Shown: positions 1 through 64,000 of the stretch, in pieces | Layout of the letters: every line of letters starts with the position of its first letter | Numbering within the stretch: position 1 is the first letter of the stretch | Origin: the human T2T-CHM13v2.0 reference genome, Homo sapiens | Reading direction: 5' to 3' | Assembly: GCA_009914755.4 (NCBI GenBank) | Contig: CP068257.2 | Coordinates: 29,440,001 to 29,504,000, forward strand | DNA length: 64,000 bases | Position numbers and translations under genes: made by a program | Notes under the pieces: model-generated | What the model was told of the DNA's origin: nothing | The model's database searches: none | What the model saw: only the letters and a program-made list of their open reading frames with translations

Positions 1-14236: not shown

Positions 14237-14293
<57 letters not shown>
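14237..14293. repeat. (GA)n microsatellite (~27 units), embedded in a longer GA-rich tract from 14165 to 14300
   Basis: Direct read of a perfect agagagag... run. Confidence 0.95.
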
Positions 14294-14299
<6 letters not shown>

Positions 14300-14724
14300 A
14301 TAAGAACGATAATTTTGGGACCCAGCAATATGCTTGAGTTTGCGTTTGACTCTAAAAACATTCATAGTGAAACAGCGGCCTCCTCTGGTCACAGGCAGGA
14401 AATTCAAGAACTTCTGTTTCTTACCAAAGTCAATTTTAAACTATGAAAATGGATGGATTATTACATTGGAAAAGAACTGTATTCAACATTTACCAAATCT
14501 GCCGTTGTGCACTAAAACCGTATAAACTAGAAAACTCAACCCAAAATCAGTGTTCTGAGGGTGATGAGTTCCAGCAAAAATCCTATGAGAAATTAGAGTT
14601 GGATAGGATCTTGCTCACATTTAATCTATTCTCCCTCACAGTGATCTTCCCTAGTTAAATTAAGTAAAAGTTGAAAATTATCCTCCAGGGTGAAACAATT
14701 TTCCCAAAATGGTCACTACTGGTC

Positions 14725-14915
14725 TGCTTGTACTCCATTCGGAGCCAGATAGACCTAGATTTGAATGCTGGATTCATAGAGCTGCATAACTTTGGACCAG
14801 GACTTGCCCTGTTTTTCCATCTGTAAAATAGGCCCCATAGCACCTCTCAGGGCTTCTCTGCAGATGCAGTGAAAGCACACACAAAGCACTAAGCATGTAG
14901 GAAAAATTTTGACAA
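14725..14915 (+). mobile_element. MIR (tRNA-derived SINE) fragment
   Basis: agatagacctagatttgaatgctggattcatagagctgcataactttggaccaggacttgccctgtttttccatctgtaaaataggccccatagcacctctcagggc... parallels the MIR core (..gttcgaatcccggctctgccacttactagctgtgtgaccttgggcaagttacttaacctctct..cctcatctgtaaaatgggg). Confidence 0.55.
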
Positions 14916-15024
14916 CGTCAGGGCCCCTTCCTGTTGCTACCACTGAGTCCAATATAGCTCGTAGCTCACTGAATTGTATGTCTAATGTTTGTGTATTTTT
15001 TTTTGTTTTACTCATTTATAAAAG

Positions 15025-15391
15025 CAAAGATCGTCTTTATAACTTTTATTGCGGTAAAACGTGATATTTGGTAAGATATAATTTGCCATTCTAACCATTT
15101 GTAAGTGTACATTTCAGTGGCATCAATTATATTCACAATATCGTCCAACCATCACCACTATCCATTTCCAAAACTTTTTCATCACTCCAAATAGAAACTT
15201 TGTATCCGTTAAGAAATAATTCCTCCTCCCCTCCTCCTCCTCTCATTGCTGGTAACTTCTAATCTACTTTCTATCTCTATGAATTTGCCTGTTTTATATA
15301 TTTCATGTAACTAGGATTATGCAATATTTGTCCTTTTGTGTCTGGTTTATATCACTTACCATAATATTTTTGAGATTCATTCATGTTGTAG
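15025..15391 (-). mobile_element. L1 fragment (antisense of the ORF2 3' region), 5' piece of an element split by the LTR12 and Alu insertions
   Basis: ...tatccgttaagaaataattcctcctcccctcc...ctggtaacttctaatctactttctatctctatgaatttgcctgtt...gtccttttgtgtctggtttatatcacttaccataatatttttgagattcattcatgttgtag is the antisense L1 3' region; the same element continues at 16504-16530 and 16808-16995. Confidence 0.7.
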
Positions 15392-16503
15392 TGCGTCCGG
15401 AATTGGTGGCTTCTTCGTCTCACTGACTTCAAGAATGAAGCAGCAGACCCCCGCGGTGAGTGTTACAGTTCTTAAAGATGGTGTGTCTGGAGTTTGTTCC
15501 TTCTGGTGGTTTCGTGGTCTCGCTGACTTCAGGAGCGAAGCTGCAGACCTTCACGGTGAGTGTTACAGCTCTTAAAGGCTGCACGTCTGGAGTTTCGTTC
15601 CTTCCGGTGGGTTCATGGTCTTGCTGGCCTCAGGAGTGAAGCTGCAGACCTTCGCGGTGAGTATTACAGCTCATAAAAGCGGCGCAGACCCAAAAAGTTA
15701 GCTGCAGCAAGATTTATTACAAACAGCAAAAGAACAAATCCTCCACAGCATGGAAAGGAACCTCAGCGGTTCGGGTGGCCTGCTTTTATTCCCTCATTTG
15801 GTCCCACCCACATCCTGCTGATTGGCCCATTTTACAGAGAGCTGATTGGTCCGTTCTACAGAGAGCTGTTCGGTCTGTTTTGACCGAGTGCTGATTGGTG
15901 CGCTTACAAATCTTTAACTAGACACAGAGTGCTGATTGGTGCGTTTACAATCCTTTAGCTAGACACAAAAGTTCCCCAAGTCCCCACCCGATTAGCCAGA
16001 CACAGAGCAATGATTGGTGCGTTTACAAACCTTTAGCTAGACACAAGTGCTGATTGGTGCATTTACAATCCTTCAGCTAGACGGAAAAGTTCTCCAAGTC
16101 CCCACCCCGCCTACAAGCCCAGCCGGCTTCACCTCTCTCTGGCACTCCCATGGGTCTTTGCGGCACCTAGCCTGGGCACTCCCGCAGCCCGGACGGAGCT
16201 CGTTCCGGATCAAGCCCAGCGGACACCTGCCGGCCGCGCCAAGCGCAGAGCCCGCCGAGCCCGCGCCCACCTGGAACCGTGCCGGCCTGCGAGCGCCGTG
16301 CGCAGCCCCGGCTCCCGCCCGCGCCTCTTCCTCCACACCTCCCCGCCAGCAGAGGGAGCCGGCTCTGGCCTCGGCCAGCCCCAGAGAGGGGCCCCCACAG
16401 CGAAGCAGCGGGGTGAAGGGCTCTTGGAGCAGGGACAGAGCGGAGGCCAAGGCCGAGGAGGCGCCAAGAGCGAGCGAGGGCTGCTAGCAGTTGCCACCTC
16501 TCA
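15392..16503 (+). mobile_element. Solo LTR12 (ERV9-family LTR), full-length form with a GC/CpG-rich 3' segment; flanked by a 4-bp TSD GTAG
   Basis: Begins TGcgtccggaattggtggc; three gctgacttca.ga..gaagc.gcagacc..c.cggtgagtgttacagctc blocks; the tgctgattggtgcgtttacaa.cctttagctagaca repeats; a GC-rich region at 16120-16490 (CpG-dense, e.g. ccggccgcgccaagcgcagagcccgccgagcccgcgcccacc); ends ccacctctCA. GTAG occurs at 15388-15391 and 16504-16507. Inserted into an L1. Confidence 0.75.
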
Positions 16504-16530
16504 GTAGCATGCATCAAAACTTTATTACAT

Positions 16531-16807
16531 GGGGTGCAGTGGTTCACGCCTGTAATCCTAGCACTTTGGGAGGCCGAGGCGGGCGAATCACCTGAGGTCA
16601 GGAGTTCAAGACCAGCCTGGCCAGCATGGTGAAACCCCGTCTCTACCAAAAATACAAAAATCAGTCAGGTGTGGTGGGCCACACCTGTAATCCCAGGTAC
16701 TTGGGAGGCTGAAACAGGAGAATCGCTGAACCTGGGAGGCAGAGGTTGCAGTGAGCTCCAGCCTGGGCGACAGAGCAAGACCCTGTCTCAGAAAAAAAAA
16801 AAAAAAA
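16531..16807 (+). mobile_element. Alu with 11-bp TSD, inserted at the LTR12/L1 junction
   Basis: ggggtgcagtggttcacgcctgtaatcctagcactttgggaggccgaggcgggcgaatcacctgaggtcaggagttcaagaccagcctggccagc...gaaaaaaaaaaaaaaaa; TSD AAAACTTTATT at 16517-16527 and after the poly(A). Confidence 0.92.
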
Positions 16808-16995
16808 CTTTATTCCTTTTTCTTGCTGAATAATACTTCCTTACATAGATATACAGTTTGTTTAGCCGTTCATCTGTTGACAGACACTGAGTAATTACCA
16901 CCTTTTGGCTATTGTGAATAATAAGCATTGTTGCACAAGTAACTATTCAGGTCCCTGCTTTCGGTTCTTTTGTATGTATACCCAGAGCATACGGT
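16808..16995 (-). mobile_element. L1 fragment (continuation of the element at 15025-15391)
   Basis: cctttttcttgctgaataatacttccttacatagatatacagtttgtttagccgttcatctgttgacagacactgagtaattaccaccttttggctattgtgaataataagcattgttgc... matches antisense L1 (..ggctgaataatattccattgtatgtatataccacattttgtttatccattcatctgttgatggacacttgggttg..ttggctattgtgaataatgctgc). Confidence 0.7.
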
Positions 16996-17003
16996 ACATT
17001 CCA

Positions 17004-17135
17004 TGTTTCATTTTTTTTCATTTTTTTAATAGAGTCTCCCTATCTTGCACAAGCTGGTCTCCAACTCCTGGATTGAAGCAATCCTCTTCTCAGCCTCCCA
17101 AGTAGTTTGTATTACCGACATGAGCTACCACACCC
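17004..17135 (-). mobile_element. Alu monomer fragment (old, diverged)
   Basis: tttttttcatttttttaatagagtctccctatcttgcacaagctggtctccaactcctggattgaagcaatcctcttctcagcctcccaagtagtttgtattaccgacatgagctaccacacccagcta. Confidence 0.65.
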
Positions 17136-17205
17136 AGCTATGCTTAATGTATTTGTGTGTGTGTATATATATATATTTTTTTTTTATTTATTTTTTTTTT
17201 TGGAA

Positions 17206-18440
17206 CCACCACCATAGTCTATTCCACATCAGGTGTACCATTTTACATTCCCACAAGCAAGCCACAAGGGTTCCAATTTCCCCACACCCTTGCCAACAGT
17301 TGCTGACGGGATTTTTCATTGTGCAAAACTGAAACTCTGTATCCATTAAACAACTTTGTTTTCCTTCCCCCTACCCTTGGCAACCACCTTTTCCTCACTC
17401 CAAACACAAACTTCCTACCCATTAAGCAGTAACTCCTCCTTTCCTCTCTCCCAGCTCCTGGTAACTTTCAATCTACTTTGTTTCTATGAGTTCGGCTACT
17501 TTAGATACCTCTTGTCAGTGGAATCATACAGTGTTTGTCTTTTTATGACTGGCTGGCTTCACTTAGCATAATTTCCTCAAGGTTCCTCCAAGTTGTCATA
17601 TGTAACAGGGTTTTTTTTCTTTTTAAAAGCTGAATAATATGCCTTTGTATGTACATTGCATTTCCTTTATCCATTCTTCCATCAATGGACATTTGGGTTG
17701 CTTCTACCTCTTGGCTACTGTGAATAATTCTGCAATGAACATTGGTTTGAAAATATCTCTTCAAGATCCTGCTTTCAATTCTTTTGGCTATATACCCAGA
17801 AGTGAAGTTGCTAGGTTATATGATAAATCTATTTTTAAGTTTTTGAGGAATCTCCATATTGTTCTCCATGGCAGCCTGTACCATTTTACCTTCCTACCAA
17901 CAGCACACAAGGGTTCCAGTTTCCCCACATCCTCTCCAACACTTGTTATTTTGTGTTTTTTGATAGTGGCCATACTAATATGGGTATGAGGTGACATTTC
18001 ATTGTAGTTTTGATTTGCACTTCTCTAATGATTAGTGATGCTGAGCATCTTTTCATATGCTTGGTGGCCATTTGGACACCATCCCTGGAGAAATTTATAT
18101 TCAAGTACCTTGCCCAGTTTTTAGTTTTTTGTTGTTGAGTTGTAGTAGCTCTTTATATATTCTGGGTATTAATCCCTTGTCAGATATATGATTTGCAAAT
18201 ATTTTCTCCCATTCTGTAGCTTAGCTTTTCACTTTGCTGACTCTTTCCTTTGATGTGCACAAGTTTTTAAGTTTGATGTAGTCCCATCTGTTTGTTTTTG
18301 CTTTTGTTGCCAAGCTTTTTGTGTCATGTATAAGAACTTATTGCCAAATCCAAGATGATGAAGATTTATCTCTGTTTTCTCCTAAGAGTGTTATGGTTTT
18401 AGCTCCTATATTTAGGCCATTGATTTATTTTGAGTGAATT
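17206..18440 (-). mobile_element. L1 3' portion (two adjoining pieces), antisense on the + strand, so the element lies on the minus strand
   Basis: ..tgtaccattttacattcccacaagcaag..; tatccattaaacaac...ggctgaataatatgcctttgtatgtacattgcatttcctttatccattcttccatcaatggacatttgggttgcttctacctcttggctactgtgaataattctgcaatgaacattgg...tatacccagaagtgaagttgc...ttctcccattctgtagcttagc... The minus-strand ORF at 17543..17764 translates to an L1 ORF2 C-terminal-like peptide (..TTWRNLEEIMLSEASQS). Confidence 0.8.
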
Positions 18441-19620
18441 TTTTTTCTTTCTGCTTTTGGGCTTTAAATAAAACAAAATTTTATTGAGCTGTAAAATTAT
18501 TTATATACATATTTTTGGCTTACATTTATATGAGACATCCACTCCAAATGAAATTTCAAATGAAATTTTTGACATTTTATTTCAAAATTATACTTGTGTG
18601 GTTTTCTGCATATTTACAAATAGTAGTTGTAATTTTTTCTCTTATGATTTTATTCTCAAACTATAAATACTGACTTAGATACCCTTAATTCATCATAATC
18701 TGTCAAACATTTTCTGATTTTATTTCTCTATATTTTATAGAGGATATGTCTCAGGTTTGGGATAGTATCTTAATACAATAAAGTAACTTAACCCCTGAAA
18801 AAGGCAAACATACAGATAAAGTCTTACCAAAAAGCAATAATTTTTCAGTCAATTTGATAAGAAAGAAGGATGAACTATAGACACCCTGAATAAAAATTGA
18901 GGCATTGTTATTTTTTTACTCATCATTAAGAAATATGGGTTTTAATTAAATATAATTTCTATAATTAACTATTTAAAATTCTTTTTTCTCTTCTATAGTT
19001 TTTTATTGATATATAATAATTACACATAATTATGGAGTACATTTGATATTTGGTTAGATTAATACAATGTGTAATCAAATCAGAGCAATTAGAATATCTA
19101 TCACCTCATTTATCATTTCTTTGTGTTTCTAACACAGAAATGCCAGATCTTCTCTTCTAGCTATTGTGAAAGGCACAATAAATTATTATTAACTATTGTC
19201 ACTTTATTGCTCTACCAAACATTAGAACTTATTCCTTCTATTTAATGTATTTTCTTTATTGGGTAAGGAAATACATCCCCAATCCCCACTACCCTTCTCA
19301 CCCTCTGGTAACCATCCTTCTATGTTCTACTTCCATAAAATCAACTTTGATTGAGACATATGAATAAGAATATGTGATATATGTGTCTTTCTGTGCCTGA
19401 CTTATTTCACTTAATGTAAGGTCCTCCAGATTCATCCATGCTGGCACAAATGACAGAATTTCATTCCTTTTTTTGGCTGAACAGAATTCCATTGTGTATC
19501 TGTGCCATATTTTTTAATTCATTTATCCATTGATGGATACTCAGGTTGTTTTCATATCTTGACTACTGGGAATAGTGCTGCAATAAATATAGAAATGCAG
19601 ATATCTCTTCAACATCCTGA

Positions 19621-19992
<372 letters not shown>

Positions 19993-20977
19993 TGAATTTT
20001 TGAAGAACCTCCATACCGTTTTCCATAGTGGCTGTACTAATTTACATTCTCATCAACAGTGTACTGGCATGAATTTGTCATTTCTTGTATTTTTTATAAT
20101 AGCTATTTTAACTGGGGGAGATAATATCTCATTGCATATAATATCTGATTTGCATTTTCCTGATGACTAGTGATGTTGAACATTTTCCCATATACCTGTT
20201 GGCCATTTATATGTCTTCTTTTGTGAAATGACTATTCAGATCATTTGCCCATTCTTTAATCAGATTATTCAGGTTTTTTGCTATTGTTTGAGTTTCTTAC
20301 ATATTTTGGTTATTAATCCTTTGTCAAATGGATGTAAATATTTCCTCCCATTCTGTAGGTTGCCTCTTCACTCTGCTGATTATTTTCTTGCTGTGTAAGA
20401 AGTTTTTTAGCTTGACATAATCCTATTTGTTGATTTTTGCTTTCGTTGCCTGTACTTGTGAGGTTGTACTAAAAAAAAAAATCTTCGCCCAGACTAATGT
20501 CCTGGAGCATTTCCCAGTGTTTTCTTCTAGAAGTTTCATGGTTTCAGGTCTTACATTTAAGTCTTTAATCCATTTGATTTGATTTTTTAATATGGTGAGA
20601 GATAGGGTCCTAGTTTTATTCTTCCACATATGGATAGCCAGTTTTCCCAGCACCGTTTATTGACAAGACAGTTCTTTCCCCAATGTATGTTCTTGGCATC
20701 TTTGTCAAAAATGAGTTGGCTATATATGCATAGATTTATTTCTGGGCTCTCTATTCTGTTCCATTTGGTCTATGTGTCTGTTTTTGTGCCAGTACTATGC
20801 TATTTTTGGTTACTATAGCTTTGTAGTACATTTTGAAATCTGTTAGTGTGATACCTCCAGCTCTGTTCTTTTTGTTCAAAATTGCTTTGGTTATTCAGGG
20901 TCTTTTGTTCCAAGTGAATTTTAGGATTTTTTTTTTCTATTTCTGTGAAGAATGTTGCTATCTTTTGGATATTTGAC

Positions 20978-21378
20978 ACCCCCACCCCACCACCAACTCT
21001 CACATTGAAATGTGATCCCTGATGTTGGAGGTGGAGACTGGCAGGAGGTGTTCGCATCATGGAGGCAGATTCCTCATGAATGGCTTGTTGCCATCCGCCT
21101 GGTAATGAGTTCTTGCTCTATTTACAAAATCTGATTGTTAAAAAAAAGGCCGGGAACCTCCTTACCTGCTCCCTTCCTCCCTGTCTTGTCATGTGATCTC
21201 ACCGGATCCTTTTCAGCTTCTGCCATGAGTAGAAGCAATCTAAGGCCCTTGCCAGAAGCAGATGCTGATGCCATGCTTCTTGTACAGCCTGCAGAACCGT
21301 AAGCCAAATAAACGTCTTGTATTTATAAATTACCCAGGTATTCCTTTACAGCAACATAAGCAGACTAAGACAAGTGTC
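20978..21378 (+). mobile_element. MST-type MaLR solo LTR nested in the L1
   Basis: ..tggaggtggagactggcaggaggtgttcgcatcatggaggcagattcctcatgaatggcttgttgccatccgcctggtaatgagttcttgctc...ttctgccatgagtagaagcaatctaaggcccttgccagaagcagatgctgatgccatgcttcttgtacagcctgcagaaccgtaagccaaataaacgtcttgtatttataaattacccaggtattcctttacagcaacataagcagactaagaca matches the recalled MST consensus. Confidence 0.75.
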
Positions 21379-21428
21379 ACTGGTATTTTGATAGGGATTG
21401 CATTGATTCTGTAGATCATTTTAGGTGG

Positions 21429-21799
21429 TGATATGATTTGGCTGAGTCCCCACCCAAATCTCATCTTGAATTGTAGCTCACATAATTCCCTCATGTTGTG
21501 GGAGGGACCCAGTGGGAGATAACTGAATCATGGGGGCAGTTTCCCCCATACTGTTCTCGTGGTAATTGATAGGTCTCACGAGATTTGATGGTTTTATAAG
21601 GGGAAACCCCTTTTGCTTGGCTCTCATTCTCTTCTCCTGTCTGCAGCCATGTGAGAGGTGCCTTTTGCCTTCTGCCTCCTGCCATGATTGTGAGCCCTCT
21701 CCAGCCACGTGGAACTGTGAGTCCATTAAACCTCTTTCTTTCGTAAATTGCCCAGCCTTGGGTATATCTTTATCAACAGTGTGAAAACGGACTAATACA
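21429..21799 (+). mobile_element. THE1-type MaLR solo LTR with 5-bp TSD GGTGG, nested in the L1
   Basis: TGATATGATTTGGCTGAGTCCCCACCCAAATCTCATCTTGAATTGTAGCTCACATAATTCCCTCATGTTGTGGGAGGGACCCAGTGGGAGATAACTGAATCATGGGGGCAG...CCACGTGGAACTGTGAGTCCATTAAACCTCTTTCTTTCGTAAATTGCCCAGCCTTGGGTATATCTTTATCAACAGTGTGAAAACGGACTAATACA; GGTGG at 21424-21428 and 21800-21804. Confidence 0.85.
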
Positions 21800-22035
21800 G
21801 GTGGTATGGACACATCAATATCAGTTTTTCCAATCCATGAGCATGGGATATCTTTTCACTTTTTGGTGTCCTCTTCAATTTCTTTCATCAGTGTTTTGTA
21901 GTTTTCACTATAGAGATCTTTCACTTGGTCGATTAAATTTATTCCTAGGGCTTTGTTTTTGCTTCGGTAGCTAGTATAAATGGGATTGCTTTCCTTTTCA
22001 GATTGTTCTCTGTTGACATATATAAATGCTACTGA

Positions 22036-22333
22036 TGGCCAGGCATGGTGGCTCATGCCTGTAATGCAAAAACTTTGCAAGGCCAGGGTGGGAAGATTTC
22101 ATGAGCTTAGGAGTTCAAGAACAGCCTGGACAACAAAATGAGACTTTATCACTATGAAAATTTTTTTAAAAATTAGCCAGCTGGGACTTTAGTCCCAGCT
22201 ACTTGGGAGGCTGAGGTAGAAGGATCACTTGAGCCTGGGATGTCTAGGCTTCAGTGAGCCGTGATCCTGCTACTGCACTCCAGCCTGGGTGACTGAGCAA
22301 GACCCTGTCTCAAACAAACAAATAAACAACAAA
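22036..22333 (+). mobile_element. Alu (older, diverged) with ~11-bp TSD, nested in the L1
   Basis: ggccaggcatggtggctcatgcctgtaatgcaaaaactttgcaaggccagggtgggaagatttcatgagcttaggagttcaagaacagcctggacaac...; TSD ATGCTACTGAT / ATGCCACTGAT. Confidence 0.88.
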
Positions 22334-23319
22334 TGCCACTGATTTTTGTATATTGATTTTGTATTTTGCAACTTCACCAAATTTGTTCACTAGTTCTAAC
22401 AGTTTTTTGGTGGAATCTTTAAGTTTTTCTAAATGTAGAATCATGTCATCTGTAAACAAGAATAATTTGACTTGTTTCTTTCCCATTTGGATGCCCTTTA
22501 TTTCTTTCTCTTACCTAATTGCTCTGGCTAGGACTTCCAGGATTATATTGAATAAAAGTGGTGAAAGTGGGCAACCTTGTCTTCTTCCAGATCTTAGAGA
22601 AAAGGCTTTTGATTTTTCCCCATTCAGTAGGATGCTAGCTATGGGTTTGCCATATATGACTTTTGGCCATATAAAAGTCATATGGCTTTTATTGTTTTGA
22701 GATATATTCCTTCTATACTCAGTTTGTCAAAAGTTTTTATCATGAAGAGATGATAAATTTTATTGAATGCTTTTTCAGCATCTATGGTAATTATATGGTT
22801 TTTTGTTCTTGACTCTGTTTATGTGATGTATCATGTTTATTGATTTGCATATGTTGAACCATCCTTACATTCCTGGGGTACACATGATCATAATGAATGA
22901 TCTTTGCAATGTGTTGTTGAATTTAGTTTGCTAGTATTCTGGTGAAGATTTCTACATGTATATTAATCAGGAATATTGGTCTGTCATTTTCTTTTTTTGT
23001 TGTCTCCTTATCTAGTTTTAGTATCAGATTAATGCTGAAATCACTTTGAATTAATTTTTATATATGGAGTGAGGTAAGAGTGCAACTACATTCATTTACA
23101 CGTAAAAATCCAGTTGTCTCAGAACCATTTGTTGAAAAGACTACTCTTCCCCCACTGAAAGAACCTGGCACCTTTATCAAAAATCCATTCACCATAGATG
23201 TATGACTGTCAATTCCATTTTGGCCTATATGCCTATCTTTGTAAGTATCACATTGTTTTGATTACTATAACTTTGTATTAAGTTTTGAAATCCAGAAGTG
23301 TTAGCTTTCCAATTTTATT

Positions 23320-23470
23320 CTTTTTTTTTTACTTTTATTTTAGGTTCAGGGGTACATGTCCAGGTTTGTTACATACATATATTGAGTGGCATGGGGGTTT
23401 GGTGTACAGATTATTTCAGCACCCACATAATAAGCACAGTACCCAATAGGTAGATTTTTAAATTATTTTT
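23320..23470. mobile_element. L1-derived fragment (orientation not resolved)
   Basis: tttattttaggttcaggggtacatgtccaggtttgttacatacatatattgagtggcatgggggtttggtgtacagattatttcagcacccacataataagcacagtacccaatagg resembles a frequently seen primate L1 segment. Confidence 0.5.
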
Positions 23471-24373
23471 CTTTTTCAATATTGTTTTTGCTATTTAGGG
23501 GCACTGTGCAATTACGTATGATTTAACAATTGGCTTTTTCACTTCTGCAAATAAGGCTGCTGGGGAAACTATTTTTCAATAACTAAACTGAAAAGATCTT
23601 AACACCTAATGCAACTTTTTTCCAGATACTTATAAGTTTTCTGGAAAACCTAGTGACTGTACATGAAGAATCAAGTTAATCAGAGAGCAGATACTACCCG
23701 TGACAAAATGTCTAAGTAATGAGACTATTCCTGCTCAGGAAATAAAAGCGAAAAAAAAAAAAAAAACCTGTCTCATTTACATGTTCAATCAATCCAATCA
23801 ATCACCAGTGTTTATATTTCTATTAAACTTCCGTAAAAGCCCAAAGCAGAGTTTCATTTTTACTTTTTAAAATTCTAGTATCTTTGCTAAAAACAATGCC
23901 TACGAAATAATGTCTTTGGGAAGGATGTCACCCAAGCCGATACAACCAAATAAGTTTTGATCCCAAAAGTGGTCCCATGGGGAAGAAAGTATATTCCCAA
24001 AGAGGATGATTTTACCCAAAAATTCTCTACGGCAACTGCTGCGCTCAGAATAGGCTTAACACATGCATACATACATACATCCACACATCTACACACACGC
24101 ATTCTAATTCCAATCCGGTCACATCTTGGTTTGGAGTGAAATTTTTTACAAGCATATTAGCTACTTGTTTATTGTTTCCTACATCAGCTTTGTTGTCTTA
24201 TATATGAGACTCTGTTTCCAATCAGCTTGTTTCTGCACAGGCCTTCAGAGCGCCCAGCACAGCCCCAAGCTCCTGTGGCAGCCTCACCAGCTCATCTGTT
24301 CTACCTGCAGCCTTAGCTTGTTCTGCACCAAGGCAACAGTTTTTGTGAATCAGAGTTTGAAAGCCTGAGAAAT

Positions 24374-25215
<842 letters not shown>

Positions 25216-25589
25216 GACACCTCCTCTCTCCTTGTGTTCCTTCTGCTCTGTGCCCTTTGCTTCTCTTCCTCCCAAATCATCCCCTTGTGCCCTCTAGGAC
25301 GTTCAAACCCTGATGAAAGGCCGGCTCCATCCTCAGGCTTCATCACATCACTCACTTCCATATTGCAGCTTCCTGGGTTTGCACCCAATTGAGTAAAGCC
25401 CAGCACACACATCTACATTCCAGTTGCAAGGGGTGTGTGGGAGGGCTGGGAAAGGAAGCTGACCAGATTTTACCTTTAGAAAGCAGGACAATGCTCCCGA
25501 GGTGAGACGCTATCTATGCAAGGAGGGTGTTCAACATTTGGACAGCCACGGCTGGAAGATGTCCACTACCCAGGTTTTCATAGTCATAG

Positions 25590-25994
<405 letters not shown>

Positions 25995-26334
25995 TAGTTT
26001 TCCAGCCTGAGCAACCTGAGAGAAGGTGAGGCCATTTACTGAGATGACGGAAGAAGATAAAGTGAAGGTGGAAATGATAAGTTCAGTTTGGGACATATTG
26101 GCCTTGAGGGGCTTTGTAAATTTTCAGGTTCTGAGGCTCCAGTGGTGGCAGCAGCAATCACCCGTGGCCTTGTGTGTGGCACCCAGCATCTGTTCTAATT
26201 CCATCCATCACCAGCTGATTCTCATTTCCCAAGCCTTTGTTCAGGCTATCGAACTCCAGGGATCTGAGTTACCCTCTCCTATTCCTAAACACTGTCCCCA
26301 GCCAAACCCCACTTAACCTAATTACTAGGCATGT

Positions 26335-26440
26335 GAGCCTGGGCAAACCGCTTCACTGCTCTAGGCCTCGGTTCCTCATCTGTAAAATGAGAGGGTTACA
26401 AAATATGACGTCCAAGGGTCCTTCTACGTCCATTCTGGTT
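26335..26440 (+). mobile_element. MIR fragment
   Basis: gggcaaaccgcttcactgctctaggcctcggttcctcatctgtaaaatgagagggttac matches the MIR core (..gggcaagttacttaacctctctgtgcctcagtttcctcatctgtaaaatgggg). Confidence 0.5.
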
Positions 26441-26690
26441 CTAAATAAAATGCGGCACTTTGCTGATCCACCGCGAGAGGGCACCAGAGAAACGTCCTCG
26501 CACAGGACCGCGCTGAAAGTGCCCCGAACCAGCCAGGCACGGTACCAGGCGGGATGCTGTGAGGGAGGTGGAAATAAGGTGGAACGCCATCCTTCCGCAT
26601 CCTTCCGCATCCTTCCTACTCGGGCAAACCCTTAGATCTGGGAAAAACGTTCGATAAGCAGCAACCGCAGCCAACATTCTATTTATCCCC
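26440..26690. promoter_or_regulatory. Small CpG-rich repeat-free block (about 15 CpG in 250 bp) containing a 10-bp tandem triplet CATCCTTCCG
   Basis: ccaccgcgagagggcaccagagaaacgtcctcgcacaggaccgcgctgaaagtgccccgaaccagccaggcacggtaccaggcgggatgctg...ggaacgccatccttccgcatccttccgcatccttcctactcgggcaaaccc...aaaacgttcgataagcagcaaccgcagcc. CpG density is far above the surrounding CpG-depleted sequence. Function unknown. Confidence 0.3.
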
Positions 26691-27642
26691 TTTATTTCTT
26701 TATCAAGACAAAAATCATTCTCCGGCTCTTCACTGCCAGAACCTGTTCGTTAAATGCACGAATTTTCAAGGTAAATTAGATCCAACTGGCACATTACAAT
26801 CACCTGGATGCTCTTAAATACACCGATGCTCCGCTCCCAACCCAGAGCAGCGTGAGGGGCCACAGCCCTCCCTTTAGCTAAAAGATGAACTTGGGACAGA
26901 TTCCTGCTTGGGACGGGTTCCTGCTCATCTCCCACTCCTGGACCCCGGAAACTCACAGCCTGGTTGCTAAGTCAGATTTAACTCCTTTGTGGACATTGCC
27001 AAAAAAGCTTGAGACGATCCTACAGGTCTCCAGCAGGGAGCACGGGGGTACACGTCATACCCTCAAAGCTGGGTCGGCAAAAAGCCCTTGATGCGTGGCG
27101 AGCTTGCTCTGTTATCCTTACTACGAGAAGCAGAGTGGCATCTTGCTCCTTGGATTTCTAGCATACAGTCCTGTTATGATAGCTAATCGATAAACTGTCT
27201 GGCTTGGAAATGCACGGTCTTCCAGTCTTTCCCTCTGTGTGCGGTCTAATCCCGGTCATGAACACGAAACACAAAAGTTGCTGTTTGTGGTGTGAGCCAC
27301 ACCTTCCTCCCTCACCTCTAAGATGGTGAGAAAAGATAAGCTTATCCGCCCAATTCATCTGACAGGGTTTGGGAGGACCAGATACATGTATAGGTACATG
27401 TTCTGAAGTGTATAATACAAATGCAATCTCCAGGTGGAATTATTTTAAAGGTGTGATTAATTTTACTGTTGATAATATAATTATACAAGGGTGTCATTGT
27501 TTTCAAGGTAACGTTCACATCACAGTGTTTTATTTACAATAGCTAAAATGTAAATGATCTAAATATCCAACATTATCAAATATCAAGTTGAGACCCTCCC
27601 TTTGTTAGCAAGTATTTGAGGACCTATAGCGTGTTAGTCTGT

Positions 27643-41004: not shown

Positions 41005-41134
41005 TCTTAGTAAAAGGTATCAAGATTTGTTTCAAGTGAATGACACTCCGTCCCTACCTTGACTTTCTGTCCATTCCCCAAACTAAACAACTCTATTCCT
41101 GGAGCAATTACCACTTTCCCATCTCCTGGAGTTT
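41005..41134. repeat. Copy b of the ~130-bp local direct repeat
   Basis: cttagtaaaaggtatcaagatttgtttcaagtgaatgacactccgtccctaccttgactttctgtccattccccaaactaaacaactctattcctggagcaattaccactttcccatctcctggagttta. Confidence 0.9.
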
Positions 41135-41460
41135 AGGAGTGAATTGTAAGATTATGGTCACTTGAGACCTAGTCCTGTGACATCACTGGTCCAACTATTG
41201 AGTCTATTCAAACCTTAAAAAAAAAAAAGTCAATAAATCCTTATTCCTCAAAATGGCCATGTCTGTCATATAAAACTGATTTCATCAATATCATAAAAAA
41301 CTCAACCTTCATTTAAATCTGGAGGCAAGACATCAGACAGCATGTATGAGGTAAGGGAATATTTAAAATCTCTGAAACTTTGAAGGGGAGTTCATGGATG
41401 CTCAACTCCTGTCACCAGAAACACCCAATACCCTAAAGACTAACAGTAAAACTGAGTGTG

Positions 41461-41774
<314 letters not shown>

Positions 41775-42817
41775 TCACCAAGCATATCCGGCCCAAATAA
41801 TCGAAATACAAACTCAGGTGGAAAAGCCATTTCTGTGACAAAGTGGACACACTAGACAGGAAGTAGGATCTTGACATCTCACCAGAAGCCAAACAGGAAT
41901 ACAGCATCTTAGAATTTAGAAATGGCAATCAAGATCTTTAAAATGTATATAAATGTTCCCAAAGCTACCTCTTCAGTATTCCCTCAGGAAGCAACTGGAC
42001 CAGTGCACAGAAATATCCAATATGGGTGTTCATCATGTTTTCTTAATAACAAAATAAAACCCCTGGAATCCTTCATGCCCATCAGCAGGGAATTGGTTAT
42101 GTAAATTACGGTGAACTATGACTATTATGATGGATGTGGCCATGACTTACAGTGACGCAGACCTTTTTAGAATGTCAAGAAAATGTCTACAACTTGTATC
42201 ATTAAGAGTAAAAATCAGGTTAACAAAACTGTATGTTAATAAAATATAAACTCACTTTTAAGTGTGTGTGTGCACACATGCACACCCCATGCATATATTC
42301 AACAAACCAATCAAGGACAATCAAATGTTACCATCTTGATTGAAAGTGAGGGGCCTATAATTAACCAACCATTAATGTCTAAAATACAAGGTAATGGCAC
42401 CACGCGGAACACCCAAGCACAGAGTACAGCAGAACAGAACACAGGACATCCTGTAACCAAATCATTCTTGGGAACAGCCCAGGAAGCCCCAGGTGGTGTT
42501 CAAGACAAGAAACTAAGTATCGAAGTTAAAAACGATGAAGCTGGTGCCCAGAAAGCTGAAAGTAATCCCACTAGGGCCTCTTGGGCTAAAAAAATCTAAC
42601 TTCGGCTTGACCTGGGTATGAAGTATGTTGAAGAACATGGAAAAAAAAATTCTGAAGGATTATGTGATTCCTGAATTTTTAAAAAAATATTAGGGACCCT
42701 GGATTTGGGTTTTTTAAAAAAGCGTCACACCTCCCCAACCTGAGGGTAGTTGACTGTACAGAAAGTGCAAGGTGTGCACACATAGTCTAAATCCCTTGTC
42801 ATTTTTAATCCCAAGGG

Positions 42818-43060
42818 ACTGCCTGTAATCACAGCACTTTGCGAGGCCAAGGCGGGTGGCTCACCTGAGGTCAGATGTTCGAGACCAGGCTGGCCAACGT
42901 GGTGAAACCCTGTCTCTACCAAAATATACAAAAATTAGCTGGGCAAGTGATCCTAGCTACTTGGGATGCTGAGGCACGGACAACTGCTTGAACCTGGGAG
43001 GCGGAGGTTGCAGTGAGCCGAGATCACACCACTGCACTCCAACCTGGGTGACAGAGTGAG
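42818..43060 (+). mobile_element. Alu (diverged, internally deleted)
   Basis: gggactgcctgtaatcacagcactttgcgaggccaaggcgggtggctcacctgaggtcagatgttcgagaccaggctggccaacgtggtgaaaccctgtctctaccaaaatatacaaaaattagctgggcaagtgatcctagctacttgggatgctgaggcacgg...ccactgcactccaacctgggtgacagagtgag. Confidence 0.85.
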
Positions 43061-43120
43061 AAGAAAGAGAGAGAGAGAGATAGACAGACAGAGAGAGAGA
43101 GAGAGAGAGAAATAAATCCC
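43060..43120. repeat. (GA)n/(GACA)n microsatellite at the Alu tail
   Basis: aagaaagagagagagagagatagacagacagagagagagagagagagaaataaa. Confidence 0.9.
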
Positions 43121-43623
43121 AAGTGACAACAGCAGAGGATCTACTGCACACAAGTTAGAAGCCGTCAGCCCAGTTCGACAGCAGTGACATGAAGATGTGC
43201 GTGACTCACATCTCACTCAGGAACACAGTCGAGGTGGTGGACTCAGTGACAGCAGAAATTGACTTACTGAAACAGTAGAATGTATGGGCTAAAGGTTGCT
43301 TCAAGATGTAGAAAGAATAGACCAGAATAAACTCCATTGTCGACGAATGAGGTTTTCTATGCAATGCATTCTATTGGTACATGGTGGAGGCGGAGAGGCA
43401 TATGACAGGCAGAAGAATGGAAACAAGGTGATCCCAGGAACACGACCTGGGAGGGTTTCTACCCCTGCACTGTTCAGCAGGAGACAGTATCTTGCCAACA
43501 GCATCCATACTCCATGTGTTTACAGAAGCCTTACACATTCATGATTTGTGTTCTGAATACTCCTTTTTCCTTCTACCAACAATGACTTCCTTTAGAGAAG
43601 CCTAGGGGGATTGTGACACTGCC

Positions 43624-43920
43624 TTTTTTTTTTTTGAGATGGAGTTTTACTCTGTTGCCCAGGCTGGAGTGCAGTGCGGCACGGCAATCTCAGTTCACTG
43701 CAGCCCCACCTCCCGGGTTCAAGTGATTCTTCTGCCTCAGCCTCCCAAGTTGCTGGGATTACAGATGTGTGCCACCACGCCTGGCTAATTTTTGTATTTT
43801 TAGTAAAGGTGGGATTTCACCACATTGGCCAGGCTGATCTCGAACTCCTGACCTCAAGTGATCCACCCGCCTCGGCCCCCCAAAGTGCTGGGATTACAGG
43901 TGCGAGCCACAGCACCGGCC
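43624..43920 (-). mobile_element. Alu, minus orientation
   Basis: ttttttttttttgagatggagttttactctgttgcccaggctggagtgcagtgcggcacggcaatctcagttcactgcagccccacctcccgggttcaagtgattcttctgcctcagcctcccaagttgctgggattacag...ggattacaggtgcgagccacagcaccggcc. Confidence 0.92.
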
Positions 43921-44220
43921 ATGACACTGCAATTTTGATCTCACACATTCTCTACGTAAGTGGCTGAATATTTTGAGTATTTCTTTCTCTCCTTGTATTT
44001 TCATGACTTCCCCCCAACCTGCTCAACACCTCCCTTCTAAGGCAACTGTCACAGGGATTCCCTATCCCAGAATAGGTTTGCATCAAAAAGCAGAACTGCC
44101 TATAAAACTTGGGTATCAACAAAAAATTTGCAAAAAGACACAAGGTAAGGGCTCCCCACTGCAACCCAGCTTCACTGTCCTCATCCCCATAACCACACAC
44201 ACACAGAAAAGGCAATAGCC

Positions 44221-44858
<638 letters not shown>

Positions 44859-45286
44859 CTAGTGGGGAAAGGCATGATTGTTCCTCTATAGTTGACTTTG
44901 AGCACTCATTTCCTCTGCACACACAGGCTCAGCTATTGGTGAGGAAAGCAGCCCAAACTGCTAAATCTCATTTACACCAGAGTACAAACTGCTGGAATAA
45001 CTTCATGGAGCAGGTGTTAAAGCTGGCTTCAGTCATCCCCCAAGTCGGATGCACTGGCTACAGAGAGACATCTTGTGTCTTAAAGATGTACATATTGCTG
45101 CTGTAATGCCTGAATATATTTAAAATAAAGAGGAATGTGCTCCAAATCACTGCTCAACATCAGAATGTTTGGAGGCTACCAAACGAATGTGACTCAAACA
45201 TGAACATGGATGAGTCATCAGAGGATCCTGTTAAGATGGAAGTTCTGGTTTAGTGCCTCTGGGTGGGGCCCAAGTTTCTGCATTTT

Positions 45287-45525
45287 TCTTTTCTGAGACA
45301 GGGTCTCTGTTTCCCAGGCGGGAGTGCAACAGTATGATCACAGTTCACTGCAAGCCTCAAATTCCTGAGCTCACCTCCCACCTCAGCCTCCTGAGTAGCT
45401 GGGACTAAAGGTGTGAACCACCACGACTAGCTAAGTATTTTATTTTTCGTAGAGATGGGGGTCTCACTATGTTGCCCAGGCTGGTCTCGAACTTCTAGCC
45501 TCAAGTGCTCCTCCTGCCTCCCAGT
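45287..45525 (-). mobile_element. Alu (old, AluJ-like, minus orientation) inserted into a hAT-MITE-like fragment
   Basis: ttttcttttctgagacagggtctctgtttcccaggcgggagtgcaacagtatgatcacagttcactgcaagcctcaaattcctgagctcacctcccacctcagcctcctgagtagctgggactaaaggtgtgaaccaccacgactagctaag...gggtctcactatgttgcccaggctggtctcgaacttctagcctcaagtgctcctcctgcctcccag. Confidence 0.85.
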
Positions 45526-46154
45526 TTTCTGCACTTCCAACAAGCTCCCAGTGACACCGACGCTGCTGGTGTCAGGACCTCCACTGTGAGGAGCAAGTAG
45601 CTACACCACAGGGCTCCCCATGCGCCAGGGAGAGGCTCTTCTAGTGACAGGAGACAATCTTTTCACTGAGGGCAGGGATGGATGGGGTAACATTGATGGG
45701 TAAGGTTTGTAAGGGACTCGAGAGGCTCAGATCTGGGGACTCTGACAGGAAGAGAAAGGCAGCCCAAGACTGTATTTACCTTGTTTGGTGATTCTGTGAA
45801 AGACTCAGGCAGCAGGCCCCCGGTGATAAAATGTGGAGTGATTCAAGAGCTCAGTCAGGCCAGTCAGAGCTCTGCACTTCACCCCAATATTTTCACAGGA
45901 ACCCCCCCAGCCTGCTCCCATCGGGATAGGCAGGAGACTGGAAAAGAAACAGTGCCCAGTAGGGGCAACGTTAGGTCAAGATGCCATGCAACTGTAATGC
46001 ACCTTTTGTTGTTGTTAAAACTTCAAGCGCTACAACAGCGTTCTCCTGATGATCACGAGTTATTTCAATAAATGGCATTCCCAGGAATCTTCTCCCACGG
46101 CCGCTCTCCCGCCAACAATTCATACTCATCCTCCCATCCAAAAAGGCATAGAAC

Positions 46155-48112
46155 CGCCCAGACACTTTTCGTTATTTTTATTGTTTGACAAGCATTTACA
46201 ACGTTCCATTCATAGACCTAAAAACATAAAAATAGACCTTCTTTCAGCTTATAAAAGAAATATATAAGAACTTTTGACATAGACACGTCATGACCTTATG
46301 TACAAGAGACAATGGCACCCTCTCCAAGCACCAGACTTCCGAGTGTTTTCAGATGGATGTGTTGCACTGGAGCCAGTAAATGCGACGATTAGAAGCCTCT
46401 GCTTCCGTTTTCCATCTGGACGCGATCGAACCGGAGATGATATGGAAAAATGCAGTGATACAAAGGGTATAGAAACCATTCTAAAGCTTTTTCAGAAAAC
46501 CAGAAGATATAGCAAAAATTTAATAGAATAAAACTTTCAAAAGATCAAGCTCGAAGCCCTGGAAACCCGAAAGGCGGGGGGAATACAGGGTGGGAACGCA
46601 GGAAAAGCAGGCAGAGGCACAAGAGCATGATGTACTGAACTCTCTATTGTCTGGAAATATAAAGTCATAACTGATTTTTATAAAATATAACTCCTAAAGC
46701 TACTATAAAATTCAGGTCTTTAAAGTACCTACTGATGTGTCAAACACCAAATAGATATTTTCCCCAAAAAGAAAGTTTTCATAGTATTTTAAACCCTTCT
46801 TAGGAAGTGGACATTGTGACATGGGAAAAGAAAAAGCTATAAACCTTTTTTTAAAAAAAAAAAAAAAATTGAAAGTGCTATAACTTGTTTTTCTTCTTAG
46901 TATTTGGATATCTGTTTAGACTGTTAATGTTTTGAGCATGTTTACCCTGTTTCGTTGGCATGAAGAAAGTGTTAAACACAAGAGAAGTTTTTAAAGAGGT
47001 TGTTCTGTTTAAAGGTTTGGTTATGGACTGTCAGGGAAGGGGAAGGTAATCTATGGATGAAGATGCAATTTTGATGGAAAAACCAATGATCACCATGGCA
47101 ACCCCATGAGAAGGAGGCTCCCCTCCCTGCCATGTGCAACAGACACACACACCGCCCACCGGGGTGTCATGTTTAATCCAACCAAACTCCCATCTCAAAT
47201 ATAGATTCAAACATTAAAAAAAAAAAATCCGCTTTTTGGAAGAAAAGTATATCCTTCGCATGAGCTTGCTGGCCTTTCATATATAAATATAAAACCACCA
47301 CGCCTCACTCTCTCTGTAAAAGGTTATATCCTCATTTTTTAGGCTCAGGGATACATACACTAACACTGTAAAATTCTCATCTATTTGTGCCCCTGTATCT
47401 CAGGTAAAATACAAAAAATAGTGTTTCTTTTCTTTCTCTCAAGCGATAAATTTGGATCTCTTTTCAAAGAGTTTGGCATCTCTATAATTCTATGCAAAAC
47501 TAGAGCTTCCGAACATGGACACAGAGTAAGACCAGCCATAGACCAAAACAGGAAGGAAAAAAAAAAAGAGGCTCATTGAAACATGAATCGCCACCCTCTC
47601 CTCACACATTCTTAAAATACACGGAGATTCTCAGACATGGAAGAGGGAAGGGTACAGTCAGAACACGGCAAGCTGTACACATTTCATTTTGTGTGTGAAA
47701 GAGGTTTCCCCAGCTAGGAGACTGATTTCAGATAGAAGGATCGTGTGTGTGCTACTATCCCTTAAATTAATCTGTTGTACATCCGTTAACTCCTGGGGTG
47801 ATTTGCTTTCCAGTGCTATAGAATCTTTTTTCTTTTAATTGTTCAGGCCCTGATTTATTGAGAATAAATAAAAGCCCTTAGTAATATACAGAAGATAGGA
47901 CTCAAGCTTATTTGGGATTCTGATCAATTCTTTCTGATGTTGTTGAAAATGACAAAGTTGGGTGGCTACATGGCTTCAGAACCAAGTCAGCTGCCAAAAC
48001 CGTGTGTGCAAGAGCGCGACCTAAGGGGACATTCTTGTCGACGGTACAGGAGGGTGGGCAGAGTTAGGGCAGGAAGTATCTACACACATTCTCTACGGGG
48101 CAGGTGACGCAG
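46155..48112 (-). other. Probable 3' UTR of the minus-strand gene (repeat-free, about 2 kb) with two candidate poly(A) signals
   Basis: Contiguous with the stop codon at 48113-48115. This is the longest repeat-free stretch in the window. Minus-strand AATAAA equals plus-strand TTTATT at 47853-47858 (implying a ~280-nt UTR) and at 46177-46182 (implying a ~1.95-kb UTR). A CpG-retaining sub-block lies at 46300-46480 (..cttccgagtg..gcgacgattagaagcctctgcttccgttttccatctggacgcgatcgaaccggagatg..). Confidence 0.4.
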
Positions 48113-48598
48113 TCAGATCTCAGTGTTCAGTTTCCTGGAGGGGGCAAAGTCTTCACGCCTAACCCAAATGACTTCCTCGCTTGCGCTCTCCAGGCCTCCA
48201 TTGATCCCCGACAGGGCAGCTTGCTTCTTGAGCTGTGCCATGCGGGACGCGTGACTATCCAGGGTTTTCCGGCCTCTTTCCCGCTGACTGATGGAGGTGG
48301 CCTGAAGCCGCTCCTGCAGGTCTCTGTCCACTGAGGCACCCTTCACGGACTCACAGAACTCATCATCGTCACTGAGGATGTCTGTCTCCTTGATGTCATC
48401 TTGCTCCTCATACTGAGCAAGATCAAACTGCTCCTCTACCCATCGGTCAGTGTCCCCACCACCGGGGGGCTGCTGGGACTCTCTCTCCGGGCTGCTTGCG
48501 GAGACGGCATCAGAATCAATGGTAAACCTGTTTCGAGCCAGCCGCCGCCTCCTCCTCCCAAGAGACTTGCTTGGGGCAGACACTGCACACACACACAA
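48113..48598 (-). CDS. Candidate 3'-terminal coding exon of an unidentified minus-strand protein-coding gene. It encodes a ~160-aa C-terminal tail: (V)SAPSKSLGRRRRRLARNRFTIDSDAVSASSPERESQQPPGGGDTDRWVEEQFDLAQYEEQDDIKETDILSDDDEFCESVKGASVDRDLQERLQATSISQRERGRKTLDSHASRMAQLKKQAALSGINGGLESASEEVIWVRREDFAPSRKLNTEI*
   Basis: A 161-codon open frame, the only long ORF in the window that is not repeat-derived. It begins directly after a polypyrimidine tract plus AG (minus strand ..ttttatatttttgtgtgtgtgtgcag|TGTCTGCCCCAAGC..; the AG is at plus 48599-48600) and is in phase 1. Stop TGA at 48113-48115. It is GC- and CpG-richer than its flanks. It contains an acidic Ser/Asp/Glu cluster and a basic R5 stretch. 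The ORF-track start codon is a bacterial-table artefact (TTG inside the intron). Confidence 0.6.
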   Translation of the reverse strand: MCVCAVSAPSKSLGRRRRRLARNRFTIDSDAVSASSPERESQQPPGGGDTDRWVEEQFDLAQYEEQDDIKETDILSDDDEFCESVKGASVDRDLQERLQATSISQRERGRKTLDSHASRMAQLKKQAALSGINGGLESASEEVIWVRREDFAPSRKLNTEI

Positions 48599-51500
48599 AA
48601 ATATAAAAATAAAACCCCCACATGCTTTACGTGAGATGAAAATCCAGAAAGCAAAGGACAGGAGAAAATAAAAACCAAAACGGTATGCATTGAATGCCTT
48701 GATGTCTTTTGGGGCTTAAAGTCTACATATCACCAATCTGTCATGGAGCATTTACCTTGTCGAGGTATCTGGACTTAGAGGATGTTCTAGCAACTGATGC
48801 AAGGGCAAGGGGGAACCGGGGCACACAGGAGAGGTTGTAGGTTATGGGCAAAGGGGCACTCAACTCCCTCTGAAATAATCTACTGTTCTAGCCTGTGCAC
48901 CTAAGAGATGGGTAACACAGACAGCAGCTGCTCTCAAGTAGACAGACCACTGATTTGGGGATCAGTTAGTGAGTTAGTGTCCTCAATCCTGGCCATGTCC
49001 CATGGCCCAGTGCTATGAAGATCCCCAGGGCTGTCCCAGGGTTGTTTAGCTGGAATAGGTCTTTAGTAAGGGTGGGGGTGCATCTATGGTTTTGCTGTCT
49101 TTGTAGAATGTGCATCAAGGAGGCAGAAGCACCAGTGTAAGTTACTTGTTTTCTGGGAACTGGAACATAACATTTCTTGGGATCTGCAGTTAGATTAAGG
49201 GCACCACGTCACTCTTAGAGAGCCTATGAAAAAGAGTGGCTCTCAAAGACATGGGATCTTCAGTTATTTCCCTGTCTTCTTTCTGACAAAGTCCCACATG
49301 AGCTAGGAAGCTAAGCAAATGTGTGCCTTAGTCTCCCCCAATTACAGTCTGTGTATCACTCATTCTTCTCCAAAGCAATTAACATATCAGTGCCTCATTG
49401 GAATGAGAAATAAAAAACCGATGACATCCAAGCAGTTTGATCAACAAAGTGCTGTATAAAGTGACTACCAGTTAAGAAAAATTCATTCTTTCACCTACTG
49501 CCCTCTAGGAAGCCAGAATTAAAAACAAGCAAACAAAAGACACCATCCGATCAAGCCAACAATCCCACCACACACATACACGAGACTGCTCACAGGGAAG
49601 GCTTCTGCTTCTCCCTCGAGAGTGAAGCGGTTGTTGCATTAGACACGAAAAGGTGAAATGCAACACGGGCTTTCCAGTGGAGGGGAAGAGTCTCAACGCC
49701 AACTGGGAGCTGCTTTCCTGAAACCTAAGCCCCAGAACCATCCAATTGCTTCAGTGCTGCTAGAAGATGCCTCGTGTCTCAATTACTGCCAAATGCAGCC
49801 TTGACTTCGAACCCAGCAGGCACAGGGTTAGAGTGGTCAACGAGGGGCTGAATTGGCTCTCATGGCAGCCATCCTCTGCTTCAGACCCCTGCGTGTCCAT
49901 CACTATTCCTGAGTGTTCCGCCATCTAAAACTGTGGAACAAATGGACACTACTGTTGGTTGAGGATGGGAATAAAAGCCATTTCCAGGCAAAATGGAAAA
50001 AGGGAATAGAAAATAGGAAAAAAAACAAACAAACTCCGACTTCTATTGAGAAGAGACAAAAATTCTTGTTCACTTTTATCTCAGCACCAGCAAAATACAG
50101 CATCCCTCTCTCCAATCACCACATTAGAACTACCCCAACTCAAAGCTACTGGAAATATTTGTTAATGATTTGCATGCTGAAGTATCTAGGAGTAAAGTGT
50201 GTTAATGTCTACATCTTTGAAATATGTCAAAAATAAGATGAGGTGATGGATGACAGATGGATTCTAACAGATGAGTGATAATGAGAATATAGAAAAACAT
50301 TATAGAATATAGATGGTAGGTATGAATTCTTTCAGCTCTTCTATAAGTTTAAACATTTTCATAAGAAAATAGATAGAACAAAGAAAAAAATTTTTAATTG
50401 GGTTATTGGCAAACGTATAGTACTTTAGGCTGAATATGGAAGCAGAGTATTTGGCTTTACTATCCTAGCCAAACAGAACAGAGGGAGAAATAAACTACCT
50501 GAGTATTCAAGACAAAGCAAAATGAAGCATGAGTATCTGTTCCTAGTATGCTTAAGAACCCGGCTACCATTATTGGGTTCTTCCCAGTCTTTCAGGGATG
50601 CAATCTTTGACTATTTCCAGTGGTCACTGTTAAGACTGACCAGCTATGCTGTGCTGATCTACTCAGGCACCATTTTAAAATCCTCTGACATGAAGATTCT
50701 GAGGATAGTGAGATGCCTCCAAACAAAGTGATACAGACTTTCTTCAGCCAAAAATGAGCCATCAGGCAGAAAGATCTTTCAATCAGCTAAATCCAACAGG
50801 CTATGACATCAAGGCTTTCTCTTGGTAATCATGACGGACGATGGTGTTAAATTGTGGGCTGGTTTTGTTTTCTTTCCAAATGGATCTCAGCAGGAAAACT
50901 TCTGAGTGACAGACTAACCATGCTTAGTTTCAAAGTAAATGCAGCTCTGAATTTAGGTTCATTGATTAACAACTGAAACAGGTTGAGTTCCCTGAGGTTG
51001 AGACACATATTCCCAAACCTTTTTAAACATTTCCCTAGCAAACAAGAGGGGCAGATAAGACAAATCCAAGATAAAAATCTCTAAAGTGAGTTATAAAGGA
51101 CCAATAAACTATTCTTCCATGGCGACCCCATGCGAAACTGCGCATATGGACGTATGAAAGACTCTTAGGATACATCAGAAAACTCAGCAAAGTGCTGGGT
51201 GTTCACTGCACTAAGTTTTCAACAAACATTTATCAATTGATTGGAGAAGAGGTTTACAGTAACTAGTCCCCTAAATTAAATTTAAGGTGCTTGAAGAATG
51301 TAATATCCCATGTCAAGCCAGGTAGGTTTTGTCTATGAAAACCTTCAAGCATTCACACTTCTGTCCATCCCTCTTCAATAGGTAGGATGGTAATGGGTAC
51401 AAAGGCCAGAAACTTTTCTGGCAAGTGCAAAGGGGGCCTTCTTTTAATGAAATCCTCCCTGCAAAATTCTGGGCTGCCTCTTAAGAAAGGTTTGATAAAA

Positions 51501-53275
51501 ATGTTAGTATCTTGATGTCATTAAGTCCCTAAGTATTAAAACAGCCTTCTTCCTAGATACATTTTGCTACCATTGACAGGTGGCAGTATTTATTTTATTT
51601 CTCTATTGCTCCACTGTAATGGATTAAGTCCTACAAGAATATTTATGCTGGGACCATTTAAACTCTAGATTCTTGTTTCCAAGAATAGCTCGAGGCTTCC
51701 CCAAATTAACATGGAGACTAAAAATAAAGTTGCAGGCACAAGGTCAGGATAAAAACTGGAAGTGCCATGTGGGCTACCAAACCTAGAATCCTTACTACTG
51801 AGAGCAGGCATTGCTGTGCTGCCAGGCCGTGAAGCCACCATGTTCTCAGAACAGAGGGCTGTGACCTTGCTGAAATGTGACACACGGCTTTCTGCTAGAC
51901 AAAGCTGGCTGTCATGCAAAGCAGCGACTCTCATTCTGCAAGCAGGCTGAGACAGCCTCTCCAGAAAGAGGATGTGTCTGCAACCCGACTTGGCAAATGA
52001 GGGAGGAGCTCACCAGCCAAAAGGAGAAGGGAGGCAAAGGGAAGGCTTGAGGGAGGACAAGAGGAATGTAGATACAGGGCGGATCCCCAGGAGCCACTGG
52101 GAAGGAGGCAAGGGCAAGGAACCTCACACCAGGGAAAAACCGTCCTCCTACATCAGCCCCCACCAGGCCACACCTCACCCCCACTCAACAAGGAGGTCAA
52201 GCTCACTGGAGTTCTACTGCGGAGTGGGGGTGACGGGAATCTTGAACGTCCGAATCCCCACAGTACCTGCCCTGCTCATGGCCGGCCTGGCCCCCTTCAG
52301 TGCACACAATCTTTTGCCTCCAAAAGGGACATATTGCTGGGATGAGGGAAGGCTCTCGGTTTTGAGGAGCTGTCTTCTGTGCTTATCACGCAGGATTGAA
52401 TGCACAGCCTTTAGGAAATCCTTTCGGCTCTCTGGGGAGCTAGGAAAAGAAGATTTACAGATGTTAGAGAATCAGGGCTTAACACATGGGGAACTTCTAA
52501 GGTTATCAGGTGCAACCAAATAAATATCCCTTAGGGCCAAAGGCTAAAGACTGAGGCCTTGACTCCAATTTCTATGCTGAGCGGTGATTTCACGCCAGTG
52601 ATAAAGAGCACATAACTCCTTTCCCTTCATGCTTTGTGATCTATCTCCTGGCGCTGATGTGGGGCAGAGTAGCCCATTAACGAACAGATCTATGGACAGT
52701 GGGAGTTTGTACCAAGAAGCTGCCAAATTCTGCTCCTGGCACTCAAGGCAGAGTTTTTCATTATAAAATGTTTTTGAGGGCAAATGAACCACAAGATTCT
52801 TGCGGCTCTGCAGAGCACCCAAAGGCCGACGTCTCAACGTCCTAATGTCCTCTAGAGCTGAGCTCCCTCCTGGTAAATATCAATGGTTCCCATGACACAT
52901 TTCAACATGTATATATTAAGGCTGTAAAGAACTATAAAATCTTCCCAAGTCCTAATTCTCATGGTTAAAAAAAAAAAAAAAAAGTGCTTCCTAGGAAGAG
53001 TTATTTTTCTTATTATATTCCCAATATTTTTACCCAGGTAAGTTTTACCTGGTATTCCCTATTAACAATAAATACGGCATCCGTGTAGGCAGGGCTACTA
53101 AACCCCATGGACCTTACCAACAAAATCACAAACAGATGAGCCAAAATAGACGGTAAAGGTGGTGCTCAAACCCCACGAGGTTATACAAACAACATTTCAC
53201 TTATAGTCCTGACAGCTTCCCGGGGATCTGCCTTTTGTTGACCTCTGTCACCCAACACAGAGAGATCTGATGTAG

Positions 53276-53644
<369 letters not shown>

Positions 53645-53704
53645 TAGGCTAAGTACCATCTCTAAGCCTTGCTTCCCCATTTGTAAACTGGAGTAAGAAT
53701 TGTA

Positions 53705-53810
53705 TTAGGTTGGTGCAAAAAATAATTGCAGTTTTTGCCATTAAAAGTAATGGCACTTTTAATTACTTTTAATGGTAAAAACTGCAGTTTCTTTTTGTAC
53801 CAACCTAATA
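53705..53810. mobile_element. MADE1-type mariner-derived palindromic MITE (about 105 bp, expanded central region)
   Basis: attaggttggtgcaaaaaataattgcagtttttgccattaaaagtaatggcacttttaattacttttaatggtaaaaactgcagtttctttttgtaccaacctaat is a near-perfect inverted repeat matching the MADE1 consensus TTAGGTTGGTGCAAAAGTAATTGCGGTTTTTGCCATTAAAAGTAATGGCAAAAACCGCAATTACTTTTGCACCAACCTAA. Confidence 0.85.
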
Positions 53811-54005
53811 CCTTGGTCTGACTAAATGAAATAATGAATGTAAGGTGTTTAGCATAGTTCATGCTTGGTAAAGGTACCTTCTTACCATACTAACATTATA
53901 AAATATTGCTAATAATCATAATATTGATTCTATTGTCTTTTGTAGGTAATCCATAGTATATTAGTACTCACTGTGTGAGGTACTGGGTAATTACTGAGTA
54001 AATCA

Positions 54006-54404
<399 letters not shown>

Positions 54405-54810
54405 TCATCTATCTTGTATTTTTAGAAAAATAAAAGAATAGGTTTCATATGGGAGAAGACCTCAAATTCTCATGGCGGAGGGAGAGAATACAAGGAAGGG
54501 CAAAAGAGGGTGGCAGGGTAGAAGAAAAACAACAAGAAATAAGTAGAAGCCCACATCATGAGCCCAGCTTCCCCTCAAGACGTGCAGGTGATCAACACAG
54601 GCTGACCTCCATATGTGCTCCAAATGATCAGGAATCCCGATAACACCTTCACAAGCTGTCAGCTCCTCCCAGCTGACTCTCCATTTACTGCATCTCAGTG
54701 ATGTTACAGTACAAACAACGTACCAAACACCAGAACACAACGTAAGACACCAAACCGTTCCAATCTGCAGAAATGTCAACACGGCCTCGACTTTACAGGC
54801 CCAGGCTCAC

Positions 54811-54898
54811 CTGCAGCACAAGTGAAAGACCCTCTCCGGCCTCCCTTCAGACTCGGATTTTACATGGACAATTTCACACACGGCATTTGCCTCTGCAT
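54811..54898 (-). CDS. Candidate internal coding exon (88 nt) of the minus-strand gene: ..(D)AEANAVCEIVHVKSESEGRPERVFHLCC..
   Basis: Minus-strand acceptor ..cattgttgttttaatttctttag|ATGCAGAGGCAAATGCCG.. and a strong donor ..TTGTGCTGCAG|gtgagcctggg. Only one of the three frames is open. Its entry phase matches the exit phase of the 57959-58061 exon (the junction codon G+AT gives Asp). It retains CpGs and is repeat-free. Confidence 0.45.
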
Positions 54899-55135
54899 CT
54901 AAAGAAATTAAAACAACAATGAATCAGGGTATGTTTCAAGTGGATTTATTTACATGTTTGCAAAAGCATTTTTCAGCTGTGATAGAGGATTAATAATGCA
55001 GAACACTGTATAAGATCAAAGATATTTTCCTACTATTTCACAATCTAAAGAGATGAAGCGACTGAAAGCTTAATGGATGCAAAGAAGAGAACACTTGGAA
55101 AATTTCCAGTTGGTAAAATCTTCTAGATGGTCTAA

Positions 55136-55460
<325 letters not shown>

Positions 55461-57140
55461 CTGAACTCACTCTTCCAGCCATGCAGTCTGGTTAACTGAA
55501 CTGTGCATTTCAATTAAATGATTAATTGTTTTGGCAACAGTTGGACTCAGTGGAGCCAAAGCCTCCTATGCAGATTTCATCCGGCCAGGGATACGACAGG
55601 TAAGCCTTTGCTGTCTGTTAAGGGAGGCTTCCCCCAGGTGGCTGGGCCTAAAGCCCTGGAGACCTAATTGGGTTTCTCGTCCCCAGCCTACCCCTGGAGT
55701 CTGCTTTGAACACAGCAGAAAATGGTATATCAAGAAGGTAAGGGACAATTTTAAAATAATTTTGAAGCTCTGTAGTGCCTATAATAGCACAGTACTTTAA
55801 GTCATGAATAAAGTGTTTGTGAAAGGAACAATTCACTGCAGACATTCAGGCCATACATTGTGAAGTCTCACTTTTATCCAGTGGTTCAGAACCCTGGTCA
55901 CAAACCCTCACTGTGGTTGCATGATTTAACCCTAACCAGAATCTATCTGCAAAAAATTGTACAAACTTTCCAAACTAAAATAAAAACCTAGAAATTCCAC
56001 GTTGTGATTCTCAAATCCACTAGAGTGGATTTCATAATGAAAGACATCTTGACTAGCCTTTATAACTCAACTAAAATAAGCTTTTATCTTGATGGTTTTA
56101 AACTTGACTTGAATGAAAAATAGAGAGTGAGAATGGAATGTCGTATTACAAAGATGGCTTTGTCTTCAAAATTTGAAGTTTTTATGTGTTTACTCCTCAA
56201 CGCAGGCGAAATTCCTGGCTTAGAAGCTGTCAGTTTGCTACAGAAATAAACTTTCCCATTTGTAAACCTGGCATGAGGAAACAAAGGAACTAGATAATTC
56301 ATAACCTACGATTCTAAGTAAGACTTTAGTATTTAAGTGCTCAAACCTCAAAATGCTATGTATTGCTGCCCTAGACTCACAACTTACAGGTGCCTGCAAA
56401 TTCATATATAAATCAATTTTGCAAATCACATCATAAGTAAAAGGGCATCCGGCAAATCTCTACTGGAAGCTTAGAGAGAAACCTTCTAAAACAAATAATC
56501 ATTCCAAATATATTTGCCCTACATGGTTTTTGCATTTGAGTTTTCCTACTGTAAGGCAGAAAAACTGTGAAGGAAGAGATGCCTCATTTAATTTGGAAGA
56601 GTAACTCAAAGTGTGCAAAATATGGCAAGAGGGTTCTCCTCATGACGTTGGACTAGGGTGGGTTGGTTTTCTGAGGATCAGATCCAGTTTTACTGCTTAT
56701 GACAAGTGGAAACAAGGAGGCTAAAAAACAGAAATTGGATAGTAGGAACTTGTAGATGCCAAAAGCATAAAATAGAAATTCTCTTGATCATGCACCTGCA
56801 GGTCTCTACCACCAAGGCTTTTCTTTACCAAAGCTGCACCTGCTGTCCAAGTGGGACAGGGAACAGATGTGGCTAAAGAGTTTCCATTTGACTCTCCAGA
56901 GATGCTCATTCCAGGATGTGCCTGGGAGAGCCACACAGTCCATTCCTCCTCTTGAGAACTTGGCTTCAAATTAGGCCCAGGATGGGGAGCTTCTGGGTCA
57001 CAGAAATATCACTTTTCTTAGTCAGTACCCCTGCTACTCATGTGTTTCAAGCATCGTCTAATTATATTATGAAGTATACTTATAGCTACCCAACAACTCA
57101 CTTCACTGCTATGTGGATCACAGAAAAAGAATCAACATTT

Positions 57141-57435
57141 CAGGTTGGGCATGGCAGCTCACGTCTGTAATCCCAACACTTTGGGAGGCCAAGGCGGGAG
57201 GCTTGCTTGAGCCCAGGAGTTCAAGCCTAGCCTGGGCAAAATAGCAAAACCCTATTTCTACAAAATATTTAAAAAATTAGCTGGTTGTGCTGGCACATGC
57301 CTGTAGTCCCAGGTACTTGGAAAAGATAGCTTGAGCCTAGAAATTTGAGGCTACAGTGAGCTATGATAGCACCACTGCTCTCCAGCCTGAGCAATGGAAT
57401 GAGACCCCATCTTTAAAAAAATTAAAATCAATGTA
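57141..57435 (+). mobile_element. Alu (old, AluJ-like) with 17-bp TSD
   Basis: ggttgggcatggcagctcacgtctgtaatcccaacactttgggaggccaaggcgggaggcttgcttgagcccaggagttcaagcctagcctgggcaaaatagcaaaaccc...; TSD AAAAAGAATCAACATTT at 57124-57140 and at about 57437-57453. Confidence 0.9.
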
Positions 57436-57720
57436 AAAAAGAATCAACATTTTAAAAGCCTTCACACTAACAGCAAAGATAAAGATTTGTAATACTTTAG
57501 GGAAAAAACATGTGTAGTCAATGCTTTTTAGTGCTTTTGGTGGTATTTTTGGATCTCTCAGTTGAAAGGCAAGTGAGTAGTTTATGTGGGCTTTGTTTGC
57601 TCAGTCTCAAGGATTCTTTCAAGAAGCACAGGCTCACTGTACTCAGGTGGTAGTCACTATAGTATTAATCTATAGAATAGAATAACTAGAATCTTTTCCA
57701 GGAATTTTGAAGACATTACA

Positions 57721-57772
57721 CATCCATTCACTCAGTTCATTCATTCACTTGGTTCATTCATTCATTCATTCA
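57721..57772. repeat. (TTCA)n tetranucleotide microsatellite
   Basis: catccattcactcagttcattcattcacttggttcattcattcattcattcaat. Confidence 0.85.
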
Positions 57773-57958
57773 ATATTTAATCAATGGCTGGGTAAATAAG
57801 AGGCAATAGAGAGACCGAGAGACAAGAGAGTTAAGCATAGGGAAAAAAAAAAAAAAAAGACGGTAGAAGAGTTAGACCAAGAGTGTGGATTCAAACAAAT
57901 AATTCCTACACACATCAGAAATATGTGTGTGAAATACCCAGCACAGGTGAGAGTTTAC

Positions 57959-58061
57959 CTGCACTCGCCAAAGCTCGAACCTGCAGCGCTTCCGTGGGGA
58001 TCATGTGTCGAAATCTGAAGGGGTCCCAGTCCTCATAAATGGAAAGCCTGTGAGATCCTAC
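57959..58061 (-). CDS. Candidate internal coding exon (103 nt) of the minus-strand gene: VGSHRLSIYEDWDPFRFRHMIPTEALQVRALASA
   Basis: Minus-strand acceptor ..ggttccttctcctctgcag|GTAGGATCTCACAGG.. and donor ..TTTGGCGAGTGCAG|gtaaactc. Only one frame is open (both others have stops). 5 CpGs in 103 nt. Phase-compatible with both the 58636-58694 exon and the 54811-54898 exon. Confidence 0.5.
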
Positions 58062-58635
58062 CTGCAGAGGAGAAGGAACCAGCTGCATAAGAAGAATCTA
58101 ACCTGCCCCGGACCAGTTCCCTGCATTTTCTAAACCAGCGACAGACTCTCACGCAGTAACTCTAGGCGTGCCCAAAGGATCTTCACCCCCATGAGCTCCT
58201 GTCCATCCAGCAGGAAGTGAGAGGCTGCGTGATAAATACGTTGAGGGGAGGGTGTGCAAAGAAGTTTGCTAAGCAAATGCAGTGAAGAGAGACACACAGA
58301 GAAGAGGAGAAAAAGGATCCCAAAAGAAGAACAGGGGCAACAGAGAAGGGGAAAAGTAGCGTTAGGAAGGTTCTGGGCCATGGCAGACCCAATCACCAAT
58401 TGAGTCCAGTTGGTTCCAATTCACAAAAATGAGACCAATTCATGTTTGTGCTCTAAACATAAGCCTGCCTGAAAAGATGGCAGGATGAGTGATCTCAAGC
58501 ATCCTTAGCAATGCTTAAGAAAGAAAAAAGATCATAAAAAGGCTCATACTGACAAAATGGTAGAATTATGCAGGCATAACTGATAAGCAGATAGAGAAAT
58601 AGTTTCAAACCATGGGGTAACATAAGATGTCTTAC

Positions 58636-58694
58636 AAGTTTCTTCTTCTGTTTGGAACCATCTTTATACACAAGGACCACAGCAGTTTTGAAGA
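58636..58694 (-). CDS. Candidate internal coding exon (59 nt) of the minus-strand gene: ..FKTAVVLVYKDGSKQKKKL
   Basis: Excellent minus-strand acceptor ..gtctttattttattttttccag|TCTTCAAAACTGC.. and donor ..GAAGAAACTT|gtaagacatc. The frame that is open ends on a codon boundary, matching the phase-0 start of the 57959-58061 exon. A second frame is also open, so the reading frame is inferred from that junction. Confidence 0.4.
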
Positions 58695-59469
58695 CTGGAA
58701 AAAATAAAATAAAGACAGTTATGGTATGTCATGTGTAGGGTTTTCCCCTTGACATCACCAACTTGTGGTAATAAACACTACAGTTATGAAGAGGACGTTG
58801 AGATCCCAGTTAACTGACTCCCACCCACCTTCCATTCATTCATCACATCTGTGAAAATCAAAAGCCTATTGAGACACAAGTTTCCAGGTTCAAAATAAAC
58901 ATAGAAAGCCTACATAAATGGAATTAACCTATGGCCCAAAAAACTTTTGCGTAAAATATGTTAGGTATGATACAATTTCAAGGTTAAAACTTCAGCTGAT
59001 ACATATTCAACAAAAATGTACTAATTCAGTAGATGGAGGAATAATATAAACGTCTTTCACAATAACAATGCAATTGCTGAAGATGATTTACATTTATGCA
59101 AATTAAGGTAATAGTGCACATAGACAGTGATAATTTAGGAAATATAACTCATCTTTTGACCTAAAGAAACAAAAATGAGTTTATGAAATAGAATTCAACT
59201 GTATGTCTTCCAGAATGACTGAATCAGGTAAGCTCTCTAGGAGTGGTAAACATGTAGTTTCATTCTTATATTCTTTCGGGGGTGGGGAGATACAATGGAG
59301 TTATGCATAATCTTCCAGAGAATTTGTTAAGCAATGCCAAGCACATTTAACCTGCAGTGATTCTGATTCTTCCTAGAAGGGTAAGTAGAGTTGGCACCCA
59401 GAAGGAATAGAAGGGTGACTGACTCCTGCCTGTCCTTTGTTCTCTGTGTCAGCGTCTCTGCTATGGTCC

Positions 59470-59775
59470 AAATGTTTGTGTTTCCCCAAAATTCATACCT
59501 TGAAACTAATCACCCTTGTGATGGTTTCAGGAGGTGGGCCTTTGAGAAGTGATCAGGCCCTGAGGACTCTGTCCTCATGAATGGGATGAGTGTCCTTATA
59601 AGAGACTTGAGAGAGATGCCTTGACCCTTTCGCCATATGAAGCCACAGCTAGGAAGTAGGAGAAAGCAGGATCTTGGACTTCCAGCCTCCACAACTGTGA
59701 GAAATAAATCTCTGTTGTTTGGAAGCTGGCCACTTTATGGTATTTTGTTATAGCAGCCCAAATGGACTAAGATAG
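59470..59775 (+). mobile_element. MLT1-type MaLR LTR fragment
   Basis: ..gtccttataagagacttgagagagatgccttgacccttt.gccatatgaagccacagctaggaagtaggagaaagcaggatcttggacttccagcctccacaactgtgagaaataaatctctgttgtttggaagctggccactttatggtattttgttatagcagcccaaatggactaagata matches the MLT1 3' consensus (..cttggacttccagcctccagaactgtgagaaataaatttctgttgtttaagccacccagtctatggtattttgttatagcagcc..actaagaca). Confidence 0.6.
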
Positions 59776-61533
59776 TCTCCATTATCCCTTCATACTGACC
59801 CCAAGGAATAGCCCAGTCACACAGCGGCTGAAGGAGGCACAGCCTTGTACACCAGACACAGAATTACAAAAGGAACAAACATTCAGAGAATTCTCAGGGA
59901 TGGGCCACCAGGCTCACAGGCCCTTTGGAGGCCAACTGGAAGTATCTGGTTCAATTTCTATCCTACGGAGGGCAGGTCGGTCTTGTCTCCTCTTTGTGTA
60001 AGATCATGCTAATCTCCACTGCAGGGAAATAAGCGCTGAGATGCAAAGAAACTGACTCCAGCCACTCGGTCTAGACTGCCCATAGCCCTTCACACCTCAC
60101 AGCATCTGACCCCTCAAGGTTCCCAGAGCACAGACTGGCAGGTTCCCCACAAAGGTTCACACTGACCCGAGGAGGCCACACCAGCTCTTCACAGCAGCTG
60201 AGCACAAGCAACCTGAGAAGGCCTTTTATTCCCACTATGAAGCCTTCAGAAATCAGAGAGGCTGGGACAGCTAGGTCCTCTTAGAAATGAAAGAGCTCTA
60301 CCCCAATGACTCTAATCTCAGAAGCGCCACCATGCCACTGGGACCACAGCTCAATGCTATGATTCCCTCGATTTCCCTCAATCTTAACCATTGTGGATCA
60401 CAGCAGGAGGGCCAGAAAGTGAGCTTCAGCCTGGCACCGGGACCTCAGCCTCTCCCTTAAACTTTCCCTAATCCTCGGAGCTAGTGTTACTCAAGTGACT
60501 CCACAGTGTTGCCCGATCCCTTCAGACATGGCCTTGATGATCTCCAAAACTCATGCTACCTTTGCCAGCCTAAAGCATCCACTCTGTGCCCCAAAACGTG
60601 AATGTCAAATACCCTTCAAGGCAGAAGGCTATTTCTATTTTTGTTTGTTTCTGTTTAAGGCAACAATCACCAACATTTGGTACACATGAGCCATCCTGTG
60701 AAACATCAAGGCGCTTCGTTGGCAGCAAGTCAACTTCGGTTTCAGAAGAAAGCTGCACTATTTCCTGAGGTTAGAGGTTTAAACCAAAACAAGACAACCA
60801 CATTTTAACCCCAAATCTGCCGACTGAGGGTAACCATGATCCTTCCTTCACAGCACCTCTTCCTTATTTCAACTCCTTGCTCAGCCTTTCTGCTAGTTCT
60901 GCCTTGCTACTTGAAATCACACCCAAACCATCAAACTTGTCTCTTTAACGGCTGGGAATCCACAGAAGCTCATCATGACTACAGCCTTTGTTCATAATCC
61001 CAATTTTAATCCTTCCCCTTCTCTTTCCTATTACTCTGGAGAGGATTCTGAATAATGATAAACACGTCTTGTACCTCAGAGCCTTCAGTTTTTCTCTTAT
61101 GAACTACAGCCCCTATTGAGTTTGCTGACAGTGTGATGCCCATGAAGCTGGAGTATGCAGTCTCCATTTACACCAGGGACAGGTGCTGTGGGCCCGCCTT
61201 CCTGGAGACAGCACCCACACCGACTTCTCATAAACAGCCCAGGAGGCAGGGAACAGAGTAATGTAGAGTCCACTATCGGAGCCTGTGCAGAAAGTGGTAC
61301 CTAAATCCCCAACCTCAAAACCAGCATTTTCCTGAATCACTTACACCATGGGTTGGCAAACAAGGGCCCTCAGGCCAGACCCAGGCCTGCTGCCACCTGT
61401 GTGGTGCAGCTGCTGATCCAGCCATCTCATTCATTTACATGTTATCTAGGGCTGCTTCTGGCTCCAGTGGCAAAGCATGTGGCCTCTTGGCCCAAAGCCT
61501 AAAATGTACTATGTAGCCTTTAACAGAAAAGAG

Positions 61534-61875
<342 letters not shown>

Positions 61876-62194
61876 CTACTTAAATTATTTTCTTATTCTA
61901 AATCTCTTGATTTCTAACTACAGTGAATCTGTAAAACTGAGGGCAAAGCCATGAAAAATCTAAATGTTGACCTCTATGACTGCTAGTCTGTAGTCCCACA
62001 TCACTGTGTGGGTCATTTACATCAATATCCTGCATCCCATGAATGACCCATTAAGCAGCATCCAGGAGATCCCAGACTCCTCCAAGAAGAAATCACTATA
62101 GAAGAAACACAAGTGGTGATGTTGAAAAGAAAGCAAATACTACTTCCCCCCTCCCCCAAAACACCTACCCCATCAAAAACTAACAACTTGTTAA

Positions 62195-62578
<384 letters not shown>

Positions 62579-64000
62579 TGACCTCAACAGCTACAGGGGC
62601 TCTTTGGAAATTTTGGGAATATTAGTAACTTTTCAATGAAGGCTAAGTCATTGAAATACAAAGTCCAATGGATCTTTGCATTAAATACTTTGATTTTAAA
62701 ATCACTAGGACATTCCATTTGGGGATACTTTGTTCACATCATGGAGGAAAAAAAAAAGTTTAGTTAAGAAGGAGAAAGCAACCTCCGTTCCCAGCAAGCC
62801 CACAAAAATAATATAAGGCAAGAGAATAAGGCAGATTTCCATTATATTATGTTCCTACCCATGAGTCTTTTAGCAAGAGGCTAGGACAAAACGCAACCTA
62901 AAACAAAAGCATGGAGTGTTGATAGTTTTATATTCATGAACAACACAGCAATATGCCAATAAGCATTTACATTGCAACAACAAGCTATGTTTCCTAAATT
63001 ATATGCTAACCCATGTTTTTTCTCTCTCTCAAAAAGCATATTACAATACAATCACATGAGATCTCTAATTGCAGCAATTGCATCCATCTAAACTGGTTTA
63101 TTAAAAAATAAGTCATTCGCAAACATCTCTAATTTCACTAGTATTGAGTGGCAATGCGATTGGGATGCACCTCACAGCTGATCCAGGCACTCCAGAGTTG
63201 CCACAACAGCTCAGCTGAGAACCAGCATCCTAAATCCTGGCCTTAAGACCAAACAGCAACAAAGTCAGGAAGCAAATAAAAGATCTAGGACTGGGGGGTC
63301 TCAGAAACAGAGGCCATTTTGTCTTGATTTTTCACTTTATTTTTCCTTGGTTTATAATTAACCCATTATTTTGAAAAGACACGCAGAGCAGCAGCCAAAA
63401 AAAAAAAAATTCTTTTCCTGCCTCTGTGTTTATGTCTGGGATAGACTTGGGCACAGCCATTTCCGCCCACCCATGTGGCTGAGTGACCACATAGGGCAAT
63501 TTAACTCGAAGGTTTCATTTAGTGTTTGTGAGATGTTGGTGGCTACGGCAGGAAGACCGATTCAAGTAACTGCAATTAACTTTATTTTTAATCAATTGGG
63601 TCTTGAAAAAGAAATGTTCTTGTTTTGAAAACTAAGCTAGACTTTTCCCCCTCCATAAAACGCTTTTCTGATACACACCGAATGCTGCCAACTCTGGTTC
63701 CTTTTTCCACTTGCCCAGCGAGGCCGGCGGGTTCAGCCAGATCACGGTAGTGTGCAAAAGCAGGTCTCCCATGCTCAGATCTGCAACCTGAAAGCCAGAG
63801 ACGTGACAAAGCTTACTGGGTGGTGTTATCAATACTCAGATTTTCATGATGTTTGAAAATTCAGCATGCTGATATTAATTTTACTTCAAGAAAATACTGC
63901 TCCTAAAAACATTTGCTTAAATATGTGAGATAATGCTAAGTTAAACTGCTGGATTTAGCCATTCCACAATGTAACATATCAAAACATCATGTTGTACACC

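What the first reader, a model, noticed from the sequence alone, without database searches (positions are those of the whole stretch)
26440..27340. Repeat-free CpG-enriched block with a triplicated 10-mer (possible regulatory element or non-coding exon)
In CpG-depleted surroundings, 26440-26690 carries about 15 CpGs (observed/expected ratio clearly elevated) together with the tandem triplet CATCCTTCCG x3. A second CpG-retaining unique stretch follows at 27000-27340 (..gcgtggcgagc..aatcgat..cacggtc..tgcggtc..cccggtc..acacgaaac..). It is not part of any recognisable repeat and lies well away from the LTR12 elements. Retained CpGs usually mean germline hypomethylation (a promoter or enhancer) or purifying selection.
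Basis: seen in the sequence. Interest (0 to 1): 0.5.

Follow-up and report, generated by a model that had tools for sequence, protein, structure and literature searches.

The report
Weak orphan CpG island downstream of TIAM1
A real but ordinary small CpG-rich patch sits in intergenic human-type DNA about 20 kb past the end of a TIAM-family gene; it is most likely a weak "orphan" CpG island (a regulatory element kept unmethylated in the germline), but the tools here could not test methylation, transcription or conservation.

Summary
26440-26690 has 17 CpGs (GC 0.55, o/e 0.89) against 2.6 expected from the window's non-Alu background (P~3e-9). The enriched core is 26306-26729 (424 bp, 22 CpGs, o/e 0.81), with none of the TpG/CpA excess seen in the flanks. 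CATCCTTCCG occurs 2.9 times at 26588-26616/7; the third copy ends in T. 27000-27340 is a weaker shoulder (12 CpGs, o/e 0.58).

The core passes the Gardiner-Garden/Frommer criteria, fails Takai-Jones, and is intermediate-CpG class at 500 bp. It is not coding, not an Rfam family, not a structured RNA, not repeated in the window, and shows no insertion hallmarks.

"Repeat-free" is only partly right: a MIR abuts the core (26318-26421) and a MER5-like fragment lies at 26792-26847. That MIR carries more CpGs than the other six MIRs in the window, which argues for regional protection from CpG decay over a young insertion.

Context: the window holds the last exons and 3'UTR of a TIAM-family RhoGEF (probably TIAM1) on the minus strand. 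The block lies about 19.5 kb beyond its polyA site.

Best reading: a weak orphan CpG island, either a promoter or an enhancer-type element. On the minus strand the 10-mer repeat forms tandem ETS-like CGGAAG cores next to a YY1-like ATGGCG. Ordinary; low interest.

The parts
26306..26729 (.). Core CpG-island-like block (424 bp, 22 CpGs, GC 0.51, o/e 0.81), with its densest part at 26440-26690
   Evidence: Passes Gardiner-Garden/Frommer, fails Takai-Jones. The best 500-bp window has o/e 0.85-0.88 at GC 0.49.
26588..26617 (-). Tandem 10-mer: CATCCTTCCG twice plus CATCCTTCCT. On the minus strand it reads CGGAAGGATG twice plus AGGAAGGATG, giving two CGGAAG and one GGAAG ETS-type cores.
   Evidence: TRF, the repeat finder D1, motif scan. 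CGGAAG x2 versus 0.23 in dinucleotide shuffles, P = 0.02, but both copies come from one duplication event.
26585..26590 (-). ATGGCG (YY1-type core) directly 3' of the ETS-like repeat on the minus strand: GGAAGGATGGCGTTCC
   Evidence: Not significant on its own (P = 0.15). Calling it a YY1 site rests on knowledge of the consensus AAGATGGCGGC.
26406..26412 (+). TGACGTC, a 7/8 match to the CRE palindrome, inside the MIR tail
   Evidence: Expected 0.01 per block from the window-wide density.
26548..26553 (+). GGCGGG, a GC-box-like core
   Evidence: Not significant (P = 0.29).
26318..26421 (+). MIR-family SINE fragment forming the left shoulder of the CpG-enriched zone. It has 3 CpGs in 104 bp (o/e 0.48).
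   Evidence: The other six MIRs in the window have o/e 0-0.22.
26792..26847 (+). MER5-like old DNA-transposon fragment inside the finding, with 2 CpGs
   Evidence: blastn E = 7e-5 against a from-memory consensus. A related copy lies in the window at 29885-30032.
26890..26923 (.). 17-mer tandem duplication: CTTGGGACAGATTCCTG / CTTGGGACGGGTTCCTG
   Evidence: D2.
27000..27340 (.). Second, weaker CpG-retaining stretch (12 CpGs, o/e 0.58, TpG o/e 1.32), the right shoulder of the island

Best explanation
A weak, intermediate-class 'orphan' CpG island: a core of about 0.4 kb (26306-26729) with a CpG-retaining shoulder out to about 27340. It lies in intergenic DNA about 19.5 kb beyond the polyA site of a TIAM-family gene, probably TIAM1.

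Inferred mechanism: transcription factors bound in germline and early-embryo cells keep the patch largely unmethylated. Its cytosines therefore escape the roughly 10-fold faster 5mC->T deamination that has stripped CpGs from the surroundings. CpGs persist, and new ones survive even in the adjacent ancient MIR.

Candidate factor sites are ETS-type (two CGGAAG plus one GGAAG, created by slippage of a 10-mer), an adjacent YY1-type ATGGCG, a CRE-like TGACGTC and a GC-box-like GGCGGG.

Functionally it would be either the promoter of an unannotated, probably non-coding, transcript or a distal enhancer-type element. Its orientation is undetermined.

Shown: the composition, its extent, its statistical excess, the absence of a decay signature, the absence of coding, RNA-family or insertion features, and the genomic context. 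Inferred: hypomethylation, factor binding, and any transcription.
For: - CpG excess: 17 observed against 2.6 expected (P = 3e-9). This is the second strongest non-Alu cluster in the window.
- Gardiner-Garden/Frommer criteria are met over 424 bp. The best 500-bp window has o/e 0.85-0.88.
- TpG/CpA o/e is about 1.0 inside and 1.2-1.5 outside, so there is no deamination footprint.
- The enrichment spills into an ancient MIR: 3 CpGs in 104 bp against 5 in 910 bp in six other MIRs. Several of these CpGs sit where the remembered consensus has CA. Age alone cannot explain that.
- There is no TSD, TIR or polyA tail and no other copy in the window.
- It is not coding, not in Rfam and not structured RNA.
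- Tandem CGGAAG cores plus ATGGCG resemble the GABP/YY1 sites typical of CpG-island promoters (PMC3668359 reports YY1 and GABP occupancy at active CGI promoters).
- About half of CpG islands are 'orphans' away from annotated promoters, and many show promoter activity (PMC2944787, abstract listed).
- The location outside the TIAM gene rests.
Against: - There is no direct evidence of hypomethylation, open chromatin, transcription or conservation. Every attempt to obtain orthologous sequence failed.
- The block is short and only 49-55% GC. It fails Takai-Jones and the high-CpG promoter class.
- The motif cluster is barely above composition-matched shuffles (P = 0.054), and both exact ETS-like cores derive from one duplication.
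- Orientation cues conflict. The YY1-like and TATA-like elements point to the minus strand, while splice-donor-like sites are better on the plus strand (26770, 27325).
- No repeat library (Dfam/RepeatMasker) was available to exclude a rare repeat family for the core.
Confidence: 0.55

Rival explanations
1. Neutral history rather than function. Either the core is evolutionarily young DNA (a recent insertion, duplication or rare young repeat) whose CpGs have not yet decayed, or it is a patch of GC-biased gene conversion at a past recombination hotspot that raised GC and created CpGs.
For: The core (26441-26766) begins exactly where the MIR ends. It has no other copy in the window to date it. It is short, only moderately GC-rich, and fails the stricter island definitions. 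No repeat library could be consulted.
Against: There is no target-site duplication, terminal inverted repeat or polyA tail. CpG enrichment extends into the neighbouring ancient MIR and the MER5-like fragment, which are certainly old. The enrichment tapers gradually over about 1 kb instead of having sharp edges. gBGC alone does not protect methylated CpGs, so an o/e of 0.85-0.9 with no TpG/CpA excess would be unusual.
Confidence: 0.2
2. Purifying selection on a conserved non-coding element or non-coding exon keeps individual CpGs despite methylation, as seems to happen at the end of the TIAM 3'UTR at 46000-46500.
For: The same window contains an AT-rich (GC 0.41) patch with o/e 0.85-1.0 at the distal 3'UTR, so selection-type CpG retention does occur locally. 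Plus-strand donor-like sites at 26770 and 27325 could delimit an exon.
Against: There is no RNA-family hit, no unusual RNA stability on either strand and no coding signal. The block contains a recent slippage product and adjoins degenerate transposon fragments, which is not typical of a deeply constrained element. Selection would not explain extra CpGs arising inside a MIR.
Confidence: 0.12
3. An architectural or insulator-type site (for example CTCF) whose binding locally excludes methylation, with no promoter or enhancer activity.
For: A partial CTCF-like core, AGAGGGCA preceded by CCACCGCG, lies at about 26468-26483 (the match was judged by eye against the remembered consensus CCASYAGRKGGCRS).
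Against: The match is poor in the 5' half. A single factor footprint would protect tens of bases, not about 400 bp plus shoulders.
Confidence: 0.08

Closest known systems
Orphan (intergenic) CpG islands, as mapped by CAP-seq (Illingworth et al. 2010, PMC2944787)
   Same: It is a non-repeat CpG cluster far from any recognised gene start, here about 19.5 kb 3' of a TIAM gene. CpG o/e is about 0.8-0.9 with no deamination footprint, and it carries motifs of CGI-promoter factors.
   Different: It is much smaller and less GC-rich than typical CAP-seq islands. Its unmethylated state and promoter marks, which define that class, were not testable here.
Intermediate-CpG (weak CGI) promoters in the HCP/ICP/LCP classification (Weber et al. 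2007; from memory)
   Same: The best 500-bp window has o/e 0.85 but GC below 0.55, which is the compositional definition of the intermediate class.
   Different: That class is defined for known TSSs. No TSS is demonstrated here.
GABP/ETS plus YY1 TATA-less CpG-island promoters (HCFC1-associated set, PMC3668359)
   Same: Tandem CGGAAG cores lie immediately next to an ATGGCG core on the same strand.
   Different: The cores are GCGGAAGG rather than the optimal CCGGAAGT. The YY1-like site lacks the flanking AAG...GC consensus. The cluster's enrichment over shuffles is marginal, and occupancy is untested.
LTR12 (HERV9 LTR) CpG-rich promoters elsewhere in the window
   Same: They are the other CpG-rich non-Alu DNA in the window (16033-16493).
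   Different: There is no sequence similarity: the best local match is 24 nt at 83%, E about 1. The block has no CCAAT-box tandem units. It is about 10 kb away.

Membership tests
CpG island, Gardiner-Garden & Frommer definition | Length >= 200 bp, GC >= 50%, CpG o/e >= 0.6 | tested here: met
   26306-26729: 424 bp, GC 0.509, o/e 0.81. Every 200-bp window passes.
CpG island, Takai-Jones definition | Length >= 500 bp, GC >= 55%, o/e >= 0.65 | tested here: not met
   No qualifying interval near 26-27 kb; only 15758-16730 qualifies in the window. The best 500-bp window here has GC 0.49-0.53.
High-CpG promoter class (HCP) | A 500-bp window with CpG ratio > 0.75 and GC > 0.55 | tested here: not met
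   The ratio of 0.85 is met, but GC is 0.494. That makes it intermediate class if it is a promoter at all.
Orphan CpG island / unannotated promoter | Unmethylated in vivo (CAP-seq or bisulfite) | not testable with these tools
   No methylome data. The only indirect evidence is compositional.
Orphan CpG island / unannotated promoter | Transcription initiation or H3K4me3 at the site | not testable with these tools
   No CAGE or ChIP data. Sequence cues for direction conflict.
Orphan CpG island / unannotated promoter | Remote from annotated gene starts | tested here: inconclusive
   It lies about 19.5 kb 3' of the TIAM gene's polyA site, and no coding exon was detected within 20 kb on either side. 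No gene annotation of the locus was available.
Known interspersed repeat | Similarity to a repeat consensus or to other genomic copies | tested here: inconclusive
   The flanks are MIR (26318-26421) and MER5-like (26792-26847). The core has no second copy in 64 kb and no Alu or LTR12 similarity. Dfam/RepeatMasker was not available.
Protein-coding exon or processed pseudogene of a CDS | An open frame with homologues | tested here: not met
   All stop-free frames >= 35 aa of 26250-27400, concatenated, gave no hit at E <= 1e-3 among 5.8 billion proteins. As a positive control, the same database found 204 homologues of the TIAM exon.
Rfam non-coding RNA families | A covariance-model match at the gathering score | tested here: not met
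   No matches in the window at gathering score. In E-value mode there was only noise, 13-19 bits against thresholds of 39-105.

The most novel reading that the evidence does not exclude
The block is a lineage-restricted (primate-age) promoter born next to a MIR. Slippage of a 10-mer would have generated tandem ETS/GABP-type sites beside a YY1-like core, creating a new hypomethylated initiation site. That site would drive an unannotated non-coding transcript downstream of TIAM1, giving a small example of de novo CpG-island and promoter birth.
Probability: 0.12. Interest if true: 0.35.

Novelty: new member of a known kind. Interest (0 to 1): 0.15.

Why it matters
If it is a real hypomethylated element, it is one more intergenic regulatory site near TIAM1, a Rac-GEF gene linked to neurodevelopmental disorder and cancer invasion. 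It might be relevant when interpreting non-coding variants or aberrant methylation there. Tens of thousands of such weak or orphan CpG islands exist in the human genome, and genome-wide maps (CpG-island tracks, ENCODE cCREs, CAP-seq) almost certainly already cover this one. It opens no new question.

Tried and rejected
- **Orthologue retrieval through spurious ORF calls:** a concatenated six-frame query of 26250-27400 gave no hits.
- **Host-contamination copies in metagenome and GTDB genome contigs:** using the stop-free frame as a pseudo-protein returned only chance bacterial matches, 39-64% identical over 25-50 aa with negligible DNA similarity.
- **Verbatim sequence strings in 8 million papers:** none found.
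- **Rfam:** nothing at gathering score or in E-value mode. No tRNAs.
- **Coding exon:** rejected.
- **Structured RNA:** rejected.
- **Alu, LTR12 or other in-window repeat for the core:** rejected.
- **Insertion hallmarks:** none.
- **Literature on TIAM1-AS1 and chr21 gene lists:** no positional information about the 3' flank. A search for the C-terminal peptide did not help separate TIAM1 from TIAM2, so that assignment rests on a 'TIAM1-like' label, the frog orthologue sharing ...KLNTEI, and memory.
- **Pfam and PDB on the TIAM exon and other long ORFs:** nothing.
- **Promoter direction:** a simple donor weight matrix and the U1/PAS asymmetry gave conflicting hints.

Full report
**What the window is.** The sequence is primate-type genomic DNA. 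It holds 28 Alu-like intervals, L1 fragments at about 17-23 kb, and LTR12-type tandem CCAAT-box units at about 11.2 kb and 15.4-16.1 kb. Its overall CpG o/e is 0.27. Two Alus, at 25641-25933 and 27665-27960, bracket the 1.7-kb interval that contains the finding.

**Checking the observation.** 26440-26690 holds 17 CpGs at GC 0.554 and o/e 0.89.
- With Alus masked, the window averages 1.04 CpG per 100 bp (o/e 0.24). That predicts 2.6 CpGs, so 17 is far beyond chance (Poisson P = 3e-9).
- Among non-Alu 250-bp windows the block is above the 99th percentile. Only the LTR12-associated island at 16033-16493 is stronger.
- Every 200-bp window across 26306-26729 satisfies GC >= 0.5 and o/e >= 0.6 (424 bp, 22 CpGs, o/e 0.81). 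The Takai-Jones criteria are not met.
- The best 500-bp window has o/e 0.85-0.88 at GC 0.49, which is intermediate-CpG class rather than a strong island.
- TpG and CpA, the deamination products, are at expectation inside the block (0.92-1.0) and in excess in the flanks (1.2-1.5).
- The 10-mer array is real: two exact CATCCTTCCG copies and a third ending in T, at 26588-26617. About half a dozen similar small complex duplications occur in the window, so it is an ordinary slippage product.
- 27000-27340 (12 CpGs, o/e 0.58, TpG o/e 1.32) is a weaker, partly decayed shoulder.

**Is it repeat-free?** Only partly.
It ends where the dense CpG block starts.
- A MER5-like fragment lies at 26792-26847. 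Independently of memory, 26767-26822 has a relative at 29885-30032 in the same window.
- The core, 26441-26766, has no second copy in the window and no similarity to the Alu or LTR12 copies.
- No repeat library was available, so a rare repeat family cannot be formally excluded.

**What it is not.**
- *Coding sequence.* ORFs across the region look random. All stop-free frames of at least 35 aa from 26250-27400, concatenated, found nothing among 5.8 billion proteins. The same tool found 204 homologues of a genuine exon elsewhere in the window, which serves as a positive control.
- *A known RNA family.* Rfam finds nothing at gathering score, and only 13-19-bit noise in E-value mode. There are no tRNAs.
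- *A structured RNA.* RNA folding of the block and of 27000-27340 on both strands gives z-scores of -1.67, -0.05, -0.93 and +0.48.
- *A recent insertion.* No target-site duplications, terminal inverted repeats or polyA tail bracket the block.

**An internal control for age.** The MIR abutting the block carries 3 CpGs in 104 bp (o/e 0.48). The six other MIR copies detected in the window total 5 CpGs in 910 bp (o/e 0-0.22). In the alignment to the remembered consensus, these CpGs sit where the consensus has CA or other non-CpG dinucleotides. The MER5-like fragment also carries two CpGs. So the enrichment extends into DNA that is certainly ancient, and it tapers over about 1 kb. That is what regional protection from methylation-dependent decay predicts. 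A young CpG-rich insertion would not look like this. The sample is small (3 CpGs), so this is supportive rather than decisive.

**Genomic context.**
- A 200-codon open frame at 48116-48715 (-) turned out to contain a genuine terminal coding exon. It has a polypyrimidine tract and AG acceptor at about 48583, 156 codons ending ...EDFAPSRKLNTEI*, and downstream polyA signals.
- Its homologues are TIAM-family RhoGEF C-termini. Tetrapod ORF fragments are 60-94% identical, a frog protein has the same ...KLNTEI end, a salmonid protein is labelled 'TIAM1-like', and one hit carries PF00621.
- The preceding exon (...GGKRLCALKG) lies at about 52244-52315 (-).
- The 3'UTR runs to an AATAAA at 46177-46182 (-).
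- From memory this is human TIAM1 (chr21q22.11, minus strand). I could not confirm TIAM1 versus TIAM2 with the tools.
- The gene therefore occupies about 64000 down to 46160 on the minus strand. The CpG block lies about 19.5 kb beyond its polyA site, in intergenic DNA. No other coding exon was detected nearby.

**Promoter-like content.** On the minus strand the 10-mer array reads CGGAAGGATG CGGAAGGATG, preceded by AGGAAGGATG. That gives two CGGAAG and one GGAAG ETS-type cores, followed directly by ATGGCG, a YY1-type core. There are also a 7/8 CRE (TGACGTC, 26406), a GGCGGG box (26548), a weak CTCF-like core (26476) and a TATA-like ATAAATA on the minus strand (26680).
- GABP/ETS and YY1 sites are typical of active CpG-island promoters (PMC3668359).
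- Against dinucleotide-preserving shuffles of the block, however, the combined cluster is only marginal (4 observed against 1.3 expected, P = 0.054). The two exact ETS-type cores are one duplication event.
- Orientation cues conflict. The YY1-like and TATA-like elements suggest minus-strand initiation near 26600-26650. The plus direction has better splice-donor-like sites (26770 AAG|GTAAAT, 27325 ATG|GTGAGA, and others) and no AATAAA for 1 kb.

**Most likely explanation.** A weak orphan CpG island: a patch of about 0.4 kb, with shoulders, kept largely unmethylated in the germline by bound factors, so that CpGs escape deamination-driven loss. It would act as the promoter of an unannotated, probably non-coding, transcript or as a distal enhancer-type element. 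About half of mammalian CpG islands are such orphans, and many show promoter activity (PMC2944787). I put this at about 0.55.

**Rival explanations.**
- Neutral history, meaning young DNA, a rare repeat or gBGC (0.2).
- Selection on a conserved non-coding element (0.12). The same window offers a probable example at the end of the TIAM 3'UTR: 46000-46500, GC 0.41, o/e 0.85-1.0.
- A purely architectural site such as CTCF (0.08).

**What could not be done.** Methylation, chromatin, CAGE and conservation data would settle the matter and were unreachable. Attempts to obtain orthologous DNA through ORF calls, contaminated metagenome or genome contigs, or literature strings all failed.

**Verdict.** The object is an ordinary member of a very common class, most likely already covered by genome-wide annotation. 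Interest is low.

Noticed in passing
window 48116-48583 (-), 52244-52315 (-), 3'UTR to about 46160: These are the last coding exon (ending ...EDFAPSRKLNTEI*), part of the preceding exon, and the roughly 2-kb 3'UTR of a TIAM-family RhoGEF. It is probably human TIAM1, which fixes the locus and the gene's orientation.
   Followed up: yes
window 46000-46500: This is an AT-rich patch (GC 0.41) with 18 CpGs (o/e 0.85-1.0), spanning the distal 3'UTR/polyA region of the TIAM gene and about 150 bp beyond. It looks like CpG retention without island-type composition, plausibly from selection on a conserved 3'UTR end.
   Followed up: partly
window ~10700-11520 and ~15300-16500: Two LTR12-type (HERV9 LTR) segments carry tandem GCTGATTGG (CCAAT-box) units. 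The second holds the strongest CpG island in the window (16033-16493, GC 0.69, 38 CpGs).
   Followed up: partly
window 27380-27401: Two palindromic decamers, AGATACATGT and AGGTACATGT, lie 2 nt apart. They resemble imperfect p53-type half-sites (RRRCWWGYYY), just right of the finding.
   Followed up: no
window 27214-27257: CGGTC occurs three times within 45 bp (gcaCGGTC..tgCGGTC..ccCGGTC). This accounts for three of the second stretch's CpGs. No explanation.
   Followed up: no
window 34643-35519 (-): Two long protein-like open frames (143 and 133 aa, e.g. ...VENWSKGDSCYTLAKRLAAFC...) have no Pfam family. They are probably derived from an old retroelement.
   Followed up: partly
window 26890-26923: A 17-mer tandem duplication (CTTGGGACAGATTCCTG / CTTGGGACGGGTTCCTG) lies between the two CpG-retaining stretches. 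One copy has gained a CpG.
   Followed up: no

What the first reader, a model, noticed from the sequence alone, without database searches (positions are those of the whole stretch)
48113..58694. Four splice-consistent exon candidates define the 3' end of an unidentified minus-strand protein-coding gene
Most of the window is repeat sequence, but four repeat-free, CpG-retaining segments on the minus strand each have a canonical AG acceptor and GT donor and exactly one long open frame. These are 58636-58694, 57959-58061, 54811-54898 and the terminal exon 48113-48598. The first three splice to each other in matching phase. The concatenated peptide is ..FKTAVVLVYKDGSKQKKKL|VGSHRLSIYEDWDPFRFRHMIPTEALQVRALASA|D|AEANAVCEIVHVKSESEGRPERVFHLCC.., followed by a ~160-aa acidic serine-rich C-terminal tail. 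I could not match this peptide to a protein I know, so I give no gene symbol.
Basis: seen in the sequence. Interest (0 to 1): 0.7.

Follow-up and report, generated by a model that had tools for sequence, protein, structure and literature searches.

The report
3' end of the TIAM1 gene
The four "exon candidates" are real exons of a well-known gene, TIAM1 (a Rac1 activator), in a primate genome.

Summary
The finding is real and ordinary. The minus strand of 46.1-63.8 kb carries the last six coding exons and the about 1.95-kb 3'UTR of TIAM1 (T-lymphoma invasion and metastasis-inducing protein 1).

- **Identity.** The spliced peptide matches Pfam PH_Tiam1 (E 2.7e-64). It is 144/148 identical to the solved mouse Tiam1 DH-PH structure 1FOE.
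- **Orthology.** All six exons have the same lengths and AG/GT boundaries in the vole Tiam1 locus. dN/dS is 0.038.
- **Transcript support.** An orthologous cDNA contig joins exons A-B-C-D-E exactly at these boundaries.
The three internal exons (58636-58694, 57959-58061, 54811-54898) are exact.
- **Misplaced boundary.** The terminal exon starts at 48582, not 48598. Position 48598 is only the limit of the open frame and has no AG in front of it.
- **Missed exons.** A 173-nt exon at 52267-52439 was missed, and it restores the reading phase into the last exon. A sixth exon (63679-63787) lies upstream of the reported range.
- **Function.** The exons encode most of the C-terminal PH domain of the Rac-GEF DH-PH cassette. 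They also encode the C-terminal tail, which contains the published Cdk1 site S1466.

Novelty: already known. Interest: low.

The parts
63679..63787 (-). TIAM1 coding exon A (109 nt; VADLSMGDLLLHTTVIWLNPPASLGKWKKEPELAAF + 1 base).
   Evidence: tblastn with P0067 and P0001. The acceptor is ...GGCTTTCAG and the donor GTGTGT. The vole has the same length and AG/GT boundaries. It is joined to exon B in cDNA contig L002.
58636..58694 (-). TIAM1 coding exon B (59 nt; (V)FKTAVVLVYKDGSKQKKKL).
   Evidence: 93.2% nt identity to vole with conserved AG/GT. 1foe_A alignment.
57959..58061 (-). TIAM1 coding exon C (103 nt; VGSHRLSIYEDWDPFRFRHMIPTEALQVRALASA + 1 base).
   Evidence: Junctions B-C and C-D are present in cDNA contig L002.
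54811..54898 (-). TIAM1 coding exon D (88 nt; (D)AEANAVCEIVHVKSESEGRPERVFHLCC + 2 bases).
52267..52439 (-). TIAM1 coding exon E (173 nt; (S)SPESRKDFLKAVHSILRDKHRRQLLKTESLPSSQQYVPFGGKRLCALKGARPAMSRA + 1 base). It encodes the end of the PH domain and the linker.
   Evidence: tblastn gives 100% identity over 58 aa. The acceptor is ...TTTTCCTAG and the donor GTACTG. The vole has the same length and boundaries, at 90.8% nt identity. It matches 1foe_A residues 349-377.
48113..48582 (-). Coding part of the terminal exon F (470 nt including stop TGA 48115-48113). It encodes the 156-aa C-terminal tail, (V)SAPSKSLGRRRRRLARNRFTIDSD...VIWVRREDFAPSRKLNTEI*. The true acceptor AG is at 48584-48583.
Evidence: 92.8% nt and 93.6% aa identity to vole Tiam1.
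48491..48493 (-). Codon AGC for the serine of S-P-E-R, a canonical Cdk1 consensus (S/T-P-x-K/R). It is residue 1466 when counted back from the stop in a 1591-aa protein.
   Evidence: Position arithmetic. Whalley et al. 2015, PMC4490568, report S1466 as the only canonical Cdk1 site of Tiam1, located C-terminal of the DH-PH cassette. The 1591-aa length is from my own knowledge.
46155..48112 (-). TIAM1 3'UTR, about 1.95 kb. The 3' end is approximate, placed about 20 nt after the poly(A) signal.
   Evidence: The blastn match to vole runs continuously from the last exon down to 46119 at about 80% identity. The MAFFT profile shows blocks at 93-98% identity.
46177..46182 (-). Distal poly(A) signal AATAAA, followed by a GT/T-rich stretch.
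   Evidence: It sits 1930 nt after the stop in the window and 1945 nt after it in vole. The 120 nt upstream are nearly identical between the two species.

Best explanation
The region is the 3' end of the TIAM1 gene in a primate genome, transcribed from the minus strand.

**Gene structure.** Six coding exons lie in the window: 63679-63787, 58636-58694, 57959-58061, 54811-54898, 52267-52439 and 48113-48582. They are followed by a 3'UTR of about 1.95 kb ending at a conserved AATAAA (46182-46177). Spliced together, they encode the last 333 residues of the protein.

**First 152 residues.** These form most of the C-terminal PH domain, Pfam PH_Tiam1 positions 20-170 of 170. This PH domain packs against the DH domain in the DH-PH cassette that catalyses GDP-to-GTP exchange on Rac1. 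That mechanism is established knowledge from the Tiam1-Rac1 complex 1FOE. The DH exons lie upstream, beyond the window.

**Last 156 residues.** These form a tail with a basic RRRRR patch, an acidic patch and the Cdk1 site S1466. Published work shows that phosphorylation of S1466 is needed for Tiam1/Rac-dependent activation of Pak1/2 at centrosomes in early mitosis.

**Shown versus inferred.** Shown here: exon boundaries, phases, protein identity, orthology and purifying selection. Inferred from the literature: the biochemical function.
For:
- **Solved structure.** PDB 1foe_A, mouse Tiam1, residues 230-377 aligned to peptide residues 1-148 with 4 mismatches, E 4.6e-93.
- **Database names.** The best database proteins are named T-lymphoma invasion and metastasis-inducing protein 1, at 96% identity over 100% of the query.
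- **Splice sites and frame.** All six exons have AG/GT sites, and the 1002-nt CDS is one open frame ending in TGA.
- **Vole ortholog.** Locus L001 is collinear, with exons of identical length and conserved AG/GT. dN is 0.0205 and dS 0.534, giving a ratio of 0.038. Of 104 differences, 83 fall at third codon positions.
- **cDNA evidence.** Contig L002 joins exons A-B-C-D-E at exactly these boundaries. Short cDNA contigs (P0004 and P0005, on contigs of 1889 and 1482 bp) encode the E-F junction uninterrupted.
- **Cdk1 site.** The SPER serine falls at residue 1466, counted from the C-terminus of a 1591-aa protein.
- **3' end.** The poly(A) signal and 3'UTR are conserved with vole.
- **Host.** About 30 Alu copies indicate a primate.
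Against: Nothing substantive.
- **Species.** It could not be determined with these tools, because no primate genome or RefSeq was available. Identity to the tamarin fragment P0067 is 100% over exons A-C.
- **Transcripts.** No transcript data from the source species itself were available. The junction evidence comes from orthologs.
- **Upstream exons.** The DH-domain exons are outside the window, so the full domain architecture was not seen here.
Confidence: 0.97

Rival explanations
1. The segments belong to the paralog TIAM2 (STEF) or another Dbl-family GEF rather than TIAM1.
For: Pfam PF23014 covers the second PH-like domain of both Tiam1 and Tiam2; UniRef names such proteins 'Tiam1/2 second PH-like domain-containing protein'.
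Against: - The peptide is 97% identical (144/148) to mouse Tiam1 in 1FOE.
- It is 96% identical over its full length, including the non-domain tail, to vole Tiam1.
- Every named top hit is TIAM1.
- The locus is collinear with the vole Tiam1 locus through introns and 3'UTR.
Confidence: 0.01
2. The segments are a processed or duplicated pseudogene of TIAM1, not the functional locus.
For: None specific.
Against: - The coding pieces are separated by introns of 0.6-5 kb with canonical AG/GT, so this is not a processed copy.
- The frame is intact over 1002 nt.
- dN/dS against vole is 0.038.
- Intron positions, the 3'UTR and the poly(A) signal are collinear with the vole gene.
Confidence: 0.01
3. It is a novel, unannotated gene, which is the reader's implicit possibility ('I could not match this peptide to a protein I know').
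For: None after searching.
Against: There are direct matches to a solved structure, a curated Pfam family and named NCBI and UniRef proteins.
Confidence: 0.005

Closest known systems
TIAM1 (T-lymphoma invasion and metastasis-inducing protein 1). Mouse Tiam1 DH-PH in complex with Rac1 is PDB 1FOE. The vole Tiam1 locus is JAATJU010019366.1.
   Same: - Sequence: 144/148 identical to 1FOE, and 320 of 334 codons (319/333 aa plus the stop) identical to vole.
- Pfam PH_Tiam1.
- Exon lengths, phases and splice sites.
- 3'UTR and poly(A) signal.
- Cdk1 S-P-x-R/K site at residue 1466.
- C-terminus ...SRKLNTEI.
   Different: There are only species-level substitutions, for example D for E at the EDW/EEW position, A for P in ALASA/ALPSA, and R for K in SPER/SPEK. 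There is no structural difference.
TIAM2 / STEF, and invertebrate Still life (sif): paralog and ortholog Rac GEFs
   Same: From my own knowledge they share the domain plan PHn-CC-Ex, RBD, PDZ, DH, PHc. The same Pfam family applies to the second PH-like domain.
   Different: The window is a near-identical match to TIAM1 proteins across both the PH domain and the non-domain tail, and all named top hits are TIAM1. I did not run a direct comparison with a TIAM2 sequence.

Membership tests
TIAM1 ortholog | Second (C-terminal) PH-like domain of the Tiam type (Pfam PF23014) above the curated threshold | tested here: met
   216.6 bits against a cut-off of 27, E 2.7e-64, profile positions 20-170 of 170.
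TIAM1 ortholog | Near-identity to experimentally characterised Tiam1 protein | tested here: met
   1foe_A (mouse Tiam1) residues 230-377 are aligned end to end, 144/148 identical, E 4.6e-93.
TIAM1 ortholog | Collinear genomic locus (same intron positions and phases, conserved 3'UTR) with an annotated Tiam1 gene of another mammal, under purifying selection | tested here: met
   Vole L001 has six exons of identical length with AG/GT. The blastn blocks are collinear. dN/dS is 0.038. The AATAAA is conserved.
TIAM1 ortholog | Non-domain C-terminal tail with the canonical Cdk1 site S1466 (S/T-P-x-K/R) | tested here: met
   The SPER serine is at peptide position 208 of 333, which is residue 1466 of a 1591-aa protein. 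The site is described in PMC4490568. The 1591-aa length is from memory.
TIAM1 ortholog | DH (RhoGEF, PF00621) domain immediately upstream of the PH domain, plus the N-terminal PHn-CC-Ex, RBD and PDZ domains | not testable with these tools
   These exons lie beyond position 64000. tblastn with DH-containing fragments found nothing upstream of exon A in the window. Orthologous cDNA and protein fragments (P0014, P0067) do carry PF00621 directly before exon A's sequence.
TIAM1 ortholog | Rac1-specific guanine nucleotide exchange activity | not testable with these tools
   This is a biochemical property. It is inferred from sequence identity to the protein crystallised with Rac1 (1FOE).
Human TIAM1 locus (chr21q22.11) specifically | Exact match to the human reference assembly and GENCODE exons | not testable with these tools
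   No human genome or RefSeq was available. A primate origin is supported by about 30 Alu copies and by 100% identity to a tamarin TIAM1 fragment over exons A-C.

The most novel reading that the evidence does not exclude
The intron after exon E (52267-52439) might be used to make a conserved short isoform. It has a weak but conserved donor (GTACTG). Its first 55 nt or so are highly conserved in mammals. Read-through adds 18 codons ending at a TAG conserved in five mammalian sequences (window GTVGIRTFKIPVTPTPQ*). Transcript-derived contigs from other mammals retain this intron. Regulated intron retention could therefore give a TIAM1 that keeps DH-PH but lacks the 156-aa tail with the Cdk1 site S1466.

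The more likely reading is that the conservation reflects a G-run intronic splicing enhancer supporting a weak donor, and that the contigs are unspliced pre-mRNA.
Probability: 0.1. Interest if true: 0.25.

Novelty: already known. Interest (0 to 1): 0.04.

Why it matters
It matters little scientifically. TIAM1 is a long-studied Rac1 exchange factor implicated in cell adhesion, migration and mitotic spindle assembly. Its gene structure is in every annotation.

The value of this check is practical. It names the gene and gives the corrected six-exon model for the window. It also shows that 'AG...GT plus an open frame' alone is uninformative: there are thousands of such intervals on either strand. 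Homology and cross-species conservation are what validate the exons.

Tried and rejected
- **Direct D-to-F splicing.** With the true acceptor at 48583/48582 the frame runs into a stop (VCPKQVSWEEEAAAGSKQVYH*), so there is a phase mismatch. That led to the search for the missing exon.
- **Splice consistency as evidence.** About 13,600 AG..GT open intervals lie on the minus strand and about 13,000 on the plus strand. After stricter filters the counts are 113 and 112. Two of the five true internal exons fail my 'strong' filter, so this criterion was rejected as evidence.
- **Rfam.** A gathering-threshold scan of the whole window gave no hits.
- **Pfam on other long ORFs.** I scanned 16047-16487+, 26237-26635+, 34640-35071-, 35118-35513- and 51972-52523+. 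None gave a hit, so they are probably repeat, GC-rich or antisense open frames.
- **Seal locus.** A look-up of the seal protein P0002, meant to supply a second orthologous locus, was not on record.
- **RRRRR patch as the nuclear localisation signal.** The published NLSs are at residues 269-298 and 684-710, outside this window, so I make no such claim.
- **Pfam Helicase_IV_N hit on the tail.** At E 0.078 it is below threshold and was treated as chance.
- **Processed pseudogene and TIAM2.** Both were rejected (see rival explanations).
Full report
**Observation**

I read the four claimed segments on the minus strand and translated them in all frames.

- **The three internal segments are as described.** These are 58636-58694, 57959-58061 and 54811-54898. 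Each follows a polypyrimidine tract plus AG and precedes GTAAG, GTAAA or GTGAG. Joined in phase, they give the quoted peptide.
The two bases before it are TT. It is the first TTG of the mechanical open reading frame.
- **The real acceptor is elsewhere.** It is the CAG ending at 48583, so the exon starts at 48582.
- **The phases do not match.** Exon 54811-54898 leaves two spare bases and the tail frame needs one. Direct splicing would run into a stop after 21 codons.
- **Segment 58636-58694 has two open frames, not one**.
- **Splice-consistent open intervals are not rare.** There are about 13,600 on the minus strand and about 13,000 on the plus strand. About 113 and 112 survive a strict acceptor and donor filter. 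That criterion alone carries no weight.

**Identity**

- It also hits PDB 1foe_A, mouse T-lymphoma invasion and metastasis-inducing protein 1, with 80/82 identical residues.
- A database search with the extended peptide returned proteins named TIAM1 from vole, seal, tamarin and other vertebrates. The best was 96% identical over 100% of the query.

**Completing the gene model**

- **Missing exon.** A tblastn with the expected linker peptide, recalled from memory and used only as a lead, found a 100% match at 52268-52441. The sequence shows the acceptor TTTTCCTAG and the donor GTACTG, which bound a 173-nt exon at 52267-52439. This exon takes two bases of phase in and passes one out, exactly bridging exons D and F.
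- **Upstream exon.** tblastn with database fragments P0067 and P0001 also revealed an exon at 63679-63787.
- **Assembled CDS.** The six exons concatenate to a 1002-nt open frame ending in TGA and encoding 333 residues.
- **Protein matches.** The peptide matches PF23014 over profile positions 20-170 of 170 (E 2.7e-64). It matches 1foe_A residues 230-377 end to end with four substitutions.

**Cross-species and transcript evidence**

- **Collinearity.** The vole Tiam1 locus (L001, 17.3 kb) is collinear with the window's minus strand from 63.9 kb to 46.1 kb.
- **Exon structure.** Every exon has the same length in vole, flanked by AG and GT. Nucleotide identity is 81-93%.
- **Selection.** Amino-acid identity is 319/333 (320/334 codons counting the stop). 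dN is 0.0205 and dS 0.534, a ratio of 0.038. Of 104 differences, 83 are at third codon positions (one search was a rougher first pass).
- **Junctions A to E.** A 1568-bp assembled contig from a public sequencing run (L002, carrying protein P0014) contains exons A-B-C-D-E joined exactly at my boundaries.
- **Junction E to F.** Short contigs encoding P0004 and P0005 span the E-F junction without interruption.
- **Net result.** Those checks were annotated or transcribed exons and coding conservation.

**3' end**

- Conservation with vole continues from the stop codon through about 2 kb.
- It ends just after an AATAAA at 46182-46177. That signal sits 1930 nt after the stop in the window and 1945 nt after it in vole.
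- The 120 nt upstream of the signal are almost identical between the two species.
- Some 3'UTR blocks are 93-98% identical.

**Host**

About 30 Alu copies, 70-92% identical to an AluY consensus recalled from memory, indicate a primate genome. The species itself could not be determined with these tools.

**How it works**

- **PH domain.** Exons A-E encode most of the PH domain, which sits directly after the DH domain. The DH-PH cassette is the catalytic unit for nucleotide exchange on Rac1. This is established knowledge from the Tiam1-Rac1 complex, PDB 1FOE.
- **DH exons.** They lie upstream of the window. The orthologous fragments P0014 and P0067 carry PF00621 immediately before exon A's sequence.
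- **Tail composition.** Exon F encodes a 156-aa tail with a basic RRRRRLARNR patch and an acidic EEQ...DDDE patch.
- **Cdk1 site.** The tail also holds the motif S-P-E-R. Its serine is residue 1466 counted from the C-terminus of a 1591-aa protein (the length is from memory).
- **Published function of S1466.** Whalley et al. 2015 (PMC4490568) identify S1466 as the single canonical Cdk1 site of Tiam1, located C-terminal of DH-PH. It is needed for Rac/Pak1/2 activation at centrosomes and for normal centrosome separation.
- **Nuclear localisation signals.** The published signals lie elsewhere in the protein, at residues 269-298 and 684-710 (PMC5425402). I assign no such role to the RRRRR patch.

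**Rivals**

- **TIAM2 or another GEF.** This is excluded by near-identity to Tiam1 across both the domain and the tail, and by locus collinearity.
- **Processed or duplicated pseudogene.** This is excluded by the introns, the intact frame and dN/dS of 0.038.
- **Novel gene.** This is excluded by the direct matches.

**Verdict**

This is an already known gene. The interpretation, the 3' end of a minus-strand coding gene, is supported. Interest is low.

**Side observations**

None changes the verdict.

- **Intron after exon E.** It has a conserved weak donor followed by a G-run. An 18-codon in-frame read-through ends at a TAG conserved in mammals, and several assembled contigs retain it. One of those contigs also retains another intron, which points to unspliced pre-mRNA rather than a dedicated isoform.
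- **Synonymous divergence.** It is lower in the last coding exon than in the PH exons (dS 0.31 against 0.94).
- **CpG island.** A 440-bp CpG island sits at 16041-16480, about 30 kb beyond the gene's end.

Noticed in passing
window 52213-52266 (minus strand), the intron immediately after exon E: The donor GTACTG is weak but conserved, and it is followed by a G-run (TGGGG). The first 55 nt or so of the intron are highly conserved between the window, vole L001 and cDNA contig L002. Read-through adds 18 codons ending at a TAG conserved in mammals: GTVGIRTFKIPVTPTPQ* here, and GTVGI(P/K/Q)T(F/Y)KIPVTP(S/T)PL* in P0014, P0012, P0049 and vole. It is not conserved in non-mammalian hits. Contig L002 retains at least 338 nt of this intron while exons A-E are spliced. 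P0012 also retains the intron before exon B, so unspliced pre-mRNA is the simpler reading. A G-run splicing enhancer is the likely cause of the conservation.
   Followed up: partly
window 48113-48582 compared with exons at 52267-63787: Synonymous divergence from vole is much lower in codons 153-333 (the linker and tail: the end of exon E plus all of exon F; dS 0.31) than in the PH-domain codons 1-152 (dS 0.94). This suggests extra nucleotide-level constraint, or a lower mutation rate, in the last coding exon, which continues into a conserved 3'UTR.
   Followed up: partly
window 46198-46297 and 46647-46746 (minus strand, 3'UTR): These 3'UTR blocks are 98% and 93% identical to vole, far above the intron level of about 71-77%. 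They are probably regulatory (miRNA or RNA-binding-protein) elements next to the poly(A) site. They have not been characterised.
   Followed up: partly
window 16041-16480: A small CpG island (440 bp, GC 69.5%, CpG o/e 0.72) lies about 30 kb beyond the TIAM1 3' end, next to an Alu (16532-16789). GC-rich ORFs on both strands have no Pfam match. It may be an unannotated or lncRNA promoter, or a GC-rich repeat.
   Followed up: partly
window 55808-56281, 61859-61957, 62563-62628 (introns): These intronic blocks align to the vole locus at 71-80% identity in collinear order. That is near the level expected for neutral alignable DNA or ancient repeats. No coding signal was seen, and cDNA L002 skips them.
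   Followed up: no
window 1-46000 and the introns: About 30 Alu copies on both strands are 70-92% identical to an AluY consensus and cover 11.7% of the window. Translations at 34640-35513 (minus strand) look like a retroelement remnant but had no Pfam hit. Rfam found nothing in the window.
   Followed up: partly
window 51972-52523 (+ strand): A 183-aa ATG-initiated ORF lies antisense to exon E and its conserved flanks. It has no Pfam hit and is most likely a by-product of the conserved, stop-poor sequence on the opposite strand.
   Followed up: partly
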